Source of the DNA: a virus
Reading direction: 5' to 3' (one strand)
UHGV virus genome: UHGV-0140727
DNA: 30,803 nucleotides
Shown: in pieces, positions 1 to 30,803 of the stretch
How positions within the stretch are numbered: position 1 is the stretch's first letter
Layout of the letters: every line of letters starts with the position of its first letter
Made by a program: the position numbers and the translations under genes
The notes under the pieces: model-generated
Databases searched by the model: none
Told to the model about the DNA's origin: nothing
The model's input: the letters and a program-made list of their open reading frames with translations, nothing else

Positions 1-1548
1 TGTCAAGGTCTTTATACCAAGCTCTTGCATAGTAGTATAGTGCAGATGTTCTGTACATGAAGTCTGTAATGAAGTCAAGTAGATTACTAGCGCCTTTTAA
101 CAGGTTCCCAATCACAAGACCTAAAGCCTGCGTGCTACCCATAGAACCTTGCAAGAACATTGCAACGGAGTTAGATAACTGTGAAATGCCCTCACTAGAA
201 TTGTTAAACAGTGCTACAAGTGTGTTATCCCACATAGCCTTCGCTTGACCCATTGATGTAGCAGTCTGCTTGGACACAGCATTCATACCACCTGCTTGCT
301 TGACAAGTTCAGCCATTCTTTCAGATACTTTAGGAAGAACGTCTTGAGCAAGAAGTTTACCGTCTTGCATCATCTTATCAAGTTCTTGTGGGGTCTTACC
401 AATGGCATCAGCGAATAGTTGTACAGCACCTGCTAAACGGTCACCTAACTGTCCACGGAGTTCTTCAGCCTGAACTTTACCCTTTGATGCCATCTGCTGG
501 AATGCAACCATGATACCTTTCAAGTCTTCATCAGTAGCACCCCTGATACGGGCAAACATTGCAGCATTCTTATAGAACTCTTGAGTACCCTGAAAACCAA
601 GTGTTGGTTGAGCACCAGCAGCGAAGTTTGAGTACTGCTTCATAGTATCTGTGTAGTTCTGACCAATCTGATGTGCGAATGATGCAGCGAACATTCTGGC
701 TTGCTGGGTATCTGCTCCAAAGATAGCTGTGGAGGCCAACTGTGCAGATTGTCTTTTTACACCAGCTTCAATAGTTTTTTGTGAGAGTTCCAGTAAAGCA
801 TAAGCTGAAACAAATCCACCAACTAATTGACGTAATGATGCGTTAGCTCTATCCTGTAGCCAAGCTGATTCTTTAACTGATTTTAGTCTAGCATTTTCTG
901 CAATAACCCAACGTTTGGTTACGTCGATGAGCTTTTTAACTTCCATCTCATACTCACCAACCTTACCAGTACCTTTATATCTGTTATAGATATTTTGCAA
1001 GCTTCCTCTGAAAGAGGCTGCCATTTGGTTACCTTGACCACCGATTGTTTCCAGTCTACGGGTTAACCCTGAATAGAAGTTGTTGTTAAACATTCTTTCC
1101 ATTTGTCTCTGAGCAACATCTACTCTCGGACCTCTGGGTGCTCCACCACCAACAGGAGGGATACTCTGTCCACCTCTCCCTCTACCTGTCTTGATAGTGA
1201 TTTTACCGTCAACCTTCATAGCATCTCTTAAGGACTTGTTAATACCTTTTGCAGTCTTTTTTGCTTGAGTTTCAAGTTTCTTAAGAGATTTAACACCTTG
1301 TGAATCAAGGTTCAAGGAACTGTTGAGTGCTTTATTGATTCTGCCTGAAGCAGACTGAGCATTTTTTACAATTCTATTAAGTGCTTCCTGAGAACTTTTA
1401 TTAGGCTTCACATCAAAGGCTTTATTAATATTTCGCTCAATACGTTGAGCAGCTTGCATAGACATCTTTTCAACTCTTTGCAAACCTTTAATTACCTTTT
1501 CACTGAAACCAAGTTCCACAATGAAGCTATCAACTGTATATTGTGCCA
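1..1548 (-). CDS. Tail tape measure protein, N-terminal part (gene starts at 1548 and runs off the window start)
   Basis: Uninterrupted minus-strand reading frame from ATG at 1546-1548 to position 1 (not in the ORF track because no stop lies inside the window). Hand translation shows a coiled-coil-like N-terminus, a Gly-rich stretch and tape-measure-like wording (ELRGQLGDRLAGAVQLF). It sits downstream of the tube and chaperone-slot ORFs. Confidence 0.55.
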
Positions 1549-1788
1549 TTACATTTTTCCTGCTCTTCTAAGTTCGTTGTAAGCAATTTCCTCTTTATAC
1601 GACCTCTGAATTTCAAGAAATTGTCTCAATGATAATAAATCAGAGAATGTCATAGCAAAGAGTTGGTCAAGTGTTTCTTTACACCCTTCCATACCATAAA
1701 TAGCAAGCACAAATTTCATCTCGTCTGCTTCTTCATAGGTTGCCTCTACAGCAGCATCAGTTAGTGGTGTCTGTAGAGTGTTACCCAT
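1549..1788 (-). CDS. Hypothetical protein in the tail assembly chaperone slot
   Basis: 79-aa ORF between the upstream chaperone-slot ORF and the tape-measure gene. Assignment is by position only. Confidence 0.4.
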   Translation of the reverse strand: MGNTLQTPLTDAAVEATYEEADEMKFVLAIYGMEGCKETLDQLFAMTFSDLLSLRQFLEIQRSYKEEIAYNELRRAGKM

Positions 1789-1790
1789 GT

Positions 1791-2189
1791 TTACTGAGAA
1801 GTTAGGCTTTTGAAAATGCTTGCTTCGAAAAAACTTCCGAAGTTTGCCTCCAGCGCAAATGCTAAGTAATCAATAAACTCGCCGTAGTTTGCTTGGAAGT
1901 ACGTATCAATATTAAGTGGGAAGTCGTCAACAGTTGCCCCTTGAAATAATAAGGTAGCCATCTCTTCAAGGTTAATTTCTTCAATTCTGTCAAAACAAGC
2001 TTCAACAAGTTCTTTAAATGGAACCATTGGAGCTTCTTTCTTATCTTTATCAGTCAGACTTGACAGCATCTGTGCAAAAGTTGGGACAACAATTTTACCC
2101 AACTTCATAGACATCTTAATACCATCTCTTGCCCCAAGCAGAACAATATTTACTTTCTTACCATTAATTACTCTAGATTCTGTTTTCAT
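1791..2189 (-). CDS. Tail assembly chaperone-like protein (positional)
   Basis: 132-aa ORF directly after the tube gene and before the tape-measure gene, the usual chaperone position. No motif recognised. Confidence 0.4.
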   Translation of the reverse strand: MKTESRVINGKKVNIVLLGARDGIKMSMKLGKIVVPTFAQMLSSLTDKDKKEAPMVPFKELVEACFDRIEEINLEEMATLLFQGATVDDFPLNIDTYFQANYGEFIDYLAFALEANFGSFFEASIFKSLTSQ

Positions 2190-2214
2190 TGTGATTCCTT
2201 AATACTTTTAAAAG

Positions 2215-2250
2215 AAACAAAAAAGGGGAAGACCTTTTAAAGTCTCCCCC
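2215..2250 (-). terminator. Putative intrinsic terminator/attenuator downstream of the tube gene
   Basis: Imperfect GC-rich hairpin (ggggaagacc ... gtctccccc, 2225-2250) with an A-run on the plus strand at 2215-2224, which is a U-run after the hairpin on the minus-strand transcript. Confidence 0.45.
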
Positions 2251-2262
2251 TTATAGGATTTA

Positions 2263-2709
2263 TTAAACACTTGACGCTGGAATTGTAGAAGTGTAGTCTA
2301 GCTTCTCACAACCAAAAATCCAAGTTTTAGAGTTCTGGTCACGACCAAGTTCAATCTGTGGTAGTTCCTGCAACCAAGCATTAATACCGGTTGCCAGAAC
2401 AGAGCCTGATGGGTCGTAGATTACGAAGTTAGAAGAGATATCTTCTTCAAGTTCCATATTGTCTTGTTTAGCCTGAATTGCAGAAAGCATCTGGTTAGAG
2501 AGAGAAGTCTGCATTAACTCAATCTCAATAGTACCTGTCTTGTCTGCATTTCTTGTTAGAGCAACCTGACCACCTGCACCAACAACTGGTGTCACAAGTG
2601 GTGATGTTCTCTGTAGACGCAAGAATGAGTCTGGGGCAAAGCCTTCAATGGCAATACCATTCCAGCTACATACAACGTCTTTAGGGGAATATTGCTGATA
2701 CATAGCCAT
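2263..2709 (-). CDS. Tail tube protein (positional)
   Basis: 148-aa ORF immediately downstream of the sheath-like gene in the order sheath, tube, chaperone, tape measure. Confidence 0.5.
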   Translation of the reverse strand: MAMYQQYSPKDVVCSWNGIAIEGFAPDSFLRLQRTSPLVTPVVGAGGQVALTRNADKTGTIEIELMQTSLSNQMLSAIQAKQDNMELEEDISSNFVIYDPSGSVLATGINAWLQELPQIELGRDQNSKTWIFGCEKLDYTSTIPASSV

Positions 2710-2724
2710 TCCAATTTACCTCTA

Positions 2725-4077
2725 TTATTCGTAAGCCACTGTACCTTTCAAGTCAACATCCAAGATAGCACCTGCTAAGATACCTGCGAAGGTAACGTCT
2801 TTTAGGATACGTGCTTTCTTGTCTGCTAAAGCAACTTGAGAGGCTTTAGGAACATTAACTGTGTAAGATGACAGGAAGTTTCTGTTGACTGCTCTTTGTA
2901 GAGAGGTTTCAATGACTTGACGAATACGGGTAATACCAGTATCATCATAAGTAATCTTACCACCCTTCTGGTTAATTAGCAAGTCTCTCAGAGAAGTTTT
3001 CAGGTCTGATTCTAACCAGTCAACACCACGGACGATATCAATCCATTCCCCACCAGAAGTAATCCCTCTACGAACCACTGGAACACCACCATCAAGGTCA
3101 ATAAAGTTACAGTGACGTACATCTAAAGCAGACTTCTGAATACTTGTCAGAGGTCTCTGATTAGATGGTTGTAGAGAAGCTGCTACACCAGTTAGCTGAG
3201 CATTACCCCAAGCAATTGAACCTGCATCATATGGAGCACCATAAGCAATGTATGCCATCTCTGGATAGTCTTCTGCTGCTGCGTGATGCCACAAGCAAAC
3301 TGTACGAGTGTACATACTCTTAGCAAGCTGTGCTGGAACATCATTTGCACTGGCTAATTCTGTACCTTGTAGGGCTGTTACATCGGAGTTAGCCGTAAAG
3401 AAGATTTTCTTACGAGCCTGAATCTCAGAAGCCATTGCTAAGACAAACTGTTGCGTTCTGTCTTCTGCTGCAATGAAATACCAGTCAGTAGAGTAAGCTT
3501 CGATAGCTGCCAGAGCAGTTGCTGCTGTATCGGCAGTTGTACTTGCAATATATACAGTCTGTGCTGTAGTTGTTACTTTCACAAAGTCATTATCACCCGC
3601 TTTGGTAATAATCATTGTGGCAGAGCCATTGCTACCAGTTACGTTCACAGAAACCTTATCTTTGATTGTTGGGTCAGCTTCAATCTGTGTTTTAAACTGT
3701 TGCAACACGTTTTCAGCAGTGTCTGAATCTTGTGCTGTGTACTGGTATGGTTGAGAAATTCCACCGCCAGCAGCTACAGTAATTGAGTAGTCTGTACTTT
3801 CGGTAACGGCATCAGGAATTGATACAGTGTACTGCATAGCACGTCTACCAATATAAAGCTGAGTTACTTTAGGAGTCTGACTCCAAAGTTGTTTAGCAGC
3901 CTTATACGCAGCAGAGTTTTCATCGAAATCTTCAGCAACTTCAGTTAAGGAAGTGTAACCACGGACTCTTTCTTCAAAGTTATCTGTTGAAGCTAAGAAT
4001 AGTGGCAAACCAAAACCTTCTCTTGTAGTTCCTGCGGTGTTCAATGTAATATCTACATTAACAATTGGATTCCACAT
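2725..4077 (-). CDS. Tail sheath-like major tail protein
   Basis: 450-aa ORF at the head of the tail gene block, followed by a small tube-size ORF. Size and order fit a contractile-tail sheath. No motif confirmed. Confidence 0.5.
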   Translation of the reverse strand: MWNPIVNVDITLNTAGTTREGFGLPLFLASTDNFEERVRGYTSLTEVAEDFDENSAAYKAAKQLWSQTPKVTQLYIGRRAMQYTVSIPDAVTESTDYSITVAAGGGISQPYQYTAQDSDTAENVLQQFKTQIEADPTIKDKVSVNVTGSNGSATMIITKAGDNDFVKVTTTAQTVYIASTTADTAATALAAIEAYSTDWYFIAAEDRTQQFVLAMASEIQARKKIFFTANSDVTALQGTELASANDVPAQLAKSMYTRTVCLWHHAAAEDYPEMAYIAYGAPYDAGSIAWGNAQLTGVAASLQPSNQRPLTSIQKSALDVRHCNFIDLDGGVPVVRRGITSGGEWIDIVRGVDWLESDLKTSLRDLLINQKGGKITYDDTGITRIRQVIETSLQRAVNRNFLSSYTVNVPKASQVALADKKARILKDVTFAGILAGAILDVDLKGTVAYE

Positions 4078-4677
4078 TTATTTTACCCCTTTGGAGTCTA
4101 CATCTAGATGGATAGTATATTCTGGTGGCTCTTGTCCTTCTTCATAAACCAACTCACCATCAACAATGACACGCTCAATAATACTTCCACGTTCATCTTT
4201 CAGGACTGAGTTTTTTACAAGAGTTACAACAAGAGGTGCAGAATTTTCGAAATCTGTATTGAGATAAGTATAGTCATTCGGGATAGCTCCAGTGTCTAAT
4301 ACTGTAGCTCCTGTTTCTTCAAGGATTAAATCTCTGACTGAACTCATCTCTAATCGTTGTTTAAGCTCAAGCATAATACTGTGAGCACCTTTACCATTCA
4401 CCGTAATTAATACAGGAATCTGAAAAGCAATTCTGTAGCAAACTACATCATCCTCAACAAACTTATCAAGAACCCAACCATAAGGTGTTGCAGCATCTTG
4501 ACAGTATACGGTAATAAATGGCTGGTCAGGTTTTAAACCTTTGTCATTTGAGTTATCAGAAGGGTAAGCTCTAATTACATTTGGTCTATTATTCTTATCA
4601 CGAGCTAATCTGTGACCAATAACATCCACTAAGGTTCTAACTAGACCTTTTTCAAGTTCTGCTGTTTCTAACTGCAT
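4078..4677 (-). CDS. Hypothetical structural protein (head-tail joining / tail completion region)
   Basis: 199-aa ORF between the capsid and sheath genes, overlapping the upstream ORF by 26 nt. Confidence 0.45.
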   Translation of the reverse strand: MQLETAELEKGLVRTLVDVIGHRLARDKNNRPNVIRAYPSDNSNDKGLKPDQPFITVYCQDAATPYGWVLDKFVEDDVVCYRIAFQIPVLITVNGKGAHSIMLELKQRLEMSSVRDLILEETGATVLDTGAIPNDYTYLNTDFENSAPLVVTLVKNSVLKDERGSIIERVIVDGELVYEEGQEPPEYTIHLDVDSKGVK

Positions 4678-5053
4678 TCATTTTATCCCTTCTAATAATG
4701 ATATATTCATAATGGGATGTATGGGCTAATTGCTGTGACCAATCCATAGTCATAAATACTTCATACTCATGACCATCAATCATAACAATATCAGACTCAT
4801 TCCACTCTACATCATCTGAAGTTCTAAGTTTATATGTGGTATACAGGATTCTTGTGTCGGTAAGTCTAATACCTTCCGGTAAAGCAATCTGTGTACCATT
4901 CTTTACAGAACCTTTGATATATGGCTGGATATTACCTTTGCAGTTAACCTCTACAATATCTTGTGAAGCTACCCAATCACCATCATCATTATAATAACCG
5001 TCTTCAGAGACTTTACGCTTTACTACAAAGCTGTGTCTGTTTAAGAGTCTCAT
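4652..5053 (-). CDS. Hypothetical structural protein (head-tail connector region)
   Basis: 133-aa ORF whose start overlaps the stop of the upstream ORF (5050-5053), suggesting a translationally coupled operon. Confidence 0.45.
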   Translation of the reverse strand: MRLLNRHSFVVKRKVSEDGYYNDDGDWVASQDIVEVNCKGNIQPYIKGSVKNGTQIALPEGIRLTDTRILYTTYKLRTSDDVEWNESDIVMIDGHEYEVFMTMDWSQQLAHTSHYEYIIIRRDKMNAVRNSRT

Positions 5054-5532
5054 TTCTTAATACCCTTCTTAGTAGAAATTTTATAAGCAAGGTTATCCCT
5101 TAAGTCACCTGTCTCAACAAGAGGTGCGTTAAAGCCTTTTTTCTTGACTGTGGAAGGTGCGTTAGGAGGGAGGATAGCAGAATTACCAAACCCCCTTTTA
5201 ATTGCCTTTTGAGCATTCTTTGCAAATGCTTCTAAGGTATTTGAAGGGTCCGTGTTGAGACTGCTAAGTTGCTTATATAGATTCTTCTTAGTCTGCTCTA
5301 ACAAGGTCTGTTTGTTTAGCATCATAGTGATTTCAAACAACCTACGATATACTTTACCAGAAGCTGAAGGAACCCCAATAACTTCTTGTAAATACATTAA
5401 AGCAGGATAAGAAAAACCAGAGCTATGTTGACCTTGTTCTTGAAAATACCCAACTTGAGCATTAGCCGTTTGCAAGTTCTTCATAGCCCCGACTAATTTT
5501 GCTCTCGCGGGGTGAATAACCCTTTTAACCAT
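5050..5532 (-). CDS. Hypothetical structural protein (head-tail connector region)
   Basis: 160-aa ORF in the compact minus-strand operon between capsid and tail genes. Confidence 0.45.
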   Translation of the reverse strand: MVKRVIHPARAKLVGAMKNLQTANAQVGYFQEQGQHSSGFSYPALMYLQEVIGVPSASGKVYRRLFEITMMLNKQTLLEQTKKNLYKQLSSLNTDPSNTLEAFAKNAQKAIKRGFGNSAILPPNAPSTVKKKGFNAPLVETGDLRDNLAYKISTKKGIKK

Positions 5533-5981
5533 TATTCATCTCGCTCGATAATAAATACGCCATTAACACGGTTGCAGTAATCTCTGCCTTCGTATCTGGC
5601 AGCATCACCATATTCTGTGTATTTCTTGACAGAGCAAGGATTCTGACGACGCATGTCAATATCACACTGATTAATACCACCTGCATAGGGTAGTCCTGAA
5701 ACAGAGCTTTTAACAAGGTCGTCATAAACAGCTTTCAGAGATTTGAATCTGGAAGAGTTACGTAAATAAACACCACCAACCTTCTCATCTCCCATCTTGG
5801 CTACTTGAAAGAGTAAATATTTAAGAGCTTTGATGGCTGCTTTCTTTTCATCCTTTCCAGATTCTAGATAGAACCACTCTAGCACAGACTGTTCAATAAG
5901 AATTTCATCATTATTGGTGTCTGTGCAGAGGATTCTTACTCTATCAAGAGGGTTATTGGCTGGGTCGCCTGTATAGCACAT
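5532..5981 (-). CDS. Hypothetical structural protein (head completion region)
   Basis: 149-aa ORF immediately downstream of the major capsid gene. Confidence 0.45.
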   Translation of the reverse strand: MCYTGDPANNPLDRVRILCTDTNNDEILIEQSVLEWFYLESGKDEKKAAIKALKYLLFQVAKMGDEKVGGVYLRNSSRFKSLKAVYDDLVKSSVSGLPYAGGINQCDIDMRRQNPCSVKKYTEYGDAARYEGRDYCNRVNGVFIIERDE

Positions 5982-6002
5982 TCATAACCCTCCTTAAGAA
6001 TA

Positions 6003-7109
6003 TTAGTCTGGTTTAGCGTCAGAGCGAACGTCTACCAGCAACTGAGGACGTGTGCAGTATGGCAGCATGTAAGAGTGAGCTTCAAAGTCAATACCTTCGT
6101 CACGGTCTTTTTCGTATTCGAATACGTACAGTTCCTGACCAAGTGTATTTGCATAACCCATCTTAGGACATGGACCATATGCCACTTCGAAGATGTTGTT
6201 TGCTTCACCCAGCATAGAAACGTTAGGGAAAGCGTGTCCTACACCAACCTCTGCACCAGCACCATCAATGCTCACCAGAGTATGAACCTTACCACGCTTG
6301 TCTTTGAACTTACCGTTGTACTGGACAAACTTAACACCACCGTAGTAGAAGGTGTTCATGTGAGCCTGAACGCCGTCAGTACCACCAGTTCTCAGAGAAC
6401 CAGTAATCTGTTGCCAAGCCAGCGGAGTCTGCTGTGCAAGATAAGCGTCACGAATCTTAGGATGCTTAACCAGTTTGCTGAAGAATACACGGTCAACAAC
6501 TACGTGAATTTCTTCACCGTTGATTACAGTGCCAGTCTTAGCTTCGTCTTCCATGTGCATACGCAGTTCTTCGATAGAAGCGTCGATGTCAGCATTAGGG
6601 TTGTCAAGGTCGAAGTAAACAGTCTTCTTCTCAACGTCGAACTGCTTGTACAGGTCAGCGTACAGAGTACCACGAGCATCAACAACTTTACCCTTCAGAG
6701 CTTGCATAAACAGGAACTCACGAGTAATATCGAACTTGGTACGAATCTTCATCAGCTTCTTAGCACGTACTACAGCTTCAGTAGTTAGTTCGTTTGCAGT
6801 GCCTGGCTGACGTACACCCTGAATTTCATCAGGAGTAATGCTTTCAACTTCTTTGAAGTACATCATTGGGAAGCTGATTTGACGAACACGCTCAGGTGCG
6901 CTAGTCTCTGCTTTACGGCTATCACGGTCTACCGCATCAAGCAAGCTAACATCCCAATCAGTCAAGTCCATAAGGAAAGTAGTTTGGGTGATTGGTGCTG
7001 AACGGAACAGACCTAAGTTGGAAATATACCCATAAGTATTTGGGATAGACTGGACTTCACCAGTCAGGTCAGCAAGGAAAAATCTGCTTTTTTCAGAATT
7101 AGTCAACAT
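6003..7109 (-). CDS. Major capsid protein (HK97/lambda-like, positional)
   Basis: 368-aa ORF directly downstream of the protease/scaffold and decoration-like genes, in the canonical terminase-portal-protease-capsid order. Size fits an HK97-fold capsid protein. Confidence 0.6.
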   Translation of the reverse strand: MLTNSEKSRFFLADLTGEVQSIPNTYGYISNLGLFRSAPITQTTFLMDLTDWDVSLLDAVDRDSRKAETSAPERVRQISFPMMYFKEVESITPDEIQGVRQPGTANELTTEAVVRAKKLMKIRTKFDITREFLFMQALKGKVVDARGTLYADLYKQFDVEKKTVYFDLDNPNADIDASIEELRMHMEDEAKTGTVINGEEIHVVVDRVFFSKLVKHPKIRDAYLAQQTPLAWQQITGSLRTGGTDGVQAHMNTFYYGGVKFVQYNGKFKDKRGKVHTLVSIDGAGAEVGVGHAFPNVSMLGEANNIFEVAYGPCPKMGYANTLGQELYVFEYEKDRDEGIDFEAHSYMLPYCTRPQLLVDVRSDAKPD

Positions 7110-7142
7110 TGTAAAATTCTCCAGAATGTCTTATTATTGTTA

Positions 7143-7520
7143 TTACAGGCCAGTTGGTACGAAATCAATACCTTTAGCAGCCAGAGCTGTCTTGACTGCT
7201 TCAGCGTCAACGCTTGATTCAAGAGTAAGCATGTCTTTTAGCTCTGCGTCGCGGTAAATACCAACAACTTTCAACTGACCGTGGTAAGACAGTTGCAGGT
7301 CTGCGTAGAAATTAACGATACATACAGAGTCTGCTTGAGATTCTTCTCCAGCTTGTACCTTAGTACCGTCTGCTTTCAGAACTTCACCTACACGATACTC
7401 TGTAGATGCCTGTGGGGTATACTCTTTACGAGAGTGGCCTGTTGGTGTAACCTGTTCCCAAAGAATGATATCATTCAGAGGTTCTCTGTTACCTAACTTA
7501 GTAAAACCTTGATATGCCAT
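7143..7520 (-). CDS. Head decoration-like protein (positional)
   Basis: 125-aa ORF between the protease/scaffold and capsid genes, analogous to lambda gpD placement. No sequence motif recognised. Confidence 0.4.
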   Translation of the reverse strand: MAYQGFTKLGNREPLNDIILWEQVTPTGHSRKEYTPQASTEYRVGEVLKADGTKVQAGEESQADSVCIVNFYADLQLSYHGQLKVVGIYRDAELKDMLTLESSVDAEAVKTALAAKGIDFVPTGL

Positions 7521-7531
7521 TATTGTGTTCC

Positions 7532-8878
7532 TTATTTGATAAGAGATTTTAGAGCATTCTGGAGAGCCAGTTTGCGTTGTTCAGCGGTGTCTTCGGAAGC
7601 ATTCTTAGCTGGTTCTTTTTCTTCTTCAACCAAATCAGCTTCGCCGTCATTACCCACTTCTTCCATAGCGTTAGAATGTTCAAGAACAGCACCAGCAGTT
7701 TCTTTCAGCTTGGTAATTTCTGATTCTTTTTCTTCCATTGCAGAAGCATGGGACGCGATAGTTTCATTAAGTTTCTGGTTAGCACCTTCCATAGCATTCA
7801 TAAACAGAACACTTAGAGGGTTATCAAGACCAGCACCTAAAATAGTCGTTGCAGCTTCTTTTGCATCAAATCCAAAAGCTTCAGCAGAAGCAGAAATCTT
7901 ATTAGTCAAATCTGACAAAGCAGCTTCCTGTTCTTTAGCTTTCATTTGAGCAACCTGAAGACGCAAAGCTTCTAGTTCTTGCTTTTCTTGTTCAGTCATT
8001 TCTTCACCTGAATTGTTAACGTTTAAACTTACAGGAGCCTCTTCAGAACCTTGTAAGTAATTTAAGAAATCATCTTGAGACATGATTGAGTTAATTAAAC
8101 CAAGTTCAAGAGCTTCCTGAGCAGAATAAACATTCGCCTCAGTATTCTTTACAGCTTCTTCAGAGAGATTACGAGATTCGGCTACAAAACCTGTAAAGGT
8201 TGCGTAGGTATCATTAATTCTCTTTTGAAGTCTTTCTTTGCTTTCTTCTGAGAGTGCTTGGAATGGTGAACCCATACCTTTAAACTCACCAGCTTTGATG
8301 ACGTTAATTGTTACGCCATTCTTTTCAAATGCCTTAGTTAATTCCTGATGAACCATAATTACACCAATAGAACCAACATCTGCATCTGGTGATGCAATAA
8401 TTTCTTCAGCAGAAGATGCAAGAGCATATGCAGCGGAACAAGCGAACTCATCTACATAAGCAATAATTTTCTTTTGGCCTCTTGAAGCCATAATGTGACG
8501 TGCTAATTCAAAGCAACCTGAAGCTTCACCACCACCAGAATCAATGTGCAGAACAATAGTCTTAATTGACTCATCTGCTAAAGCTTCGTCAAAGCCTCTA
8601 CGCAAACCTTCATAAGAGCTTAGTCCACCTGTACACATTGCATCAATGAATGTCATACGATGGGTTAAACCACCCATAATAGGGATAATAGCAATGTCAT
8701 CTTTTACTTTTAAAAGACTTCTTGCTTCACCTTTGGGTTTATCAAAGTTTACTGCTGCTTGGACATCACCCAGCAATCTGTTATTCACATAGGTTGCTGC
8801 TGAGTGAGCTAATGATTCAGTGGCTAGTAAAGGTTGGTTGAATAATCTATCAGCAAGTCTGAAGATATTCGAACTCAT
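7532..8878 (-). CDS. Prohead protease (S49/ClpP-like) fused to a scaffold-like coiled-coil C-terminus
   Basis: 448-aa ORF. The N-terminal half carries S49/SppA-type peptidase signatures (IIPIMGGL..., HIDSGGGEA, FACSAAYALASSA, GSIGVI). The C-terminal half is Glu/Lys/Ala-rich and coiled-coil-like, as in lambda C/Nu3. Confidence 0.7.
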   Translation of the reverse strand: MSSNIFRLADRLFNQPLLATESLAHSAATYVNNRLLGDVQAAVNFDKPKGEARSLLKVKDDIAIIPIMGGLTHRMTFIDAMCTGGLSSYEGLRRGFDEALADESIKTIVLHIDSGGGEASGCFELARHIMASRGQKKIIAYVDEFACSAAYALASSAEEIIASPDADVGSIGVIMVHQELTKAFEKNGVTINVIKAGEFKGMGSPFQALSEESKERLQKRINDTYATFTGFVAESRNLSEEAVKNTEANVYSAQEALELGLINSIMSQDDFLNYLQGSEEAPVSLNVNNSGEEMTEQEKQELEALRLQVAQMKAKEQEAALSDLTNKISASAEAFGFDAKEAATTILGAGLDNPLSVLFMNAMEGANQKLNETIASHASAMEEKESEITKLKETAGAVLEHSNAMEEVGNDGEADLVEEEKEPAKNASEDTAEQRKLALQNALKSLIK

Positions 8879-8889
8879 TTTTACTCACC

Positions 8890-9222
8890 CTATTTGTTTA
8901 AATCTACAGAGACTGAAGAGATAACATAGATACCTTCTTCAGCAAAGAATTGAGGTTTGCTAAGAGCACCAGTTGCCACGCATTTATCGTTAGCATCCCA
9001 CAAGCTATAGTGTGAGACCGTTGCAGAAGCTGGAACAGTAATATTAACTGTGTCTTCTGAGGCAATTAAGCCATTATCCGGTTCAGAAAAATAAATAGCC
9101 ACTGGCTGAGTAACCTTATTTGCTGTAGGGTCTGCCGTTGGGTCTACATTGTGTAAAATAATAGTCGTTGGGGTTAGCGTGGCGAGGATTTTATTCTTAC
9201 CATCAATAGTTAATGTTCCCAT
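8890..9222 (-). CDS. Hypothetical protein
   Basis: 110-aa ORF between the portal and protease genes; its start codon overlaps the stop of the upstream ORF. Confidence 0.45.
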   Translation of the reverse strand: MGTLTIDGKNKILATLTPTTIILHNVDPTADPTANKVTQPVAIYFSEPDNGLIASEDTVNITVPASATVSHYSLWDANDKCVATGALSKPQFFAEEGIYVISSVSVDLNK

Positions 9223-9722
9223 TAATTAAACCTTACTTTTTGTTTAAGGACTGTTGAATGGTTACCAGATTCATCTACCACATTTACAATCATATCATAT
9301 ACTTTACCTTTGACAAGTACTTTGTAATCATTTTGTGAAAAAATGTATTCAAGTCTGTTTGTTTCTTTATTAACTGTCATTGGAGATTGAAATGCAGTGT
9401 CGAGGGTAATGAAAGCGGCTTCAATGCTATTAACATTGATACGTTTATTCTCGCAGTTATATAACTTTACACCCAAAAGGCATGAACTGTCAAATGGAAT
9501 TTTAACAATTTCACTACAATTTCCTGAAATAAACGGTTTTCCACTCATTGGAGCATCAAGTAACCTGCAAATAGTGAAAACGTCAGAGGTTCCACCATCA
9601 CTTACATAACCTGAAAGGCTGACCCTTGAGCCAGCCTCTACAGATAATTTGTCAGTGATAATAAGAACACCTCTATACGAATGCACTCGTGTAGCATTTG
9701 AAATAGAGATAACTTCAGCCAT
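9222..9722 (-). CDS. Hypothetical protein
   Basis: 166-aa ORF immediately downstream of the portal gene, with start/stop overlap at 9722. Confidence 0.45.
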   Translation of the reverse strand: MAEVISISNATRVHSYRGVLIITDKLSVEAGSRVSLSGYVSDGGTSDVFTICRLLDAPMSGKPFISGNCSEIVKIPFDSSCLLGVKLYNCENKRINVNSIEAAFITLDTAFQSPMTVNKETNRLEYIFSQNDYKVLVKGKVYDMIVNVVDESGNHSTVLKQKVRFN

Positions 9723-11197
9723 TATTTATTTGCCTTATTTGCTGTGCTTGGGTCTTTCGCTGAAGGTGTCTTTGCAGTACCTTCTCCAGCGGTCTTATAA
9801 CCATCTCCTGAACGGCTTTGGCTATTTGGAGAAAGCTTTTCAGATACTGGCTGAGACTCATCAGCAGGAGGAAGACCAATATGCTCTCTAAGCTTGTTAG
9901 ATAGCTCTTTGTCAACTTCCAAAGCACCTACTGCAACAGTCTTCTGGATATAAGAACCAATTGCTTCAAGGTCTGGAGTTTCGATATCATCATAAGTGAT
10001 TTGTACATGTTCTTCATCGTCCCACATATTAAGAGCATAAGTCTGTGCAACTAAATCACGGTTAATTACGTTCTTAATTTGCTTCAGCAGGATATCTACC
10101 GACATCGCTAGTAAGCTTGTCTTAGAATCCGCAAGAGAGAATGAACCATATTTTGACTGACCCATAGCAAGAACATCTGACATAAATGCCATCATAATCT
10201 GCTTGGAATATCTGTCAATAATAGAGCCTGTATCGTATGCTTTAGCACCCTGTCTAGAAACTAATGAGAACTCGAAAATATCCTCTTTAGTATCTGGGTC
10301 GATATATCTAGGCCAGATTAAACCTGCTCTATCATTAGCAATCATATCGTTAACAACAGTTTTGCAGTATTGTACGAAAGCTTTCTTTTCAGGTTCTGCA
10401 TTTTCATCCAGATAATCTGGTGGTAAACCAATCTTTGGCATACCTACCAAGTCTCTTGAAACACCAACAGCTTCGTACTCTTCAATCTGAACTTTATACT
10501 TCCACGGTACATAGGCATTAAGTAATGGTGAACGACCTTCTGGGTTTCCATATTCATCGTCATACTTAAACAGCATGAATTTAGCTCGTGGGAGTTTTCT
10601 TGTTAGTGGTCTTTCTCCGAGATTAATTGCTCCAGCAATATGTGAAACATTTCTCAGATTCTGCCTAACACCAGTAACTTTTCTAAAGTCTTCGTCAAAA
10701 TACCACTTATCAAGCGTTGACTGGTTTCTGATTGGTAATTTAGCCCATCCAATTAGACCATCATCAAATTTTGACTGGTACTTTCCTTTCTTACCCTGAC
10801 GCTTCTTATAAACTTTCTCGTTAACACAGAACCCATAAGTGCAGAATGACATTACAGAATTAATAAAATCTGCCCAATCATGCTCCATGTCATCCATTAA
10901 AGAATTAAAGAAGTCTGCTCTTTCAAGCATTTTAGGGTCTTGCTCTTTTCCCTTTGGAGGTACGAATCTCCAGTTGACTTTTCTGACAAACATCTTAATA
11001 ATATTTACAGATGCTGCTACAGCAGGGTCACGCATCATTAATTGGAAAGTTTTAATACTTTCAGGGAACCTTAGTGCCTGACGAGGTTCTTCATAGATTC
11101 TTCCATTCTTAACCTTCAGACCCAAAGAACCTACTTCACCCATTCTAAATGGTGGTAAGCTTTCTTGTGTTTCTGTAATATCTGCCATTCTTCTCAC
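9722..11197 (-). CDS. Portal protein
   Basis: 491-aa ORF directly downstream of the terminase large subunit. Size and position fit a lambda-type portal; the C-terminal tail is low-complexity. Confidence 0.6.
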   Translation of the reverse strand: MRRMADITETQESLPPFRMGEVGSLGLKVKNGRIYEEPRQALRFPESIKTFQLMMRDPAVAASVNIIKMFVRKVNWRFVPPKGKEQDPKMLERADFFNSLMDDMEHDWADFINSVMSFCTYGFCVNEKVYKKRQGKKGKYQSKFDDGLIGWAKLPIRNQSTLDKWYFDEDFRKVTGVRQNLRNVSHIAGAINLGERPLTRKLPRAKFMLFKYDDEYGNPEGRSPLLNAYVPWKYKVQIEEYEAVGVSRDLVGMPKIGLPPDYLDENAEPEKKAFVQYCKTVVNDMIANDRAGLIWPRYIDPDTKEDIFEFSLVSRQGAKAYDTGSIIDRYSKQIMMAFMSDVLAMGQSKYGSFSLADSKTSLLAMSVDILLKQIKNVINRDLVAQTYALNMWDDEEHVQITYDDIETPDLEAIGSYIQKTVAVGALEVDKELSNKLREHIGLPPADESQPVSEKLSPNSQSRSGDGYKTAGEGTAKTPSAKDPSTANKANK

Positions 11198-11204
11198 CTA
11201 GCTA

Positions 11205-12821
11205 TCAACGTCTAAGCCCCTCATATGGGTTTCCTCTCACTAAGTCTGTGTGAGCACCCATTGATGGTGGCTTGAATAATTTAACTTCGTTAAGACTGTT
11301 GAAAGCATCACTGGTAGCATCCACTTGGTCATCTTTAGTTTTGCCATCACCACAAAAGCCTTCAAGCTCTTGAAAGTAAGCTTCGTTCCAACTACCTCTC
11401 AAGACTTTTACAAGTCCAGCTTCAGAAGCAGCAGAAAATCCCGCAAAGCGGGTAACTTTATCTTTATTTGTTGGTTTAGCTCTTGCACGATAGCCTTTCT
11501 CGGCAAGTTTCCTGATGAGGGATGTTGCGTAGGATTTACCAGCAGCGCCTGGGTCTTGAGGGATAAAAATACCAGTTCGCTTACCGTCACTTTCAGCAGT
11601 CAAATTAATTTGTGTTTCGACTCCAGAGGGTCTATCTCTAAATCTTACTACATCAATGATATAATAGCAACCGTCTTTTTTAGATTTACCCATCTTAACA
11701 CCTGCTGTCCAGTCTGGGTTAGGGTTAATCTCAGATGGTAAAGTTGCTGCTAAGTCCCATGCTCTAACATCAAATACATCTTCTGGGAGTGAATCAACAA
11801 TCTCACACCATTGTCTTTGCCAGTAGTTTGAACCTTCTGCACGAGCCTTCCAGTTACCGAAACGAAGTCTTGCAACGTTTACAGGAGTGTTGTTTTCCAA
11901 CTTACCACGGTACTTAGGCTCTAAGAAGTCAAGGATTGGGTTATCATCAATCGTACCAGAGATGAAGGTGTATGTTTGAGGAATCTCAAGAGGGAACATT
12001 TCAAGAATCTTGTCTCTCTCCCAATCAGACACCATCACACCATCATTCATTACATACCAACGAATACGACCACACTTTTCAGGGTCTGGGTAACCTTCTT
12101 CATCTAAGAATGGCTCTACCCAATCATAAATAAAATGGTCTCTGTCTGGGTTCATGGAAATCTTCATGTATGAATCACCTTCAGCACCAGAACGTAGACG
12201 GGTTTGTAGGTATGAAATCTGTGAAGCAGAGAAGTGTGTACCTTCGTCAAAGTAAATAGCTGAGTATTCAATACCCTGATGACCTTCAGCGTGCTTTTCA
12301 AGTTCTAGGTAGGTAAACTTGATAGTTGCCCCAGAAGGGAATGTGATAGTCATTTTCTGCTCGTGAGGAATCCCACCAAACTTACCAAATAGTTTCTTTG
12401 CAGCAGGCCATAAACCACCTTGTAACTGTGTTGTATTTCGACGGAAATATACAGCATTATAGTTAGGGTCTTCAATAAATCTTAAAGAGTCCATTAACAA
12501 TGCGGCAGTTTTACCAGCACCAGCAGCACCACCATAAAGAACCAAGTCAGCATTAGTGTTTAAAAAGACCTCTTGAGAACCCGGCTGAGGGGCTACATAG
12601 TTCTTATCAGTCATCAATTTAAAGATGAGGCGAACTTGGTCTGGTGTGTATCTTAATAAAGTCAGAATTTGAGTTGGAAGGAATTTAGAGGGGTCTTTAC
12701 CGAATGATTTGATAATTTCTTTTACTTCATCAGAAAGCCCCAACTCTCCAGCTAGGACTTTCCTAACATCTTCCACTCGCTTCTGCTTAACAGCATTTAA
12801 GTCCATTAAGCACCTCCGCAA
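11205..12821 (-). CDS. Terminase large subunit
   Basis: 538-aa ORF with a Walker A P-loop (LYGGAAGAGKTAAL) in the N-terminal ATPase region and an acidic C-terminal nuclease-like region, followed by the portal gene. Confidence 0.8.
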   Translation of the reverse strand: MRRCLMDLNAVKQKRVEDVRKVLAGELGLSDEVKEIIKSFGKDPSKFLPTQILTLLRYTPDQVRLIFKLMTDKNYVAPQPGSQEVFLNTNADLVLYGGAAGAGKTAALLMDSLRFIEDPNYNAVYFRRNTTQLQGGLWPAAKKLFGKFGGIPHEQKMTITFPSGATIKFTYLELEKHAEGHQGIEYSAIYFDEGTHFSASQISYLQTRLRSGAEGDSYMKISMNPDRDHFIYDWVEPFLDEEGYPDPEKCGRIRWYVMNDGVMVSDWERDKILEMFPLEIPQTYTFISGTIDDNPILDFLEPKYRGKLENNTPVNVARLRFGNWKARAEGSNYWQRQWCEIVDSLPEDVFDVRAWDLAATLPSEINPNPDWTAGVKMGKSKKDGCYYIIDVVRFRDRPSGVETQINLTAESDGKRTGIFIPQDPGAAGKSYATSLIRKLAEKGYRARAKPTNKDKVTRFAGFSAASEAGLVKVLRGSWNEAYFQELEGFCGDGKTKDDQVDATSDAFNSLNEVKLFKPPSMGAHTDLVRGNPYEGLRR

Positions 12822-12827
12822 ATAGAA

Positions 12828-13028
12828 TTATTCAGAGTCTGTAGCAGTCTCTTCTTTCTTAACTTCGAACTTTGCATCAACAGCATCAAGAAGTGCATCC
12901 ATAGATGCTTCTTTAATATCAATACCTGTTGCTACAGACAATCTGTCTGCAATTGCCATGATAGTATTCTGCATAAATTCTAGTTTCTTATTAGCTTCAT
13001 AAAGTTCTTTATAAACGGTCTCGCTCAT
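12828..13028 (-). CDS. Hypothetical small protein upstream of terminase
   Basis: 66-aa acidic ORF ending 7 nt before the terminase start. Too small and featureless to call a small terminase subunit. Confidence 0.4.
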   Translation of the reverse strand: MSETVYKELYEANKKLEFMQNTIMAIADRLSVATGIDIKEASMDALLDAVDAKFEVKKEETATDSE

Positions 13029-13064
13029 TATGTTTTCTCCAAACAGTTAACCATGTTTCCCCTT

Positions 13065-13088
13065 AAAAAAGACGGTACAGAGACCGTC
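13065..13088 (-). terminator. Putative intrinsic terminator (minus strand) between the tRNA array and the packaging genes
   Basis: Perfect hairpin gacggt-acagag-accgtc (13071-13088) with A6 on the plus strand at 13065-13070, which is a U-run after the hairpin on the minus transcript. Confidence 0.4.
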
Positions 13089-13250
13089 AAGGAGAAACCA
13101 CAATGTACGTCAGAGACATACTGTATAAGGCTTCTTATAAAGTATAACTCTGTAAAAAAGCCCTGTCTAAAAATACTCTTCGGTAGCGAAAGGAAGAATA
13201 CTGATAGCAGGGCATTATTATTATTTTAATTGAGAGAGAGTAAAATAACT

Positions 13251-13326
13251 TGGAGAATCCGAAGGGACTCGAACCCTTATAAACCTGTTTTGCAGACAGG
13301 CACATAGCCATTTCTGTCACGGATTC
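13251..13326 (-). tRNA. tRNA-Cys (anticodon GCA)
   Basis: Hand fold on the minus strand: perfect 7-bp acceptor (gaatccg/cggattc), T-arm AAGGG-ACTCGAA-CCCTT on the plus strand, anticodon stem CCTGT/ACAGG with loop CUGCAAA, CCA encoded. Confidence 0.75.
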
Positions 13327-13330
13327 AAAT

Positions 13331-13423
13331 TGGAGGAAGATACCAGACTTGAACTGGTACACCGATTTCTCAGCTACTGGCAGTTTAGCAAACTGCTCCC
13401 TTACCTTTTAGGGTTAATCTTCC
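13331..13423 (-). tRNA. tRNA-Ser (anticodon GCU), type II
   Basis: 93 nt. Perfect acceptor (GGAAGAT/ATCTTCC), T-arm ACCAG-TTCAAGT-CTGGT, anticodon stem GCAGT/ACTGC with loop UUGCUAA, long variable arm, CCA encoded. Confidence 0.7.
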
Positions 13424-13424
13424 A

Positions 13425-14159
13425 TTATTTCTGTAATGCGTTCTTCATTTCTGGTGTTGCAATAGTGTCAATTACACCAGTTTTACAAGCATCATCAAAC
13501 CAGTCTGGTAAGATACCTGCTAAGAACCCATTGATATTCGTTTTAAGGTACTCTGCAATAAGGGCAGCTTCTTCTTCAATCATCTGCACAACTTCATCTG
13601 CATAAGCTGTAATCTTTGAGATACCTTCATTAATCTTACTGACAGCTTGGTTAGCTAAATCAGAAACAGTATCAAGACCCTTATCAATAGCATCTTGTAA
13701 GTCACTTAACACACCATTAACACTATCTAGTGTACTGTTAATCATGTCAATAGCTTTTTGACCATACTCTGTAGCAACACCCATAATACCACTGAATGGT
13801 GTACAACCAACTTGTTCTCCTGCTGCACCCATAACATTGGAGTATCCCTTTGCTACCTGCATACGTGATGAAAACTCATCAATAGACTTTTGACCGTAGT
13901 CTGTTAAGGTCTTAGTGGTTGCTGTAGTGCTTGTCAGGCTTGTTGTAAAGCTGTTTAGAAGGACTGTTGTAAGCCCAGCAGCAACAAGTTTCTCCTTCAT
14001 TGTAGGGTCTGTTACAGAGCTAATAGAGCTTACAAGTGATGTAGAGGCAGATACGGTTCCACCGAGAACTGCTGCACCAGTAATAAGTGGGTTAGAAAAC
14101 CCTTTACCGGTTTTTAAGAGATTAAAAATCTCCTTACCTTGTTCTGTCATCTCTTTCAT
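13425..14159 (-). CDS. Hypothetical Ser/Thr-rich protein embedded between tRNA genes
   Basis: ORF track gives 13425-14222, but the first 21 codons overlap a tRNA. The internal ATG at 14157-14159 has an AAAGGTG ribosome-binding site upstream. The protein has a low-complexity Ser/Thr-rich segment and a helical C-terminal half. Confidence 0.45.
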   Translation of the reverse strand: MKEMTEQGKEIFNLLKTGKGFSNPLITGAAVLGGTVSASTSLVSSISSVTDPTMKEKLVAAGLTTVLLNSFTTSLTSTTATTKTLTDYGQKSIDEFSSRMQVAKGYSNVMGAAGEQVGCTPFSGIMGVATEYGQKAIDMINSTLDSVNGVLSDLQDAIDKGLDTVSDLANQAVSKINEGISKITAYADEVVQMIEEEAALIAEYLKTNINGFLAGILPDWFDDACKTGVIDTIATPEMKNALQK

Positions 14160-14176
14160 TAAGCACCTTTGAAATT

Positions 14177-14244
14177 GGTAGCCCAGTGGGATTTGAACCC
14201 TCTTCTCATGTTTTTCAGACACGCGCTTTAACCATATAAGCTAC
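14177..14244 (-). tRNA. tRNA-like, probable tRNA-Phe (anticodon GAA), atypical D region
   Basis: T-arm (GAGGG-TTCAAAT-CCCAC), anticodon stem-loop CGTGT-CUGAAAA-ACATG and a 7-bp acceptor with two G-U pairs are present. No convincing D-stem could be folded and CCA is not clearly encoded. Ends approximate. Confidence 0.4.
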
Positions 14245-14257
14245 TTGGACTATAAAT

Positions 14258-14333
14258 TGGGGTGACCTACGGGATTTGAACCCGTATAGACCATGTTCAC
14301 AGCATGGGTCATTACCATTTATGATAAGGCCAC
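14258..14333 (-). tRNA. tRNA-His (anticodon GUG)
   Basis: T-arm ACGGG-TTCAAAT-CCCGT (sense), anticodon stem CCATG/CATGG with loop CUGUGAA, 7-bp acceptor with one G-U pair, discriminator C, CCA encoded. Confidence 0.7.
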
Positions 14334-14364
14334 ATTTAAGGACTCTCGTAAGAATCCTTAGAAG

Positions 14365-14440
14365 TGGCAGCGGCATAAGGATTTGAACCTTAATAAGACA
14401 GCTTCAGAGACTGCTGCATTGCCAGTTATGCTATACCGCT
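14365..14440 (-). tRNA. tRNA-Gln (anticodon CUG)
   Basis: T-arm TAAGG-TTCAAAT-CCTTA, D-stem GCAT/ATGC, anticodon loop CUCUGAA on a stem with two terminal G-U pairs, 7-bp acceptor, CCA encoded. Confidence 0.55.
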
Positions 14441-14445
14441 AAATT

Positions 14446-14516
14446 TGGTACTCCATATCGGATTCGAACCGATACATAACACAGATTTTAAGTCTGGCCT
14501 CTCTGCCAATTGGAGT
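14446..14516 (-). tRNA. Compact tRNA-like gene, anticodon UAA (Leu-type anticodon, no long variable arm)
   Basis: 71 nt. Clean T-arm ATCGG-TTCGAAT-CCGAT, 6-bp acceptor plus mismatch, CCA encoded. The only anticodon-like loop is CUUAAAA on a 4-bp stem; the D-stem is 3-4 bp and shares nucleotides with the anticodon stem. Atypical. Confidence 0.4.
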
Positions 14517-14526
14517 AATGGAGCAT

Positions 14527-14602
14527 TGGCGGGGGATGTTGGAATTGAACCAACTTCTTCGATTTCAAAGACCGAGGTTTTAACCTTGTAAACTAATCCC
14601 CT
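14527..14602 (-). tRNA. tRNA-Gln (anticodon UUG)
   Basis: T-arm GTTGG-TTCAATT-CCAAC, D-stem GTTT/AAAC, anticodon stem TCGGT/ATCGA with loop CUUUGAA, 6-bp acceptor plus a terminal mismatch, CCA encoded. Confidence 0.65.
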
Positions 14603-14610
14603 TTAAATCT

Positions 14611-15168
14611 TTACTTTCTCAGTGGATGAATAAAGAATGCCAACATAACTCTTTCCCTTGAGAATGCTCTTTCTTCTGGGACAACACTTTTTAGTTTCCA
14701 TCCAATATAAATTCTCCAGTAAAACTGTTTACCAAAGACTTTAATTGATGGTATAAAAGCGAATAATCCCCAAGCATTACTGTTCCACATTAGGAGATAA
14801 CCAGTCTGATTATCTTCAGGGTCAGAACTTACGTTGATATTACCTTTCCACTTAGTCACATCTTTTACATCTCTTCCTAATACATGGTAAGAGAAGTTAT
14901 AAGCTTTGTTTCTCCAGAGCCATCCAACTCTCTGCATGTAGACACCCAGCTTACCAATCTTTCTAATCTTAGCCCATCTTTTAACGTGGCCTTCATCACC
15001 ATCAATTGGGTTGTCATATGTCTCCATCCATCTGAACCCGAAAGGTAAGTGTCCTTTCTTCTCACTGTAGAATGGAACTACGAAAGGTGCTAAGATAACT
15101 GCTAGTATTGCTGCAAGTGGTTCTAGCAAAGCTAAGAAAATCCATGAAGCATATTTTAAGTATCTCAT
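14611..15168 (-). CDS. Hypothetical membrane protein (N-terminal transmembrane segment) inside the tRNA array
   Basis: 185-aa ORF with a hydrophobic N-terminus (WIFLALLEPLAAILAVILAPFVVPF). Its start overlaps the stop of the upstream 80-aa ORF in ATGA fashion (15165-15168). Confidence 0.5.
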   Translation of the reverse strand: MRYLKYASWIFLALLEPLAAILAVILAPFVVPFYSEKKGHLPFGFRWMETYDNPIDGDEGHVKRWAKIRKIGKLGVYMQRVGWLWRNKAYNFSYHVLGRDVKDVTKWKGNINVSSDPEDNQTGYLLMWNSNAWGLFAFIPSIKVFGKQFYWRIYIGWKLKSVVPEERAFSRERVMLAFFIHPLRK

Positions 15169-15407
15169 TGTCTAACCCTCGTAAGGAGGTAAGCATTATT
15201 ACTTGTTTCTGAGCTTTCTGGTAACATTGTCTCAAAATTGACACTTTTAAGTTGTCTTCCACCAAAGCAATGACCAATAAATCTTTCTACTTTTATTGGG
15301 TCGCATTCCCATCCGACTTTTAAGAAAATGTGGGTATCTATAGTGGGAACCCTTACAAACTCAATACTATTGGGATTTTCATGTTCAACGACGATTAATG
15401 TTTGCAT
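15165..15407 (-). CDS. Hypothetical protein, first gene of a two-gene operon inside the tRNA array
   Basis: 80-aa ORF with an AGAGGA ribosome-binding site 5 nt upstream of the ATG at 15405-15407, translationally coupled to the downstream membrane protein. Confidence 0.45.
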   Translation of the reverse strand: MQTLIVVEHENPNSIEFVRVPTIDTHIFLKVGWECDPIKVERFIGHCFGGRQLKSVNFETMLPESSETSNNAYLLTRVRQ

Positions 15408-15425
15408 AAATTCCTCTTGCTTATC

Positions 15426-15501
15426 TGGCGCAGGATAAGGGATTCGAACCCATACTAACAGTTTCGTAGACTGTTGCTCTATCCATTTGAACTAATCCTG
15501 C
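15426..15501 (-). tRNA. tRNA-Arg (anticodon ACG)
   Basis: Perfect 7-bp acceptor (GCAGGAT/ATCCTGC), T-loop TTCGAAT, perfect anticodon stem ACAGT/ACTGT with loop CUACGAA, CCA encoded. Confidence 0.75.
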
Positions 15502-15615
15502 TTACCTACGAGAACACCATACAGTTTTTCACAAACTTTGTTTTTACGTCTGTTTAGATATGACGCTCTAAACTTTTTTGCGATGGACTTATCACTCATA
15601 GTGCTCTCCTAAAAT

Positions 15616-15693
15616 TGGTGTTCCAAGACGGATTCGAACCGTCACTAATACAAGGTTTGAGCTTGCATCCTCTGCCAATTGGGATACTGGAAC
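15616..15693 (-). tRNA. tRNA with anticodon CAA (Leu-type anticodon, short variable region)
   Basis: T-arm GACGG-TTCGAAT-CCGTC, 7-bp acceptor, discriminator A, CCA encoded, anticodon stem GCAAG/CTTGT with loop CUCAAAC. Variable region is only about 6 nt, so it is not a canonical type II Leu tRNA. Confidence 0.5.
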
Positions 15694-15694
15694 A

Positions 15695-15769
15695 TGGTAC
15701 TCACTAAAGGACTTGAACCTTTTTCTTCATCTTGTAAGGGTGATGTTTTACCATATAAACTAAGCGAGT
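15695..15769 (-). tRNA. tRNA-Val (anticodon UAC)
   Basis: T-arm AAAGG-TTCAAGT-CCTTT, D-stem GTTT/AAAC, anticodon loop CUUACAA on a stem with one mismatch, 7-bp acceptor with one G-U pair, CCA encoded. Confidence 0.65.
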
Positions 15770-15864
15770 GTGAAAGAGGTCTGAAGTTGTGCCGCTAACT
15801 CAACTCCGTGGAATTTGTTACGGTCTTCAGTTGACACCAGCGGTCTTTCACTTGACCCCTGAAT

Positions 15865-15940
15865 TGGTGCTCCCACAAGGATTCGAACCCTGATAAGTTG
15901 CTTACAAGGCAACCGTAATAGCCAATTATACGATAGGAGC
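15865..15940 (-). tRNA. tRNA-Thr (anticodon UGU)
   Basis: Perfect anticodon stem GTTGC/GCAAC with loop CUUGUAA, T-loop TTCGAAT, 7-bp acceptor with one G-U pair, CCA encoded. Confidence 0.75.
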
Positions 15941-15946
15941 ATTATT

Positions 15947-16021
15947 TGGAGCATCCAGAGGGAATCGAACCCTCAACCTCAGTTTGGAAGACTGTAATTT
16001 TCCCGTTTAAACTATGGATGC
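15947..16021 (-). tRNA. tRNA-Gly (anticodon UCC)
   Basis: Perfect acceptor (GCATCCA/TGGATGC), T-arm GAGGG-TTCGATT-CCCTC, anticodon loop CUUCCAA, CCA encoded. Confidence 0.7.
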
Positions 16022-16027
16022 ACTAAT

Positions 16028-16103
16028 TGGTGGAGTCACTGAGAATTGAACTCAGTTCCCAAGTTTGCAAAACTCGAATTTTAACCATATAAACTATGAC
16101 CCC
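16028..16103 (-). tRNA. tRNA-Ala (anticodon UGC)
   Basis: T-arm CTGAG-TTCAATT-CTCAG, anticodon stem CGAGT/ACTTG with loop UUUGCAA, acceptor with one G-U pair, CCA encoded. Confidence 0.65.
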
Positions 16104-16109
16104 ATTTTT

Positions 16110-16185
16110 TGGTACAGGTGGAGGGAATTGAACCCATCGTCTTACTGATTAAGAGTCAGCCGCATAACCATTTTGCTACACCTGC
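16110..16185 (-). tRNA. tRNA-Lys (anticodon CUU)
   Basis: T-loop TTCAATT, anticodon stem GCTGA/TCAGT with loop CUCUUAA, 7-bp acceptor, CCA encoded. Confidence 0.6.
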
Positions 16186-16192
16186 ATTAATT

Positions 16193-16270
16193 TGGTAGGA
16201 GACAAGGGATTCGAACCCTCAAACATCTCGTTCTAAGCGAGATAGGTTTACCAATTACCATCAATCTCCC
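16193..16270 (-). tRNA. tRNA with anticodon UAG (Leu-type anticodon, short variable region)
   Basis: Perfect anticodon stem TCTCG/CGAGA with loop CUUAGAA, T-loop TTCGAAT, D-loop with a TTGG signature, discriminator A, CCA encoded. The 5-nt variable region makes it a type I architecture despite the Leu anticodon. Confidence 0.55.
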
Positions 16271-16352
16271 ATTAAATCTTTTTAGAGAACTTCTAAGAAC
16301 CTAAGCAACAAGGTTCCACAACAAGCTGTAATAACCTTAGAAGCCCTCTAAA

Positions 16353-16371
16353 AAGACCTAAAAAGGTCTTT
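16353..16371 (-). terminator. Weak hairpin, terminator-like, inside a 250-nt tRNA-free spacer
   Basis: Hairpin aagacc-taaaaa-ggtctt flanked by A/T runs on both sides (16350-16354, 16369-16371). Orientation ambiguous. Confidence 0.3.
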
Positions 16372-16527
16372 GCATAGTCTTGTTTAATCCGGTGACTAGA
16401 ACCTTTGGAGAGCTTGATATTATCTCTTCTCCGTGACACCTACTAGGTGCTTTATCAGTGCGTACAACAATACACGCGGTATACCAAAGCAACATCCGAA
16501 TGAAGCTTGGCTTTAAATCTTATTAGG

Positions 16528-16615
16528 CGGTAAGTAAAGGAGTCGAACCCTCACCGTATCTCTACAGTGGCAACAGTTTTCAAGACTGTTTGGCTGCCAT
16601 TAGCCGCTACCTACC
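16528..16615 (-). tRNA. tRNA-Ser (anticodon UGA), type II
   Basis: 88 nt. Perfect anticodon stem ACAGT/ACTGT with loop CUUGAAA, long variable arm, T-loop TTCGACT, 7-bp acceptor with one G-U pair. CCA is not encoded. Confidence 0.65.
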
Positions 16616-16628
16616 CCTAATAAGACTT

Positions 16629-16711
16629 TGGCATGGGACGGAGGAGTTGAACCCCTTTGAAACGGTTTTGGAGGCCGTTGCTCATGCCTTAGAGTCTTAA
16701 CATCGTCCCAT
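16629..16711 (-). tRNA. tRNA-like, probable tRNA-Trp (anticodon CCA) with extra nucleotides between acceptor and D-stem
   Basis: Perfect 7-bp acceptor (ATGGGAC/GTCCCAT), CCA encoded, T-loop TTCAACT, anticodon loop CUCCAAA. About 10 nt lie between the acceptor and the D-stem where 2 are expected. Confidence 0.45.
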
Positions 16712-16848
16712 ACTATAATTCGAAGCTTACCCTGTTATCTCAACACTGTCAAGCTTCTTCTCAGATTATTTACATGTTCTGGAAAACATGAGATACAGAC
16801 CACCTCCCTACAGGAAGACCCGCTAAGGCCGTCTAAGTAATCTGCTAA

Positions 16849-17196
16849 CTAATACTTTGCATGTCTTACCCTATGGCAATTTGAACATAGCAAAACACAT
16901 TTGTCAAGTTCATCTTTTAGTTCTTGAGAGAACTTCAGACTTTTTCTATGACCAATGTTAAAATCTTTCTCTGAAGGATTCAAATGATGGAAGTCATACA
17001 CTGCTGGATGATACCTTTTACCACAATCATGACAAACCCCACCTTTGTACTCAATAGCTGAAAGTTTAAGTGCTCTTTGTCTTTCTATGGTTTGCTCATT
17101 AACACACTTTTTACAGTATGAATGAGTTCTCTTACCATCTTTCATGTAGAAATCATTTTCATCCTTGCTAAGTTTGCACCTAATACAAGTTTTCAT
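16849..17196 (-). CDS. HNH endonuclease (homing-endonuclease-like) embedded in the tRNA array
   Basis: N-terminal CxxC...CxxC zinc-finger-like cysteines, then the HNH signature (DFHHLNPSEKDFN ... CSNCHRVRH). ORF track start at 17247 overlaps a tRNA; the ATG at 17194-17196 has a GGAG ribosome-binding site 5 nt upstream, giving 115 aa. Confidence 0.75.
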   Translation of the reverse strand: MKTCIRCKLSKDENDFYMKDGKRTHSYCKKCVNEQTIERQRALKLSAIEYKGGVCHDCGKRYHPAVYDFHHLNPSEKDFNIGHRKSLKFSQELKDELDKCVLLCSNCHRVRHAKY

Positions 17197-17210
17197 GATT
17201 TCTCCAAAAT

Positions 17211-17292
17211 TGGTCGAGGCGGCAGGACTCGAACCCGCATACTCCACTTACTCGGTTAACGGCGGTTTAGAAGACCGCTGAGATACGCCCCG
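17211..17292 (-). tRNA. tRNA-like gene, anticodon unresolved (candidate loop CUUCUAA would give Arg UCU)
   Basis: Clean T-arm GCGGG-TTCGAGT-CCTGC, 7-bp acceptor with one G-U pair, CCA encoded. A perfect stem GCGGT/ACCGC carries loop CUUCUAA, but the remaining nucleotides do not give a canonical D-arm and variable arm. 82 nt. Confidence 0.4.
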
Positions 17293-17540
17293 TAATTATC
17301 TTTAAAGACTCTCTTAGAAAGCCCTTAGAGATGCCCACCTTATTAATCATACCGTGGGCTAGTACGCCAAATTCTTTGATGAGGGATTGGAAGACCTCAC
17401 TGGTGTTTAGCCTATCAAGCTACTGCCAGAAAAACATTGTCGTTTGCATTTATTTTAAATTTGCAAAATAGACGCTACGCAACGAAAACTAAGGTTACTA
17501 TAAAGTAGTCACATCTCAATGTCAACAACTTTATTGAAAT

Positions 17541-17615
17541 TGGTTGTAGGTGAGGGTATCGAACCCTCTTCTAACGGTTATCAGCCGTTTGCATTACCAT
17601 TTATGCTAACCCACA
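17541..17615 (-). tRNA. tRNA-Ile (anticodon GAU)
   Basis: Perfect D-stem GCAT/ATGC, perfect anticodon stem AACGG/CCGTT with loop CUGAUAA, T-arm GAGGG-TTCGATA-CCCTC, CCA encoded. Confidence 0.75.
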
Positions 17616-17617
17616 AT

Positions 17618-17694
17618 TGGAGGTTCAGATGGGAATCGAACCCACATTCATAGGGCTTATGAGACCCTTGCATTACCTTATCTGCGACTGAACC
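17618..17694 (-). tRNA. tRNA-Met (anticodon CAU; elongator or Ile2-type not distinguishable)
   Basis: Perfect acceptor (GGTTCAG/CTGAACC), anticodon stem AGGGT/GCCCT with loop CUCAUAA, T-loop TTCGATT, CCA encoded. G1-C72 pair argues against an initiator. Confidence 0.65.
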
Positions 17695-17698
17695 ATTT

Positions 17699-17774
17699 TG
17701 GTAGAAGTGGAGGGATTCGAACCCATCGCCTGTCAGATTAAAAGTCTGCCGCATCACCATTCTGCTACACTTCC
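17699..17774 (-). tRNA. tRNA-Lys (anticodon UUU)
   Basis: T-loop TTCGAAT, anticodon loop CUUUUAA, 7-bp acceptor, CCA encoded. Confidence 0.65.
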
Positions 17775-17916
17775 ATTAAATTATATTTGTAGATAAGCTA
17801 CCCAGACTTGCTTAAGGTCTGTAGCGATGTGTCTTTTCGGGTTAAATCTAGAATCTACCCTTCCACCTTTGTGGTCGCATACTCACAGGTAAGCTTAATA
17901 ACTTATCTACAAAGAT

Positions 17917-18057
17917 AATTACCAGACCGTTGTTTATCATCTTAAGTGCTACCATTACACCAACTCGACATCTGCCGAGTGAAGGAATCGAACCTTCGCC
18001 TTTTCTTTACCGGAGAAATAGATTGTTTAAGTTTTGCTGTAAACGGTCTTCTGTAAA
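17917..18057 (-). ncRNA. Structured RNA element A: conserved bulged closing helix enclosing a permuted tRNA-like module (Y-RNA-like candidate)
   Basis: Sense strand: 5' TTAC-AGA-AGACCGTT (plus 18040-18055) pairs with 3' AACGGTCT-G-GTAA (plus 17920-17932). Between them, in order: T-arm GAAGG-TTCGATT-CCTTC (plus 17971-17987), a 7-bp acceptor-like hairpin closed by a 4-nt loop (plus 17953-17970), and a D-arm-like GTGTAATGGTAGCAC (plus 17936-17952). No anticodon arm. Confidence 0.45.
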
Positions 18058-18063
18058 TTTGTT

Positions 18064-18145
18064 GAGCCAGACCAAGTTTTAAATTTTTCAAAATTAAATT
18101 GGCTTGAAAATATCATACGTACTTGCTGTATTTGGTCTTCTGCTC
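18064..18145 (-). ncRNA. Structured RNA element B (paralog of A, C, D)
   Basis: Same helix architecture with compensatory changes: outer GAGC/GCTC, 5' AGA opposite 3' G, inner AGACCAA/TTGGTCT, conserved TACAGCAA at the start of the enclosed loop. Confidence 0.4.
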
Positions 18146-18203
18146 CTTTAAAGGATACTCGTAAGAACCCTTTAAGGGAGGGGCTAAATAGCCCTCTCAA
18201 AAT

Positions 18204-18281
18204 TGGCGGTTACGAAGGGATTTGAACCCTCATCATCTCCCGTGACAGGGGAGTATTTTAACCAAATTAAACTACATAACC
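18204..18281 (-). tRNA. tRNA-Asp (anticodon GUC)
   Basis: Perfect anticodon stem CTCCC/GGGAG with loop CUGUCAC, T-loop TTCAAAT, acceptor with one G-U pair, CCA encoded. Confidence 0.75.
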
Positions 18282-18286
18282 TTTAT

Positions 18287-18374
18287 TGGTGTGCCGTGTA
18301 GGAGTCGAACCTACCGAGTCTCAATGACAAGGGATTTACAGTCCCCACCGCTACCATCTACGGGATAACGACAC
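18287..18374 (-). tRNA. tRNA-Tyr (anticodon GUA), type II
   Basis: 88 nt. Anticodon stem GGGGA/TCCCT with loop CUGUAAA, long variable arm, perfect T-stem GTAGG/CCTAC, 7-bp acceptor with one G-U pair, CCA encoded. Confidence 0.7.
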
Positions 18375-18383
18375 ATTTAAATT

Positions 18384-18460
18384 TGGCGGTTAGTCAGGGA
18401 TTCGAACCCTGTGCCATTCGCTTAACAGGCGACCGCACATACCTTATGTGCTTCCTAACC
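18384..18460 (-). tRNA. tRNA-Asn (anticodon GUU)
   Basis: Perfect D-stem GCAC/GTGC, anticodon loop CUGUUAA, perfect T-arm CAGGG-TTCGAAT-CCCTG, CCA encoded. Confidence 0.7.
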
Positions 18461-18470
18461 ATGTTTAGTA

Positions 18471-18543
18471 TTACCAGACCGTATCTTTCAATTTTTTCCG
18501 CTAAAAATTTAATAAATATTGCTGTAAACGGTCTTCTGTAAAT
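18471..18543 (-). ncRNA. Structured RNA element C (paralog of A, B, D)
   Basis: 5' strand is identical to element A over 24 nt (TTTACAGAAGACCGTTTACAGCAA). It pairs with 3' ACGGTCT-G-GTAA (plus 18471-18482): outer TTAC/GTAA, inner AGACCGT/ACGGTCT, enclosing about 40 nt. Confidence 0.4.
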
Positions 18544-18544
18544 T

Positions 18545-18621
18545 TGGAGGCGGGTGCAGGAGTCGAACCTGCCGATACCATGCTAATGAGACATGTGAGA
18601 CGCCCTTTCTCTATACCCGCA
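18545..18621 (-). tRNA. tRNA with anticodon CAU (Met, initiator or Ile2-type not resolved)
   Basis: Perfect T-arm GCAGG-TTCGACT-CCTGC, D-stem GAGA/TCTC, anticodon loop CUCAUUA (U at position 37 is unusual), 6-bp acceptor with a 1-72 mismatch, CCA encoded. Confidence 0.55.
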
Positions 18622-18629
18622 ATTCTTAA

Positions 18630-18709
18630 TGACCAGACCAAATCTCTTCTATGTCCGATTTACCTTCAGATGAATAAGATTAAGTTTGCTGTAATTGGTC
18701 TTCTGTCAA
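18630..18709 (-). ncRNA. Structured RNA element D (paralog of A, B, C)
   Basis: Outer helix TGAC/GTCA, 5' AGA opposite 3' G, inner AGACCAA/TTGGTCT, conserved TACAGCAA at loop start, enclosing about 50 nt. Confidence 0.4.
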
Positions 18710-18712
18710 AAC

Positions 18713-18790
18713 TGGCGTTCCAGAAGGGATTTGAACCCTCAAATATCCACTTTGAAAGAGTGGTGACTTTACCATTTTGTCTACTGGAAC
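18713..18790 (-). tRNA. tRNA-Glu (anticodon UUC)
   Basis: Perfect acceptor (GTTCCAG/CTGGAAC), perfect anticodon stem CCACT/AGTGG with loop CUUUCAA, T-loop TTCAAAT, CCA encoded. Confidence 0.75.
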
Positions 18791-18797
18791 ATTAATT

Positions 18798-18874
18798 TGG
18801 TCTCTGTTGGAGGACTTGAACCTCCGGCCTTACCGCCCCAAACGGAACGCTCTACCAAGCTGAGCTAAACAGAG
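18798..18874 (-). tRNA. tRNA-Pro (anticodon UGG)
   Basis: Perfect acceptor (CTCTGTT/AACAGAG), perfect D-stem GCTC/GAGC, perfect T-arm GGAGG-TTCAAGT-CCTCC, anticodon loop UUUGGGG with G37, CCA encoded. Confidence 0.7.
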
Positions 18875-19039
18875 ATAAACTTTTCAAACTCTATGTAACC
18901 ACTTTAACATTATTTTTTAGTGATTGTCAAGAACTTTTTTAAAATATTTTTCAGTATCTTAGAAAAGCTCTCATTTCGTTTCTATGTAGAACATATTAAA
19001 GGGTATTAAACACATTGTCAATACCCTTTTTAAAACTTT

Positions 19040-20455
19040 TTACCAGATATAACGGTCAATCATTACTGCTTTGAGCATTACGCTGATTGGGTCAAACTTC
19101 TCACCACCAAGCAGAGCTTTTAAAGTGGCTGGAGAGAAACCAGATACCATTGCTACACCGTTATCCTTAACAGATACTTCGCAAGTACCGTTACGGTTTG
19201 CTAAGTACCAGAATACCAGTTGTGGCATTTCGTATCCAGCTTTTTTGTACTTACTCTGGATTGCTTCAAAGTTTGTACGACCGTTAGCTCCATCAACCTG
19301 ATTGAACTCCATATCGGAGAAGATGATAAGCTTACTTGGCATATCTTTCTGAGTCAAGTTGTTTCTTTTACCTGTCTCAAGAATACGGTCAAAAGCTGCT
19401 TGTAAGTTAGTTGAGCCATATTCAACGTGTCGCATCACCTGACGATGACGGTTTCGTAAATCACCACTCAGTTCGATGAAGTGAGGGTTTGTTGAATAAA
19501 CCATTAACTCATTCTTAAAGCAACCTGTATTGCGTTCTGCTACATACAAGGCAAGTGATACACCAATATCCAGAGCAGTAATGGAGCCAAAATTCACCCA
19601 AGACATTGAACTTGATACATCAGACATACACAAGATGTTTTCACCTTCTGCCATCCAGTTTGGTAGTGCTTTCCACTGCTCATTAGCAACATCTGCATTA
19701 CCATACTTGACAGATTTAATCACATCGTATGGGTAAACAGCACCAGCGTTAATCTTAGTCTCACCTTTTGATAAGGACTCGATGTAAGCTTTGTAACGCT
19801 CTCCATCTTTACGGTTAAACAGTTTTTGGTAACGTGCAGCAGCAAGTGAAGGAATCTTACTGTAGTCAATCTTACCAAACTCATTAGCAGAGATTTTTTG
19901 CTCAACTGTATCAGATAGTGCAGACAACAGTGTGCGGTACTCTTTCTCACTCAAGTTGGCAAACTTGCAGAAACGTTTTACAAACTGCTTATGACGTGGT
20001 TTGACTCGTGGTAACCACTTAGCCGCCAAACCTGCTGTTGCAGGGTCTAGTAATGCTGCTTCTAAATGTTTGAAGGCATCTGTCTCGAAACGAGTACCTA
20101 CGAAGATTTTGAAGTCATCAAAACGACCAAGTTCTGCAATCTTATCCATAATGCGAAGAACCTGCGTAGACTCTAAAACTTTGTCTTCAATTGCTTGAAG
20201 CAAAACAGTTCTGAAGGCTTTACGCTCACCCATACCTTCTCGTACATCTCGCATATGAAGCAAAATACGAACTGCAACATCAACATCCTCACGCAAAGCT
20301 TTGTAGAACAGGTCTGGTAAGATTTCTACGTTGCTACGGCTTGAACCAGCAGCTTTGTAAAAGTCTACAAGAGCAGACATTGATGAAGTATGGTTTACAG
20401 CACCATTTTCAGTTCGACCTGCATGAAGGTACGCATGTTTAAATAATTCGCTCAT
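19040..20455 (-). CDS. vWA-domain protein with a helical N-terminal domain; Ro60/Rsr-like (TROVE + vWA) architecture, DUF2828-like
   Basis: 471-aa ORF. The C-terminal half has the vWA MIDAS signature in order: DxSxS (LCMSDVSSSMS), a downstream GSTN threonine, and LIIFSDME. The N-terminal ~250 aa is predicted helical. The TROVE assignment is inference from architecture and context, not from a search. Confidence 0.55.
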   Translation of the reverse strand: MSELFKHAYLHAGRTENGAVNHTSSMSALVDFYKAAGSSRSNVEILPDLFYKALREDVDVAVRILLHMRDVREGMGERKAFRTVLLQAIEDKVLESTQVLRIMDKIAELGRFDDFKIFVGTRFETDAFKHLEAALLDPATAGLAAKWLPRVKPRHKQFVKRFCKFANLSEKEYRTLLSALSDTVEQKISANEFGKIDYSKIPSLAAARYQKLFNRKDGERYKAYIESLSKGETKINAGAVYPYDVIKSVKYGNADVANEQWKALPNWMAEGENILCMSDVSSSMSWVNFGSITALDIGVSLALYVAERNTGCFKNELMVYSTNPHFIELSGDLRNRHRQVMRHVEYGSTNLQAAFDRILETGKRNNLTQKDMPSKLIIFSDMEFNQVDGANGRTNFEAIQSKYKKAGYEMPQLVFWYLANRNGTCEVSVKDNGVAMVSGFSPATLKALLGGEKFDPISVMLKAVMIDRYIW

Positions 20456-20487
20456 ATTTTACTCTCTTCTCTCATTTGTTGTTTGAT

Positions 20488-20523
20488 GTGACAGACTTTA
20501 GAGCAACTTTGTATAGTCTGTCA
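20488..20523. promoter_or_regulatory. Perfect 9-bp inverted repeat between two minus-strand genes
   Basis: tgacagact (20489-20497) and agtctgtca (20514-20522) separated by a 16-nt loop, lying between the stop of the 123-aa ORF and the start of the vWA-protein ORF. No flanking U-run, so it is not a classical terminator. Confidence 0.4.
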
Positions 20524-20536
20524 ACACCTTTTAAAA

Positions 20537-20908
20537 TTATTTTTTGAGAGTTGCTACAGCAGAGAACGTTGGTTTGTTATCTGTCTGTTGTTGACCACCA
20601 TTATCAGGAGTCTTCTTAGTGTCTGCTGCAAGTGCTTTCATCTCACCTGCTGAGTGAGTAAAGATAGTTTTACCTACCTCAATCATGCTCTTGATGGTTA
20701 CGTCGTCTGTGTTTAACCCGAACTCTGCAAGCTTAGCAGCGTCCCTTGTAACAATCGCCTCAAACAACTTTGCAGCAAACTCAGCAGAATTATCAATGGT
20801 CAGTTGAGCTTTTACAAGTGAGCTTTTGTTACGAGAGCCTTTTGGTCTTCCAGATGGGTTTCCAGATTGGCCTTTTTTAAACTGGCCTTTGTTTGTTCTG
20901 TTTTTCAT
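20537..20908 (-). CDS. Hypothetical basic protein with N-terminal GNPSGRPKG motif (DUF5681-like; possible DNA-binding or small-terminase-like)
   Basis: 123-aa ORF with a Lys/Arg/Gly-rich N-terminus (KGQFKKGQSGNPSGRPKGSRNK). First gene of the minus-strand unit, next to the divergent intergenic region. Confidence 0.5.
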   Translation of the reverse strand: MKNRTNKGQFKKGQSGNPSGRPKGSRNKSSLVKAQLTIDNSAEFAAKLFEAIVTRDAAKLAEFGLNTDDVTIKSMIEVGKTIFTHSAGEMKALAADTKKTPDNGGQQQTDNKPTFSAVATLKK

Positions 20909-21157
20909 TGGTATGCCTCTTATAAGACCTCTTAAAAGGCTTTTAAGATAAAAGATAGATATCCAGAAAGATATCTGTTTAAATAGCCTTTTTAGAGGAA
21001 CCTTTTAAGTTATCTTCTAAGTATTTATAAGCCTACACCTTGTCAAGTACTTTGTCAACAACTTTTTTAACTTGCAATAGTTCTTGACTTGTTGTATGGA
21101 TTACTGTACCATCTTACTTAAAGCTGTAGGTCTGCCTTGTTCTACAAAGGAGACTTA
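20909..21157. promoter_or_regulatory. Divergent intergenic control region (candidate promoters and operator palindromes)
   Basis: 249-bp AT-rich gap between divergently oriented gene blocks. It holds a perfect palindrome AGATATC-cagaaa-GATATCT (20953-20972), a CTTAAAAG-GC-TTTTAAG palindrome (20930-20946) and several TTGTCA/TTGACT -35-like hexamers (21041-21091). Promoter calls are not precise. Confidence 0.4.
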
Positions 21158-21319
21158 ATGAGAAAATCAAATAAACCGAAGAAAGGTAAGAATACCAATC
21201 ACTGTAAGGAATCAAAAAGGGTAGAGTTAATCTACTATTCATCCTCTGAAATTGGTCTGTACCTGTTCTTTCAAAATTACAGAAGACAAGAGGATTATCT
21301 ATGTGTAGTTCCCAATTAG
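21158..21319 (+). CDS. Hypothetical small basic protein
   Basis: ATG at 21158 is preceded by AAAGGAG with a 4-nt spacer. The ORF track's longer version uses a TTG at 21137. Lys-rich N-terminus. Confidence 0.4.
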   Translation: MRKSNKPKKGKNTNHCKESKRVELIYYSSSEIGLYLFFQNYRRQEDYLCVVPN

Positions 21320-21534
21320 AAATCGCAGATATTATAGATTTATATCAAACTGCAAAGAGTCATGGCTATATAACCTCAATTGGAAAGAATAGTCACTATG
21401 ATGCTTTGACTGGAATGTATTTCAGGGCAATGGCTCAATCTAGTGAACAACACTTAATGGTTTCTTCCAGTGAGTTTACTTCGTTTCTCTATTGCAGCAA
21501 AATTATAAATCGCAGGAGAACTGAAAAATGTTAA
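21301..21534 (+). CDS. Hypothetical protein
   Basis: 77-aa ORF with an AAGAGGA ribosome-binding site upstream, overlapping neighbours by a few nucleotides. Confidence 0.4.
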   Translation: MCSSQLEIADIIDLYQTAKSHGYITSIGKNSHYDALTGMYFRAMAQSSEQHLMVSSSEFTSFLYCSKIINRRRTEKC

Positions 21535-22118
21535 CAGTAAGTTTTAATTACAATAGTGATGGCTCTGTATCAATTAATTCGCCATATGCAAATGACCTAC
21601 TTAAAGAGCTAGTCAATCAGTGTGATAGAGGTCTTCACTATGTTCAAAATTCTTTTAAACAGAAGACTATTGCTAATAACTTGATGCGTGTAACAGTAAC
21701 GGCATCGAATCCAAATTATGACTTTGATAGTGAAAGTCCGTACTCATTAGTTGCGCTTGGAGAGAGCAGCCAATTCAAACTTGTTTGCCACGACTCAGAA
21801 ACATTCCTTAAGGTCTTTTCCAACCTTATCCATAATAATAAGTACAGCTACGTTGATGGTAGTGTAAATTTCTACCCAGCAAACTATACATGTTTGTTGG
21901 TTGATAATATGAGAAAAAGTAAACAAGAACCTACAGAAATTTCATTTGATGTGAACTCTAGTCCAGACGCAGAAACAAGTAAGAACTTTGATATGAGTTA
22001 CGCATTGTCACTCAGTAAGAAATCCGAGTTCATTGATTATGTCAATGGATTTGGTTTTAAGTTTGATGAGAGTATGAATCTTAAAAAACTTAAGAACCTA
22101 CTTAAGACCAAAGCTTAA
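21528..22118 (+). CDS. Hypothetical protein
   Basis: 196-aa ORF with an AGGAGAA ribosome-binding site upstream. Confidence 0.5.
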   Translation: MLTVSFNYNSDGSVSINSPYANDLLKELVNQCDRGLHYVQNSFKQKTIANNLMRVTVTASNPNYDFDSESPYSLVALGESSQFKLVCHDSETFLKVFSNLIHNNKYSYVDGSVNFYPANYTCLLVDNMRKSKQEPTEISFDVNSSPDAETSKNFDMSYALSLSKKSEFIDYVNGFGFKFDESMNLKKLKNLLKTKA

Positions 22119-22165
22119 GTGTGAATAGGGGCTGATGCCCCTTTAACTATTTATAAGGATATTTA

Positions 22166-22537
22166 ATGAAAGCTAAGAGTGCAAAAGACTTTTATTGCTT
22201 CCTACAATCCTATATCAATTCCGTGCAAAATGGTGAAAGGTACAACCTTAATGATGTTATCCCAACACCTTTGACATGGAGACTCAGTAAATGGCCTGAA
22301 GAAGATATTACACCAACAAGCGAACAACGCACCTACAAACCTGAAATCAATATTCCAGACTCTGAGAATCTGTTATATCCAATGTTCCATATCGTTGGAC
22401 TTGGAAGATTCCTTATGGATATCCAGTATGTAATTGGTAAAGGTTATAAGGTTAAAGGTATTGTTGTTGGTGATGTATCTCCGCATCACAAAGGTTATTT
22501 TAGACTAAACGCACATTTAGAGGCTAAAAAGAAATGA
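22166..22537 (+). CDS. Hypothetical protein; stand-alone paralog of the N-terminal domain of the downstream Ig-like protein
   Basis: 123-aa ORF. It aligns by eye with residues 1-105 of the next ORF (KAK..DF..F...I..V..G.RY......P.TWPE.DI.....Y.P....P.S..LLY......DLQY.I..GK). Stop overlaps the next start (ATGA at 22534-22537). Confidence 0.55.
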   Translation: MKAKSAKDFYCFLQSYINSVQNGERYNLNDVIPTPLTWRLSKWPEEDITPTSEQRTYKPEINIPDSENLLYPMFHIVGLGRFLMDIQYVIGKGYKVKGIVVGDVSPHHKGYFRLNAHLEAKKK

Positions 22538-23667
22538 TTAAAGCAAAGACTTACCCAGACTTCAAAGAGTTTGTGAAGGGTTTCATTGCAAATGTAAAGG
22601 CTGGTAAGAGATATGATTTTAGAACATATCAAGAGGCTATTTTACCACTTACCTATAGTTCATATTGGCCTGAAGCTGATATTGCAGAAGTTGAGAAGTT
22701 TGACTACAAACCAGACTACAAAGTTCCATTTAGTGATGAATTGCTTTACAGTGTTGGTGCACAGATGAGAACTGCTGATTTCTTCATGGATTTGCAGTAT
22801 GCAATCATCAATGGTAAAGATGTTGACACAATTTACTGTGAATGGTTGGCAAGAGTTAAGCCGTTCTCAATGTTGAATGCTAAGTTGAAGGATGCTATTA
22901 AGCCACCAGCAATTACTCAGCAACCAACAGGTCAAACAGTCAATGAGGGTGGCACACTTACTCTAAGCATTCTAGCAACTAACGCCACTGGATATCAGTG
23001 GAAGAAGGATGGTGAGGACATCCCTAGTGCCAATTCTGCAACTTACACAAAACAGTCAGTAGCACCTTCTGACGCTGGTTCATACACTTGTGTTGTATCT
23101 GGAGAGGGTGGAACAAGTGTTACCTCAGATGCAGCAACAGTGACTGTGAACGCACTACCTGTGATTACACAACAACCTTCTAGCCAGACCATCAATGAGG
23201 GTGGAAACATCAACTTGGAAGTGACTGCAACAGGTGCAACAGGTTATCAGTGGAAGAAAGATGGCTCTGACATTCCTTCGGCTACAGATGCAACCTATAG
23301 TAAGTCTGGTGCTCTGCCAGCAGATGCAGGTTCATACACTTGCGTTGTAACAGGTGCAGGGGGTTCTGTTACTTCTAGCCCTGCAACAGTTACTGTGAAT
23401 GCACTTCCTGTCATCACTCAACAGCCAACCAATCAAGAAATCAATGAAGGTGAGACCTTAACGTTGAATGTTGTGGCAACAGGTGCAACAGGTTATCAGT
23501 GGAAGAAAGATGAGGAAGACATCCTCGATGCAACTACTGCAACCTACACCAAAGAAGGAGCAACCGCTGCTGATGCAGGAAGCTACACCTGTGTAGTTAC
23601 TGGCGCAGGTGGCTCTGTAACATCTAATGCAGCAACAGTTACAGTTAATCCAGCAGGGGAGGCATAA
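22534..23667 (+). CDS. Ig-like repeat protein (N-terminal domain plus three tandem Ig-like domains)
   Basis: 377-aa ORF with three ~83-aa repeats, each carrying ITQQP..Q.(I/V)NEG, ATGATGYQWKKDG, DAGSYTCVV.G.GGSVTS and ATVTVN(A/P), an I-set/Big-like Ig-fold signature. Confidence 0.6.
   Translation: MIKAKTYPDFKEFVKGFIANVKAGKRYDFRTYQEAILPLTYSSYWPEADIAEVEKFDYKPDYKVPFSDELLYSVGAQMRTADFFMDLQYAIINGKDVDTIYCEWLARVKPFSMLNAKLKDAIKPPAITQQPTGQTVNEGGTLTLSILATNATGYQWKKDGEDIPSANSATYTKQSVAPSDAGSYTCVVSGEGGTSVTSDAATVTVNALPVITQQPSSQTINEGGNINLEVTATGATGYQWKKDGSDIPSATDATYSKSGALPADAGSYTCVVTGAGGSVTSSPATVTVNALPVITQQPTNQEINEGETLTLNVVATGATGYQWKKDEEDILDATTATYTKEGATAADAGSYTCVVTGAGGSVTSNAATVTVNPAGEA
22912..23655 (+). repeat. 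Three tandem ~249-bp in-frame DNA repeats encoding the Ig-like domains
   Basis: Near-identical nucleotide blocks, for example caacaggtgcaacaggttatcagtggaagaaagatg at about 23229 and 23478. Confidence 0.6.
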
Positions 23668-24131
23668 TGCAACTCTCAAGAAAAGGTTTAGAAGCTATTA
23701 AGTTCTTTGAAGGTCTTAAGCTAGAGGCTTACGAAGATTCTGCTGGAATCCCCACAATTGGGTATGGGACTATCCGTATTGCTGGTAAACCTGTTAAGAT
23801 GGGTATGAAGATTACCGCTGAACAAGCTGAACAGTATCTTCTCGCAGATGTTGAAAAGTTCGTTGCAGCAGTGAACAAAGCCGTCAAGGTTCCAACTTCT
23901 CAGAATGAGTTTGACGCACTTGTAAGTGAAACATACAACATTGGTATCACAGCTATGCAGGACTCCACATTTATCAAGCGCCACAACGATGGTAATAAGG
24001 TAGGTTGTGCAGAAGCTATGCAGTGGTGGAACAAGGTTACAATCAAAGGTAAGAAGGTCACTTCAAACGGCCTGAAAAACAGACGTAGAATGGAAGCTGA
24101 CATTTATCTTGACAGTGTATACCCAAAGTAA
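23667..24131 (+). CDS. Endolysin, lysozyme (glycoside hydrolase family 24, lambda R / T4 e type)
   Basis: 154-aa ORF with the GH24 N-terminal catalytic signature EGLKLEAYEDSAGIPTIGYGT (Glu, Asp, Thr spacing). Start overlaps the stop of the Ig-like gene (ATAATG). Confidence 0.8.
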   Translation: MQLSRKGLEAIKFFEGLKLEAYEDSAGIPTIGYGTIRIAGKPVKMGMKITAEQAEQYLLADVEKFVAAVNKAVKVPTSQNEFDALVSETYNIGITAMQDSTFIKRHNDGNKVGCAEAMQWWNKVTIKGKKVTSNGLKNRRRMEADIYLDSVYPK

Positions 24132-24140
24132 TATCTTCAT

Positions 24141-24168
24141 AGGCTCCTTCGGGAGCCTTTTTTATTTT
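24141..24168 (+). terminator. Rho-independent terminator after the endolysin gene
   Basis: aggctcc-ttcg-ggagcct: perfect 7-bp GC-rich stem on a tetraloop, followed by TTTTTTATTTT. Confidence 0.75.
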
Positions 24169-24182
24169 CTAAGGAGAAAACT

Positions 24183-24581
24183 ATGAAACTTTGGGCTAGT
24201 GACTTTGGAACTTTTAAGTACACTCGTAATGGCTCGCTTGTACGCATTGTCGGGAACAATGTGGTTTCAAGAGGTGACAAGGTATATACACGGTTTACTG
24301 TAGAGCTTGTTGAGTTGTCACCTATTGAGTCTGTGAACAATGGCCTGTTCAAGTTTGAGACTTACAATGTCAACGAACATGGACAATTCAACCCTCTTGG
24401 TGAAAGTGGACTTGATATTATTTCAGAGCACCCATTGACAAAAGAGCAACTTGCAGGTTACTATAAATCTGTTCTGGAAAGGCAGTTAGCAACACATGAA
24501 CAAGAAGCTAACTACCATCTACAGCATTGCGAAACTTTAAGAGCAAAAATCGAACAAGCAGAGAGAGGTTTTTATGAATAA
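24183..24581 (+). CDS. Hypothetical protein
   Basis: 132-aa ORF after the terminator, with AAGGAGAAAA upstream of the ATG. Confidence 0.5.
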   Translation: MKLWASDFGTFKYTRNGSLVRIVGNNVVSRGDKVYTRFTVELVELSPIESVNNGLFKFETYNVNEHGQFNPLGESGLDIISEHPLTKEQLAGYYKSVLERQLATHEQEANYHLQHCETLRAKIEQAERGFYE

Positions 24582-24972
24582 AGATGTTAGAGATATTCAA
24601 GTAAAGGTTGACACATTTGGTCATGATGGTCGAGAAGACATCGGTTTTGCCGACGCAGTAATATTCAAGTGCAACGGAGATTTATTCCTTCGTTTTACAG
24701 GGTCTGGAAGCACCCTTCATCGGGTGCGAGATGATGAAGATGGCTGCCCTGTATTTGGTTGGTTTGACACAGAGTTTCCTCTCTACGTAATCCACTATCC
24801 AGATGGTGGAGAAGACTGGACAACTCAATCAATCTTTGATGAGCTTAATGGTGTTCCAGTTGAGCAAGAAGAGCAAGAGCCTGTTGAACTTACCTTCACT
24901 TTTATCAAAGAAGAGAAAGTAGGTGACTTGTCAGTAACTGAAGCAATTCAAGTCTCACAGGTGATTCGTTAA
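24574..24972 (+). CDS. Hypothetical protein
   Basis: 132-aa ORF with 8-nt overlap to the upstream gene. Confidence 0.5.
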   Translation: MNKDVRDIQVKVDTFGHDGREDIGFADAVIFKCNGDLFLRFTGSGSTLHRVRDDEDGCPVFGWFDTEFPLYVIHYPDGGEDWTTQSIFDELNGVPVEQEEQEPVELTFTFIKEEKVGDLSVTEAIQVSQVIR

Positions 24973-25265
24973 TGAGTAAAGTACAGGTTGTTTTCCCTAT
25001 TTGTGACTTCTCACTAGAGCGTGAACTTGACCTGTACGAAGAAATTACTGACGAAATTATCTGGTCTGTTGTAGAAGAGGCTATCAAGAAGCTGTATGGT
25101 GGCCTCTTAAACCCATCAAGTAAGAAGTTAAGCACTAAGCAAGTAGCTGACCCATATGTTTCATACGATGCCTACAACAAGCCTTTTGAGAATACCTGCT
25201 TTGACCTTATGGTAGGTAATAACAAAGTCAACTATTTCTTCGTCAGAGAGTTTAACGATGAGTAA
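24972..25265 (+). CDS. Hypothetical protein
   Basis: 97-aa ORF with start/stop overlap. Confidence 0.45.
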   Translation: MSKVQVVFPICDFSLERELDLYEEITDEIIWSVVEEAIKKLYGGLLNPSSKKLSTKQVADPYVSYDAYNKPFENTCFDLMVGNNKVNYFFVREFNDE

Positions 25266-25602
25266 GCTCCATGTCACAGTGTACAAAAACTTCTCAGATA
25301 TAAAAGAGTCTTTAACAAATAAGCTTGACTTACAACGTAAAAGACTCTTTTTAATGTACGACATAGACAACTACGACCATCCTAAAGAGTTTAACTATAA
25401 AGATGGTACAAAGGTCGTTGAATTTGAAGATTCTGTAACGGTATATGTAAAATATGACTTACCAGCAAAGTACATAGGGATGTTAGAGTACTACATATTC
25501 AAACATACAGGTATGCGTGGTGAAGCTGTTAAGATATCTTCTATAGAAGTTTTTGAGAAACCTAACACACAACTTAAAAAGTATTTAATGAGGAAACTGT
25601 AA
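25258..25602 (+). CDS. Hypothetical protein
   Basis: 114-aa ORF with overlapping junctions on both sides. Confidence 0.45.
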   Translation: MSKLHVTVYKNFSDIKESLTNKLDLQRKRLFLMYDIDNYDHPKEFNYKDGTKVVEFEDSVTVYVKYDLPAKYIGMLEYYIFKHTGMRGEAVKISSIEVFEKPNTQLKKYLMRKL

Positions 25603-26183
25603 TGTCCGAAGAGCAACAGAATATCACTCCACAAGTAACACTGGTACAACATTTTGGAAATATTGAAGGTTGTATTGCACTTTTTCAACCAAGTATCAAC
25701 TCTCCTGCAAAAGTTTGCAAGTTGACTATGAATGTTAACAACATCAGTGTTTGCCTTGTTGAAGAAGTTCAATATTTCAAGTTCAATGACAGAGAGGTTG
25801 ATGCTGCACTATTGAAGTATCGAGCAAACCTCGAAAAAGATATTGACCACAAAGAACTTGTAACATTGTTTGGCGACCTTCACAAGCTTCTTGAAAAGGT
25901 TATGAAGCGTACATACTACATGAACAATGGTTCAATCATCACCACTTTGATTTCACCATGTATTTCAGAGCCAATTTTAACTGATGACGGTGGATACTAC
26001 GTGGTAGCATCAGCAGACTCTGATTGGTGGATGAAGAACACAGCACTTAAGACAGTGATTGAGGCTATCCGCGAACATATCCCTTCATTCAGCCCGTGGA
26101 AAGGTAAAAGTGATGATTTCATTGCATTGTTGAGTGAAGAGAGTAACAAGCGCAGTGCATTACTGCCTAAAAAATACTCTTGA
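25602..26183 (+). CDS. Hypothetical protein
   Basis: 193-aa ORF, start overlapping the upstream stop. Confidence 0.5.
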   Translation: MSEEQQNITPQVTLVQHFGNIEGCIALFQPSINSPAKVCKLTMNVNNISVCLVEEVQYFKFNDREVDAALLKYRANLEKDIDHKELVTLFGDLHKLLEKVMKRTYYMNNGSIITTLISPCISEPILTDDGGYYVVASADSDWWMKNTALKTVIEAIREHIPSFSPWKGKSDDFIALLSEESNKRSALLPKKYS

Positions 26184-26255
26184 CCGAGTATACAATATTG
26201 ACTATGATGGGAGCTATCGAGAGGTAGTTCCCTTTTTAGTTTCTGGAGAGTAGAT

Positions 26256-26801
26256 ATGGCTAAAGTGAAAGAACACGATAAAATTATTTTGTATGTTAAA
26301 CAGAATCCTTCAAAGAGTGTTGAGGCTGTTGTAACACACATCTCACACAATGGTACAGTTTATTTCCGACCACTGAAGAATTTAGACTTTGACACAACAC
26401 CAAACCACACATTCAGTACTTCTGCAAGACTGTGTGCAGGTACTGTATACTCAACTGCTGAGATTGAGTCCTTATCTTTCACGGGTGCTTACAAAAACTT
26501 TATAGGGATTGCTCTAAAGGACTCTGAAGAATCTTTTAAATTTTTCATGGAGACTAATAAAGGTTGCTACACACATGTTATGCCAGTCTATAAGAAAGTT
26601 GACACAGAGCTTACCAGTAAGTGCGAAGAAATTAGTAGTGACCTGAAGGAGCGTAAAACAGCTATTCAGAATGCCATTTACATCATTGAGAGGAACCATT
26701 TAGAAGTTCTTTTCAGAGATATGCTAAAAGCAGGGTTTACTCCAAACGAAATTACAAGAGAAACACAACGACAGTTCAGAAACGCTATGGTGAAAGAATG
26801 A
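26256..26801 (+). CDS. Hypothetical protein
   Basis: 181-aa ORF with GGAGAG upstream of the ATG. Confidence 0.5.
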   Translation: MAKVKEHDKIILYVKQNPSKSVEAVVTHISHNGTVYFRPLKNLDFDTTPNHTFSTSARLCAGTVYSTAEIESLSFTGAYKNFIGIALKDSEESFKFFMETNKGCYTHVMPVYKKVDTELTSKCEEISSDLKERKTAIQNAIYIIERNHLEVLFRDMLKAGFTPNEITRETQRQFRNAMVKE

Positions 26802-27016
26802 AAAAGTTAACTACAGTTGAAGATTACTACAAACTTTCCCTGTTAGAACAGTATCGTAGAAGCCAGAATATCAGAAAATGCTACGGTAAACACGCTGAAG
26901 GTGACTTTTACCGTTGCTATGATGCAGATTTAAAAGGTGTAACACCTAGAGGTAAAGTCCTGCAAAGACTTGTTGACCTTGAGTGGAACAAACGATTGAG
27001 AGGGGTTGGAAAATGA
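26798..27016 (+). CDS. Hypothetical small protein
   Basis: 72-aa ORF with ATGA-type overlap to the upstream gene. Confidence 0.4.
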   Translation: MKKLTTVEDYYKLSLLEQYRRSQNIRKCYGKHAEGDFYRCYDADLKGVTPRGKVLQRLVDLEWNKRLRGVGK

Positions 27017-27516
27017 TTTACGAAGAAAGATACAAAATAGATTACCAGAAGACTGGTCATCATACTTCACTAAGAGTAACCAAACCAAATGGGGATACCG
27101 GTATCATAGCACATTTTGGTGGTGATTATTGGTACGGTACAGGTTGCTTTGAAGGCTACACTCAAGAATACTTGAAAGCTTTCTACAGAGACTTTACAAA
27201 TGACTACAACAGGGTTGTTGACGAAAAGAACAAGTGTATTAAGCATGAACACCATGCCAGAGGCTGCCTAAGTATTGTTATGGTACTGACGTTCTTCTTA
27301 GCAATGTTACTGACAGTATCAGCAATCAGTTGTATAGCTCAAGACTTGACCATTACACAGATTACTGCAAAGGTACATGATGTTTGGTACTTGTATGCTG
27401 TTCCTTTAGCTGGTATCATCATCTCACTAATGAGGTTCAGAGTTCATAAGAAACGACTTAAGGACTCTGAGGTTAAACTTGAAGAGGTAAGTAAAGAATG
27501 CAACCTACAATTATAG
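26983..27516 (+). CDS. Hypothetical membrane protein (two predicted C-terminal transmembrane helices)
   Basis: 177-aa ORF. Hydrophobic segments LSIVMVLTFFLAMLLTVSAISCI and WYLYAVPLAGIIISLM follow a soluble N-terminal domain. Confidence 0.45.
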   Translation: MEQTIERGWKMIYEERYKIDYQKTGHHTSLRVTKPNGDTGIIAHFGGDYWYGTGCFEGYTQEYLKAFYRDFTNDYNRVVDEKNKCIKHEHHARGCLSIVMVLTFFLAMLLTVSAISCIAQDLTITQITAKVHDVWYLYAVPLAGIIISLMRFRVHKKRLKDSEVKLEEVSKECNLQL

Positions 27517-27592
27517 CTGTATGTGTTCGTTTTGCAATCGCCGAAATGATTAACAAGGCAATCTTAAAAGATGCCTATGGAGAGACTAAGTA

Positions 27593-27817
27593 ATGATTAA
27601 GACACCTGTACCAATTTTTGGATTTCCTTCTATAGAAGAGTTCAAAGTTTATCTTGACAAAAACTTCTACAACGAGCAGCCTGTTACTTTGCTGAAGAGT
27701 GACTTATCAGAGCTTCTTGATATGGTTATCAAGGCAACTTCTGAGAAGGAGCCTGAACAGAAAGCTGAGAAGAAGACTAGTAAGAAATCCGATAAGAAGA
27801 CTGAAAAGTCTGAGTAA
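27593..27817 (+). CDS. Hypothetical small protein with a Lys/Glu-rich C-terminal tail
   Basis: 74-aa ORF; C-terminus EKEPEQKAEKKTSKKSDKKTEKSE. Confidence 0.4.
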   Translation: MIKTPVPIFGFPSIEEFKVYLDKNFYNEQPVTLLKSDLSELLDMVIKATSEKEPEQKAEKKTSKKSDKKTEKSE

Positions 27818-27868
27818 TAACTTAGGGGTTACTTGATAGCCCCTTTGTAGAACTTAGAAGGTAGCGAA

Positions 27869-28297
27869 ATGAAAGAGCATGTAGGTAAAGAGCTTGACAT
27901 TGTAGATGCAAAGACACAGAGGCATATAGCTACTGTTAAGTTTCTTGGAATCAGTGATATGAGTGATTTTTATCCTCTCAACTGCATAGTGCTAGACAAA
28001 TTTGAGGTTTGTGGTATTAATTTTAATGAGGATAACTTTATAAGCTTTGATAAGGACGGTTTCTGGCGTGGTAAGAACCATCCTCAAGCAAATGAGTTTG
28101 ATATGCGTCTAGTGATACCACAAAAAGGTAATCCACAAAACGTAAAAGATATCCTTGTGGAAGCCTATGCAGAAGGTATAATAGATGTTGTGCATGATGT
28201 TGAAAAAGCTTTAAAGCTTATTATGCCACATTTAGAATCTGGAAAGCTGACTTTAGAGATGCTTAATAGGGTTATTCGGAGAGCTTATGAAAATTAA
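27869..28297 (+). CDS. Hypothetical protein
   Basis: 142-aa ORF with AGGTAGCGAA upstream of the ATG. Confidence 0.5.
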   Translation: MKEHVGKELDIVDAKTQRHIATVKFLGISDMSDFYPLNCIVLDKFEVCGINFNEDNFISFDKDGFWRGKNHPQANEFDMRLVIPQKGNPQNVKDILVEAYAEGIIDVVHDVEKALKLIMPHLESGKLTLEMLNRVIRRAYEN

Positions 28298-28751
28298 AGA
28301 AGTAGTGCAAAGAGCAATGCTTGACAATTCTACTAAAGATGAGATGTACACAGAAATTTGTGATAAGTTGAACTGCTCAAGACATGCTGCTAAGGTTCTT
28401 GTACATTGTTTTATTTGGGAATGCTCAGAAGCCTATATGAAACACGTAGCTTTTGAGAGTTCTCATTTACTCGGTGATGTAAAAATAGGTGTAGCACTAA
28501 AAGAGCCTGAGATGAAAACAGTACCTAAGGTTGGTAATGTGTATAAACTAAAAAATTTTATTACAGGCGAGATTGTTGCAGAAGGTGAAGTGCAACAGGT
28601 TTATCATGATGGTAAATATCTGTTTAAGATATTCGAGTATGATAGTCGTTACAGACACTTATGCGGTATTACATTTTTAGTTTCAGAGGATGACCTCATC
28701 AAGAACAATAGTAATAAATTCGCAGTACCAGAATATCAAGTTTTACGATAA
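28287..28751 (+). CDS. Hypothetical protein
   Basis: 154-aa ORF overlapping the upstream gene by 11 nt. Confidence 0.5.
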   Translation: MKIKEVVQRAMLDNSTKDEMYTEICDKLNCSRHAAKVLVHCFIWECSEAYMKHVAFESSHLLGDVKIGVALKEPEMKTVPKVGNVYKLKNFITGEIVAEGEVQQVYHDGKYLFKIFEYDSRYRHLCGITFLVSEDDLIKNNSNKFAVPEYQVLR

Positions 28752-29313
28752 TGGTGTGATATCTATGGAAAAAGATAACTTAAAAGAAGTTGAAGGTAAC
28801 TACCTAGTACTTGACTGGAGTGATGTTCGAGAAGCACTCTCCGAAGAAAATCTTGACTGGTTCGAACAAATTATCTTTGCAGTACGGCATAACAGAGAAG
28901 TCGAAAATGGTAAAGAACCACTTGAAGGAATCTTTGTAGAAAGGTCTTATCCGTTCTATGAAGACACTTTGCAGAAAGTTAAAATGTACTTTAAACAGAA
29001 GAACCGTAAAGTGGTCACTATGGTATCTCTTGGTGGGCAGAGTATGTCTATTATGGAAGATATCAACCCTAAGAGACCGAGTAAAGGTGTCTGTATAAAA
29101 ATCACAGGTCATGAAGAGTATATCTCAGTGGATGATTTTAGTATATTCTGTAATGGTTCTGCTGTCTTTAATGGGTTTCACTATGATATCCGAGTGTACC
29201 CAATCAAGGGAGATGCTGTTATGATGCAGATATTCGATAACAACAATGGATTCACTCATTTTTATCAGACAACTAAGTCATCATTGAAGACAGTTTTAGA
29301 AAGCCTGATTTAA
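28690..29313 (+). CDS. Hypothetical protein (start uncertain; alternative ATG at 28765)
   Basis: 207-aa ORF in the track that overlaps the previous gene by 62 nt. The in-frame ATG at 28765-28767 would give a non-overlapping 182-aa product. Confidence 0.45.
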   Translation: MTSSRTIVINSQYQNIKFYDNGVISMEKDNLKEVEGNYLVLDWSDVREALSEENLDWFEQIIFAVRHNREVENGKEPLEGIFVERSYPFYEDTLQKVKMYFKQKNRKVVTMVSLGGQSMSIMEDINPKRPSKGVCIKITGHEEYISVDDFSIFCNGSAVFNGFHYDIRVYPIKGDAVMMQIFDNNNGFTHFYQTTKSSLKTVLESLI

Positions 29314-29324
29314 AATATCTTAAG

Positions 29325-29348
29325 AGCCTCCTTAATTGGGGGCTTTTT
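29325..29348 (+). terminator. Rho-independent terminator closing the plus-strand gene block
   Basis: agcctcc-ttaatt-gggggct: 7-bp stem with one G-U pair, followed by TTTTT, 12 nt after the last stop codon. Confidence 0.65.
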
Positions 29349-29389
29349 ATTGAGTAAAATTTACGAAATTTATATTTTTTATAAAATTT

Positions 29390-30803
29390 TATCGGTTGTC
29401 CCAACCTCTGGGTCACCATCATATGTGAATAAAATATCTATCCTTCTTAACAACCTTCTTAATCTTACTCTCTATATAGTTATATAGTACTATATAGTAT
29501 CTTAGTAACTATCTAGTGGTCTTAATAGCCCCACTGTATAAGCCTTCTAAACACTCTTCTGACAAGCCTTCTTAACAGCCTATACAACCACCTTAACCAT
29601 CTCTCTACATCCTCTTAGAAGCTCCTATACACCTCTTAATCTCTAGGTTAGCTATGACACTCTCTATAGGTTTTCACTAGGTATTACTAAGCCTCTATAT
29701 AGACTGTTTTAACAAACTTAACAGGAATATCTTTACAGACCTTATCTCACAAGGTCTAACACGGTACTAACAAGGTATCTTATAAGCCTGTTATTACCTG
29801 TATTTTTAAAAGGCTGTATAGGTAATTATTCAGAATTTTAAAATTTTTATAAAATAGGACTATCAAGTCATTTTTTAGGGTCTTTGAAGGAACTGAAAAA
29901 TATCTGTCTAGGATGTATATCTGCTTGGTAGCCCTTAACAGCTCCCTTACAAGTACTTTGCAAAATTTTAAAATATCCTTAACAATCTCTTAACAGTTCT
30001 CACATCTTCTTAACAACTCTTCAAAGGTCTTAACAGATTCTTAACAGAACTAACAAGGATGTAACAAGTTCTTAACAGTCGATACATGGTCTTTACAGAG
30101 TCTTAACAGATGACTAACAAGAGCTAACAAGTTAATTTTTAAGAGTTATTTTGTTAAGATAATTAACAAGTTCCTAACAAGTATTTAATCTTTTTAACAA
30201 GCTATTAACATGGTCACTACTTCTTTCTTATCGTTCCCTTTCCTTTCTTAATTGGTATTGTTACCAATCCCTAGTGATTCTTTAAACATACCTCTTAAAA
30301 GCTCTCTATAGCTCTTTATAAGCTCTTTTAAGTCTCTTCCTAGTATCTACCCCCCAACTGTACAGATAGCTCTTTATAGGGCTTTACAGGAGTTTTTAAG
30401 GCTATGTCAAAGACTCTTACAAGGATTTTACGTGGTCTTAACAGAGATTTAACAAGGGGCTAACAAGTTGCTAACAAGTGCCTTAAAAGCATAACTATGT
30501 AGGGTTTGTTAAGAAATTGTTAAGAAAATGTTAAGGGGGCTAGCATTTACGTAACTTTATAGCCTCTTTTACGTAACTTTTAAGCTACTTCAAAGTAACT
30601 TTAAAGCCCCTATAACATACTTTTTAGTGACTATCAAGGGGTTGTTTAGTTATTCACAAGAATACTAATGAGATGATAAAGCTTACACCCTTATAAGATT
30701 CTTTTAAGGCTCTAGGAAGCTTTATAAAGGGCTTTTTAGGGTGAGTTAATGCAATCCCTTAAGTTAGGTTGATAAGGCTGTTATAGAGCTTTATAGAGCG
30801 TTT
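29390..30803. repeat. Repeat-dense non-coding region with iteron-like motif families
   Basis: No ORF in any frame. More than 25 copies of YTTAACAR(G) / CTAACAAG, densest at 29960-30215 and 30430-30480; inverted copies TGTTAAG at 30505-30535; a second family (G)CTCT(T)TATAG at 29630, 29695, 30300-30335, 30375, 30781-30803; three tandem TATATAGTA units at 29474-29500. Confidence 0.6.

Follow-up and report, generated by a model that had tools for sequence, protein, structure and literature searches.

Large virulent phages, T4 and T5 among them, carry tandem tRNA genes mixed with small ORFs, homing endonucleases and uncharacterised stable RNAs, these clusters presumably relying on the host both for early transcription, by its RNA polymerase, and for processing, by its RNase P. 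The array described here resembles them in its tandem tRNAs with interspersed ORFs, a homing endonuclease and RNAs, but its content and order differ, and it is far more complete than the eight tRNAs of T4. Felix O1-like phages, whose hosts are E. coli and Salmonella, offer a much closer match. Published counts are 22 tRNAs for Felix O1 and 23 for wV8 (Whichard et al. 2010, PMC3185647; Villegas et al. 2009, PMC2674420), and the array shares with these clusters its genes, order, strand and flanking genes, namely a Ro60-like 'RNA-binding protein' upstream and the terminase downstream. Judged by sequence and gene order, the array in our window (the whole analysed stretch of 30,803 nucleotides from viral genome UHGV-0140727) is the conserved tRNA cluster of Felix O1-like phages (genus Felixounavirus, subfamily Ounavirinae). 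The entire 6.1-kb region has 94-97% nucleotide identity to Felixounavirus genomes including Felix O1, the terminase shows 99.8% identity, and the gene set and order match the Felix O1 and vB_EcoM_D4 annotations. Syntenic arrays occur in the more distant Ounavirinae Michonne, Tian and SPARTY, so that content and order are kept between genera sharing only ~70-80% DNA identity. Since the Felix O1 cluster was published in 2010, the array as such is already known; what goes beyond an ordinary tRNA cluster is several un-annotated RNA genes hidden within it. Felix O1-type annotations list 22-24 tRNAs, some records omitting Ser(GCU), Ser(UGA) and/or one CAU tRNA, and the D-armless Arg(UCU), the Trp-like sequence, the Y-like RNAs and the tmRNA-directed RNA are absent from all such records compared.

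ARAGORN recovered 25 tRNA genes on the minus strand and none on the plus strand, the last starting at 18874 and the first ending at 13251, and 25 tRNAs within 5.6 kb are far beyond chance. Rfam gave 24 tRNA matches at the gathering threshold (E 1e-5 to 3e-12), 23 of which coincide with ARAGORN genes while the remaining one lies at 17214-17292 (31.7 bits); conversely, RF00005 misses two of the 25, the Tyr gene and the CAU tRNA at 18545-18621. The earlier note, made from the letters alone, had placed 27 minus-strand tRNA or tRNA-like genes in exactly the extent that ARAGORN, the check it proposed, delimits, and its number is reached by adding the extra Rfam match and a Trp-like sequence to the 25. 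Its isoacceptor pairs (Gln CUG/UUG, Lys CUU/UUU, Ser GCU/UGA), its at least two CAU tRNAs (ARAGORN finds two) and its type II Ser (90 and 93 nt) and Tyr (88 nt) were likewise recovered, together with three Leu tRNAs (UAA, CAA, UAG) that it did not mention. The set amounts to roughly one tRNA per codon box with mostly U at the wobble position (U34 anticodons favoured), serving 19 amino acids canonically and Trp via a degenerate gene only.

Table 1. Features of the tRNA island and its flanks, in window coordinates.
Feature	Coordinates	Strand	Basis or detail
Whole tRNA/ncRNA island, Felix O1-type tRNA cluster	13251..18874	-	ARAGORN, Rfam, relatives' genomes
Predicted Ro60 (TROVE + vWA) orthologue	19040..20455	-	predicted fold
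Sigma-70-like promoter TTGACA-17-TAATAT, upstream of array	18993..19021	-	10/12
Sigma-70-like promoter TTGACA-18-TAAAGT, TG extended -10	18901..18930	-	10/12
tRNA-Pro(UGG)	18798..18874	-	ARAGORN; Rfam 57.7 bits
tRNA-Glu(UUC)	18713..18790	-	ARAGORN; Rfam 60.6 bits
Y-RNA-like element E1 (ACAGAAGACCAAUUACAGCAA ... UGGUCUGGU)	18632..18706	-	
Atypical CAU-anticodon tRNA	18545..18621	-	ARAGORN; no Rfam match
Y-RNA-like element E2	18473..18539	-	
tRNA-Asn(GUU)	18384..18460	-	ARAGORN; Rfam 48.0 bits
tRNA-Tyr(GUA), long variable arm	18287..18374	-	ARAGORN; 29.6 bits on tRNA-Sec model
tRNA-Asp(GUC)	18204..18281	-	ARAGORN; Rfam 65.2 bits
Y-RNA-like element E3	18066..18143	-	
Y-RNA-like element E4	17921..18054	-	fold; partial tRNA match 17980-18030; Michonne homologue
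tRNA-Lys(UUU)	17699..17774	-	ARAGORN; Rfam 54.4 bits
CAU-anticodon tRNA (Met or Ile2)	17618..17694	-	ARAGORN; Rfam 55.6 bits
tRNA-Ile(GAU)	17541..17615	-	ARAGORN; Rfam 63.4 bits
Sigma-70-like promoter TTGACA-17-TATAGT, in-array, for tmRNA-directed RNA	17497..17525	-	11/12
5' arm of tmRNA-directed RNA	17448..17490	-	antisense to host tmRNA nt 76-106
tmRNA-like resume codon, 10-codon tag ORF ANDNVFLAVA, two stop codons	17412..17447	-	
Stop-codon-enclosing helix and two pseudoknots of tmRNA-directed RNA	17333..17411	-	covariation
D-armless tRNA-Arg(UCU)-like gene	17211..17292	-	Rfam 31.7 bits (17214-17292); covariation
HNH homing-endonuclease ORF, 115 aa	16849..17196	-	immediately past D-armless tRNA
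Degenerate tRNA-Trp(CCA)-like sequence	16629..16711	-	23 bits on tRNA-Sec model; fold
tRNA-Ser(UGA)	16526..16615	-	ARAGORN; Rfam 31.1 bits
tRNA-Leu(UAG)	16193..16270	-	ARAGORN; Rfam 44.7 bits
tRNA-Lys(CUU)	16110..16185	-	ARAGORN; Rfam 56.9 bits
tRNA-Ala(UGC)	16028..16103	-	ARAGORN; Rfam 56.9 bits
tRNA-Gly(UCC)	15947..16021	-	ARAGORN; Rfam 59.6 bits
tRNA-Thr(UGU)	15865..15940	-	ARAGORN; Rfam 58.4 bits
tRNA-Val(UAC)	15695..15769	-	ARAGORN; Rfam 60.0 bits
tRNA-Leu(CAA)	15616..15693	-	ARAGORN; Rfam 44.0 bits
tRNA-Arg(ACG)	15426..15501	-	ARAGORN; Rfam 59.9 bits
Two conserved in-array ORFs (80 aa; 185 aa, DUF7338)	14611..15407	-	
tRNA-Gln(UUG)	14527..14602	-	ARAGORN; Rfam 56.6 bits
tRNA-Leu(UAA)	14446..14524	-	ARAGORN; Rfam 47.5 bits
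tRNA-Gln(CUG)	14365..14440	-	ARAGORN; Rfam 58.7 bits
tRNA-His(GUG)	14258..14333	-	ARAGORN; Rfam 53.3 bits
tRNA-Phe(GAA)	14176..14251	-	ARAGORN; Rfam 41.1 bits
Conserved in-array ORF, DUF7217, 244 aa counted from ATG	13425..14159	-	
tRNA-Ser(GCU)	13331..13423	-	ARAGORN; Rfam 46.2 bits
tRNA-Cys(GCA)	13251..13326	-	ARAGORN; Rfam 56.4 bits
Terminator region past last tRNA	13071..13213	-	sequence and terminator scan

Several members are unusual in structure. By eye, the atypical CAU tRNA has a pyrimidine, U37, and a U1.C72 mismatch. The Trp-like sequence has a CCA anticodon loop, a mismatched C31.A39 pair and, ahead of the D stem, an insertion of 7 nt. The Arg(UCU)-like gene keeps acceptor, anticodon and T arms with just 7 nt at the position of the D arm, as in the D-armless metazoan mt-tRNA-Ser(AGY); unlike the mitochondrial tRNAs it is a gene of a bacterial virus, with a conserved 23-nt variable region containing UGGA, A73 followed by an encoded CCA, and G3.U70 in four of five lineages. 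Covariation over five phage lineages shows compensatory changes in every helix, and the UGGA-containing region may substitute for the missing D-loop contacts.

The structured RNA at 17333-17490 (minus strand) combines two pseudoknots with a resume codon of the tmRNA type and a degron-like tag of 10 codons. It resembles tmRNA (SsrA) in the resume-codon consensus AAAAUAAAU|GCAAACGA with U(-5)A(-4), in a 10-codon tag starting with AND and ending with LAVA before the stop codons, and in stop codons placed inside a helix followed by pseudoknots. It differs from tmRNA, including two-piece and permuted forms, in lacking a tRNA-like domain and having an antisense 5' arm instead: ARAGORN at default settings reported no such domain, the Rfam score of 32.5 lies below the gathering score of 47, and no conserved acceptor or T-arm partner was found. 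The antisense arm is 30-50 nt long and in most other family members covers host tmRNA nt 54-106; the RNA is present in 726 enterobacterial phage genomes, and equivalents of its promoter occur in L004, L006, L038 and L133. Its sequence features suggest an RNA that would base-pair with the host ribosome-rescue RNA and re-programme it. Genuine phage tmRNAs of the permuted type, carrying similar tags, are found in IMG/VR contigs. A phage-encoded partial tmRNA interfering with the host tmRNA system is also described for mycobacteriophage DS6A, whose CDS-less tmRNA (cited in PMC11915505) keeps the tRNA-like domain only, whereas the present RNA keeps only the mRNA-like domain plus the antisense arm. 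We found no description in the literature of a tmRNA-like mRNA domain with an antisense arm and without a tRNA-like domain.

Four further elements are Y-RNA-like, each closed by a terminal stem with conserved ends AGAAGACC...GGUCUGG. E4 contains a YrlA-type tRNA mimic composed of closing stem, T arm, closed acceptor-like hairpin and D arm, and its Michonne homologue shows a compensatory 7-bp hairpin. The gene at 19040..20455, a 'vWA protein' in the earlier note, is predicted from its modelled fold to be a Ro60 orthologue, and this protein is the likely partner of the Y-RNA-like elements. The arrangement recalls Ro60 (Rsr) with YrlA/YrlB (Chen et al. 2014, PMC4201824), in which a Ro60-fold gene adjoins small same-strand RNAs, and E4 follows the YrlA order of T arm, closed acceptor-like hairpin and D arm. 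Nevertheless, the elements are interleaved with true tRNA genes, the Y-RNA motif GNCGAAN0-1G is not present in them as such, and the protein is annotated as DUF2828/DUF7788 rather than TROVE, and therefore fell outside the 2014 survey.

As for the role of the array, we favour, with moderate confidence, a separate transcription unit that adds to the tRNAs available in the host for phage codons. Transcription by host RNA polymerase would begin at sigma-70-type promoters located at the 5' end, terminators would close the transcript before the packaging genes, and host tRNA-processing enzymes would cut the primary transcripts into mature tRNAs; the 25 cloverleaf tRNAs and two non-canonical ones could then supplement the host pool for A/U-ending codons overused relative to the host (AGA, ACA, CCA, UCA, CUA, UUA, GUA, GCA, GGA and CAA). 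The sequence itself shows the genes and their order, the match to the published cluster, the promoter- and terminator-like sites and the codon bias; from these we infer that the array is expressed, its tRNAs charged and translation benefited. The mean log2 RSCU ratio of phage to E. coli is +0.49 for tRNA-cognate codons versus -0.45 otherwise (one-sided Mann-Whitney p=0.025), with modest statistical support, the E. coli sample being 14,000 codons from one 50-kb region only. AGA reaches 19.0 per 1000 codons against 1.1 in that sample (17-fold; RSCU 2.70 versus 0.13), and GC content is 39% in the phage and ~51% in the host. The same compensation argument was made for Felix O1 (Whichard et al. 2010, PMC3185647). 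Compensation is only partial: the commonest phage codons (GGU, GCU, GUU, UCU, ACU, CCU and CUU) lack a Watson-Crick cognate phage tRNA, and reading them would require a putative cmo5U-type modification of the U34 tRNAs.

Pure codon compensation does not predict the set in full, since codons not rare in the host are also covered. A tentative alternative is counter-defence, in which a near-complete phage set sustains translation once host tRNAs are cleaved or depleted by anticodon nucleases, by further defence systems that target tRNA or by the host shut-off that the phage itself imposes, and in which phage tRNAs would depart from those of the host at nuclease recognition sites. The coverage of 19 amino acids, including the host-common codons GAA, AAA, GAC, UUC and UAC, fits this idea, as do the odd members (the pyrimidine-37 CAU tRNA, the D-armless Arg(UCU) and short-arm Leu tRNAs) and the RNA-surveillance-related elements of the island (Ro60 orthologue, Y-like RNAs, tmRNA-directed RNA); it has been published for T5-like phages (eLife 2023, PMC10264068). 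Compensation is nevertheless the simpler account of the codon-bias signal. The two roles are compatible, and counter-defence would give an identical sequence picture.

The earlier note had placed the array in one minus-strand unit with the terminase and suggested that its tRNA supply may be tied to late, codon-demanding structural gene expression. The array does share strand and orientation with the packaging and structural genes, directly upstream of them, and the enriched codons are heavily used in structural genes, but this reading is improbable: the array has strong sigma-70-like promoters of its own, one of them 27 nt upstream of tRNA-Pro, and a long GC hairpin with a U-run (13154-13213) and then a terminator (13088-13071) precede the terminase region; relative codon usage of structural and packaging genes equals that of the other genes in the window; and early transcription, as in T4, was assumed for Felix O1 (Whichard et al. 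2010, PMC3185647). The late link is thus not supported; a tRNA supply matched to the phage's codon usage in general is supported. The promoter scan gave 17 sites versus 14.6 in shuffled sequence, no overall excess, so that the three tabulated sites are suggestive by position and quality alone. That most array genes are functionless pseudogenes acquired from hosts or other phages is very improbable, for although the Felix O1 annotation marks His and Tyr 'pseudo' (PMC3185647), the Trp-like gene is degenerate and one CAU tRNA is not recognised by the Rfam model, RF00005 gives 23 genes scores of 31-65 bits, the cloverleaves of these genes are complete and their CCA is encoded, content and order persist across genera, and even the D-armless Arg, the oddest member, shows compensatory helix changes. 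The HNH ORF is polymorphic among relatives, and HNH insertions are fewer in the window than in Felix O1.

The minus-strand array between 13251 and 18874 is a real and correctly counted tRNA cluster of the known Felix O1 type. The outermost coordinates of the 25 tRNA genes that ARAGORN predicted in the window were identical to those derived by hand folding in the earlier note, and its count of 27 corresponds to these 25 genes plus one Rfam-only match (17214-17292, 31.7 bits) and a degenerate Trp-like gene. Rfam gave 24 tRNA matches above the gathering score at curated thresholds, 23 of which were ARAGORN genes (31-65 bits). The isoacceptor pairs for Gln, Lys and Ser, the two CAU tRNAs and the long-arm Ser and Tyr tRNAs were all recovered, and three Leu tRNAs could be added to the pairs already listed. 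The tRNA-Tyr with its long variable arm (18287-18374) was unmatched by the general tRNA model and scored 29.6 bits with the tRNA-Sec model, and the CAU tRNA at 18545-18621 was called by ARAGORN, yet Rfam gave no match even at E<=5; by eye, the latter has the anticodon loop CUCAUUA, with the pyrimidine U37, and a U.C mismatch at 1:72. The genes with Leu anticodons (14446-14524, 15616-15693 and 16193-16270) are each only 78-79 nt long including CCA and so have no long variable arm of the kind usual in bacterial tRNA-Leu. The two tRNA-Lys genes, CUU at 16110-16185 and UUU at 17699-17774, share 83% identity over 87 nt including their flanks, which indicates a duplication within the array. The Trp-like gene is 97-99% conserved among Felix-like genomes, and Kolesnikvirus relatives carry a normal tRNA-Trp.

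Felixounavirus genomes, that of Salmonella phage Felix O1 among them, aligned to 93-99% of the 6.1 kb around the array at 94-97% identity, and the adjoining terminase shared 99.8% protein identity with many members of the genus. The Felix O1 and vB_EcoM_D4 (D4) records have the same tRNA order and strand (Pro-Glu-Met-Asn-Tyr-Asp ... Phe-Ser-Cys) between a gene for an 'RNA-binding protein' and the terminase, and ARAGORN returned the same 25 genes in each. Of the three ORFs between the tRNA genes, all are annotated at equivalent places in D4, and the DUF7217 and DUF7338 ORFs in Felix O1; the 244-aa DUF7217 ORF is shared by the more distant Ounavirinae Michonne (Citrobacter), Tian (Erwinia) and SPARTY (Hafnia), whose syntenic arrays hold 25-27 tRNAs. 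Because the cluster has been published for Felix O1, with 22 tRNAs by tRNAscan-SE, two flagged as pseudo, and a codon-usage argument (Whichard et al. 2010, PMC3185647), and for wV8, with 23 tRNAs (PMC2674420), the finding of the array is already known. The array per se adds nothing new; it is a textbook case of a virulent AT-rich phage with its own decoding set, on record for this genus since 2009-2010. Its raised interest rests solely on un-annotated RNAs within the same coordinates, among which an RNA directed at host tmRNA could represent a new mechanism. Felix O1, a classic phage for the typing and biocontrol of Salmonella, belongs to a much-used group whose standard annotation misses several of the RNA genes listed here.

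Features of the tRNA array and its borders, from the upstream to the downstream end
Feature	Position	Strand	Basis or remarks
Ro60-like ('vWA') protein gene, 471 aa	19040-20455	-	Pfam DUF2828 and DUF7788; PHROG 'RNA-binding protein'
Promoter-like TTGACA-17-TAATAT	19021-18993	-	before first tRNA gene
Promoter-like TTGACA-18-TAAAGT	18930-18901	-	extended -10; before first tRNA gene
E1	18632-18706	-	Y-RNA-like
E2	18473-18539	-	Y-RNA-like
E3	18066-18143	-	Y-RNA-like
E4	17921-18054	-	Y-RNA-like, YrlA-type permuted tRNA mimic
tmRNA-directed RNA	17333-17525 including promoter 17497-17525; RNA about 17490-17333	-	own 11/12 sigma-70-like promoter; un-annotated
Promoter-like site, 11/12 match	17525-17497	-	sigma-70-like; upstream of tmRNA-directed RNA
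D-armless tRNA-Arg(UCU)-like gene	17211-17292	-	Rfam alignment, BLAST, covariation; G3.U70
HNH endonuclease ORF	16849-17196	-	starts 15 nt after D-armless tRNA
Degenerate tRNA-Trp(CCA)-like gene	16629-16711	-	loop CUCCAAA; 7-nt insertion between acceptor and D stems; C31.A39 mismatch
ORFs of unknown function between tRNA genes	13425-14159, 14611-15168, 15165-15407	-	DUF7217, DUF7338, PHROG 14202
Long GC hairpin with U-run	13154-13213	-	after last tRNA gene
Terminator	13088-13071	-	after last tRNA gene

The 25 canonical anticodons serve 19 amino acids, Trp being covered through the degenerate gene only and Arg by ACG among the canonical genes and by UCU through a non-canonical one, and four-codon boxes typically have one U34 tRNA each (Ala UGC, Val UAC, Thr UGU, Pro UGG, Ser UGA, Leu UAG, Gly UCC). 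When 7,218 codons from 34 ORFs of the window (39.3% GC) were compared with 14,036 codons from 36 annotated E. coli K-12 genes, the Watson-Crick cognate codons of the phage tRNAs were phage-enriched, with a mean log2 RSCU ratio of +0.49 versus -0.45 for other codons (one-sided Mann-Whitney p=0.025), and the extremes were AGA (19.0 vs 1.1 per 1000), ACA, CCA, CUA, UUA and UCA. Codon supply, as proposed for Felix O1 (PMC3185647), is thus the best-supported function of the array, and the support is partial. No phage tRNA is cognate to the NNU codons, which are very common and would be readable only if the phage U34 tRNAs were modified like their E. coli counterparts, the cmo5U tRNAs. Ranked second is a possible counter-defence role, in which phage tRNAs would replace host tRNAs attacked by anticodon nucleases and which would account for tRNAs to non-rare codons too. 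The suggestion in the earlier note that tRNA supply is tied to late gene expression through the terminase transcription unit was not supported, as the array has promoter-like sites and terminators of its own, and relative codon usage was equal between structural or packaging genes and the other genes of the window; co-transcription with the terminase was rejected on the promoter and terminator evidence. Promoter-like sites in total (17) were not above the 14.6 in shuffled sequence, and therefore only the position and quality of three of them were relied on.

Within the array, the tmRNA-directed RNA carries a resume-codon region that is a near-perfect match to the tmRNA consensus, reading AAAAUAAAU and then GCA AAC GAC AAU GUU UUU CUG GCA GUA GCU UGA UAG, which encodes ANDNVFLAVA followed by two stops; its U(-5)A(-4) corresponds to E. 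coli U85/A86, and its reading frame ends, as tmRNA tags do, in hydrophobic and Ala residues and a stop. At least 13 distinct tags were found among the copies, all of 10 codons, with the pattern AN[DE]xx[FYLVM]L[AM][AV]A and then stop codons, the host tag being ANDENYALAA and that of Salmonella tmRNA ANDETYALAA. This pattern looks as if the tags had been selected as translated degrons. An alignment of 28 distinct copies supports a helix around the stop codons and two pseudoknots 3′ of the tag, as expected of tmRNA, with 93.2% of cells paired versus 84.1% in shuffles (0/500) and 13 pairs with double changes (0/500 shuffles), while slid controls were 34-40% paired.

The 5′ part of this RNA (17448-17490) forms an antisense arm of about 30 nt in the window and 43-49 nt in most other phages. 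Within the arm, UAGUUUUCGU is fully complementary to E. coli ssrA nt 97-106 and GCGACU to nt 86-91, and UUUGCGG(G)UUUUUA agrees with the reverse complement of nt 68-81 at 13/14 positions. An analogy of the conserved 5′ GUUUUCG to the tmRNA D-loop motif GGUUUCGAC had been considered and was displaced by the exact complementarity of UAGUUUUCGU to host tmRNA. For 24/28 members, RNAduplex placed the best duplex on tmRNA nt 54-106, or on nt 76-106 in the Felix-type copies, a segment (nt 54-106) that takes in pseudoknot 1 and the A-rich upstream signal as well as the resume codon with the initial five to six codons of the tag. Siphovirus-type arms paired with host tmRNA at -40 to -48 kcal/mol, compared with -27 to -33 for shuffled arms, and the arm of the window did so at -26.0 kcal/mol (z = -2.5). 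Pairing of the arms with their own tag region or mRNA-like domain was weaker in all cases (-12 to -25 kcal/mol, eight arms displayed) because it is exactly at codons 4-6 that the tags of phage and host diverge. The complementarity is thus extended, directed at a defined site, and stronger than both chance and self-pairing. In 74 species-representative genomes, including those of E. coli, Klebsiella pneumoniae, Enterobacter, Citrobacter, Kluyvera and Kosakonia, the 33-nt target core is identical. Sequence conservation, structural covariation, complementarity and distribution are observed directly, and this is probably a real tmRNA-pairing RNA.

A tRNA-like domain, with an acceptor bearing G3.U70, a T arm and CCA, either contiguous or permuted, was absent from default ARAGORN searches of the window and seven related loci, and none is conserved beside the module. 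A search for an acceptor and T-arm partner near 33 family members returned ordinary tRNAs only, often tRNA-Arg(UCU). The Rfam permuted tmRNA model, which scored 32.5 bits on 17333-17490 against a gathering score of 47, and ARAGORN at -ps90/-ps80 hinted that tRNA-Ile, Met or Lys might lend its T arm to a complete permuted tmRNA. This was rejected because those tRNAs have full acceptor stems of their own, because the module also occurs in phages with no tRNA within 600 nt and because default ARAGORN finds nothing. Relaxed ARAGORN makes its call only by borrowing a neighbour's T arm. A single tmRNA-like unit made of the tag module and the D-armless tRNA-like gene, which has G3.U70 and A73, was likewise dismissed, since the two parts occupy different sets of phages, relatives hold an ordinary tRNA-Arg(UCU) in the slot and there is no variation in the anticodon loop CUUCUAA.

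In the tmRNA of E. coli, 12 nt separate pseudoknot 1 from the resume codon; both this pseudoknot and the tag tolerate replacement, the frame is set by U85/A86, and the RNA is inactive when nt 85-100 form a helix (PMC2481249). In the phage RNA, 11-12 unpaired nt separate the end of the arm from the resume codon, which has U at -5 and A at -4. We tentatively propose that the phage RNA, without a tRNA-like domain of its own, would dock by its 5′ arm on host tmRNA, mask the host template and present its own resume codon and tag at the same distance from a structured element. The product would be a chimeric two-piece tmRNA in which the host contributes the alanylated tRNA-like domain and SmpB, and the tag written is the one specified by the phage. 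Such a tag-swap hijack of host trans-translation, for which we infer expression, in vivo pairing and use as a template, is a possibility that we consider somewhat short of an even chance. The main alternative is a pure antisense inhibitor of host tagging, which is also the least effect to be expected from pairing of this kind. If the RNA works by swapping the tag, it would represent a new viral takeover of ribosome rescue and a testable handle on resume-codon choice.

The module is widespread and unannotated in unrelated enterobacterial phages, among them Det7 and other Ackermannviridae, siphoviruses of about 47 kb (Sa179lw, Klebsiella P5026), the Schitoviridae phage Pollock, SSU5-like phage-plasmids and T5-like phages. 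A dedicated search located it in 726 of 50,697 GenBank phage records, belonging to unrelated phage groups whose hosts are all Enterobacterales. Among 5426 complete E. coli genomes, 338 carried it in prophages and plasmids, with 97 of the places chromosomal and 246 on plasmids; one of these copies lies in a lambdoid prophage between the Q antiterminator and holin genes. In the literature on tag peptides, tmRNA-like phage RNAs, antisense tmRNA and D-armless phage tRNA, no description was found, the sole exceptions being one-line ARAGORN 'ssrA' entries in the genome announcements of Moogle and Felix O1. The nearest published case is the tag-less tmRNA of mycobacteriophage DS6A, which is the converse of the tmRNA-directed RNA (cited in PMC11915505).

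Two further observations concern relatives of the module. Three IMG/VR contigs of about 36% GC (L018, L046 and L111) contain genuine permuted two-piece tmRNA genes by default ARAGORN, with the tags ANDERFLMAA, ANDNAFLMAA and ANDESAYLMAA, which resemble those of the enterobacterial phage module and hint at a possible evolutionary source for it. In siphovirus-type and lambdoid copies, the module is flanked by cassettes with imperfect inverted repeats, CACAACAGGTAAGAGCATT ... AGTGCTCTTTCCGTTGTGG, as in a lambdoid prophage (L136, 3370-3740) and in the related loci L004, L024, L032, L036, L058, L099 and others. Some of these cassettes hold the T-arm-like GGTTCGAATCC and end tRNA-like in N-CC(A/G), and they could be tRNA-like processing punctuation, Y-like RNAs or mobile cassettes.

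The second un-annotated RNA is a tRNA-Arg(UCU)-like gene without a D arm, for which ARAGORN made no call in the window. Its 7-bp acceptor stem (CGGGGCG/CGCCUCG) is followed by discriminator A and CCA. The anticodon arm, with a 5-bp stem (GCGGU/ACCGC) and the 7-nt loop CUUCUAA containing U33 and a purine at 37, and, after a 23-nt variable region, the T arm (GCGGG UUCGAGU CCUGC, with a UUCGA loop) are likewise canonical. Neither the 3-4 bp stem nor the GG loop of a D arm is present in 17211-17292, where only UAUCUCA lies between the acceptor and anticodon stems, and the Rfam alignment keeps the acceptor, anticodon and T arms with 15 model positions deleted at the D arm. BLAST placed the element in unrelated phages, namely Klebsiella phage Sugarland (Demerecviridae), the 356-kb EC.P1, Klebsiella phage DP (Vequintavirinae) and PHB05 (Justusliebigvirus), and it is un-annotated in every carrier, Felix O1 included. 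Across five lineages, all proposed pairs are standard and six have changed on both sides, a level that 0/500 shuffles reached, and slid controls were 33-55% paired. The acceptor stem covaries, as does the anticodon stem at three pairs, around an anticodon loop that is invariant in the five lineages. UAUCUCA and nearly the whole 23-nt variable region are invariant as well, and UGGA in the latter perhaps stands in for G18 G19 A20. G3.U70 is kept in four of the five lineages, with the neighbouring pairs changing.

The slot of this gene is occupied by an ordinary tRNA-Arg(UCU) in a Felix-like IMG/VR contig (L119) and Michonne, by the D-armless form alone in one related locus (L103), and by the D-armless form with the directly following HNH ORF in the window, a further locus (L093), Felix O1 and D4, and also in Sugarland. 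These three states suggest homing-driven allele replacement. AGA is the main Arg codon of the phage, and a tRNA for Arg[AGA] was expected in Felix O1 and not found (Whichard et al., PMC3185647), for which the D-armless element is an obvious candidate. In our reading it may be a functional tRNA-Arg(UCU) allele spreading between phages, possibly helped by the endonuclease, and it might be charged with Arg or, owing to G3.U70, with Ala. If functional, it would solve the Felix O1 puzzle of AGA usage without a tRNA and would be a rare D-armless tRNA outside mitochondria.

The spacers of the array also contain four Y-RNA-like elements (E1-E4), which share the ends ACAGAAGACC(R)..UACAGCAA and (Y)GGUCUGG, also given as AGAAGACC..UACAGCAA / GGUCUGG. 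The R:Y pair that closes them shows covariation: E1 and E3 have A:U at this position, E2 and E4 have G:C. Inside its closing stem, E4 presents in succession a T arm, a closed acceptor-like hairpin and a D arm, an order that is the architecture of bacterial YrlA Y RNAs (PMC4201824), and its homologue in Michonne shows compensatory changes and a 7-bp acceptor-like hairpin, even with GCCA. The Rsr-binding motif GNCGAAN0-1G does not occur as written near the 5′ end, the conserved 5′ end being ACAGAAGACC, and the 3′ end GGUCUGG resembles vertebrate GGUCCGA but lies on the other strand.

Next to these elements lies the gene that the earlier note assigned to a vWA protein. Its 471-aa product has 2541 homologues at E<=1e-5, many in large phages; a Pfam search gave no TROVE or VWA match, and a PDB sequence search gave no match. 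The AlphaFold (AF2) model (pLDDT 89, pTM 0.88) retrieved Ro60/Rsr as all of the top 11 PDB structures, at full length and E 2e-8 to 2e-6, followed by vWA domains, and the protein is predicted with high confidence to have a Ro60 fold, with a TROVE ring and a vWA domain. Given this model and the adjacent YrlA-like E4, the island would therefore carry a module of Ro60 and Y-RNA type that is un-annotated in this phage group. The kind of module is known, from 22 phages in a 2014 survey (PMC4201824), and the Ro60-like protein with its Y-like RNAs would extend this RNA-surveillance module to a large group of enterobacterial phages. Other spacers hold three copies of the hairpin AAGGRUUCUUACGAGAGUCCUUAAA (14335-14359, 17301-17325 and 18148-18172), and a 22-nt inverted repeat of 91% identity (17779-17800 / 17899-17920) lies directly upstream of tRNA-Lys(UUU); a role of these structures in processing or stabilisation is possible.

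Follow-up and report, generated by a model that had tools for sequence, protein, structure and literature searches.

The three open reading frames (ORFs) enclosed by the tRNA array of virus genome UHGV-0140727 are, judged by sequence comparison, genuine phage genes under purifying selection. They encode a DUF7338 protein of 185 aa, a DUF7217 protein of 244 aa and an accessory product of 80 aa. The best explanation of the whole, held here with moderate confidence, is that they belong to an early tRNA operon in which DUF7338 would act as an accessory envelope factor with the 80-aa product as its partner, and DUF7217 would form a helical bundle. The DNA analysed, referred to below as the window, is the entire stretch of 30,803 nucleotides; it is a Felixounavirus (Felix O1-type) genome with 96-98% identity to about 200 sequenced phages.

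Gene content and conservation of the tRNA array

The three ORFs and the 25 tRNA genes are all located on the minus strand (Table 1), and the ORF coordinates given in an earlier sequence-only reading proved exact. That reading had assigned each ORF its own ribosome-binding site and had proposed translational coupling between the 80-aa and 185-aa ORFs. Both can be read directly from the DNA, the start and stop codons of the pair overlapping by 4 nt (ATGA), and so can the membrane anchor of the 185-aa product. A GTG start at 14222, given for the 244-aa ORF by the mechanical ORF list, lies inside tRNA-Phe, so the ATG start is preferred.

The 185-aa product matches Pfam DUF7338 (PF24027) over residues 1-184 with 211.1 bits against a gathering cut-off of 27, and the 244-aa product matches DUF7217 (PF23854) over residues 8-243 with 292.8 bits against a cut-off of 29; homologues of each family are found in hundreds of phage records. 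The 80-aa ORF has no Pfam match and is assigned to phrog_14202 (E 6.5e-40). An NCBIfam search gave no useful match. Conservation in related phages had been named beforehand as the point on which the ORFs should stand or fall. Each Felix-type locus with sequence coverage has DUF7338 and DUF7217 in the same slots, and all three ORFs are intact in every related locus containing them. For DUF7338 the ratio of nonsynonymous to synonymous change is 0.02-0.14 and for DUF7217 0.03-0.17; most values for the 80-aa ORF fall at 0.25-0.38. Curated family matches, intact frames in relatives and low ratios together place the ORFs beyond chance.

The layout of ORFs within a tRNA array is ordinary and already catalogued: ORF48 and ORF49 were annotated as early as the Felix O1 genome paper, and Pfam now includes them in DUF families. 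The proteins encoded by Felix O1 ORF48 (NP_944875) and ORF49 (NP_944879) and by approximately 200 Felixounavirus orthologs are 95-99% identical to those of the window, and Felix O1-type genomes share with it the flanking tRNAs and the order from the Ro60-like gene to the large terminase gene. Gene order of the tRNA array is identical in 27 Felix-type loci. The window differs from Felix O1 and Bas63 in possessing the extra 80-aa ORF, which is missing from both. tRNA-Arg(ACG) is also variable, being missing from Bas63 and some other relatives, and the 35-aa micro-ORF that overlaps its 5' end is full-length in 34 Felix-type records, mostly without annotation. Among the related loci compared, HNH endonucleases and micro-ORFs are found at varying sites in the arrays. 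The window contains one HNH endonuclease, at 16849-17247, and the same slot in relatives holds tRNA-Arg(UCU) or tRNA-Trp, or is empty. The tRNA arrays of virulent enterobacterial phages may be regarded as early-expressed, recombination-prone slots that gather accessory genes and homing endonucleases. A search of the array for a Y-RNA partner of the upstream Ro60-like gene gave no Rfam match.

Table 1. Features of the tRNA array and its borders, listed in the direction of transcription
Feature	Coordinates	Strand	Details
Second promoter-like site	18993..19021	-	TTGACA-17-TAATAT; within the hairpin listed as terminator t42 by the Felix O1 paper
Sigma-70-like promoter candidate	18901..18930	-	TTGACA-18-TAAAGT with upstream TG; just upstream of the first tRNA; consensus match only
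tRNA array, 25 genes	13251..18874	-	Surrounds the three ORFs; ARAGORN and Rfam tRNA matches
Internal promoter candidate	17497..17525	-	TTGACA-17-TATAGT, 11/12 matches; equals published Felix O1 promoter P45
Micro-ORF, 35 aa, basic	15492..15599	-	Perfect AGGAG Shine-Dalgarno; in a 114-bp insert; overlaps tRNA-Arg 5' end
tRNA-Arg(ACG)	15426..15501	-	3' CCA 18 nt ahead of the 80-aa ORF ATG
80-aa ORF, accessory	15165..15407	-	ATG 18 nt past tRNA-Arg(ACG); AGAGGA before ATG
185-aa DUF7338 protein (Felix O1 ORF48, bas63_0153)	14611..15168	-	ATG with GAGGG 7 nt upstream
tRNA-Gln(UUG)	14527..14602	-	Begins 8 nt past the DUF7338 stop codon
tRNA-Phe	14176..14251	-	3' end 16 nt ahead of the DUF7217 ATG
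244-aa DUF7217 protein (Felix O1 ORF49, bas63_0159)	13425..14159	-	ATG 16 nt past tRNA-Phe; AAAGGTG before ATG
tRNA-Ser(GCU)	13331..13423	-	Begins 1 nt past the DUF7217 stop codon
First intrinsic terminator past the last tRNA	13154..13213	-	Long GC-closed hairpin, then UUUUUU
Second intrinsic terminator	13065..13088	-	GACGGUC...GACCGUC, then UUUUUU; upstream of the 66-aa ORF and large terminase gene

Transcription and processing of the array

Co-transcription of the ORFs with the tRNAs, presumed in the earlier reading, is well supported, if indirectly, by tight spacers, by bracketing promoter candidates and terminators, and by the early class of the Felix O1 orthologs in RT-PCR. The gaps between the ORFs and their flanking tRNAs are 18, 8, 16 and 1 nt, leaving no room for private promoters or terminators, and the junction of the DUF7338 stop codon with tRNA-Gln(UUG) is kept in all 25 loci compared, with no more than 2 mismatches. 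The promoter candidate just ahead of the first tRNA is kept in 22 of 25 loci, likewise with at most 2 mismatches, and the promoter-like sites and terminators together are kept across 22-24 of 25. Promoter-like sites in the region number 23 against 20.9 expected in shuffled sequence, which is no excess. On the downstream side, the tandem predicted terminators set the tRNA block apart from the 66-aa ORF and the terminase/portal late genes; the 222-nt spacer has a predicted fold of -66.5 kcal/mol (z-score -6.1), and conservation of the first hairpin is seen for part of it (13133-13177). In the RT-PCR series of the Felix O1 paper, ORF45, 46, 48 and 49 reach their maximum at 5 min after infection, the earliest class, and the next genes downstream are middle or late, with maxima at 25 min for ORF52 and 60 min for ORF51 and ORF53; the series is coarse, as the major capsid gene was also scored 'early'.

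It is very unlikely that the embedded ORFs are transcribed from internal promoters of their own, apart from the tRNAs, with the tight packing reflecting genome economy. Weak promoter-like matches (9-10 of 12 positions) do occur on the minus strand at 15224-15195, 14731-14704 and 13750-13722, but they fall inside coding sequence, downstream of the start codons needing them, and matches of such quality are no commoner than in shuffled sequence. The 16-18 nt from a tRNA 3' end to the next ATG are too short for a promoter, and no terminator-like hairpin was found dividing the tRNAs from the ORFs.

From the known behaviour of RNase P and RNase E we infer that the ORF messages would be released by tRNA processing, as had been presumed. 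Early in infection, host RNA polymerase would produce a polycistronic tRNA-mRNA precursor. RNase P would cut at every tRNA 5' end, leaving the DUF7338 and DUF7217 messages to stop 8 nt and 1 nt past their stop codons, and an RNase E-type cut right after each encoded CCA would give leaders of 18 nt or less that retain the Shine-Dalgarno sequence. Messages processed in this way would possess no protective 3' hairpin, and expression would therefore be early and short-lived, or would proceed from the unprocessed precursor.

Mixed tRNA-mRNA operons include the T4 tRNA region with its interspersed ORFs, the thrU-tyrU-glyT-thrT-tufB operon of E. coli and the 'tRNA punctuation' model of mitochondria. 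In these systems coding sequences and tRNAs share strand and transcript, and mRNA ends are set by tRNA-processing nucleases. Compared with them, the packing in the window is extreme (1 and 8 nt from stop codon to tRNA), and tRNAs are located on both sides of the ORFs.

DUF7338 and the coupled 80-aa ORF

The description of the 185-aa product as a membrane protein is borne out by a single hydrophobic helix at residues 6-36, placed at residues 2-33 by AlphaFold. The helix is followed by an alpha/beta domain of approximately 150 aa, which is globular and confidently modelled (pLDDT 94); the protein has a pI of 9.9 and contains 10 Trp. In homologues the helix is preceded by 3 positive charges and followed by an acidic stretch, and from this charge distribution DUF7338 is predicted to be a single-pass, signal-anchored inner-membrane protein oriented N-in/C-out, with its domain in the periplasm. 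No solved structural relatives of this domain were found, and a PDB sequence search with DUF7338 gave no matches.

The genomic settings of DUF7338 are of two kinds. Homologues with 55-98% identity are located within or just past same-strand tRNA clusters in about 4-5 phage lineages (Felixounavirus, Hafnia phage Zyzzx, Av-05 and several T4-type groups). Nucleotide homology between lineages runs from ATG to stop codon only and the flanking tRNAs differ, so joint transfer with a particular flanking tRNA was rejected. Among homologues with 31-48% identity, the gene borders a lysis cassette in about 7 of some 15 distinct contexts, where the neighbouring endolysins belong to the GH108, GH24, M15_4, M23 and GH19-like families and the accompanying holins to Pfam Phage_holin_2, _3_7, _4_1 and _8. 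The remaining half of these distant contexts show no relation to lysis and lie beside RNA polymerase subunit or primase genes. In the phage of the window the endolysin gene is about 8.5 kb from the DUF7338 gene, on the other strand. One domain fusion, P0034 (with Gp53-like_C), was rejected as a clue to function, being encoded on a 1.2-kb contig that is probably chimeric.

The recurrence of DUF7338 on the same strand as, and downstream of, tRNAs in independent lineages could reflect a role in tRNA or translation biology, for example in countering a membrane-associated anticodon nuclease, and homology limited to the coding sequence implies that the gene is not simply carried along with one tRNA. 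Such a role is nevertheless extremely improbable. No same-strand tRNA lies within 10 kb of the gene in relatives with at most 42% identity, the predicted periplasmic site of the domain is hard to square with a tRNA substrate, and the HNH endonucleases and micro-ORFs at varying sites in the same arrays are as expected for a general insertion hot spot.

It is also unlikely that DUF7338 is the holin of the phage, a class III protein resembling T4 T that would make the lethal lesion in the membrane as infection ends. 'Holin' is the label given to DUF7338 in GenBank records of vB_Si_DR094, P54, HP1 and others; one membrane helix at the N-terminus precedes a large C-terminal domain, its distant homologues adjoin endolysins and spanins, Felix O1-type phages have no established holin, and Bas63 has no annotated holin between 40 and 80 kb. 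However, DUF7338 matches no Pfam holin family even at E <=1, its profile aligns with the JS10 T holin at a probability of 0.4% (hhalign), and its periplasmic domain shows no T-like fold. Many polar residues of that conserved domain are invariant, an unusual trait among holins. The lysis cassettes flanked by DUF7338 already hold canonical holins of four Pfam families, and T4-type phages with DUF7338, such as JS10, also have gene t. Expression of the Felix O1 ortholog at 5 min is early rather than late, and PHROGs lists the family as of unknown function. By sequence comparison, DUF7338 is unrelated to T4 holin T. It is predicted to resemble T and the antiholin RI in having a short cytoplasmic N-terminus, one membrane helix and a globular periplasmic domain, but it differs from both in lacking sequence, profile or fold similarity, in coexisting with T in T4-type phages and in the early transcription of its Felix O1 ortholog.

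On account of its gene neighbourhoods, DUF7338 is taken here as an accessory envelope factor, not the holin itself, that probably tunes lysis timing in an antiholin-like manner or blocks superinfection. T4 Imm and Sp and T5 Llp are early, dispensable envelope proteins that exclude superinfecting phage and are encoded in variable genome regions; Imm has two membrane helices and Llp is a lipoprotein. No homology of DUF7338 to these proteins was found, and the likeness is that of an early accessory protein located, by prediction in the case of DUF7338, in the envelope. More tentatively, DUF7338 may represent a new, widespread accessory family of lysis cassettes, made up of signal-anchored periplasmic sensors or regulators resembling RI antiholins or exclusion factors, that has been moved repeatedly into tRNA operons for immediate-early expression in virulent phages of enterobacteria (Felix O1-, T4- and rV5-type); this broader proposal is a possibility rather than the expected outcome.

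The 80-aa ORF encodes a soluble product of 9.2 kDa with a pI of 5.9 and two Cys. It occurs in 12 of the 27 related loci compared and in 70 phage records; all are Ounavirinae-type, with identities of 44-100%, and its length is steady at 79-80 aa even down to 44-50% identity. Translationally coupled to DUF7338, the product is probably a cytoplasmic partner of that protein, dispensable and fast-evolving.

The sequence-only reading had left the functions of the embedded ORFs as unknown. Comparison among phages narrows this for DUF7338, for which an envelope or lysis role is suggested. No mention of DUF7338 or DUF7217 was found in a literature search, and the text of the PhageMaP paper gives no values for Bas63 genes 153 or 159.

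DUF7217 and implications for Felix O1-type phages

The 244-aa product is Ser/Thr-rich, as originally described: Ser and Thr make up 20% of the whole and 38% of residues 25-100, in the N-terminal half. The protein is acidic (pI 4.5), has a predicted mass of 25.7 kDa and two invariant Cys, and is all-helical in its structure model. DUF7217 matches tape-measure PHROGs, and long tape-measure proteins in turn match the DUF7217 profile; longer proteins containing DUF7217 have no second Pfam domain or are tape-measure proteins. The protein is probably soluble, an acidic helical bundle with a relationship to tape-measure repeats. An identity as the tape-measure protein itself was rejected: with 244 aa it cannot set the 113-nm tail length, the similarity is local to helical repeats, and the gene is outside the tail gene block, beside the large terminase gene. 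Felix O1 has its own tape-measure candidate, Gp67. Throughout Ounavirinae-type phages, DUF7217 is located at the end of the tRNA array, ahead of the large terminase gene.

In Ackermannviridae, the gene at the position of LIMEstone1 ORF129 (25.03 kDa) encodes a DUF7217 homologue with 25-29% identity over 96% of its length and is flanked by the major capsid gene and the gp3 tail-completion gene. LIMEstone1 ORF129 was detected in virions by mass spectrometry (2 peptides, 18% coverage), and according to the LIMEstone1 authors it has a structural counterpart in phage ViI. The Felix O1 virion band reported as 'Gp49, 51 kDa' was set aside as evidence; it clashes with the predicted mass of ORF49, the sheath (gp63) is 48.9 kDa, and a numbering slip is probable.

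The chances that Felix-type DUF7217 is part of the virion are about even. The opposite reading, only slightly less probable than an even chance would make it, is that DUF7217 is a non-virion, early helical factor, for example a membrane-associated or host-takeover protein, and that its detection in Ackermannviridae reflects co-purification. Transcription of ORF49 at 5 min in Felix O1 is a poor fit for a virion protein, and the gene is located upstream of the terminators dividing the tRNA block from the late genes. DUF7217 is absent from the stringent Felix O1 whole-virion protein list and the Sf14 particle table, and a comparison with PDB chains gave no match below E 0.1, though virion models of Bas63 and Sf14 are deposited. 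In the LIMEstone1 data set, rIIB, ligase and PhoH were 'detected' as well. The coverage of ORF129 is, however, well over that of these contaminants, and its ViI counterpart, the position of the Ackermannviridae gene among structural genes and the sequence links to tape-measure proteins all argue for a virion component, as does helix-rich density lacking assignment on the tail needle of both Bas63 and Sf14. DUF7217 may be the helix-rich trimeric cap visible on this needle, a proposal less likely than the lysis-accessory reading of DUF7338.

The embedded ORFs as first described are a catalogued feature of a well-sequenced phage genus, and their description changes little. Felix O1-type phages are used in Salmonella typing and biocontrol, and their holin is not yet established. 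The 'holin' label on DUF7338 in some records merits no further propagation: the comparisons of sequence, profile, fold, expression timing and gene context came out against membership. The dual neighbourhood of DUF7338, in tRNA operons of virulent phages and in lysis cassettes elsewhere, and the candidacy of DUF7217 for the needle density are guides for experiments. With a knockout library and a nearly complete virion model in place for Bas63, these readings of DUF7338 and DUF7217 would be cheap to test in that phage.

Protein-coding genes embedded in the tRNA array

Three protein-coding genes lie within the 25-gene tRNA array, and the coordinates and strand that the sequence-only reading gave for them proved exact, all three being carried on the minus strand with the tRNAs. 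The translational coupling it proposed for the 80- and 185-aa genes is borne out by an ATGA overlap of start and stop. A GTG start at 14222 for the 244-aa gene was dismissed, as it falls within tRNA-Phe. The 185-aa product belongs to Pfam family DUF7338 (211 bits against a cut-off of 27; also phrog_2143), the 244-aa product to DUF7217 (293 bits against 29; also phrog_2114) and the 80-aa product to phrog_14202.

Features of the tRNA array and its surroundings
Feature	Position	Strand	Remarks
471-aa gene	19040-20455	-	directly upstream of array; counterpart of Bas63 gp130
Sigma-70-like site	19021-18993	-	just upstream of first tRNA
Sigma-70-like site	18930-18901	-	just upstream of first tRNA
tRNA array (25 genes)	18874-13251	-	ARAGORN; confirmed by Rfam
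Sigma-70-like site	17525-17497	-	within array; 11/12 consensus positions; identical to published Felix O1 promoter P45
tRNA-like element	17214-17292	-	Rfam 31.7 bits, over cut-off; missed by ARAGORN
HNH homing endonuclease	16849-17247	-	phrog_2255; within array
35-aa basic ORF, MSDKSIAKKFRASYLNRRKNKVCEKLYGVLVGKQD	15492-15599	-	perfect AGGAG Shine-Dalgarno
80-aa ORF	15407-15165	-	starts 18 nt past CCA of tRNA-Arg(ACG); AGAGGA ahead
185-aa ORF (DUF7338)	15168-14611	-	ATGA overlap with preceding stop; GAGGG ahead; ends 8 nt before tRNA-Gln(UUG)
244-aa ORF (DUF7217)	14159-13425	-	starts 16 nt past tRNA-Phe; ends 1 nt before tRNA-Ser(GCU)
Spacer, 222 nt	13029-13250	-	between tRNA-Cys and 66-aa ORF; length near-invariant in relatives
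Predicted terminator 1	13213-13154	-	hairpin and U-run, in spacer
Predicted terminator 2	13088-13065	-	hairpin and U-run, in spacer
66-aa acidic helical ORF	12828-13028	-	immediately upstream of large terminase gene

A megablast search with positions 13200-15600 matched 292 phage records. In about 200 the identity is 95-99%, and nearly all represent Felix O1-type myoviruses (Ounavirinae, Felixounavirus) of Escherichia, Salmonella and Shigella. The window follows the Felix O1 gene order of portal gene, large terminase gene, tRNA array and early region. Some database labels are doubtful among the loci L001-L030 from other phages and GenBank GU169904, OK283618 and PV390658: those of 'Staphylococcus phage SA1' (147 kb), which has Felix-type DNA inside, and of 'Listeria phage LPML1', which matches Hafnia phage Zyzzx, look wrong, and vB_EcoM_P54 is filed as Tequatrovirus yet is Felix-type.

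Gene order compared across 27 Felix-type loci reveals a constant backbone, which runs from the Ro60-like gene through tRNAs, DUF7338, tRNAs Gln/Leu/Gln/His/Phe, DUF7217, tRNAs Ser/Cys, the 222-nt spacer and the 66-aa ORF to the large terminase gene. The two constant larger genes correspond to ORF48 and ORF49 of Felix O1 and to bas63_0153 and bas63_0159 of Bas63. Both are intact throughout the Felix-type loci, with nonsynonymous/synonymous ratios of 0.02-0.14 for DUF7338 and 0.03-0.17 for DUF7217; the ratios of the 80-aa ORF are mostly 0.25-0.38. Judged from their sequences, the embedded ORFs are real genes. Conservation of the 66-aa ORF reaches as far as the Zyzzx-type phages (32% identity). 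It adjoins the large terminase gene, and no small terminase subunit is recognised in Felix O1-type phages.

Variable elements are the 80-aa ORF (12 of the 27 loci), a 35-aa micro-ORF, tRNA-Arg(ACG), tRNA-Arg(UCU), tRNA-Trp and HNH endonucleases. The 80-aa product is soluble, possessing no hydrophobic segment, and is restricted to Ounavirinae-type phages, where its alleles share 44-100% identity at constant length; where mapped, its gene stands immediately upstream of DUF7338. Since it is missing from Felix O1 and Bas63 it is dispensable, and it is most simply read as an accessory partner coupled to DUF7338. The 35-aa ORF occupies a 114-bp insert between tRNA-Leu(CAA) and tRNA-Arg(ACG), its stop overlapping the 5' end of the latter. 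Full-length copies, mostly unannotated, occur in 34 Felix-type records at 77-100% identity. The HNH genes are found at three differing sites or are missing among relatives, identifying the array as a hot spot for insertions. In the relatives, tRNA-Arg(UCU) or tRNA-Trp occupies the place of the tRNA-like element, whose anticodon stem-loop resembles that of Bas63 tRNA-Arg(UCU) and whose D-arm region is aberrant. As this element covers the GTG start of the HNH ORF, the true start of the endonuclease is probably the ATG near 17196.

When loci L030 and L031 were compared with the phage collection, single phage tRNA genes proved 82-95% identical across unrelated families, as with tRNA-Tyr of Zyzzx and of Vequintavirus-type phages; such genes could act as short recombination anchors. 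Bas63 gp130 is Ro60-like and can inhibit the Ppl defence system, and the same study speculates that some 'tRNAs' are Y RNAs (PhageMaP paper). No Rfam match to Y-RNA families was found in 12500-21500.

Transcription and processing of the array

The sequence-only reading presumed that the embedded genes are co-transcribed with the tRNAs and released by tRNA processing. Gaps of 1-18 nt between ORFs and tRNAs leave no room for promoters or terminators, and no terminator-like hairpin was found in a scan between them. Sigma-70-like sites precede the first tRNA and occur within the array, in an AT-rich region where promoter-like matches are in no excess (23 against 20.9 by chance). Past the last tRNA, the spacer shows strong folding relative to shuffled sequence (z -6.1) and contains two predicted terminators that are missing from the terminator table of the Felix O1 paper (PMC3185647). 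These promoter and terminator elements recur in 22-24 of the 25 relatives, differing at 0-5 positions.

By RT-PCR in Felix O1, a coarse assay in which the capsid gene was also scored early, ORF45, 46, 48 and 49 reached their maximum at 5 min post infection; the peak came at 25 min for ORF52 (large terminase) and at 60 min for both ORF51 and ORF53 (PMC3185647). The split between the 5-min class and ORF51-53 agrees with a transcription boundary at the terminators. Taken together, the tight gaps without hairpins, the conserved bracketing elements and the RT-PCR classes make co-transcription with the tRNAs most likely; the observation made from sequence is confirmed and its interpretation supported, with the release by tRNA processing inferred.

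During tRNA maturation in E. coli, RNase P and RNase E part tRNAs from mRNAs, as in the T4 tRNA region and the tufB operon. By analogy, the same two enzymes may separate tRNAs and messages in Felix-type phages. After RNase P cuts, the DUF7338 message would run on for 8 nt beyond its stop codon and the DUF7217 message for 1 nt; as they would carry no protective hairpin after cleavage, these messages should be short-lived. Mixed tRNA-mRNA operons of this kind are familiar from large virulent phages, the one here being unusually tight, and as stated the feature is already known and ordinary.

The DUF7217 protein and the virion

DUF7217 is acidic (pI 4.5), without a membrane-grade hydrophobic segment; its sequence shows two invariant cysteines along with the conserved motif G-x-x-F-x-N-P-L. 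In PHROG and profile searches it is connected with tape-measure proteins through their helical repeats. The family is small, with 189 clusters at E <=0.001 among 1.84 billion representative proteins. In Ounavirinae-type phages the gene always stands at the end of the tRNA array, ahead of the large terminase gene. Homologues in Ackermannviridae (25-29% identity) have the major capsid gene on one side and the gp3 tail-completion gene on the other. Their annotation as structural traces to ORF129 of LIMEstone1 (25.03 kDa; 2 peptides, 18% coverage), a protein reported to have a structural equivalent in phage ViI. Against a virion role in Felix-type phages stands the early transcription of the gene, and the protein is missing from the stringent Felix O1 virion list (PMC3185647), the Sf14 particle table (PMC11821841) and all PDB chains. 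The Sf14 particle proteome includes gp55, a 'holin or lysozyme' protein (PMC11821841).

The Felix O1 paper assigns 'Gp49' to a 51-kDa virion band, perhaps the sheath (PMC3185647). This was set aside as evidence, as ORF49 encodes 25.7 kDa and the sheath protein gp63 is 48.9 kDa; the statement is probably a numbering slip, one that also reached the structural-protein list of the abstract. Cryo-EM of Bas63 (PMC12609058) and Sf14 (PMC11821841) shows the tail needle bearing a cap, helix-rich and threefold, that is unassigned in both; DUF7217, a conserved helical protein of these phages without an assigned place, is a candidate for it.

The DUF7338 protein and its neighbourhoods

An alignment of 31 DUF7338 homologues contains 12 invariant residues (T50, D52, G57, W83, W85, R86, N87, Y90, R152, G156, W157, K158). 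In the confident AlphaFold model (pLDDT 94), residues 2-33 form a long helix at the N-terminus, and a compact alpha/beta domain comes after it. Homologues whose helix has three basic residues on its N-terminal side and an acidic stretch on its C-terminal side point to an N-in/C-out topology, with the domain predicted to be periplasmic. The label 'holin' in a few GenBank records fails every test run: no Pfam holin family matches, the profile reaches a probability of 0.4% against the T holin of the T4-type phage JS10, and JS10 encodes both proteins.

With one exception, homologues at 55-98% identity share the strand of a tRNA cluster and sit within it or 20-1100 nt downstream; they come from Felixounavirus, Hafnia phage Zyzzx, Av-05, RB43-type, JS10-type and S16-type phages and two more T4-type groups. 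Nucleotide homology between lineages is bounded by the ATG and the stop codon, so DUF7338 did not move with a particular tRNA; with T4-type phages counted as one or two events, independent placements by tRNAs amount to about four or five. For homologues at 42% identity or below, no tRNA on the same strand lies closer than 10 kb. Among those sharing 31-48% identity, the gene directly adjoins a lysis cassette in about 7 of some 15 distinct contexts: between tail-fibre genes and a set of holin, endolysin and spanin genes (phage loci L095, L101, L058, L059 and L070), after spanins and before terminase genes in a lambdoid phage (L099), or beside a GH19-like enzyme in a jumbo phage (L061). The nearby endolysins belong to five different families, and canonical holins of four Pfam families stand alongside. 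Other contexts are unrelated to lysis, for example beside an RNA polymerase subunit or primase gene.

Both DUF genes are annotated in hundreds of records. Neither family was found mentioned in the papers searched, which makes the neighbourhood patterns, together with the dismissal of the holin label, a modest addition. From its gene neighbourhoods we infer that DUF7338 is an accessory envelope protein linked to the lysis and entry interface, its most plausible roles being lysis-timing regulator or superinfection-exclusion factor. Virulent enterobacterial phages would hold it in an early tRNA operon that is also a collector of homing endonucleases and micro-ORFs.

Follow-up and report, generated by a model that had tools for sequence, protein, structure and literature searches.

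Short-arm tRNA-Leu genes of a Felix O1-type phage are members of a large, under-described type I family in phages and actinobacteria

Three tRNA genes with Leu anticodons (UAA, CAA and UAG), carried in the tRNA array of a Felixounavirus (Felix O1-type phage), lack a long variable arm and are members of a large, under-described family of type I tRNA-Leu in phages and actinobacteria. Textbook bacterial tRNA-Leu has a long extra arm (type II). It is highly probable that the three genes give functional elongator tRNAs which are charged with leucine by the host LeuRS and serve as ordinary decoders of A/U-rich Leu codons. The window, i.e. the whole stretch of 30,803 nt that was analysed (UHGV virus genome UHGV-0140727), contains the array summarised in Table 1, which is 95-97% identical to Felixounavirus genomes across 5.7 kb. 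In the GenBank annotation of Felix O1, these genes have been recorded as tRNA-Leu from the first record onward.

Table 1. Position and support of the tRNA array and of selected tRNA genes in the window.
Feature	Position	Strand	Length	Support or content
tRNA array	13251..18874	minus		25 ARAGORN tRNAs and one non-canonical tRNA-like gene, with small ORFs between
tRNA-Ser(GCU), long arm	13331-13423		93 nt	ARAGORN
tRNA-Leu(UAA), type I	14446..14524	minus	79 nt	ARAGORN and Rfam (47.5 bits); tRNA-Leu in Felix O1 annotation
tRNA-Leu(CAA), type I	15616..15693	minus	78 nt	ARAGORN and Rfam (44.0 bits); tRNA-Leu in Felix O1 annotation
tRNA-Leu(UAG), type I	16193..16270	minus	78 nt	ARAGORN and Rfam (44.7 bits)
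tRNA-Ser(UGA), long arm	16526-16615		90 nt	ARAGORN
tRNA-Tyr(GUA), long arm	18287-18374		88 nt	ARAGORN

Two independent programs, ARAGORN and Infernal (Rfam model RF00005, gathering score 29), agreed on all three Leu-anticodon tRNAs and on their anticodon loops, CUUAAAA (UAA), CUCAAAC (CAA) and CUUAGAA (UAG), and this automated folding revealed no overlooked long arm. Within the array, a long arm is confined to the Ser(GCU), Ser(UGA) and Tyr(GUA) genes, and no long-arm Leu tRNA was found there by ARAGORN or by Rfam at gathering and E-value thresholds, in keeping with the initial annotation of this DNA, which had been made without database searches. The sole additional Rfam match (17214-17292) was considered as a missed Leu tRNA and rejected, its anticodon loop being UCU. 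The segment at 17211-17293 is a rearranged tRNA(UCU)-like gene and, as an object in its own right, is stranger than the short-arm Leu genes. A search of the neighbouring ORFs for tRNA-processing or synthetase genes returned only DUF2828/DUF7788, DUF7338 and DUF7217 in Pfam and, since these are all DUF families, the ORFs beside the tRNAs give no mechanistic lead.

The genes lie on the minus strand, which corrects the initial annotation, and Leu(UAA) does not end at 14516, a boundary that had omitted 8 nt of the 5' acceptor strand; the length of 71 nt proposed for this gene is consequently too short, whereas the 78 nt given for the other two holds. The variable regions, previously put at 5-8 nt, are indeed short but measure 4-7 nt, with 7 nt in Leu(UAA), 5-6 nt in Leu(CAA) and 4-5 nt in Leu(UAG), and none forms a stem. 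A variable region of at least 10 nt with an extra stem-loop, as defines type II, is thus absent from all three, which instead combine a Leu anticodon with a short variable loop that is unpaired, includes position 48 and has 5 nt or more, as defines type I tRNA-Leu according to Fan et al. (PMC6614811); the loop of Leu(UAG) is 4 nt plus a 26-44 pair by ARAGORN, or 5 nt when position 44 is assigned to it. All three genes encode CCA, as had been noted, and A73, formerly credited to two of them only, is present in each (3' ends ...U-A-CCA, ...C-A-CCA and ...U-A-CCA), as is the T loop UUCGAAU. Leu(UAA) has the acceptor GCUCCAU/AUGGAGU with G1.U72, followed by U8 and A9, a D stem CUC/GAG enclosing the D loop CAAUUGGCAGA, a C27.U43 mismatch in the anticodon stem, the variable loop GUUAUGU with U48 as its last nucleotide, and the T arm AUCGG-UUCGAAU-CCGAU. 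Leu(CAA) has the acceptor GUUCCAG/UUGGAAC, a D stem UCC/GGA with the same D loop, and the variable loop (A)UUAGU, again ending in U48. In Leu(UAG), the acceptor is GGGAGAU/GUCUCCU with G1.U72 and U7.G66 (Infernal favours a register shifted by one), one additional nucleotide lies between positions 8 and 10, the weak D stem consists of G-C, G-C and U-A pairs plus a U.U mismatch with a D loop containing AAUUGGUA, and the variable loop (U)GUUU ends in U48; a second allele of this gene in other Felixounaviruses shows 88.5% identity, with compensatory changes in the anticodon stem. The C27.U43 mismatch, the G1.U72 pair of two genes, and the weak D stem and extra nucleotide of Leu(UAG) are blemishes that count against the proposed function as leucine decoders.

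The identity set of E. coli LeuRS comprises A73, A15-U48, G18G19, A20a, G18:U55, G19-C56 and U54:A58, while the variable arm and the anticodon are dispensable, an arm-less minimal tRNA-Leu still being charged (PMC9976931). This set was found in all three phage tRNAs, with an approximate fit in the D arm of Leu(UAG). U8, A14, A15 and U48 are present in each, so that U8-A14 pairing and a trans Levitt pair A15-U48 are predicted from the sequence, and the shared T loop could form G18:U55, G19-C56 and U54:A58. In Leu(UAA) and Leu(CAA), G18G19 and A20a occupy the 11-nt D loop closed by a 3-bp D stem, a layout identical to that of the E. coli K-12 isoacceptors with the same three anticodons, leuZ (UAA, 87 nt), leuX (CAA, 85 nt) and leuW (UAG, 85 nt); in Leu(UAG), the loop motif is present but the stem mismatch and the extra spacer nucleotide make the match approximate only. 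The host and phage tRNAs have in common a 7-bp acceptor, U8, a 2-nt spacer, a 3-bp D stem, U48, a standard T loop, A73 and CCA, and the 11-nt host D loop (xAAUyGGUAGA) places A14 A15 .. G18 G19. A20a. A21 as in the phage. The essential difference is that the host variable region of 12-14 nt forms a stem-loop whereas the 4-7 nt of the phage are unpaired; in addition, the stem sequences are unrelated and position 1-72 is G1-C72 in the host, as opposed to G1.U72 in two of the phage tRNAs. [quoted passage not shown]

The genes are conserved and their fold is supported by covariation. Of 264 phage records that match Leu(UAA), 216 carry it at 99% identity or more. When 40 diverged sequences were aligned, the three genes of the window among them, pairing held in 99.5% of cells, compared with 33-46% in slid controls, changes on both sides were seen at 19/20 pairs, and the covariation score of 1.05 (0.27 in shuffles) was reached by 0/500 shuffles; no variation occurs at U8, A14, A15, G18, U33, U48 or A73, or in the T loop. 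Together with the encoded CCA and the near-identity of Leu(UAA) across records, these compensatory changes and invariant core positions argue against the genes being tRNA-Leu pseudogenes that suffered deletion of the arm and were kept as array filler. Such decay would fit their Rfam scores (44-47.5 bits), the lowest among the class I tRNAs of the array (others 53-65), the few mismatches in the three tRNAs, and the labels 'tRNA-Pseudo-TAG' or 'tRNA-OTHER' attached to T5-like relatives in a few records; it is nonetheless very unlikely, as the phage, which draws on UUA, UUG and CUA for most of its leucines, encodes no Leu tRNA besides these three, and as a relative from phage OSYSP is described in a preprint as functioning in vivo (PMC13596443).

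With a G+C content of 39%, the phage uses UUA for 25%, UUG for 17% and CUA for 13% of its Leu codons (n=403), CUG accounting for only 13%, and the first three together specify 54% of its leucines. UUA, UUG and CUA are read by minor host tRNAs. During infection, the UAA and CAA anticodons would decode UUA/UUG and the UAG anticodon CUA and other CUN codons, and the role of the three genes is probably to supply tRNAs for UUA, UUG and CUA. The meaning of these codons was assessed in the terminase gene, by comparison with 92 distant TerL homologues: the share of Leu was 57% at UUA, 36% at UUG and 52% at CUA sites, against 4.2% at non-Leu codon sites and 50% at CUU sites used as controls, and the commonest residues after Leu at the UUA/UUG/CUA sites were I, V and M. 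The initial annotation had left a choice between type I tRNA-Leu and tRNAs charged with something else that recode Leu codons. Recoding, in which another synthetase would charge the short-arm tRNAs and UUA, UUG and CUA would be read as a different amino acid, could draw on the departure of the phage tRNAs from the textbook type II shape, on an identity independent of the anticodon, which in principle would permit another amino acid, and on one natural type I tRNA-Leu that E. coli LeuRS does not charge (Fan et al., PMC6614811). It is contradicted by the terminase sites and by the Leu identity set, including A73 and A15-U48, in all three bodies; obvious determinants of other synthetases are absent (no G3.U70 for alanine, no long arm for serine), competition from host Leu tRNAs would be expected at these codons, and recoding is thus considered extremely unlikely. 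Type I tRNA-Leu, the other alternative, is backed by structure, identity elements, the family-wide pattern and indirect experimental precedent.

This precedent comes from T5-like phages (Demerecviridae), which carry 77-nt tRNA-Leu genes, for example in OSYSP (UAG, UAA) and Aeromonas phage AhP_Mru1 (UAG, CAA, UAA). Like the window genes, these are of type I, with a 5-nt variable loop to U48, A73 and CCA, and Leu(UAG) of the window is 77% identical to its T5-like counterpart across 95% of its length, with an identical T arm; T5-like phages nevertheless belong to another phage family and have the D loop GAAUUGGCAUA in place of CAAUUGGCAGA. A genome scan of OSYSP (MF402939) found two Leu tRNAs only, each a 77-nt type I form. 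An OSYSP tRNA-Leu with its anticodon swapped to CGA is described in a preprint as reading TCG as leucine in engineered E. coli (PMC13596443). The codon-meaning test and, by analogy, the OSYSP tRNA-Leu offer indirect support for leucylation of the window tRNAs by the host LeuRS.

A different outcome was reported for Streptomyces coelicolor, which has only one LeuRS and in which a natural tRNA-Leu(CAA) with a 5-nt variable loop occurs alongside tRNA-Leu of type II (Fan et al. 2019, PMC6614811). This type I tRNA was not charged by E. coli LeuRS, which was said to charge type II tRNA-Leu only, and its own charging requires at least 5 variable-loop nucleotides, including position 48. This result may not transfer to the phage tRNAs, as position 48 is C in S. 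coelicolor and U in the phage. The S. coelicolor gene is chromosomal, in a high-G+C actinomycete, and the phage tRNAs would depend on an enterobacterial LeuRS. Armless Leu acceptors are also known from animal mitochondrial tRNA-Leu and engineered E. coli minihelices, whose identity derives from A73 and A14 or the D/T tertiary core (Larkin et al. 2002, as reviewed in PMC9976931). However, mitochondrial tRNA-Leu has degenerate cores and a dedicated LeuRS and the minimal constructs are artificial, whereas the phage tRNAs are natural, possess a full canonical core and would use the cytoplasmic LeuRS of the host. Full-text literature searches on phages, Felix O1 and T5 turned up no account of Leu tRNAs with a short arm, and the term 'type I tRNALeu' occurred only in Fan et al. 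2019, where it is presented as a Streptomyces rarity (PMC6614811).

The rarity implied by the initial annotation was overstated, as tRNA-Leu of this architecture is frequently encountered in other phages and on actinobacterial chromosomes. The pattern used to scan viral and bacterial genomes combined TTGG, spaced as in Leu tRNAs, with the loop CTTAAAA and with GGTTCRA close by. Among the matches listed (120 viral stretches), 171 Leu tRNAs were of type I and 29 of type II, a short-to-long ratio that, like the UAA counts, is biased because the pattern imposed CTTAAAA and TTGG and each scan covered 120 stretches; the unbiased part consists of co-resident tRNAs with other anticodons and of Ser/Tyr tRNAs. 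The viral type I Leu tRNAs listed comprised 142 unique sequences. Among the same matches, unique parsed viral type I Leu tRNAs had A73 in 110/120 and U48 in 117/120 cases and, in the subset with an anticodon not set by the pattern, in 44/47 and 47/47, respectively. The matches listed in the genome scan were mostly solitary chromosomal tRNA-Leu(UAA) genes of type I from Actinobacteria (Gordonia, Nocardia, Mycobacterium, Rhodococcus, Arthrobacter and others), so the notion of a phage-specific form was rejected. These genes (75-77 nt) have the D arm GCC-CAAUUGGCAGA-GGC, with the D loop of Leu(UAA) and Leu(CAA) of the window, and, like the phage genes, they have A73 and a short variable loop, here of 5 nt, ending in U; unlike the phage genes, they are cellular, single-copy, G+C-rich and mostly without a full encoded CCA, and the likeness drawn is one of architecture and sequence features.

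The bodies themselves bear on a possible origin by remoulding, in which the ancestor would be another class I isotype (e.g. Thr, Lys or Phe) with an anticodon mutated to Leu and an identity other than Leu. A few Phe, Thr, Lys and Met tRNAs are indeed among the nearest neighbours (71-73% identity), and the AAUUGG D loop is also found in a tRNA-Thr of the same array. With the anticodon masked, however, Leu tRNAs made up 30-34 of the top 50 neighbours (60-68%) against 17% expected from 835 unique tRNAs. The 3-bp D stem with 11-nt D loop, which is the architecture of host tRNA-Leu, was shared, among the matches listed, by 73% of the type I Leu tRNAs of viruses against ~5% of other isotypes, and U48 by 97.5% against 42%. 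Furthermore, tRNA-Ala adjoins the 85-nt long-arm Leu(UAG) of T5 itself and the short-arm Leu(UAG) that takes the same place in OSYSP. A change of isotype is therefore held to be highly improbable.

As to why the arm was lost, Ser and Tyr tRNAs offer a comparison: among the matches listed in the 120 viral stretches, 77/77 Ser and 26/26 Tyr tRNAs (103/103) are long-armed, as are those of the phage itself. Relaxed constraint is the likeliest cause, since loss of the arm is confined to Leu and does not occur in Ser or Tyr. Alternatively, arm loss might hide phage Leu tRNAs from nucleases or toxins that target the type II variable arm, an idea of low probability; equally doubtful is that leucine decoding would persist in this way once host tRNA-Leu is destroyed, which would complement rather than exclude a function in decoding A/U-rich Leu codons. 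Evasion of anticodon nucleases has been reported for phage tRNAs (PMC10264068), Septu is reported to cleave the variable loop of tRNA-Tyr (PMC13096335), and short-arm forms dominate the viral Leu tRNAs listed, subject to the pattern bias described above. No bacterial nuclease against the tRNA-Leu arm was found in the literature searched, the form is not phage-specific, as solitary type I tRNA-Leu(UAA) genes are common on actinobacterial chromosomes, and the retention of Ser/Tyr arms is better explained by synthetase constraint than by evasion of nucleases. It is accordingly unlikely that arm loss is a recurrent phage counter-defence rather than neutral streamlining, with a type I body sustaining leucine decoding while the host or a competing element attacks or blocks type II tRNAs by way of the variable arm, much as reported for Septu and tRNA-Tyr; if this were true, enterobacterial LeuRS would also be naturally dual-type, which would contradict the published type II-only statement.

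With hundreds of relatives in the scans, short-arm Leu tRNAs are routine in the arrays of coliphages and Salmonella phages and on actinobacterial chromosomes. Frequent arm loss in Leu and none in the sampled Ser/Tyr tRNAs amount to a natural experiment that mirrors which of the synthetases rely on the arm as an identity element. For annotation, the consequence is that some pipelines label short-arm Leu genes as pseudo or 'other', and for orthogonal-tRNA engineering, a swapped-code E. coli is already reported to be built on a phage type I tRNA-Leu (PMC13596443). The genetic code of the phage is unchanged by its short-arm Leu tRNAs, which have a bearing on whether phage tRNA sets are read as codon supply or as anti-defence.

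ARAGORN predicts 25 tRNA genes in a minus-strand array at 13251-18874 of the window, and the Rfam tRNA model gives 24 matches, comprising 23 of the ARAGORN genes and one additional match. Three genes carry leucine anticodons, and their ARAGORN cloverleaves and Infernal alignments bear out the initial annotation, which had described them as devoid of a long variable arm. It was equally right that the array holds no canonical long-arm (type II) tRNA-Leu: none was found in the window by ARAGORN or Rfam, the sole additional Rfam match having a UCU loop. The gene positions given at that stage stand except for the 5' end of the first gene (14524, not 14516) and the strand, all three genes being minus-strand. 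A73, credited to only two of them, is present in all three, as is an encoded CCA. The closing acceptor-stem pair of Leu(UAA) and Leu(UAG) is a G1.U72 wobble, whereas E. coli leuZ, leuX and leuW have G1-C72; in an alignment of 40 type I (short variable loop) tRNA-Leu sequences that includes the three window genes (alignment A2), this pair is G1.U72 in 18, G-C in 19 and A-U in 3.

Features of the window discussed in the text
Feature	Position	Strand	Description
tRNA-Leu(UAA)	14446-14524	-	79 nt; anticodon loop CUUAAAA; ARAGORN and Infernal agree
tRNA-Leu(CAA)	15616-15693	-	78 nt; anticodon loop CUCAAAC; ARAGORN and Infernal agree
tRNA-Leu(UAG)	16193-16270	-	78 nt; anticodon loop CUUAGAA; ARAGORN and Infernal agree
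tRNA-Ser(GCU)			93 nt; long tRNA of the array
tRNA-Ser(UGA)			90 nt; long tRNA of the array
tRNA-Tyr(GUA)			88 nt; long tRNA of the array
tRNA(UCU)-like gene	17211-17293	-	non-canonical; Rfam tRNA 31.7 bits (match 17214-17292); missed by ARAGORN
Terminase large subunit	11205-12806	-	used for codon meaning
ORF within array	13425-14222		DUF7217 (Pfam)
ORF within array	14611-15168		DUF7338 (Pfam)
471-aa ORF beside array	19040-20455	-	named 'RNA-binding protein' in Felix O1; Pfam matches DUF2828 and DUF7788 only
377-aa ORF	22534-23667	+	three immunoglobulin-like domains in tandem (Pfam Ig_3, Ig_2, I-set; lowest E-value 1e-33); probable role in virion decoration or adhesion, unrelated to the Leu tRNAs

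The E. coli K-12 isoacceptors with matching anticodons (leuZ, 87 nt; leuX, 85 nt; leuW, 85 nt) and the phage genes share an unusual layout in the ARAGORN folds: the acceptor stem has 7 bp, two nucleotides separate it from a D stem of 3 bp, the D loop spans 11 nt (xAAUyGGyAnA), and a 5-bp anticodon stem, the T arm and A73 complete the set. The sole architectural difference is the 12-14-nt variable region of leuZ, leuX and leuW. According to a review of tRNA identity (PMC9976931), the leucyl-tRNA synthetase (LeuRS) of E. coli, EcLeuRS, depends on A73, on the Levitt pair between A15 and U48, on the D-loop residues G18G19 and A20a, and on the elbow contacts G18:U55, G19-C56 and U54:A58. Judged by sequence, folds and alignment, all the EcLeuRS identity elements listed in that paper occur in the three phage tRNAs. 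When anticodons were masked and 835 unique tRNAs were ranked by global identity, a crude substitute for isotype-specific models, 30-34 of the top-50 neighbours of each phage gene were Leu, compared with 17% of the set. In crystal structures, bacterial LeuRS is not known to contact the arm of its tRNA, in contrast to the archaeal enzyme.

It had also been proposed that these tRNAs carry another amino acid and recode Leu codons, in which case the codons read would fall where homologous proteins show that amino acid. The terminase large subunit was aligned with 92 homologues of ~40-57% identity, many from unrelated prophages. Leucine makes up 57% of homologue residues at the 10 UUA sites, 36% at the five UUG sites, 52% at the four CUA sites and 50% at the 11 CUU sites, against 4.2% at non-Leu codons, and the next commonest residues at UUA, UUG and CUA sites are Ile, Val and Met. 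These frequencies contradict recoding, and in this alignment UUA, UUG and CUA mean leucine. The window has a G+C content of 39%, and the 403 Leu codons in 18 ORFs (5110 codons) are distributed as UUA 25%, UUG 17%, CUU 27%, CUC 6%, CUA 13% and CUG 13%. In E. coli, roughly one Leu codon in two is CUG, and only a few percent are CUA. The codons poorly supplied by the host are exactly those covered by the three phage anticodons.

Over 5.7 kb the array shares 95-97% identity with genomes of Felixounavirus (Felix O1-like myoviruses with E. coli and Salmonella as hosts), with 410 matching phage records, and tRNA-Leu is already annotated for all three genes in the Felix O1 reference record. Of the 264 phage records that contain Leu(UAA), 216 have it at ≥99% identity, and Leu(UAG) has at least two alleles, the second showing 88.5% identity and an anticodon stem altered on both strands. 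A chimeric Leu gene in Salmonella phage FG1m (PP068123, fetched as L004:4999-5076) matches Leu(CAA) exactly in its 5' part and, beginning at the shared CGGUUCGAAUCCG, Leu(UAA) exactly towards the 3' end, with mismatches in its hybrid acceptor stem; this points to recombination between paralogues, deleting the tRNAs that lay between. HNH homing-endonuclease ORFs lie between Felix O1 tRNA genes, for example in the Thr/Gly interval, with another overlapping tRNA-Ile. The Thr-Gly junction of the window is free of such an ORF (15940-15947 and 17292-17541 compared with the Felix O1 stretch, L001), so that mobile endonuclease genes are the main difference between the arrays. Annotation of such arrays is inconsistent among relatives' records: in T5-like phages, short-arm Leu(UAG) appears as 'tRNA-Pseudo-TAG' in Yersinia phage phiR2-01 and as 'tRNA-OTHER' in phage NBEco001, and in Felix O1, tRNA-His and tRNA-Tyr carry pseudogene flags and both Ser tRNAs are missing from the reference record, though ARAGORN detects them there.

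Short-arm Leu tRNAs also occur in the T5-like Aeromonas phage AhP_Mru1 (Demerecviridae; three, each of 77 nt) and Escherichia phage OSYSP (two type I, each of 77 nt), no further Leu tRNA being found in OSYSP by ARAGORN over the genome or by Rfam over the tRNA region. The OSYSP Leu(UAA) sequence is present at ≥95% identity in 326 phage records. T5, unlike OSYSP, has a long-arm Leu(UAG) of 85 nt, and Leu(UAG) adjoins tRNA-Ala in both. Viral contigs were scanned with a pattern for class I tRNAs with anticodon UAA, yielding at least 120 stretches. Among the 1109 ARAGORN tRNAs in those listed, 171 Leu tRNAs (142 unique) are ≤80 nt and 29 are ≥82 nt. Of the 120 unique type I Leu tRNAs that could be parsed cleanly in these stretches, 110 have A73, 117 have U as the final variable nucleotide (42% in other isotypes), and 73% combine a 3-bp D stem with an 11-nt D loop, against ~5% of other isotypes, the scan pattern itself imposing part of these features on UAA genes. 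Among the 47 type I Leu tRNAs in these stretches whose anticodon is not UAA, and which the pattern did not select, 44 have A73 and all 47 have U48, with A14, A15, G18, G19, A20a and A21 each at 91-97%. Alignment A2, in which 37 diverged 77-nt members join the window genes with three gapped columns, is invariant at U8, A14, A15, G18, U33, A35, U48, G53-C56, A58, C61 and A73. On the cloverleaf, 99.5% of its 800 cells are paired, with both-sided changes at 19 of 20 pairs and a covariation score of 1.05 (0.27 in shuffles; reached by 0 of 500), and sliding the partner by 1-3 columns lowered pairing to 33-46%. These patterns mark the aligned genes as tRNAs under purifying selection for the class I fold.

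The UAA pattern was also applied to bacteria, one genome per species (at least 120 stretches, L132-L251), and at least 101 type I tRNA-Leu(UAA) genes were found among the matches listed. Single-tRNA stretches make up 93 of the 120 listed and come mostly from Actinobacteria (Gordonia, Nocardia, Mycobacterium, Rhodococcus and Arthrobacter relatives), where solitary genes of 75-77 nt are common. In their D arm, GCC-CAAUUGGCAGA-GGC, the D loop matches those of window Leu(UAA) and Leu(CAA) exactly. The type I form is thus not confined to phages; in published work, type I tRNA-Leu in bacteria is regarded as peculiar to Streptomyces (PMC6614811).

Evidence against charging of such tRNAs by the host enzyme comes from Fan et al. 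(2019), who reported that S. coelicolor type I tRNA-Leu(CAA) is not charged by EcLeuRS, that EcLeuRS charges type II tRNA-Leu only, and that the Streptomyces LeuRS is the only known prokaryotic LeuRS charging both types (PMC6614811). The S. coelicolor tRNA has the variable loop ACAGC and C48, whereas the phage tRNAs have U48, reported as required by EcLeuRS (PMC9976931); this difference could possibly reconcile the result with EcLeuRS charging of the phage tRNAs. A 2026 preprint, with reference to Nyerges et al. 2023, describes the replacement of serT in recoded E. coli by 'bacteriophage-derived (GenBank MF402939.1) tRNA-Leu(CGA)', with TCG decoded as leucine (PMC13596443). Since MF402939 is OSYSP, in which only the two 77-nt type I genes encode tRNA-Leu, this replacement counts in favour of E. 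coli charging such tRNAs. Several REP phages of the Nyerges group are Felixounaviruses with the Leu genes studied here.

Among the viral stretches listed, the 77 Ser and 26 Tyr tRNAs are without exception long and none lacks the arm. Bacterial TyrRS uses the arm. The bacterial-type LeuRS does not (PMC9976931), and relaxed constraint is the simplest reading of arm loss: with the arm unread by the synthetase, deletions would be tolerated and could become fixed in compact phage arrays. An adaptive reading, in which arm loss evades a nuclease that recognises type II arms, is improbable. Septu, reported to cut the tRNA-Tyr variable loop (PMC13096335), offers a loose precedent, but the phage's own Tyr and Ser tRNAs retain their arms and no nuclease targeting the tRNA-Leu arm was found in the literature.

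The tRNA(UCU)-like gene is a more unusual object than the short-arm Leu genes. The acceptor stem is 7 bp long, A73 and CCA are present and the T arm is normal, but there is no D arm; a 3-bp helix (CUC/GAG) surrounds a 5-bp hairpin whose invariant loop, CUUCUAA, matches the anticodon loop of tRNA-Arg(UCU) perfectly (AGA/AGG). Between hairpin and T arm lie the invariant CGUUAAY and GUAAnUGGAGUAU, the latter including a D-loop-like AAUUGG. The gene is matched by 263 phage records, almost all without annotation there, from Felixounavirus and, at 81-90% identity, from Demerecviridae, Asteriusvirus jumbo phages, Justusliebigvirus, Mydovirus and one Streptomyces phage. In eight diverged copies, 20 of 20 proposed pairs are always paired, with compensatory changes at 13. 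Because AGA makes up 44% of window Arg codons and ARAGORN finds no canonical tRNA-Arg(UCU) in the array, this gene may be a phage AGA decoder in rearranged topology. No description of a tRNA-like gene of this type was found in the literature.

The window Leu genes themselves are known and annotated, and their type I shape seems to have gone unremarked: the full-text literature on short-arm Leu tRNAs yielded the Streptomyces paper alone (Fan et al. 2019, PMC6614811), and a 2023 review has tRNA-Leu long-armed everywhere but animal mitochondria. What the phage genes belong to is really a large, unremarked set of type I tRNA-Leu, and known LeuRS identity rules already account in full for its mechanism.

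Follow-up and report, generated by a model that had tools for sequence, protein, structure and literature searches.

Candidate non-canonical tRNA genes from the tRNA array of a Felix O1-like phage: a putative tRNA-Arg(UCU) with a relocated D-arm and a tRNA-Trp(CCA)-like gene with a long linker

The window analyzed here, a 30,803-nucleotide stretch of the virus genome UHGV-0140727, contains a Felix O1-like phage tRNA array in which ARAGORN called 25 tRNAs covering 19 amino acids, with tryptophan as the sole amino acid lacking a call. The program called nothing at 16629-16711 or at 17211-17292 on the minus strand, two regions that a sequence-only reading of this DNA had described as tRNA-like and that we refer to as candidates A and B, respectively. 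The only Arg tRNA that ARAGORN found in the array is of the ACG type, and AGA is the commonest arginine codon in the window (43.8%), with AGG accounting for 7.1%. Trp and Arg(UCU) are represented solely by candidates A and B, and the array is complete in other respects.

The tRNA-Phe(GAA) gene (14176-14251, minus strand) had been described as lacking a foldable D-stem, which proved incorrect: its D-arm, GCUU-AUAUGGUUA-AAGC, folds, ARAGORN calls the gene, and the Rfam tRNA model scores it at 41.1 bits. It is essentially canonical, with irregularities confined to its acceptor stem and a single pair of the T-stem. An ORF for a 115 aa HNH-type endonuclease (16849-17196, minus strand) starts 14 nt downstream of candidate B; its Pfam HNH match is weak (16.6 bits, below the 21.4-bit cut-off), and its counterparts in relatives are annotated as HNH endonucleases. 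In the phages Roth50, Kamaji, and 7t3, other HNH_3/NUMOD4 genes follow B. We rejected a mobile cassette of B plus HNH gene, since several families are represented among the downstream endonucleases (HNH, HNH_3 alone or with NUMOD4, and a GIY-YIG-like ORF); B thus resembles a conserved site at which homing endonucleases land and not the cargo of one element. Circularly permuted tRNA genes were likewise rejected for A and B, both of which have their acceptor strands at the two gene ends. A separate element at approximately 17895-18050 is the only case of an internal, capped acceptor layout. We also noted a motif common to A and B, GUUAA-NN-(3 nt)-UAAG(U)GG, which is statistically weak and which the majority of B-type genes lack.

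Candidate B (17211-17292, minus strand) is 82 nt long and, judged by its sequence, model scores, and homologs, is a tRNA-Arg(UCU) gene that departs from the canonical form by the relocation of its D-arm; its CCA is encoded. Its acceptor 5' strand CGGGGCG (positions 1-7; 17286-17292) pairs with CGCCUCG (17215-17221) over 7 bp, with an A discriminator and CCA at the end. Only 7 nt, the conserved linker U8-A9-U10-C11-U12-C13-A14 (17279-17285), lie between the acceptor and anticodon stems, and the perfect stem-loop GCGGU-CUUCUAA-ACCGC (17262-17278), with the anticodon UCU at 17269-17271, starts there. Because this sole perfect stem-loop begins 7 nt past the acceptor, a standard cloverleaf is impossible for B. 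On the 3' side of the anticodon arm follow a linker or bulge, CGUUAACC (positions 32-39; 17254-17261), which is specific to the enterobacterial-phage subfamily, then G40-A41-G42 (17251-17253), then the D-loop-like motif UAAGUGGA (positions 43-50; 17243-17250), and then a T-arm, GCGGG-UUCGAGU-CCUGC (17222-17238), with a canonical UUCGANU loop. The GAG trinucleotide pairs with C11-U12-C13 (17280-17282) of the 5' linker to form a helix that we call S2, which precedes the D-loop-like UAANUGGA.

The Rfam tRNA model (RF00005) gives B 31.7 bits, against a gathering score of 29, by deleting the D-arm and accepting a 20-nt insertion. Our own covariance model gives it 100.8 bits, as compared to at most 35 bits for ordinary tRNAs. 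The single-sequence fold of B is unremarkable relative to dinucleotide shuffles (z = 0.04). Both the sequence and the Rfam alignment agree with the initial description of a gene with a good acceptor and T-arm whose CUUCUAA stem-loop cannot be placed in a standard cloverleaf. What that description missed is that B has a defined alternative architecture, common to a large phage family.

A homolog of B is present in 263 phage records spread over many phage groups, and cellular genomes are essentially without the class. In an alignment of B homologs, pairs are changed on both sides at 7/7 acceptor positions, 5/5 anticodon-stem positions, and 3/5 T-stem positions, and 99.2% of the cells pair, a level reached by none of 500 shuffles. 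The stem sequences are entirely different between homologs, which are not recent copies of one sequence. Helix S2 covaries as well: pair 12-41 is UA in 27 members, AU in 8, and GC in 3, pair 13-40 is CG in 32, GC in 3, and UA in 3, and no cell is unpaired. An independent second set gave CG 26, GC 25, UA 7, and AU 4. The members used for both tests came from patterns that left the S2 positions unconstrained. In 18 of 62 members of the broad family, S2 is reduced to two Watson-Crick pairs, and the segment corresponding to positions 32-39, which in type 1 is a conserved C-R-U-U-A-A-Y-C, is 3-5 nt long instead. A second group of relatives (type 2) has a 3-bp stem, GUC/GAC, between the anticodon arm and the T-arm.

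Three alternative pairings for the core of B were considered, and the first two were rejected. A mini-hairpin CCG/UGG in the variable region, suggested by the single-sequence minimum free energy fold, is disrupted in relatives by an uncompensated change of CC to AA. The second GAG (positions 49-51) fails as a partner for C11-U12-C13, since it is invariant although positions 12 and 13 vary. A helix S1, joining U8-A9-U10 to G51-U52-A53, was left unassigned, its positions being invariant across the family; among the few variants, locus L144 (U10 to C) speaks for it, L272 shifts the register or opposes it, and L380 carries an uncompensated A53 to U change.

A motif-free structural search of 3.66 Mb retrieved 104 true members, comprising 103 with Arg anticodons (UCU 65, ACG 28, CCU 7, UCG 2, and CCG 1) and one with Ile(UAU). 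Every Arg member has the D-loop-like UAANUGGA unchanged, even where the pattern that retrieved it does not fix this motif. Most members, however, were retrieved by patterns fixing UAUC, UAANUGGA, or GGUUCGA, so the conservation of these three motifs is partly ascertainment, and non-Arg members with different loop motifs may be under-sampled.

Arginine identity in bacteria is set by C35, U/G36, and A/G73 (with U73 tolerated), with A20 as the main determinant (PMC9976931). All 103 Arg-type members have C35 and U/G36, the discriminator is A in the B of the window, and the corresponding family column (79) holds A in 17, G in 20, and U in 3 members. The nucleotide directly after the GG of the relocated loop (UGGA) is A in every Arg member and U in the Ile member, where the relocated loop reads UAGCGGUU and contains G16, U20, and U21, which are Ile identity bases in the same publication. 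The A of the relocated loop may occupy the A20 position in three dimensions.

From these observations we propose an architecture for B in which the D-stem, S2, is formed by C11-U12-C13 of the 5' linker and G40-A41-G42 on the 3' side of the anticodon arm, so that the anticodon hairpin would be nested inside the D-stem and the core would be a three-way rather than a four-way junction. The D-loop nucleotides UAANUGGA would follow S2 on the strand leading toward the T-arm and would not be enclosed by a stem; we propose that UAAGUGGA supplies the equivalents of A14, R15, G18, G19, and A20. With S2 stacked on the anticodon stem, the arm would reach about the ten base-pair layers usual for a tRNA. 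The relocated GG may touch the T-loop as G18 and G19 do, the A after it would serve as A20, the main identity element for ArgRS, and a tertiary contact may form between U8 and A44. The RNA would presumably be processed out of the array transcript, charged by the host ArgRS, and used to read AGA and AGG, codons that would be poorly decoded by the host and that the phage uses heavily.

The distribution of the class relative to canonical genes bears on its role. Among large arrays with a UCU-type member, none of 10 has a canonical Arg(UCU) gene, and among those with an ACG-type member, none of 8 has a canonical Arg(ACG) gene. Two loci, L088 and L142, have a UCU-type gene of this class together with a canonical tRNA-Arg(UCU). 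In Mooglevirus, a canonical tRNA-Arg(UCU) stands in the array slot of B. In phage arrays, members of the class take the place of the canonical Arg isoacceptor with the corresponding anticodon.

We slightly favor the reading, drawn from comparative sequence data, that B represents a previously unrecognized class of elongator tRNA that is almost exclusively Arg-specific, restricted to phages, charged by ArgRS, and used by the ribosome. A role of B, and possibly A, as tRNA mimics working outside translation, either as a decoy or sponge for a host defence nuclease that targets tRNAs or for a modification enzyme, or as an ArgRS ligand, seems unlikely to us. Phage tRNAs are known to counter immunity that cleaves tRNAs (PMC10264068, PMC11555353, PMC12409363), a nuclease decoy would need the near-invariance that the anticodon loop of B shows, and the abnormal core of B might not suit EF-Tu or the ribosome. 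Nevertheless, a decoy for one nuclease has no need of five Arg anticodons and one Ile anticodon, nor would it be expected to substitute precisely for the absent canonical isoacceptor in each array. The class also retains its Arg identity bases and discriminator along with the acceptor stem, the T-loop, and an encoded CCA, and the heavy use of AGA by the phage has no decoder besides B. More generally, a regulatory or decoy role fits poorly with the Arg-wide anticodon spectrum and the distribution complementary to canonical isoacceptors. More speculatively, and compatible with B being an elongator tRNA, the rewired core may have been selected for escape from host enzymes that read the D-arm or elbow of canonical tRNA-Arg, such as Arg-specific tRNases.

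Candidate A (16629-16711, minus strand) is an 83-nt non-canonical tRNA-Trp(CCA)-like gene, as judged by its sequence, homologs, and consensus fold, with G73 and CCA encoded. Sequence and folds agree with its first description as having a perfect 7-bp acceptor (AUGGGAC/GUCCCAU), the anticodon loop CUCCAAA (anticodon CCA at 16669-16671), and about 10 nt before the D-stem. A canonical tRNA has 2 nt (positions 8-9) ahead of the D-stem. The linker of A measures 8-10 nt (GAUGUUAA[GA]) by sequence, fold, and RNAalifold. With the 8-bp acceptor of the consensus fold it corresponds to AUGUUAAGA (16695-16703), which is invariant in 13/13 variants and left unpaired by RNAalifold. In the D-arm, CUC-UAAGGCAU-GAG (16681-16694), Felixounavirus has U-A as the middle pair where Mooglevirus and a Yersinia phage have A-U; the D-stem is 3-4 bp and the variable loop 4-5 nt long. 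In the T-arm, a UUCAACU loop is closed either by four Watson-Crick or GU pairs plus A49-C65, or by a 4-bp stem if the acceptor is read as 8 bp. RNAalifold returns this 8/4 split, which is the probable one; G8-C65 is invariant, so covariation does not distinguish it from a 7/5 split with an A49-C65 mismatch. C31 and A39 are unpaired in the anticodon stem (C-A or C-C among variants), resulting in an effectively 9-nt loop, and there is an extra covarying pair at 26-44.

A is conserved in 234 phage records from three or more genera and is confined to Ounavirinae-type phages. Its 13 variants all have the anticodon CCA and show little sequence diversity, with the D, anticodon, and T stems staying paired through double changes in the RNAalifold consensus. 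The phage VpaE1_ev78 has a different tRNA-Trp in the slot of A. The Rfam tRNA model does not match A at its gathering score, A lies below threshold in every automated model, and its single-sequence fold is unremarkable (dinucleotide-shuffle z = -1.39). The bacterial Trp identity set comprises C34, C35, A36, G73, A1-U72, G2-C71, G3-C70, G4-C69, G5-C68, and A9 (PMC9976931); A matches it in CCA, G73, A1-U72, G3-C70, G4-C69, and G5-C68, has U-A at 2-71, and has no assignable counterpart of A9 within the long linker, and in some relatives 1-72 is G-U. Three other identities were rejected: with the B model, A reaches no more than 10.2 bits; it reaches 23 bits (E = 0.15) as tRNA-Sec (RF01852), against 47 required, and has a CCA anticodon, a short D-stem, and a short variable loop where tRNA-Sec has UCA, a 6-bp D-stem, a long variable arm, and a 13-bp acceptor/T branch; and the short variable loop and Trp-type identity bases speak against an allo-tRNA.

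We suggest that A is a lineage-restricted tRNA-Trp(CCA), with a normal local D hairpin behind a 7-10 nt linker, that would supply the one amino acid absent from the array. Ordinary reading of UGG is the simplest role for it, since the array otherwise has no Trp decoder. We consider it quite improbable that A is instead a tRNA-Trp variant for UGA readthrough, or a processing or regulatory element of the array transcript. [quoted passage not shown] The published readthrough effect, however, comes from unpinning at the top of the stem and not the bottom, and the window shows no sign of recoding, with 14 of its 19 long ORFs ending in TAA and four in TGA.

That A and B are decaying pseudogenes, altered by indels or by damage from nearby homing endonucleases, is hardly credible: ARAGORN does reject both, B is barely over the Rfam threshold and A under it, the shuffle z-scores are unremarkable, and endonuclease genes flank B, but unrelated phages keep the layout of B in over 100 distinct sequences, with four of its helices showing compensatory changes, A is held across at least three genera with compensatory changes, the anticodons are invariant within each type, and family-wide covariation between stems of entirely different sequence contradicts decay.

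Taken together, A and B are probably working tRNAs of non-canonical structure with which the phage completes its decoding set, a conclusion we base on sequence comparison. The sequence-only reading had offered unusual tRNAs, decayed genes, and tRNA-like regulatory RNAs as possibilities; the covarying stems, the invariant anticodons, and the position of A and B as sole Trp and Arg(UCU) genes support the first, and conservation with compensatory changes argues against the second. Neither gene is a chance feature, as both are conserved in hundreds of phage records with compensatory base changes, and the well-scoring automated cloverleaf that the sequence-only reading named as counter-evidence was obtained only for tRNA-Phe and for neither A nor B.

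Few RNA architectures are as conserved as the cloverleaf, and its known exceptions are mostly reduced mitochondrial tRNAs or tRNAs with altered stem lengths (Sec, Pyl, and allo-tRNAs). The B class of phage arginine tRNAs is large, apparently undescribed, and missed by standard tRNA finders. The architecture of B is not described in the literature we searched or in a review of non-canonical tRNAs, and one study reports a motif, DNAVirus_2961, that sometimes overlaps ARAGORN tRNA-Arg calls (PMC10690425) and may correspond to the B family. If our reading is correct, the tRNA core tolerates topological rearrangement in which all functional elements are kept and the order of their connection is changed, and with these genes nature would offer a way to examine how tRNA shape is read by ArgRS, RNase P, EF-Tu, modification enzymes, and the ribosome. 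The same reading would also explain phage arrays that appear short of one Arg isoacceptor and Felix O1-like arrays that appear short of Trp. Analyses of codon usage and tRNA adaptation in phages that depend on ARAGORN or tRNAscan would then miss genes and under-count tRNA sets, and the covariance model (R1), or a simple pattern, can be used to annotate B-type genes. A possible link to antiphage defence that targets tRNAs would become testable.

Like a canonical tRNA, A has a D hairpin, but behind a long linker, whereas B has none between its acceptor and anticodon arms. In its consensus fold, the 8-bp acceptor and 4-bp T-stem of A would form a 12-bp branch, the length that allo-tRNAs and the 8/4 tRNA-Ser/His of bacteria and phages reach in an 8/4 or 9/3 split (Mukai et al. 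2017, PMC5389517). Phage tRNA clusters are reported to contain 8/4 tRNAs. A differs from these in its CCA anticodon, Trp identity bases, and short variable loop, and in a 7-9 nt linker that the reviews consulted do not list for allo-tRNAs. A shares the CCA anticodon and an unpinned stem with the readthrough variants of tRNA-Trp(CCA) (PMC13092985), but is unpinned at the bottom (31-39) and not at the top (27-43); the extra covarying 26-44 pair compensates for this, and A also has the long 5' linker.

Candidate B shares with canonical tRNA-Arg, such as the 76-nt UCU gene of Mooglevirus ESh22 and Michonne and E. coli argU, a 7-bp acceptor, a 5-bp anticodon stem, the loop CUUCUAA, a 5-bp T-stem, a UUCGANU loop, an A/G discriminator, and an encoded CCA. 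It also has a D-stem-like CUC/GAG helix, its UGGA resembles the D-loop of E. coli tRNA-Arg, and the ESh22 and Michonne genes occupy an array position identical to that of B. In contrast to the canonical gene, B has its D-loop and the 3' strand of its D-stem on the 3' side of the anticodon arm, there is no conventional variable loop, and B has 13 nt fewer before the anticodon arm and 17-18 nt more after it. Like the D-armless mitochondrial tRNAs (such as metazoan mt-tRNA-Ser(AGY) and Ascaris mt-tRNA-Ser(UCU)), which have lost the D-loop and are shortened and flexible (PMC7609411, PMC4013460), B is without a D hairpin and has a short 5' connector that pairs 3' of the anticodon arm, extending that arm. 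Unlike them, it has a covarying equivalent of the D-stem, a D-loop-like motif with GG and A, and a canonical T-arm, exceeds the usual tRNA length at 82 nt, and belongs to phages that infect bacteria. Finally, B resembles the class II tRNAs (Leu, Ser, and bacterial Tyr) in having extra nucleotides between the anticodon arm and the T-arm, but its extra segment forms no autonomous hairpin and instead provides one strand of the D-stem and the D-loop, and its predicted identity is Arg; in the type 2 relatives of B, the extra segment would make a pseudoknot with the 5' linker.

At 97% identity, the window matches Felix O1-like phages (Felixounavirus), and ARAGORN called 25 tRNAs in its minus-strand array (13251-18874), covering 19 amino acids with Trp absent; the sole Arg tRNA called in the window has the anticodon ACG. 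The sequence-only reading had set two genes apart as non-standard, and the ARAGORN run bears this out, as neither was called. Its descriptions of candidate A, a tRNA-Trp(CCA)-like gene (perfect 7-bp acceptor, loop CUCCAAA, long spacing before the D-stem), and of candidate B, a tRNA-Arg(UCU)-type gene (good T-arm and acceptor, CUUCUAA stem-loop, no standard cloverleaf), are accurate by sequence. The Rfam tRNA model gives B (17214-17292) 31.7 bits, with a gathering score of 29, by deleting the D-arm and inserting 20 nt within the variable region; for A (16635-16709), Rfam offers just a tRNA-Sec match that falls below threshold at 23 bits. Counting A and B, the array would comprise 27 genes and a complete decoding set. 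Among the Arg codons in 19 long ORFs of the window, AGA is the commonest (98/224, 43.8%); AGG accounts for 7.1% and CGG for 0.4% (1/224). This near-absence of CGG matches an Arg-ACG plus Arg-UCU set with no CGG-reading anticodon. A third gene, tRNA-Phe(GAA) (14176-14251, minus strand), had been thought to lack a foldable D-stem, but its D-arm is perfect (GCUU-AUAUGGUUA-AAGC) and it scores 41.1 bits with Rfam. Its irregularities are an A-A mismatch in the T-stem and, in the Rfam alignment, an acceptor stem with an extra or unpaired A7 and two positions missing opposite.

Candidate B runs from 17292 to 17211 on the minus strand as CGGGGCG-UAUCUCA-GCGGU-CUUCUAA-ACCGC-CGUUAACC-GAG-UAAGUGGA-GUAU-GCGGG-UUCGAGU-CCUGC-CGCCUCG-A-CCA. 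BLAST found this 82-nt element in 263 phage records, which extend to unrelated groups: the jumbo phages 7t3 and A4, phi92-like and rV5-like phages, Klebsiella phages of 110 kb and 143 kb, and a Vibrio phage. In these groups the homologues are labeled "tRNA-OTHER", "tRNA-TERM", "tRNA-Undet" or not at all. Motif scans of viral contigs, in which several conserved B motifs served for member retrieval, added members whose acceptor, anticodon and T stems are wholly different in sequence. Across at least 38 distinct sequences, double-sided changes occur in 7/7 acceptor, 5/5 anticodon-stem and 3/5 T-stem pairs, and 99.2% of cells are paired, a level reached by 0 of 500 shuffles. The earlier proposal that such genes are decayed is thereby excluded for B, which is a conserved structured RNA. 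Our covariance model of the family, R1, scores B at 100.8 bits, divergent ACG, UCG and UCU members at 49-58 and ordinary tRNAs at no more than 35. The class is essentially phage-specific, since 185,579 bacterial and archaeal species genomes held only four members, all on small MAG contigs. A second "tRNA-OTHER" gene of 85 nt in the Klebsiella phage Roth50 (L005:120-204) has a T-arm identical to that of B; its variable region contains a long hairpin rich in GC, and it does not fit the B scaffold.

A viral-contig scan with both linkers free of constraint revealed a further helix, S2, in which 5'-linker positions 11-13 covary with a triplet of nucleotides (40-42) directly 5' of the UAANUGGA motif. 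The combinations are CUC/GAG, CAC/GUG, CAG/CUG, CAU/AUG, CGC/GCG, CUU/AAG, CGG/CCG and CCC/GGG. Among at least 38 sequences, pair 12-41 is UA in 27, AU in 8 and GC in 3, and pair 13-40 is CG in 32, GC in 3 and UA in 3, with zero unpaired cells in either; an independent set of at least 62 short-linker members (the broad family) has CG 26, GC 25, UA 7 and AU 4 at pair 13-40, and 18 of 62 among the matches listed leave the third pair open. This covariation means that S2 encloses the anticodon arm, with a D-loop-like octamer following. In type 1, the enterobacterial-phage subfamily, the 5' linker UAUCUCA is similar to canonical U8-A9-G10-C11-U12-C13-A14, GAG to canonical positions 22-24, and AAGUGGA to the D-loop of E. 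coli tRNA-Arg (argU); from these likenesses S2 reads as the D-stem of B. The D-loop would then have moved to the strand that joins S2 to the T-arm, creating a three-way junction. S2, an A14/C39 layer and the anticodon stem would together rebuild the ten layers of the canonical stack, and U8, A44, A45, G48-G49, A50 and U54 of B could serve as U8, A14, R15, G18-G19, A20/21 and Y48. The longer type 2 subfamily has an extra 3-bp stem, GUC/GAC (GAC/GUC in one member), around the relocated segment, which forms a pseudoknot with S2.

An anticodon-unconstrained scan yielded at least 68 new valid members, all with Arg anticodons among the matches listed, where two seeming exceptions proved to be parsing artefacts. 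Because that pattern still fixed UAANUGGA, a motif-free structural search (7-bp acceptor, 5-9 nt linker, 5-bp/7-nt hairpin with U33 and R37, 10-32 nt, T-arm) was run over 3.66 Mb of fetched sequence. Six of its 110 matches were canonical tRNAs misread by the filter; 103 of the 104 real members are Arg (UCU 65, ACG 28, CCU 7, UCG 2, CCG 1), and the sole non-arginine member found is Ile(UAU), with the relocated loop UAGCGGUU. The Ile identity set includes G16, U20 and U21 (PMC9976931). As far as sequence can indicate, the relocated loop thus appears to bear identity bases suited to each anticodon, which supports its reading as a working D-loop. The Ile gene (L381:2237-2320, with UAGCGGUU) lies in tandem with a relocated-D-arm Arg(UCU) gene (2322-2405). 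Separately, several phage arrays hold over-long tRNA-Ile(UAU) genes of 91-96 nt (L357:5914-6005, L332:6917-7007, L338:8593-8686, L123:1612-1702, L133:6269-6364), in which the D-arm is normal and the variable arm is long (e.g., GCGGCAGAUUACCGU), a class II-like build unusual for Ile.

Scaffold genes, as we call B and its homologues, fit flush among ordinary tRNA genes. Canonical Arg(UCU) is absent from 10/10 arrays of at least 15 tRNAs with a UCU-type scaffold gene, the two occurring together only in L142 and L088, and canonical Arg(ACG) is absent from 8/8 arrays of at least 20 tRNAs with an ACG-type scaffold gene, most of which have canonical Arg(UCU). In Mooglevirus, the slot of B holds a canonical tRNA-Arg(UCU) of unrelated sequence. 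An HNH-type endonuclease gene (16849-17196, minus strand) lies immediately downstream of B, and endonuclease genes adjoin B-type genes on the 3' side elsewhere (L005:1598-2107, L273:2584-3147, L004:1606-2124, and downstream of 8878 in L276). The endonuclease genes often seen just after B-type genes in unrelated phages belong to different families (HNH, HNH_3, HNH_3+NUMOD4 and a GIY-YIG-like ORF), which suggests that this highly conserved gene is a recurrent homing-endonuclease target.

Candidate A runs from 16711 to 16629 on the minus strand as AUGGGAC-GAUGUUAAGA-CUC-UAAGGCAU-GAG-CA-ACGGC-CUCCAAA-ACCGU-UUCAA-AGGGG-UUCAACU-CCUCC-GUCCCAU-G-CCA. It was found in 234 phage records, confined to Ounavirinae-type genomes and Yersinia phage P778, as 13 variants that all have the anticodon CCA and an invariant linker. 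In the RNAalifold consensus, the acceptor has 8 bp, the D-stem 3 bp and the T-stem 4 bp, the linker is an unpaired stretch of 9 nt, and the anticodon stem of 5 bp carries a 9-nt loop (equivalent to a C31-A39 or C31-C39 mismatch together with a covarying 26-44 pair); 8/20 pairs are retained through double changes. As the G8-C65 pair is invariant, 8/4 and 7/5 forms are inseparable; phages are known to encode 8/4 tRNAs for Ser and His (PMC5389517). With G73, A1-U72, G3-C70, G4-C69, G5-C68 and CCA, A mostly matches the bacterial Trp identity set (PMC9976931). The Mooglevirus Sf14 tRNA paper counts tRNAs for 19 amino acids (PMC12482277), and A is present, unannotated, in that genome. A bottom-unpinned tRNA-Trp(CCA) occurs in bacteria (PMC13092985); we found no description of A's long acceptor-to-D linker in open-access literature and rate A as a lineage-specific new tRNA variant. 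In Escherichia phage VpaE1_ev78, the slot of A holds an unrelated 71-nt tRNA-Trp(CCA) (L001:1149-1219) whose D-arm is shortened and whose anticodon lies at position 30; an additional ORF of 405 nt accompanies it, and the arrangement looks like cassette replacement preserving Trp specificity. The string GUUAA-NN-(3-nt D-stem strand)-UAAG(U)GG is common to A and B (16695-16701 and 17243-17260), with CUC and GAG as their respective strands. This string, statistically weak and with its GUUAA part missing from most B-type genes elsewhere, may be a shared structural module or a trace of past recombination.

Two other array elements drew our attention. Between tRNA-Leu(UAG) and tRNA-Ser(UGA), an extended hairpin of ~100 nt (16266-16365, minus strand) is matched weakly by Rfam models of plant microRNA precursors (top score 32.7 bits, E = 1.4e-4), which signifies no more than a long, imperfect inverted repeat; the hairpin might act as a terminator or a processing site. 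The 429-nt gap from tRNA-Asp to tRNA-Lys(UUU) holds a conserved tRNA-like element of permuted connectivity (17895-18050, minus strand), whose outer stem AGACCGUU/AACGGUCU surrounds a hairpin (UUUCU-CCGGUAA-AGAAA), a T-arm (GAAGG-UUCGAUU-CCUUC), a capped acceptor-like hairpin (ACUCGGC-AGAU-GUCGAGU) and a D-arm (GUGU-AAUGGUA-GCAC). Mooglevirus shows covarying changes in the capped stem (ACCCUUC/GAAGGGU; ACACG/CGUGU), and Rfam returned no match except a 22-bit partial tRNA. The element's layout resembles the tRNA-like domain of the bacterial Y-RNA-like YrlA.

Considered as a permuted gene, a tRNA-Sec, an allo-tRNA or a class II tRNA, B fits none. A 2020 review of non-canonical tRNAs mentions neither phages nor B's arrangement, Rfam 15 has no dedicated family for B, and no description of the arrangement was found in open-access full text. 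A 2023 survey of phage structured RNAs mentions a motif "sometimes" overlapping ARAGORN tRNA-Arg calls (PMC10690425), which may be the B family. By its acceptor, anticodon, T-arm and identity elements, B is predicted to work like a tRNA-Arg; the local D hairpin, a defining cloverleaf feature, is missing. We rate B as a new structural variant of tRNA. As in D-armless mitochondrial tRNAs, its 5' connector has its pairing partner on the 3' side of the anticodon arm; unlike them, B keeps a D-stem and a D-loop motif.

Follow-up and report, generated by a model that had tools for sequence, protein, structure and literature searches.

What is a small HNH endonuclease gene doing inside the tRNA array of a FelixO1-like phage, and does it account for the odd tRNA-like elements around it? 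The question is raised by UHGV-0140727, a 30,803-nt stretch of viral DNA (hereafter the window, meaning the whole stretch that was analysed). A sequence-only reading of this DNA had taken a short reading frame among the tRNA genes for a free-standing HNH homing endonuclease gene, and had proposed that it could explain tRNA fragments and a permuted module nearby.

The same gene at the same site is FelixO1 ORF45 (NP_944866.1, 'HNH endonuclease'), with orthologs in Alf5, warpig, SP22, KEP2 and others at 96-100% nucleotide identity, and there is no biological difference between ORF45 and the window gene. ORF45 was counted among six HNH homing-endonuclease-like genes of FelixO1, and an intein context was excluded (Whichard et al. 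2010, PMC3185647). We found no experimental work on ORF45 and no cleavage or homing evidence for its close homologs. The gene itself is already known and annotated, and is ordinary for a phage tRNA array.

Results

Genome context

The window derives from a FelixO1-like myovirus of Felixounavirus. A 2-kb query around the gene matches 307 phage records, nearly all of them Ounavirinae, the best being Escherichia phage warpig (97.4%). The tRNA array comprises 25 genes called by ARAGORN (13251-18874), all on the minus strand, and the HNH gene lies inside it in the same orientation. The array is bordered by the gene of the terminase large subunit (terL, 11205-12821, same strand as the HNH gene) and, on the other side, by that of a 471-aa DUF2828/DUF7788 protein (19040-20455, minus strand). 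The latter product belongs to PHROG 850 ('RNA-binding protein') and is named 'vWFA protein' in warpig; its proximity makes it a candidate that may be tied to the odd tRNA-like RNAs described below.

Other occupants of the array were also recorded. A DUF7338 protein (PHROG 2143, function unknown) is encoded at 14611-15168 (minus strand), and the same protein is found in the tRNA array of an unrelated 96-kb metagenomic phage contig (L012, 3656-4219), just downstream of an HNH homolog, a sign that a second family of proteins may reside in tRNA arrays. A 430-nt gap at 17775-18203 (minus strand) has no ORF of note and includes a partial tRNA match at 17980-18030 (minus strand; Rfam tRNA, 22 bits, model positions 7-64) that may be a tRNA remnant. 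Rfam matches in the array (permuted tmRNA at 17415-17598, and miRNA and plastid families) were dismissed as noise, being below threshold and overlapping tRNA genes.

The reading frame and its start codon

The HNH reading frame is real and intact, and its position is as first read: on the minus strand it occupies 16849..17196, from an ATG at 17196-17194 to a TAG stop at 16851-16849, and encodes a 115-aa protein, MKTCIRCK...CSNCHRVRHAKY. Its placement between tRNA genes also holds, within the 25-gene array and more exactly in the spacer between a tRNA-Arg-like and a tRNA-Trp-like gene. The ribosome-binding site had been put 12-20 nt from the 3′ end of an adjacent tRNA. A tRNA-like gene is indeed the upstream neighbour, but it is atypical and escapes ARAGORN, and the spacing is tighter: the Shine-Dalgarno sequence GGAG (17205-17202) starts 6 nt past the CCA end (A17211) and lies five nucleotides before the ATG, which itself starts 15 nt past the CCA end (14 nt between).

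Mechanical extension of the frame reaches a GTG at 17247, giving 132 aa, and several GenBank records annotate this long form as a 130-132-aa product whose start lies inside the tRNA-like gene. The extension is situated within that gene and outside the insert defined below, and genomes without the HNH gene also possess the sequence. Homologs lack the N-terminal extension and start at MKxC; the Sf16 copy is annotated as 115 aa. Since the extension is both outside the insert and absent from homologs, the 115-aa form, rather than the 130-132-aa form, is the credible product.

The gene is under purifying selection, with dN/dS values of 0.05-0.30 (0.06 against Sf16, at a dS of 1.28). One locus was left out of the evidence, as a real rearrangement and an assembly chimera are indistinguishable there: in a 93.8-kb metagenomic Felixounavirus contig (IMGVR_UViG_3300045988_024527, 10080-10120) the HNH frame ends after codon 13, and the stub is joined to DNA without a match in the window, including ORFs of 174 and 308 aa.

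A compact HNH protein with a predicted nuclease core

A search of 5.8 billion proteins returned 256 homologs, mostly of 115-185 aa. The zinc-finger cysteines and the HH and CSNCHRVRH motifs singled out in the sequence-only reading are present and coincide with invariant columns of a 41-member family alignment (C4, C7, C28, C55, C58, F69, H70, H71, C100, C104, C107, H108, R109 and H112), while C31 and N106 are conserved in at least 90%. The sequence contains two zinc sites of the CxxC...CxxC type and a core of the pattern HH...N..H. A zinc ribbon (C4, C7, C28, C31) at the N terminus is followed by a long helix; the core comprises DFHH (68-71), C100, C104-S-N-C107-H108 and H112, and is bracketed by C55/C58.

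PHROG 2255 ('HNH endonuclease') matches the protein with E = 1e-39, but PF01844, which aligns over profile positions 1-46 of 47 and so spans the whole motif, scores 16.7 bits against a gathering score of 21.4 (E = 0.0085). This profile does recognise 11 of the 41 family members with E values up to 0.01, the best being 3.2e-6. The low Pfam score is probably caused by 28 residues inserted between the beta strands of the beta-beta-alpha-metal core, as seen in the alignment and in the AlphaFold (AF2) model. This model (pLDDT 94) consists of the N-terminal zinc-ribbon hairpin, the long helix, a strand at 67-71 (YDFHH), the inserted helix, a strand at 100-104 and a helix at 105-114 bearing N106, H108 and H112. 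The His...Asn...His catalytic and metal-binding residues are conserved on a beta-hairpin and helix, and the two CxxC pairs around the core (C55, C58, C104 and C107, all invariant) align with those of McrA as a structural zinc site.

A PDB sequence search gave no solved structure of a close relative; its sole match was the McrA HNH domain (6ghc, E = 0.002), aligned via both CxxC pairs and HH (CxxC...HH...CxxCH). Neither Foldseek with the predicted structure nor an NCBIfam profile search gave a significant or meaningful match. T4 endonuclease VII, a name used in some records, was rejected, as no similarity of sequence or fold was seen beyond the common beta-beta-alpha-Me motif. By motif and modelled fold we accept the protein as a member of the HNH superfamily that stays below the curated profile threshold, and nuclease activity is predicted.

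A precise insertion in the tRNA spacer

Alignment of the window, warpig and FelixO1 (filled) with adrianh and VSe11 (empty) reveals one clean gap between near-identical flanks. Relative to relatives without the HNH gene, the insertion (16851..17208, minus strand) measures 356 nt, its ends being ambiguous by 2 nt (a shared TT), and filled and empty sites differ in length by 356-357 nt at all loci compared. The insert consists of an 11-nt leader and 345 nt of the ORF, and has no sequence of its own beyond these. The leader (17197..17207, minus strand), TTGGAGAAATC, carries the GGAG, is absent from empty sites, and is the same in Mooglevirus Sf16. At the other end, at least the AG of the TAG is flank sequence that empty sites also contain; the stop codon is borrowed from the flank.

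The insert starts 1-3 nt past the CCA of the tRNA-Arg(UCU)-like gene. Empty sites read ...GACCAAT(T)TAGTTAGCAGATT..., a junction also written ...GACCAAT(T)TAGTTAGC..., and in adrianh and VSe11 the site is ...GTCCTGCCGCCTCGACCAATTTAGTTAGCAGATTAC...; filled sites read ...GACCAATT-TTGGAGAAATC-ATG...AAGTAT-TAGTTAGCAGATT.... The downstream flank, (T)AGTTAGCAGATTACTTAGACG (16830..16850, minus strand), is kept beside filled and empty sites in both Felixounavirus and Mooglevirus, and would be a candidate for one half of a recognition site split by the insert. The insert is outside any intron or intein and disrupts no host gene, and both tRNA-like neighbours are intact in the filled and empty states.

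Among all variable columns within 450 nt on either side at 17 loci, no carrier-specific flank SNP was found, and hence neither a clear co-conversion tract nor an immunising substitution is apparent. The sole hint of co-conversion is an upstream indel of 26-29 nt common only to the haplotype of FelixO1 and the loci L013 and L022 (GGATG leader). Elsewhere in the spacer, an 89-90-nt indel lies just past a promoter-like site, ~100-190 nt upstream of the tRNA-Arg-like gene. It occurs in FelixO1, SP22, VSe11 and the loci L016, L019 and L022 and not in the window, warpig or adrianh, is independent of HNH status, and is a further sign of mosaicism in the spacer.

A patchy distribution among relatives

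The full-length gene is present in 28 GenBank phage records, 26 of Felixounavirus (96-100% identity) and 2 of Mooglevirus (84%). In all, ~231 records contain the upstream flank (at least 90% identity), so that about one in nine (~11%) is a carrier, both counts being inflated by duplicate records. Among IMG/VR relatives, 3 of 12 carry the gene and 9 are empty.

Presence of the gene does not track kinship. The relatives closest in the flanks and yet without it are LF82P1/P2 (98.2%) and VpaE1_ev035 and VSe11 (98.0%), whereas JN01 and D4 carry it despite a flank identity of 92%. The gene is 100% identical in SP22 and KEP2, and in SP22 it is joined to the downstream flank haplotype of the non-carrier adrianh. 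The distribution is incongruent with relatedness and points to horizontal spread. One pair, VpaE1_ev78 (carrier) and VpaE1_ev035 (non-carrier), was considered as laboratory-evolved siblings and hence a natural cross. The idea was dropped; a coliphage study from infant faeces reportedly suggests that they are independent field isolates.

The comparison extends to a second genus. Mooglevirus Sf16 carries the insert immediately downstream of a canonical tRNA-Arg(UCU), and its leader and 3′ junction are those of the window; in Sf18 the site is empty (GCCAAT followed by TAGTTAGCAGATTAC), behind a different canonical tRNA-Arg(UCU). That the Sf16-type tRNA-Arg allele might be carrier-specific was rejected, because KPS64 and KMM2 have the same allele and an empty site. 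As the identical empty junction is found behind three tRNA-Arg alleles in two genera, a series of perfect deletions would be a far less likely history than insertion. Clean filled and empty sites, together with the patchy distribution, bear out the proposal of a discrete insertion and give it the population signature expected of a free-standing homing endonuclease gene.

The odd tRNA-like neighbours do not stem from the insertion

At 17211..17292 (minus strand), upstream of the HNH gene, an atypical tRNA-Arg(UCU)-like gene with its CCA encoded retains the acceptor, anticodon (loop CUUCUAA) and T arms. Of the D arm 4 nt are left, and the anticodon stem is followed by a near-invariant insert of 20 nt, CGUUAACCGAGUAAGUGGAGUA. 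The element scores 31.7 bits with the Rfam tRNA model (gathering score 29). The gene is conserved outside Felixounavirus, in PBECO4 (Asteriusvirus), K23PH08C2 (Mydovirus) and VivaForever (a 146-kb coliphage), with compensatory changes in the acceptor and anticodon stems across these lineages; in other Ounavirinae (Sf16, Sf18, Moogle) a canonical tRNA-Arg(UCU) occupies the same slot. Conservation in three other phage lineages with compensatory changes marks this element as a maintained RNA allele and not damage left by the HNH insertion.

The downstream neighbour (16630..16712, minus strand) resembles tRNA-Trp(CCA) but is atypical: its D region is enlarged, and its sole Rfam match is to tRNA-Sec (23 bits). 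In 23 relatives, among them wV8, VpaE1_ev78, TH10, the O157 typing phages 8/11/12/15 and SUSP1, it is replaced by a canonical 71-nt tRNA-Trp, followed at once by a paralogous 134-aa HNH ORF. The two always occur together (23/23 records).

Both odd neighbours are near-identical in relatives that lack the window gene, and there is no support for the idea that the gene accounts for the nearby tRNA fragments and permuted module. A weaker form of that idea survives: since HNH paralogs travel with alternative tRNA alleles, as with tRNA-Trp, HNH genes are plausibly involved in the allele turnover of the array.

Homologs recur beside tRNA 3′ ends

Placement just after a tRNA is a recurrent feature of the family, the start codons of FelixO1 paralogs and of homologs in unrelated phages falling 14-23 nt past a tRNA 3′ end. 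In the FelixO1 array, the start of ORF47 (35% identity) lies 14 nt beyond tRNA-Gly, and that of ORF44 (46% identity across the HNH half) 17 nt beyond tRNA-Met. Of three metagenomic homologs, the one with 66% identity begins 22 nt past tRNA-Arg(UCU), the one with 62% 14 nt past tRNA-Arg(ACG) and the one with 51% 17 nt past tRNA-Leu, and two of the three run into the next tRNA. The homolog of Pakpunavirus PAK_P2 is also within a tRNA array.

Homologs number at least 577 among IMG/VR loci and at least 458 among GenBank phage records. For a wider view, the best 80 IMG/VR loci, Felixounavirus itself excluded, were reduced to 73 distinct proteins. In this sample, with kinship ignored, a tRNA is found within 1.5 kb of 49 of the 73 homologs and within 100 nt of 38, and a tRNA-Arg(UCU) within 100 nt of 21. 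At multi-tRNA loci in this sample, tRNA-Arg(UCU) is the nearest tRNA in 11 of 29 cases against 5.7 expected (permutation, p = 0.008), tRNA-Arg(UCU) being a common phage tRNA anyway. The tRNA turns its 3′ end toward the nuclease gene in 20 of 25 Arg(UCU) neighbours, in either gene orientation, and the tRNA sequences are widely diverse.

Discussion

Based on the above data, we consider it likely that the window gene is a homing endonuclease gene of the HNH (beta-beta-alpha-metal) type, minimal and free-standing, residing in an intergenic spacer of the Felixounavirus tRNA array. The exact indel, the scattered carriers, the purifying selection, the motifs and modelled fold and the recurrent placement after tRNAs are all consistent with this assignment, and we infer catalytic activity, a cut position and biased inheritance as follows. 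A promoter-like site, TTGACA-17-TATAGT (17497..17525, minus strand; 11 of 12 consensus matches), lies upstream of the tRNA-Arg-like and HNH genes in a stretch that is invariant among relatives; the assignment is a consensus match, of a kind no more frequent than in shuffled sequence. No terminator-like site was found between it and the HNH gene, and it probably drives co-transcription of the two genes. The HNH gene would thus be transcribed with the tRNAs from ~17525-17497, and tRNA processing would free an mRNA with a short leader. In a mixed infection, the small zinc-stabilised nuclease would nick or cut the HNH-less allele at or near the point where ...GACCAAT meets TTAGTTAGCAGATT..., and recombinational repair templated by the HNH-carrying genome would copy the cassette in. 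The carrier itself would be protected, the insert splitting the recognition site at the junction of tRNA 3′ end and spacer. The flanks do not distinguish carriers from non-carriers, and such splitting would be the simplest route to carrier immunity.

A co-opted, beneficial nuclease is a less probable explanation, drawn from analogy with SegB and, in our view, unlikely. Such an enzyme would cut in or near tRNA genes and drive tRNA recombination, replacement and segmental amplification, and it could evade tRNA-targeting defences. This is compatible with mobility and differs on what maintains the gene. The SegB protein of T-even phages amplifies tRNA-Tyr and thereby defeats the tRNA-cleaving defence Septu, and its homologs are enriched near tRNAs with no isotype preference (PMC13096335, 2026). 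The HNH family is likewise enriched beside tRNAs, and the strong purifying selection and the strict linkage of an HNH paralog to the alternative tRNA-Trp allele would also fit a useful function. However, a gene carried by ~11% of close relatives does not resemble an important adaptive one, no tandem amplification of a tRNA segment surrounds it within the window, and the HNH protein shares neither sequence nor fold with SegB.

The gene could instead be an ancestral accessory gene with a housekeeping role that most relatives have deleted. Presence and absence alone give no direction between gain and precise loss, and the flanks are near-identical in both states. Loss would nevertheless require repeated, base-perfect deletions, each restoring ...CCAAT(T)TAGTTAGC, with the same junction in two genera and behind three tRNA-Arg alleles, and it would have to accommodate a cassette made up entirely of leader and ORF, carriers scattered over species and hosts with copies that are 96-100% identical, and paralogs that occupy other tRNA spacers in other relatives. 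We regard this history as improbable.

A packaging role, in which the protein would aid the terminase in genome end formation as HK97 gp74-type proteins do, seems very unlikely: small HNH proteins of the packaging class are typically about 100-120 aa and a terminase large subunit gene is present on the same strand, but that gene (terL) is 4 kb away with 16 tRNA genes and two ORFs in between, ~89% of close relatives package their DNA without the HNH gene, and the conserved neighbour of the family is a tRNA and not a terminase or portal gene. We would give just as little credence to an inactivated remnant, or to a protein that binds DNA or RNA and is devoid of nuclease activity, such as a regulator of tRNA-cluster expression, for which the sub-threshold Pfam score and the 28-residue insertion between the core strands might speak, since the catalytic and zinc positions are invariant or (C31, N106) at least 90% conserved across 41 homologs down to 43% identity, dN/dS is 0.05-0.3, and the core is confidently modelled as beta-beta-alpha-Me.

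Returning to the homing endonuclease reading, a broader version of it can be put forward tentatively for the family as a whole. The family might be directed at tRNA genes, with a preference for tRNA-Arg(UCU) 3′ ends in either orientation, and might move or replace tRNA alleles as nuclease-plus-tRNA cassettes between unrelated phages; we hold this to be possible rather than probable. The IMG/VR placements speak for it, as does the paralog that accompanies the canonical tRNA-Trp in 23 of 23 records. The attachment to tRNA-Arg(UCU) 3′ ends at the level of the family is the sole part of this work that may be new. If true, the HNH family would be a general driver of the gain and exchange of phage tRNAs, including the very common lone tRNA-Arg(UCU). 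For the window itself, the outcome is a routine annotation confirmed and a start codon corrected (115 aa, not 130-132 aa overlapping the tRNA-like gene). In addition, the precise filled and empty pair in easily grown coliphages (warpig or Alf5 versus adrianh) offers a simple test system for a very small HNH homing enzyme.

Several known systems resemble the window gene in setting or in fold. A link between repertoire diversity and the HNH genes of tRNA clusters has been drawn before (PMC6409571). [quoted passage not shown] The three T5 genes (hegA, hegC and hegD), like the window gene, are free-standing HNH genes wedged between and overlapping tRNA genes of a lytic coliphage, in tRNA orientation. 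Their products differ in size and domains, being about 190-227 aa long with IPR010902 (hegC, hegD) or IPR000792 and IPR002197 (hegA), whereas the window protein has 115 aa and an N-terminal zinc ribbon. Homology to hegA, hegC or hegD was rejected, the best tblastn match in T5 25-50 kb having E = 0.05 over 16 residues (95-110). At the level of the fold, the HNH domain of EcoKMcrA (6ghc), Hpy99I (3fc3), Gme HNH (4h9d) and GVE2 HNH (5h0o) have the same zinc-bracketed beta-beta-alpha-metal core, CxxC...H...N...CxxCH.

SegB is, like the T5 enzymes, a functional analogue. In T4/T6 it is likewise encoded within the tRNA cluster, where it abuts tRNA-Arg, and through its action the tRNA region is preferentially inherited in crosses (PMC2330249); it is a GIY-YIG enzyme, and the window gene encodes an HNH protein. 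SegB homologs have no isotype preference (PMC13096335), in contrast to the HNH family, in which tRNA-Arg(UCU) neighbours are in excess. If the attachment to tRNA 3′ ends holds, the family would stand beside the SegB-tRNA association, published in 2026, as its HNH counterpart, and would help to explain the mosaic and fast-changing tRNA repertoires of lytic phages.

Follow-up and report, generated by a model that had tools for sequence, protein, structure and literature searches.

In a phage of the Felix O1 type, a gene for a ring-shaped, Ro60-like protein is followed shortly downstream, among the tRNA genes, by four small structured RNAs, one of them resembling a rearranged tRNA. We refer to the RNAs as E1 to E4. 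They are very likely the RNA partners of the protein, which they would bind physically. Ro60-Y RNA particles are known in animals, some bacteria and a few phages. To our knowledge, RNA partners of Ro60 have so far been found only where the protein is recognisably a TROVE protein. The phage DNA that we analysed, here called the window, is 30,803 nucleotides long. The gene and its immediate surroundings are arranged as follows.

19040..20455, minus strand: Ro60-like protein gene, 471 aa, with N-terminal DUF2828 and C-terminal DUF7788
18993..19021, minus strand: sigma-70-like promoter TTGACA-17-TAATAT, between the gene and the tRNA/RNA array (consensus scan, 10/12 matches)
18901..18930, minus strand: second sigma-70-like promoter, TTGACA-18-TAAAGT with TG, just upstream of tRNA-Pro (consensus match only)
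18204..18874, minus strand: six tRNA genes (Pro, Glu, Met, Asn, Tyr, Asp), identified by ARAGORN and Rfam

The open reading frame at 19040-20455 had been picked out in a preliminary description of the sequence. It is real, lies on the minus strand and encodes 471 aa. The N-terminal helical-repeat, TROVE-like domain corresponds to Pfam DUF2828 (102.2 bits, cut-off 29). The C-terminal vWA domain, with a complete MIDAS site, corresponds to DUF7788 (148.9 bits, cut-off 27.1). PHROG 850 (phrog_850) also matches the protein, at 3e-183. The MIDAS motifs named in the preliminary description are present, and the residues D279/S281/S283 (DVSSS), T349 (GSTN) and S380/D381 (FSD) are unchanged in 43 of 43 homologues. 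The same description proposed a Ro60/Rsr layout, with a helical N-terminus followed by vWA. Consistent with this, the best six Foldseek matches are all Ro60/Rsr (TM 0.51-0.66), and the whole chain has the Ro60/Rsr order of helical-repeat ring, then vWA. Mycobacteriophage homologues are annotated as 'Ro-like RNA binding protein'. In profile searches DUF2828 scored above its cut-off, TROVE (PF05731) did not match at E<=1, and hmmscan returned only DUF7788 and DUF2828. Proteins of the Ro60/Rsr family hold Y RNA on their outer surface and single-stranded 3' ends in the central hole. Against PDB sequences, phmmer detected no significant match. A profile search of the same sequences reached Ro60 only at E ~1, in the vWA part, where DVSSSM aligned with DVSASM of Ro60. 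The fold of the protein is Ro60-like. Within a Ro60-type ribonucleoprotein reading that we consider probable, it is a divergent Ro60/Rsr homologue of a DUF2828+DUF7788 clade, with a helical-repeat ring and a vWA domain carrying MIDAS. The Ro60 likeness of the Felixounavirus protein has already been reported (bioRxiv 10.1101/2024.10.10.617714).

The tRNA array begins 165 nt downstream of this open reading frame and comprises 25 tRNAs, all on the minus strand. Homing-endonuclease-type ORFs are also present in the array. The promoter at 18993..19021 is a consensus match only, and the total of such matches in the region is not above that in shuffled sequence. The six tRNA genes at 18204..18874 alternate with E1 and E2 and come before E3 and E4; processing of these tRNAs would set the elements free. 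The shared core and the three short elements are listed below.

18686-18704, 18519-18537, 18123-18141 and 18034-18052, minus strand: copies of the core AGAAGACCNNNTACAGCAA (pattern search)
18631..18705, minus strand: E1, short Y-like RNA (pattern, fold and model R2)
18472..18538, minus strand: E2, short Y-like RNA, in the tRNA-Met/tRNA-Asn spacer 18461-18544 (pattern and fold)
18065..18142, minus strand: E3, short Y-like RNA, downstream of tRNA-Asp (pattern and fold)

The 19-nt core occurs exactly four times in the window, always on the minus strand; this count was reached in 0 of 100 shuffles. All four elements share one fold, in which an internal loop (AGA/G) separates an outer stem of 4 bp from a stem of 7-8 bp, AGACCNN/NNGGUCU. 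The outer stem changes in a compensatory manner between copies (UGAC/GUCA, UUAC/GUAA, GAGC/GCUC), as do the variable stem positions. The core, the fold and the compensatory changes bear out an earlier suggestion of four paralogous structured RNA elements on the same strand within the tRNA array. E1 to E4 lie 0.3-1.1 kb downstream of the 19040-20455 gene on the same strand, inside the 4-kb same-strand distance that applies to YrlA. E1 occupies the tRNA-Glu/tRNA-Met spacer (18622-18712) and runs in the order closing stem, UUACAGCAA, internal 5-bp hairpin with loop AGGUAAA, closing stem. The arms of a tRNA are absent from E1, E2 and E3. In a leave-out test, model R2, built without Felix-type sequences, found E1 at full length (32.0 bits, E 6e-6), E2 (34.2 bits, E 1.5e-6) and E3 (30.6 bits, E 1.4e-5), a range of E 1e-6 to 1e-5. 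Nothing else in the window matched R2 below E 0.7.

E4 is a long form with a permuted tRNA. Its parts are as follows.

17919..18056, minus strand: E4, long Y-like RNA (fold, domain scan and model R1)
18053-18056/17919-17922, minus strand: outer stem
18042-18049/17924-17931, minus strand: main stem
18034-18039, minus strand: CAGCAA motif
18002-18018, minus strand: V/anticodon-like hairpin, 5 bp, 7-nt loop
17946-17997, minus strand: permuted tRNA-like domain
17981-17997, minus strand: T arm
17963-17980, minus strand: closed 7-bp acceptor-like hairpin
17946-17960, minus strand: D arm

U8-G9 is found between the acceptor-like hairpin and the D arm. Model R1, built from 13 non-Felix loci, matched E4 over its full length in the leave-out test (58.2 bits, E 5e-9), and this was its best match in the window. 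E4 has the layout of YrlA; the closing stem surrounds, in order, a V stem-loop, a T arm, a closed acceptor-like stem-loop and a D arm. The T arm, closed acceptor hairpin and D arm had been recognised previously, but the accompanying statement that no anticodon arm exists does not hold, since the hairpin at 18002-18018 occupies the anticodon/variable-arm position. Hence, E4 is close to a complete permuted tRNA and not one without that arm. ARAGORN called no tRNA in 17775-18203. The Rfam tRNA model matched E4 partially, over model positions 7-64 only (22 bits, gathering score 29). Covariance models for Y RNA and YrlA, put forward earlier as a check, did not match the elements at E<=10. For YrlA (RF02553, gathering score 69 bits) this applied across the window, even with 166 nt searched alone, and for metazoan Y_RNA (RF00019) across the window; at gathering scores and at E<=10, Rfam returned only tRNA matches for the elements. 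GGCGAAG was read by eye at the V/T junction of E4 and is not kept in other long forms.

E1 to E4 are members of an RNA family that is widespread and apparently new to the literature. Its members adjoin homologues of the 471-aa protein, on the gene strand, in very diverse phages and prophage-like loci. At distant loci, a framing stem accompanied 93 of 313 CAGCAA sites on the gene strand; on the opposite strand it did so at 18 of 226 sites, and in reversed sequence at 29 of 220. The density of framed elements was about 1 per kb up to 300 nt from the gene, and 0.035 per kb within the gene or at distances above 3 kb. The same pattern scan found none on the opposite strand within 300 nt of the gene. 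Positions left free in the scan were nevertheless conserved, namely G at -9 (81%), U at -2 (80%) and a 3' G. The conserved motif is U-W-CAGCAA, also U-W-C-(A/C)-G-C-A-A, where that of YrlA is GNCGAA. An exact-sequence scan of the distant loci for AGACC...GGTCT found nothing; the common ground of the family is structure and the CAGCAA motif, not the stem sequence.

Covariation was assessed for both forms. The short form scored 0.93, compared with 0.24 when shuffled and 0.11-0.18 when slid. The long form showed double changes in 22 of 25 pairs; its score of 1.12 dropped to 0.26 after shuffling and to 0.13-0.16 after sliding. As alignments A3 and A6 consist of matches selected for pairing, their percent-paired values are partly circular. 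Plain MAFFT misaligned the acceptor and D arms of the long form; hence, we used module-parsed, N-padded alignments, which MAFFT left unchanged. The long-form layout recurs with covariation in 13 loci besides E4. Across a complete Felixounavirus genome of 88 kb the models match exactly 3+1 times, each time beside the gene. Among 80 independent genome-assembly loci, 61 of 61 R2 matches and 6 of 6 R1 matches were on the gene strand, in 48 loci. Framed elements also flank homologues in Listeria, Staphylococcus and Campylobacter phages, and are absent within the examined flanks of ~40% of homologous loci. The Rfam YrlA model gave sub-threshold matches (39-40 bits) beside homologous genes in LeBron and in locus L017 (E 3e-5 and 4e-5). 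These data show the RNA family, how it is structured and how tightly it is linked to the gene. Because the elements adjoin genes for Ro60-like proteins, they are very likely candidates for RNA partners of the protein.

The locus probably encodes a phage Ro60-type ribonucleoprotein module, with E1 to E4 as its cognate Y-like RNAs; we infer binding, processing and function. A phage Ro-Y RNA module was the reading first offered for this sequence, and the gene-linked, same-strand family and the YrlA-like long form support it, with binding presumed.

The elements could instead be cis-acting parts of the operon, serving as leaders or trailers in autoregulation, or as spacers that guide or insulate processing of tRNA transcripts, and not stable Y RNAs acting in trans. 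We think this unlikely. Matches at the genome-assembly loci do lie mostly within ~400 nt upstream of the start codon, and the window elements sit between tRNAs, with same-strand tRNAs also near the gene in about half of the distant loci. However, Felix-type phages, LeBron and Staphylococcus phage 6ec have the elements downstream of the gene, and in the window two promoter-like sites and tRNAs part them from it. The three framed elements of Listeria phage CKA15_055 (OR088597, 25,216-25,610) lie 70-340 nt upstream of the gene and have a promoter of their own, TTGACA-17-TATCAT. Tandem sets of 2-7 elements carry differing cargo, a permuted tRNA included. Many loci have elements without a tRNA within 4 kb (L008, L012, L016, L018, L023, L024, L026, L071 and LeBron). 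Conversely, the T5-like and rV5-like tRNA arrays used as negative controls have no R2 match, and generic tRNA-array spacers were rejected on this basis. Intrinsic terminators were also rejected; the 7-8 bp stems are AU-rich, the loops span 25-110 nt and there is no U tract.

Similarly improbable is that protein and RNAs are independent. The protein would then inhibit Ppl-type exonucleases in a protein- or DNA-end-directed manner, and the RNAs would be decoys or sponges, mimicking anticodon arms or tRNAs against host tRNA nucleases or RNases, and merely travelling along. Bas63 gp130 alone, expressed from a plasmid or in T7, rescues phage on Ppl hosts (10.1101/2024.10.10.617714). None of the RNAs described here was present, so at least that activity has no need of phage RNAs. 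Ppl is an exonuclease of ssDNA (PMC12904381). Hairpins resembling anticodon arms, with 5 bp and a 7-nt loop, are frequent in short forms, and in locus L049 one frame encloses a real tRNA-Thr. Against this, strict same-strand adjacency is kept across phages of Gram-positive and Gram-negative hosts and MAGs, at protein identities of only 29-47%. Such adjacency argues for a direct functional link and is hard to explain otherwise. In addition, the stem and CAGCAA are invariant and the cargo variable, the pattern expected of a shared protein-binding site.

A reading of the elements as functionless sequence, made up of repeated spacer DNA and of tRNA genes that decayed or were rearranged, is highly improbable, and tRNA pseudogenes were rejected: E4 has tRNA arms and the partial 22-bit tRNA match, and the homing-endonuclease-type ORFs could scramble genes, but the same permutation (7-bp closed acceptor, U8, 4-bp D stem, outer frame) is fully compensatory in at least 14 unrelated loci, covariance-model matches are strand-specific and gene-linked, and E1-E3 lack any tRNA arms, so that covariation and the leave-out matches largely refute this explanation.

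For the Ro60-type module we propose the following scheme. Promoters immediately downstream of the gene would drive transcription of E1 to E4 together with the tRNA array. RNase P and tRNA 3'-end processing enzymes would excise the flanking tRNAs, freeing RNAs of ~70-140 nt. Each RNA combines a constant module with a variable 'cargo'. The constant module has a 7-8 bp closing stem with conserved pairs (W-W, G-C, R-Y) and two single-stranded features: U-W-CAGCAA, which follows the 5' strand of the stem on its 3' side, and a G that follows the 3' strand and stays unpaired. We take this module as the putative protein-binding site, the analogies being the bulged stem/GGUCCGA in Y RNAs of animals and GNCGAA in YrlA. 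The cargo, which in E1-E3 is a small hairpin and in E4 a tRNA in circularly permuted form, may recruit tRNA-binding enzymes or gate the ring, as in YrlA. During infection, the particle may protect or manage small RNAs and the 3' ends of nucleic acids in the face of host exonucleases. We consider this job likely because gp130 counters Ppl, and because the phiLo Ro60 and its Y-like RNAs damp PNPase.

More tentatively, DUF2828/DUF7788 proteins and 'stem + U-W-CAGCAA' RNAs might form a large unrecognised Ro60-Y RNA branch with modular cargo, its particle being a phage counter-defence device that protects 3' ends or small RNAs. Hosts in such a branch would be Gram-negative, Gram-positive and actinobacterial, with many prophage-like loci besides. 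Its interchangeable cargo would range from a bare hairpin through a permuted tRNA to even a real tRNA, and the exonucleases concerned would include Ppl and PNPase. A much larger clade of divergent sequence, with no annotation beyond DUF2828, 'vWFA protein' or 'RNA-binding protein', has candidate RNAs of its own with another recognition motif. For Bas63 gp130, the sole member with a phenotype, the exact RNAs to test are now given. The idea that some tRNA genes may be Y RNAs gives way to four defined candidates of 70-140 nt, together with an 8-nt motif that can be mutated and two working covariance models. The elements also account for stretches left without annotation in the tRNA arrays of Felix O1-type therapeutic phages, of which hundreds have been sequenced.

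Several known systems resemble this locus. Bas63 gp130, from Felixounavirus JohannRWettstein, is Ro60-like and counters the defence by Ppl, a 3'-5' exonuclease (PhageMaP preprint, 10.1101/2024.10.10.617714); its orthology to the 471-aa protein is taken from that description. The same preprint (10.1101/2024.10.10.617714) went no further than a guess that Y RNAs might be among the annotated tRNA genes, whereas the elements here sit in unannotated spacers between tRNAs. The Ro60 of Thermus phage phiLo binds Yrl RNAs and PNPase, and damps PNPase (PMC12135203; PDB 9l5y). Unlike the protein here, it is a canonical TROVE protein; its RNAs, Yrl1 and Yrl2, have a CGAA motif and there is no tRNA array. 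Listeria phage CKA15_055 encodes a homologue (~29% identity in Listeria phages) downstream of tRNAs (PMC12282133). That protein is Rsr-like by HHpred and was found in purified virions, and the authors proposed Rsr plus Y RNAs (PMC12282133). The most transcribed of their three 'Y RNA candidate' regions is ROOL RNA.

Bacterial Rsr with YrlA/YrlB (Salmonella, Mycobacterium; RF02553) was described together with a list of 22 phages by Chen et al. 2014 (PMC4201824). As here, the protein is a ring plus vWA, and the RNAs are on the same strand, a few hundred nt away and often in several copies. One RNA likewise holds V, T, closed acceptor and D arms within a closing stem, as in a tRNA opened on the anticodon side. 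The tie to tRNA and RNA-repair genes is also similar, with an RtcB-like ligase near the Listeria phage locus. In contrast to Rsr, the 471-aa protein escapes the TROVE HMM and the window RNA escapes RF02553. The single-stranded motif is U-W-CAGCAA and not the GNCGAA(N)G of YrlA, so the elements depart from the GNCGAA(N0-1)G pattern, and most copies are short forms without a tRNA-like domain. Cluster L mycobacteriophages (LeBron gp53, BigCheese gp55) encode true homologues, with 31-34% identity over the full length. Unlike here, their elements are not in a tRNA array and the stems are GC-rich. Three framed elements that also have the CAGCAA motif come after each of these genes: a short one, a long one containing the permuted tRNA and another short one. 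The long one is the sub-threshold Rfam YrlA match.

Many genomes of Felixounavirus, Felix O1-type myoviruses with Escherichia and Salmonella hosts, match the region 17500-20600 at 97-98% identity. Records for these phages label the ORF studied here 'vWFA protein', 'RNA-binding protein' or 'hypothetical protein', and the inter-tRNA stretches are unannotated. Downstream of the gene, on the same strand, are 25 tRNA genes. The first, tRNA-Pro, begins 165 nt past the stop codon. The gene immediately upstream (20537-20908, minus strand) encodes a basic DUF5681 protein, and a DUF7338 membrane-like protein (14611-15168, minus strand) is encoded within the tRNA array. The features of interest are as follows:
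19040-20455, minus strand: Ro60-like gene, an ORF of 471 aa
18631-18705, minus strand: E1, short element filling the whole tRNA-Glu/tRNA-Met spacer, identified by pattern and fold
18472-18538, minus strand: E2, short element filling the whole tRNA-Met/tRNA-Asn spacer, identified by pattern and fold
18065-18142, minus strand: E3, short element in the 429-nt gap following tRNA-Asp, identified by pattern and fold
17919-18056, minus strand: E4, long element in the same gap, identified by pattern and fold

The preliminary description had proposed a Ro60/Rsr-like layout for the protein. Its predicted fold agrees, though the Pfam search did not match TROVE at E≤1. Instead, the protein matched DUF7788 (1.7e-43) and DUF2828 (3.9e-29). 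In PHROGs it falls in phrog_850, 'RNA-binding protein', and sequence searches of the PDB returned nothing significant. The AlphaFold model is confident (pLDDT 87, pTM 0.87). When this model was compared with the PDB using Foldseek, the best six matches were all Ro60 or Rsr, in whole-chain alignments (E 5e-7 to 3e-6, TM 0.51-0.66). Isolated vWA domains ranked after these, with E above 2e-3. The MIDAS residues are invariant across 43 aligned homologues of 40-89% identity. Together, the whole-chain matches and invariant MIDAS show that the protein has the Ro60 architecture, although it fails the Ro60 family's sequence model.

Full-length homologues were detected by tblastn in 710 phage records, including phages of Vibrio, Aeromonas, Campylobacter, Listeria, Staphylococcus, Enterococcus and Bacillus. 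Cluster L mycobacteriophages also carry the gene, which curators label 'Ro-like RNA binding protein'. In half of 50 distant viral loci, tRNA genes lie within 4 kb on the gene's strand. The homologue CKA15_055 was found in purified virions of Listeria phage CKA15 (20 peptides, 57% coverage; PMC12282133). These peptides suggest that virions may package the Ro60-like protein and deliver it along with their genome.

Elements E1-E4 share a 19-nt core, AGAAGACCNNNTACAGCAA, present in exactly four copies, all on the minus strand within 17917-18712; four matches occurred in 0 of 100 shuffles. The common fold comprises a 4-bp outer stem, an AGA/G internal loop and a 7-8-bp stem, AGACCNN/NNGGUCU. Between copies, the outer stem and the N positions of the main stem vary in compensatory fashion. 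Thus the ORF call, four-copy core and common fold confirm the earlier suggestion of an ORF beside four paralogous structured RNAs. The modules of E4 are ordered T arm, closed 7-bp acceptor-like hairpin, U8-G9 and D arm. Hence, the T arm, closed acceptor hairpin and D arm of the preliminary description stand. Its claim that E4 has no anticodon arm does not, since an anticodon/variable-like arm is present: a hairpin of 5 bp with a 7-nt loop precedes the T arm, and the Rfam tRNA model aligns it as an anticodon arm.

Two further structures were observed nearby. Between E4 and tRNA-Lys, a 142-nt element (17775-17916, minus strand) has a long stable fold (MFE -39.2 kcal/mol, z -4.1; none of 200 shuffles was as stable). 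It is unmatched by Rfam or by either covariance model described below, and contains a small hairpin, CAGACC-UUAAGCAA-GUCUGG, an echo of the frame. It may be a further non-coding RNA. Directly past tRNA-Asp and ahead of E3 are two neighbouring hairpins (18144-18203, minus strand; z -2.9). Although GC-rich, the first lacks a U tract and is therefore not a classical terminator.

Sub-threshold but specific matches to the Rfam YrlA model (RF02553) adjoin two of the homologues: one directly follows LeBron gp53 (39.8 bits), and the other directly precedes the gene at the homologous locus L017 (39.2 bits). Three elements lie in tandem in the LeBron spacer, each with CAGCAAU after a stem; the hexamer CAGCAA in this position is common to these and all four Felix elements. 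We scanned 77 distant loci for this frame, defined as CAGCAA with a strand of at least 7 nt located 2-3 nt upstream and its complement 12-200 nt downstream. Qualifying sites numbered 93/313 on the gene strand, 18/226 on the opposite strand and 29/220 in reversed sequence. The density of framed elements is 1.1 per kb in the first 100 nt from the gene, 0.98 per kb between 100 and 300 nt, and 0.035 per kb in the gene itself or at distances above 3 kb. Within 300 nt, the opposite strand has no match. The consensus, W-G-R-N5-U-W-CAGCAA ... N5-Y-C-W-G, is conserved also at positions that the scan left free. Listeria phages have three framed elements upstream of the homologue with their own promoter, TTGACA-17-TATCAT; in Staphylococcus phage 6ec three lie downstream, and in Campylobacter phage F374 two lie upstream.

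Long forms were sought as T arm, 7-bp hairpin, 2 nt and D arm, without using the frame as a criterion. The gene strand yielded 27 matches and the opposite strand 3, all of them weak. The frame (stem plus U-W-C(A/C)GCA(A)) encloses all 14 of 14 distinct good matches. In the module-parsed alignment 99% of cells pair, a figure that is partly circular because long- and short-form matches were picked for pairing; both-side changes occur in 22 of 25 pairs. Covariation, strand bias and the leave-out tests are free of this circularity. The covariation score was 1.12 for long forms (0.26 shuffled, 0.13-0.16 with slid partners) and 0.93 for 36 short forms (0.24 shuffled, 0.11-0.18 slid).

For the leave-out tests, covariance model R1 was built from 13 long forms, none from Felix-type phages, and R2 from 36 non-Felix short forms. 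In the window, R1 found E4 over the full model (58.2 bits, E 5e-9), with a tRNA junction as runner-up (24 bits). R2 found E2, E1 and E3 (34.2, 32.0 and 30.6 bits; E 1.5e-6 to 1.4e-5) and no other window match below E 0.7. In a complete 88-kb Felixounavirus genome, R2 made exactly three matches and R1 exactly one, all just past the gene. All 21 of 21 R1 matches in the 77 distant viral loci were on the gene strand. A further 80 loci, drawn independently from bacterial genome assemblies (33-42% identity), had 61/61 R2 and 6/6 R1 matches at E≤0.01 on the gene strand; these were spread over 48 loci, and most lay no more than 400 nt ahead of the start codon. As controls we used the tRNA arrays of a T5-like phage (26 tRNAs) and phage FV3, taken as lacking the gene from organism counts of tblastn matches. 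R2 was absent from both at E≤1, and R1 made weak tRNA-junction matches alone.

Phages have been known to carry Ro60-Y RNA pairs since 2014 (PMC4201824), and the Ro60 likeness of this protein family is already in annotation and two papers (10.1101/2024.10.10.617714; PMC12282133). The PhageMaP preprint goes no further than a guess that Y RNAs are among the annotated tRNA genes (10.1101/2024.10.10.617714). We found no description of the framed RNAs in the literature examined or in Rfam 15, where no family covers them. Hence, the novelty is that a divergent Ro60 clade has its own Y-like RNA family, of which the window holds four members. In Listeria phage CKA15, the 'most highly transcribed' non-coding region (26,236-26,727, first annotated CKA15_059-061) was discussed as a possible sRNA or Y RNA (PMC12282133). 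We rejected this candidate: the corresponding interval (L088 1465-2016; OR088597 about 26,195-26,746) matches ROOL RNA (RF03087; 90.1 bits, E 7e-18).

How might the system work? The conserved part (closing stem, single-stranded U-W-CAGCAA and unpaired 3' G) would be read by the shared protein. The window elements directly abut mature tRNA ends, so E1-E4 would be freed by RNase P together with the enzymes that process tRNA 3' ends. In Bas63, a Felixounavirus, gp130 is reported to resemble Ro60 structurally and to be encoded directly upstream of the tRNAs; it reportedly counters the Ppl defence, even when expressed by itself in T7 (10.1101/2024.10.10.617714). Evidently, anti-Ppl activity does not need the phage RNAs. 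Ppl is described as a ssDNA 3'-5' exonuclease whose triggers are nucleotide depletion and the 3'-OH ends that phage homing endonucleases leave (PMC12904381). PNPase is damped by the phiLo Ro60 and its Y-like RNAs (PMC12135203). The most economical reading is that the Ro60-like ring would capture 3' ends, gated or targeted by its RNAs. Elsewhere in the window, a weak tRNA (17214-17292, minus strand; Rfam 31.7 bits, missed by ARAGORN) overlaps the start of a 132-aa Cys-rich ORF (16849-17247, minus strand) that is HNH homing endonuclease-like, with no Pfam match. A homing endonuclease may have invaded or disrupted a tRNA gene here, a relevant possibility in that 3'-OH ends from such enzymes are said to be detected by Ppl.

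In Listeria phage LP-083-2 (L084 6815-8026), the Ro60-like gene is followed, 1.3 kb downstream on its own strand, by one for an RtcB-like tRNA ligase, with a phosphohydrolase between them and a 'tRNA amidotransferase' further downstream. This order recalls the bacterial rsr-yrlA-rtcBA repair operon. The frame encloses cargo of different kinds: a small hairpin, whose loop often has 7 nt; a permuted tRNA; and, once, a real tRNA-Thr. At L049 3734-3833, a normal tRNA-Thr (ARAGORN 3753-3824) lies inside a stem plus UUCAGCAA frame. The frame can therefore hold a genuine tRNA. A constant frame with varying cargo follows the same modular logic as Y RNAs.

Follow-up and report, generated by a model that had tools for sequence, protein, structure and literature searches.

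Small structured RNAs in the tRNA cluster of a Felix O1-like phage and their probable partner, a Ro60-like protein

Four RNA helices on the minus strand of a phage tRNA gene cluster are probably the closing stems of four small non-coding RNAs, which would represent a phage branch of the Y RNA class with the Ro60-like protein encoded next to them as their partner. The helices covary, hairpins of the same type lie beside the corresponding gene and on its strand in distant phage lineages, fold comparison assigns a Ro60 fold to the protein, and the longest of the four RNAs has a tRNA-like architecture. We infer the link between protein and RNAs from their co-location, from the Ro60 fold and from the precedent of the Y RNAs.

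Particles of Ro60 and Y RNA are conserved from bacteria to humans and constitute a major autoantigen, and their mechanisms are derived from few systems. Among phages, Ro60-Y RNA pairs have been described for TROVE-annotated mycobacteriophages such as ET08, for CcrColossus, for Bacillus phage G and for Thermus phage phiLo (PMC4201824, PMC12135203), and the phiRo60 protein of phiLo binds the Y-like phage RNAs Yrl1 and Yrl2 (PMC12135203). The architecture of YrlA and its pairing with Ro60 were reported by Chen et al. 2014 (PMC4201824), and previous studies also cover particles of Ro60, Y RNA and PNPase as well as YrlA as a substrate of tRNA enzymes (PMC4201824, PMC12135203).

Four structured elements within a phage tRNA cluster

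The window analyzed here is a 30,803-nt stretch of a viral genome. Across positions 17400-19100 it shares 98.6% identity with Felixounavirus LF82P3 and 98.4% with phage adrianh, and judged by its sequence the source phage is a Felixounavirus, a Felix O1-like myovirus of Escherichia and Salmonella. The pattern AGAAGACCNNNTACAGCAA was found exactly four times in the window, always on the minus strand and between positions 17917 and 18709, while 0.03 matches were expected by chance and four matches were reached in none of 100 shuffles. A GGTCTGG partner follows downstream of every copy (4/4). The four minus-strand copies of the original prediction were thereby recovered together with their partner strands, and the anatomy that it described (a 4-bp outer stem, AGA opposite G, a 7-8-bp inner stem and then TACAGCAA) could be read directly in the sequence. 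A relaxed scan of the whole window revealed no further convincing copy beyond these four, and the public sequence records hold no annotation at their positions. The elements and their neighbors are as follows.

18056-17919, minus strand: element A, long form, 138 nt, TTAC-AGA-AGACCGTT-TACAGCAA...AACGGTCT-G-GTAA, enclosing a permuted tRNA-like domain
18145-18064, minus strand: element B, short form, 82 nt, GAGC-AGA-AGACCAA-ATACAGCAA...TTGGTCT-G-GCTC, 47-nt loop
18541-18471, minus strand: element C, short form, 71 nt, TTAC-AGA-AGACCGT-TTACAGCAA...ACGGTCT-G-GTAA, 36-nt loop
18708-18630, minus strand: element D, short form, 79 nt, TGAC-AGA-AGACCAA-TTACAGCAA...TTGGTCT-G-GTCA, 44-nt A-rich loop
18204..18874, minus strand: tRNA genes Pro, Glu, Met, Asn, Tyr and Asp, flanking the elements and punctuating D and C
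18901..19021, minus strand: two sigma-70-like promoter matches (19021-18993 and 18930-18901), consensus matches only and not functional evidence
19040..20455, minus strand: gene for a 471-aa Ro60-like protein (predicted helical ring plus vWA/MIDAS), the proposed partner, directly upstream of the cluster

The tRNA cluster around the four elements comprises 25 tRNA genes on the minus strand. Element D starts 4 nt past tRNA-Glu and ends 8 nt ahead of tRNA-Met, element C is located between tRNA-Met and tRNA-Asn, and both are separated from the neighboring tRNAs by 3-10 nt. The dinucleotide that precedes ACAGCAA is TT in D and C and AT in B. Both sigma-70-like matches sit between the Ro-like gene and the tRNA/RNA cluster and are candidate starts of the transcript that would carry the elements. 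A single weak promoter-like match overlaps copy C, and an ORF for an HNH endonuclease is present within the same tRNA cluster.

The minimum free energy (MFE) fold of each copy alone consisted of a 4-bp stem, a 3x1 internal loop and a 7-8-bp stem (4/4), so that the folding check proposed with the original prediction reproduced the helix for all copies. The thermodynamic z-scores of the four copies were modest (-0.8 to -1.8); support for the elements therefore comes from covariation and not from stability, which alone would not flag them.

A covarying RNA module shared by distant phages

All differences in the stems of the four window copies are compensated, as had been claimed. Of the variants seen in Felixounavirus orthologues, one compensates on both sides (TTAC/GTAA to TTGC/GCAA), three are compatible with wobble pairing and one is a break, and the inner helix covaries both among the four paralogues and among these orthologues. 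The search of related phages that had been suggested as a check identified the hairpin and its covariation across Felixounavirus orthologues and in distant phages. Selection on RNA structure, the central claim of the original prediction, is strongly supported by covariation at the level of paralogues, orthologues and the deep family and by the bias in strand and location that is detailed below.

The module shared by the family reads AA, [A/U]G-N5, N-U, WCNGCAA ... N5-C[U/A], G, with the purines GA in place of AA at the 5' side in the source phage. In a gapless alignment of the 5' and 3' segments of 82 sequences, at least three standard pair types are used by each of the seven core stem pairs, and the five variable stem positions mostly use all four (for example GC 29, AU 26, CG 16 and UA 10). 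The covariation score was 0.70 at the true register and 0.10-0.16 at slid registers. As the elements were chosen by perfect pairing, the percentage of paired bases is circular for the seven core pairs, and the non-circular evidence is therefore the asymmetry in strand, position and trailing G. Among the stems found in 75 viral loci that were collected via the protein, 60 different variable sequences are represented, and the loop lengths across the family range from 9 to 270 nt.

The outer 4-bp stem and the 3x1 loop were also considered as family-wide features and were rejected, with 49% of positions paired and no excess pairing over shuffles in 20 registers. The outer stem with its AGA/G loop is a feature of the Ounavirinae lineage, where it may mark the ends left by processing of a transcript punctuated with tRNAs. 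The ACAGCAA motif seems to remain unpaired: its complement is depleted inside the elements (3 observed, 9.9 expected), and the loops of the short forms are rich in A and poor in G. A role of ACAGCAA as an antisense or seed sequence was dismissed, given this depletion and the lack of the complement on the transcribed strand of the window.

The neighboring gene encodes a protein with a predicted Ro60 fold

Pfam searches with the 471-aa protein returned only DUF2828 and DUF7788. With phmmer nothing was found among solved structures, and a profile search against the PDB reached Ro60 no better than E=0.43, with the match confined to the vWA part. Since these sequence searches provided no homologue of solved structure, a fold comparison was needed, which predicted the Ro60 fold, i.e. 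a helical-repeat ring closed by a vWA domain. The residues of the MIDAS motif (DxSxS...T...D; D279, S281, S283, T349 and D381) are invariant in 36 homologues. The Pfam vWA_Ro60 model matches nine of these 36 proteins (best E 4.7e-4), and the Pfam TROVE model has no match at E<=10 in any of them. The Ro-likeness of the family is already recognized at the level of annotation: its mycobacteriophage members are labeled 'Ro-like RNA binding protein', and 'RNA-binding protein' is also used within the family, which extends over 710 records of cultured phages.

RNA elements accompany the Ro-like gene on its strand

The first set of loci consisted of 75 viral contigs collected solely via the protein (39-47% identity). 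In these loci, TACAGCAA clusters beside the gene and was detected 72 times on the gene strand and 18 times on the opposite strand, a fourfold difference. A strict element was defined by a fixed register of a 7-nt stem, 2 nt and WCNGCAA, with a perfect Watson-Crick partner within 280 nt. Such elements numbered 107 on the gene strand, 100 of which had a trailing G; the opposite strand had 12, one of them with a trailing G. At least one strict element was present in 57 of the 75 loci, and 91 of the 107 gene-strand elements were no more than 1.5 kb away from the gene. When the exact ACAGCAA motif was required together with a perfect helix, the counts were 51 on the gene strand and 0 on the opposite strand. 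The result was replicated with 80 independent loci from bacterial assemblies, which contained 116 elements (99 with G) on the gene strand and 13 (3 with G) on the other, with an element in 57 of the 80 loci. About a quarter of the loci that bear the protein gene are without a strict element, and the copy number per locus is one to six.

In the reciprocal test, 31 contig stretches had a proper hairpin. The Ro-like gene was present in 25 of them, and the remaining six were short, five coming from contigs of Felixounavirus size. Of 67 exact-motif matches in viral contigs, 36 were bare 16-nt matches; these were treated as chance or coding occurrences because they had neither a partner strand nor a Ro-like gene, which was found in 0 of these 36 stretches.

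Cultured phages provide individual examples. Three elements lie downstream of the annotated 'Ro-like RNA binding protein' of Mycobacterium phage Lewan, and elements adjoin the gene in phages Listeria LMTA-34 (three), Campylobacter F358 (two), Klebsiella KP13-26 (five), Citrobacter Mordin (four) and Staphylococcus S-CoN_Ph16 (three). The sole exception among the cultured phages examined was Vibrio VH7D, for which the scan revealed no convincing copy. In many phages the Ro-like gene is found in or beside tRNA clusters, and in Listeria phage LMTA-34 a gene for an RtcB-type ligase is located near it. This gene neighborhood hints at a role in RNA repair or surveillance. For mycobacteriophage LeBron, toxicity on overexpression was described for the homologous gp53 as well as for an RNA ligase and a polynucleotide kinase (PMC13148394).

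The long form contains a permuted tRNA-like domain

The MFE structure of element A is a multi-way junction whose arms resemble those of a tRNA in permuted order.

17941..18031, minus strand: tRNA-like domain of element A, identified by the MFE multi-way junction, a partial Rfam tRNA match and the strict parse
18031-18028 with 17944-17941, minus strand: anticodon-stem-like CUUA/UAAG
18018-18002, minus strand: V-like hairpin
17997-17981, minus strand: T-arm GAAGG-UUCGAUU-CCUUC
17980-17963, minus strand: acceptor-like hairpin of 7 bp, ACUCGGC-AGAU-GUCGAGU, closed by AGAU
17960-17946, minus strand: D-arm GUGU-AAUGGUA-GCAC, preceded by a U at the position-8 site

The Rfam tRNA model matched the V and T arms of copy A partially, with 22 bits at a threshold of 29, and copy A was not called as a tRNA by ARAGORN. 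It has no anticodon loop, as the anticodon-stem position leads into the closing helix, and its acceptor end is not open. With the anticodon loop missing and the acceptor stem closed by a loop, copy A is not a decoding tRNA. A perfect T-arm was present in 21 of 76 long elements of the family and in one of 58 short ones. The long forms were parsed explicitly, as the MAFFT alignment was too poor around the acceptor and at the 3' side for pairs to be counted. The strict version of this parse, which required a T-arm, a closed hairpin of 7-8 bp adjacent to it, a U and a D-arm with GG, was passed by 13 family elements and by 0 of 2680 shuffles, and all 13 acceptor-like stems were different. The tRNA-like domain is absent from copies B-D.

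The comparison with canonical YrlA rests on the Rfam model RF02553, which did not match copy A of the window even at E<=10. It did match long forms of relatives, with 40.1 and 32.5 bits in Klebsiella KP13-26, where the match ran end to end over the tRNA-like half, and with 39.2, 38.9 and 36.7 bits in three uncultured phages, all of which are below the curated gathering threshold of 69 bits. The GCGAAUG 5' segment of the YrlA model, the proposed Rsr-binding motif, has no counterpart in the aligned relatives. The short forms had no match in Rfam, and Rfam matches to tmRNA were negligible.

Comparison with known Ro60 and Y RNA systems

Known Ro-binding sequences are GGUCCGA in animals and D. radiodurans and GNCGAA(N)G or CGAA in bacterial RNAs and those of phiLo. 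None of these sequences occurs in any of the four copies or in the consensus of the family. The original prediction had suggested a relation to Ro60 and Y RNAs with the argument that a bulged helix is the hallmark of Ro60-binding sites. The suggestion itself gains support from the Ro60-fold gene upstream and from the YrlA-type domain in copy A, whereas its argument did not hold, as the outer stem with its AGA/G loop is not conserved outside the Ounavirinae and the canonical Ro-binding sequence is lacking. For the same reasons, the resemblance to the vertebrate Ro site is not the tie to Ro. Unlike vertebrate Y RNAs (Xenopus, 1YVP), the phage RNAs have no GGUCCGA/UUGACC helix, their asymmetric loop is unconserved in the wider family, and they have no Pol III or La context. 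As in Y RNAs, a terminal stem formed by the paired 5' and 3' ends closes all four copies and covaries across the family, and a Ro60-fold gene is adjacent both in the source phage and in the family.

A close parallel is offered by YrlA and YrlB with Rsr in Salmonella Typhimurium and M. smegmatis, where several small RNAs with paired ends are likewise encoded beside a gene for a Ro60-type ring. The long phage form has the same order of parts as YrlA (anticodon-like stem, V, T-arm, closed acceptor-like stem and D-arm), and shorter forms without this domain occur alongside. However, the phage module consists of a 7-bp variable stem, (U)WCNGCAA and a flanking AA...G and not of GNCGAA(N)G, the phage protein is DUF2828/DUF7788 by sequence and not Pfam TROVE, and the phage RNAs are here embedded in a tRNA cluster. 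The systems of phiLo and ET08 also differ, in that their proteins carry a TROVE annotation and the CGAA motif served to find their RNAs; the respective papers contain no description of the ACAGCAA module (PMC12135203, PMC4201824). Mycobacteriophages of the ET08 type have genomes of 155 kb, while those with the ACAGCAA-hairpin family have genomes of 70-76 kb. With tmRNA, the long form shares tRNA mimicry with a T-arm, but it has neither an mRNA-like segment nor an open acceptor end. A further likeness may exist to the tRNA cluster of phage T4, in which small stable non-tRNA RNAs are co-transcribed and processed with the tRNAs. Taken as a class, the phage RNAs depart from canonical Y RNAs and YrlA in the Ro-binding motif and in the curated Rfam score and agree with them in architecture.

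Proposed mechanism and alternative explanations

According to the model that we favor, the tRNA/RNA cluster would be transcribed from the minus strand, and tRNA end-processing by RNase P and the tRNA 3' processing machinery would free the elements. Each RNA would present the common module of two purines (AA, here GA), a 7-9-bp stem that starts with the pairs A-U and G-C and is otherwise freely variable, a single-stranded (U)ACAGCAA on the 5' side of the loop and a G after the 3' strand. This module would be recognized by the Ro60-like ring protein encoded at 20455-19040. Copies B-D would be short forms analogous to YrlB, and copy A would be analogous to YrlA. In bacterial Ro60 particles, the tRNA-like domain forms the side of the RNA that serves as effector or tether. 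A second partner could be engaged by the tRNA-like end of copy A, in analogy to the particles of Ro60, Y RNA and PNPase and to YrlA as a substrate of tRNA enzymes. The particle may act on RNA in infection, for example by monitoring or repairing tRNA or other structured RNAs, or it may recruit a host exoribonuclease in the manner of the Ro60-Y RNA-PNPase complexes.

Several other explanations were weighed. The RNAs might target mainly host factors in place of the phage protein and serve as decoys or sponges for Rsr/Ro60, RNase P, tRNA-modifying enzymes or tRNA-targeting defense nucleases. Copy A indeed mimics a tRNA with a 7-bp acceptor-like stem, RNase P cleaves an M. smegmatis YrlA that has a 7-bp stem, this RNA is also CCA-tailed, and Salmonella hosts encode Rsr together with YrlA and YrlB (PMC4201824). 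This explanation is nevertheless unlikely, as the module common to long and short forms differs from the bacterial Rsr motif, the Rfam YrlA model, which is built from bacterial sequences, does not match copy A, and the RNAs are strictly linked to the phage Ro-like gene across hosts that mostly have no Rsr; for the tRNA-like end, a host target and a phage partner are compatible ideas. That the hairpins serve the tRNA operon as signals for processing or stability (sites where nucleases enter or stop, or spacers) and bear no specific relation to the Ro-like protein is quite unlikely. A spacing of 3-10 nt from tRNA ends in the window would fit such signals, and the outer stem restricted to the Ounavirinae could mark processed termini, but the module also occurs beside the gene without an adjacent tRNA (in the downstream gap of Lewan and in the Staphylococcus phage), it tracks the gene and not the tRNAs in 57/75 and 57/80 loci, and its conserved 7-nt single-stranded motif and tRNA mimic exceed the needs of a processing hairpin.

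In some distant phages a very short copy precedes the start codon of the gene by 12-60 nt, and its 3' G merges into a GGAGG ribosome-binding site (L078 1764-1795, L080 2859-2890 and L114 5907-5943). These cases would suit cis-acting operators with which the Ro-like protein regulates the translation of its own mRNA or of neighboring ones, with no stand-alone RNAs being produced. All four window copies, however, are found among tRNAs on the downstream side of the gene, none of them ahead of a coding sequence, and a purely operator role is at odds with one to six copies per locus and with tRNA-like long forms, which makes this reading very unlikely. Extremely improbable are DNA-level sites (promoters, recombination or homing-endonuclease sites) and a permuted or decayed tRNA gene in the case of copy A. 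The HNH endonuclease ORF in the cluster and the weak promoter-like match over copy C would be in line with the former and the tRNA parts inside copy A with the latter. The compensatory changes preserve pairing and not sequence, so that covariation largely refutes a DNA site; the extreme strand bias of 51 to 0 for the exact motif with a perfect helix also counts against it, and the loop-closed acceptor stem and missing anticodon loop speak against a decayed tRNA. None of these alternatives explains the covariation, the strand specificity, the linkage to the gene where tRNAs are absent and the embedded tRNA mimic together.

Implications

The RNA family was not found in Rfam 15 or in the searchable literature, although the supplementary tables of PMC4201824 might list related phage RNAs. 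The module, the multi-copy layout, the occurrence in Felix O1-like phages and numerous others and the link of these RNAs to DUF2828/DUF7788 were likewise not found in these sources, and the family is apparently widespread and undescribed. It would add a large group of RNAs from more than 700 cultured phage genomes and many prophage-like loci, with a reach that includes Felix O1-like coliphages and Salmonella phages, Listeria phages of the A511/P100 type, Campylobacter, Staphylococcus and Enterococcus phages, KVP40-like Vibrio phages and mycobacteriophages of cluster-L size. It also accounts for gaps that interrupt phage tRNA clusters and have no annotation or, in some cases, are now annotated as tiny ORFs.

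In a broader and more tentative interpretation, which we hold to be possible but less than probable, DUF2828/DUF7788 proteins and ACAGCAA-hairpin RNAs would constitute a distinct and very widespread ribonucleoprotein of phages and prophages, a sister to Ro60-Y RNA, with an RNA recognition code of its own and one to six RNAs per genome, of which one or two would be tRNA mimics. Such a particle might guard or repair the phage tRNA/RNA pool or redirect host RNA decay or tRNA-targeting defenses in infection. For DUF2828 and DUF7788, which Pfam lists as domains of unknown function, the findings provide a hypothesis at the level of function, and they supply genetically tractable phage systems in E. 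coli and Salmonella in which the action of Ro-type particles in infection can be studied. If the interpretation is true, uncharacterized DUF2828 proteins outside phages would by extension be Ro-like RNA-binding proteins, and the variable stem with its ACAGCAA module would show a Ro-like ring that has changed its RNA code.

Probable additional small RNA and other features in the tRNA cluster

Folding was used to examine gaps in the tRNA cluster that holds the four Y-RNA-like elements (copies A to D). The following features were recorded in the cluster, all on the minus strand:

17775-17918, minus strand: 144-nt gap separating copy A from tRNA-Lys, from folding and conservation
18146-18203, minus strand: two neighbouring hairpins between tRNA-Asp and copy B, from folding
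17247-16849, minus strand: HNH endonuclease ORF (PHROG 2255) within the tRNA cluster
17292-17214, minus strand: Rfam tRNA match (31.7 bits against a threshold of 29)
17598-17415, minus strand: weak permuted-tmRNA match (Rfam 32.5 bits, under the threshold of 47)

The 144-nt gap folds at -40.4 kcal/mol (z = -4.16), a stability that none of 200 shuffled sequences reached, and the fold is closed by a helix of approximately 17 bp. A counterpart is kept in Citrobacter phage Mordin (L153, 7107-7258), where the closing helix carries a compensated change from GTAG/CTAC in the window to GCAG/CTGC. Inside the gap lies a small hairpin of element-like appearance, CAGAC-CUUAAGCAA-GUCUG, and Rfam gave no match for the gap RNA. 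The gap is probably an additional small RNA of a different kind from the elements. The hairpin pair folds at -19.9 kcal/mol (z = -2.95); it has no T-run on its 3' side and so is not a typical terminator. The Rfam tRNA match overlaps the start of the HNH ORF, and ARAGORN made no tRNA call at this position.

Variation and distribution of the elements

An exact-pattern count in the Felixounavirus contigs from IMG/VR (L003-L067) gave 2 to 4 copies among these close relatives, with copy B or C missing from some genomes. Loop length varies by a few to approximately 10 nt, while the closing module is constant.

The Ro-like protein and the RNA elements were also found on contigs binned as bacterial genomes (L156-L235), mostly Clostridia and other gut MAGs. 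Some of these contigs measure 0.4-2.4 Mb, and the loci probably represent prophages. Stems in Clostridia-type loci usually start with AAG, not AGG.

In Listeria phage LMTA-34 (L150), a ROOL RNA match (1428-1979; 88.5 bits, gathering score 99.1) precedes the Ro-like gene by approximately 1 kb, and an RtcB-type 'tRNA splicing ligase' (5808-7019) lies downstream of the gene, with a RaiA-like gene and tRNAs in between; the region is thus densely packed with RNA-biology features. A group I intron (11720-11946; Rfam 71.5 bits, over threshold) accompanies the Ro-like gene and elements on the contig of an uncultured phage (L082). In Staphylococcus phage S-CoN_Ph16 (L154), an annotated 29-aa 'hypothetical protein' (4471-4560) overlies one of the RNA elements (4484-4545); this ORF is probably a mis-annotated non-coding RNA.

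Short copies preceding the Ro-like gene

No short copy lies ahead of the Ro-like gene in the window. Some distant phages carry very short copies at this position:

L078, 1764-1795: very short copy before the Ro-like gene
L080, 2859-2890: very short copy before the Ro-like gene
L114, 5907-5943: very short copy before the Ro-like gene
L151, 2895-2973: copy recorded alongside these three

The very short copies have loops of 9-14 nt and end 12-60 nt upstream of the Ro-like start codon, and their trailing G merges into the GGAGG ribosome-binding site. This arrangement suggests that the Ro-like protein autoregulates its own translation in those distant phages.
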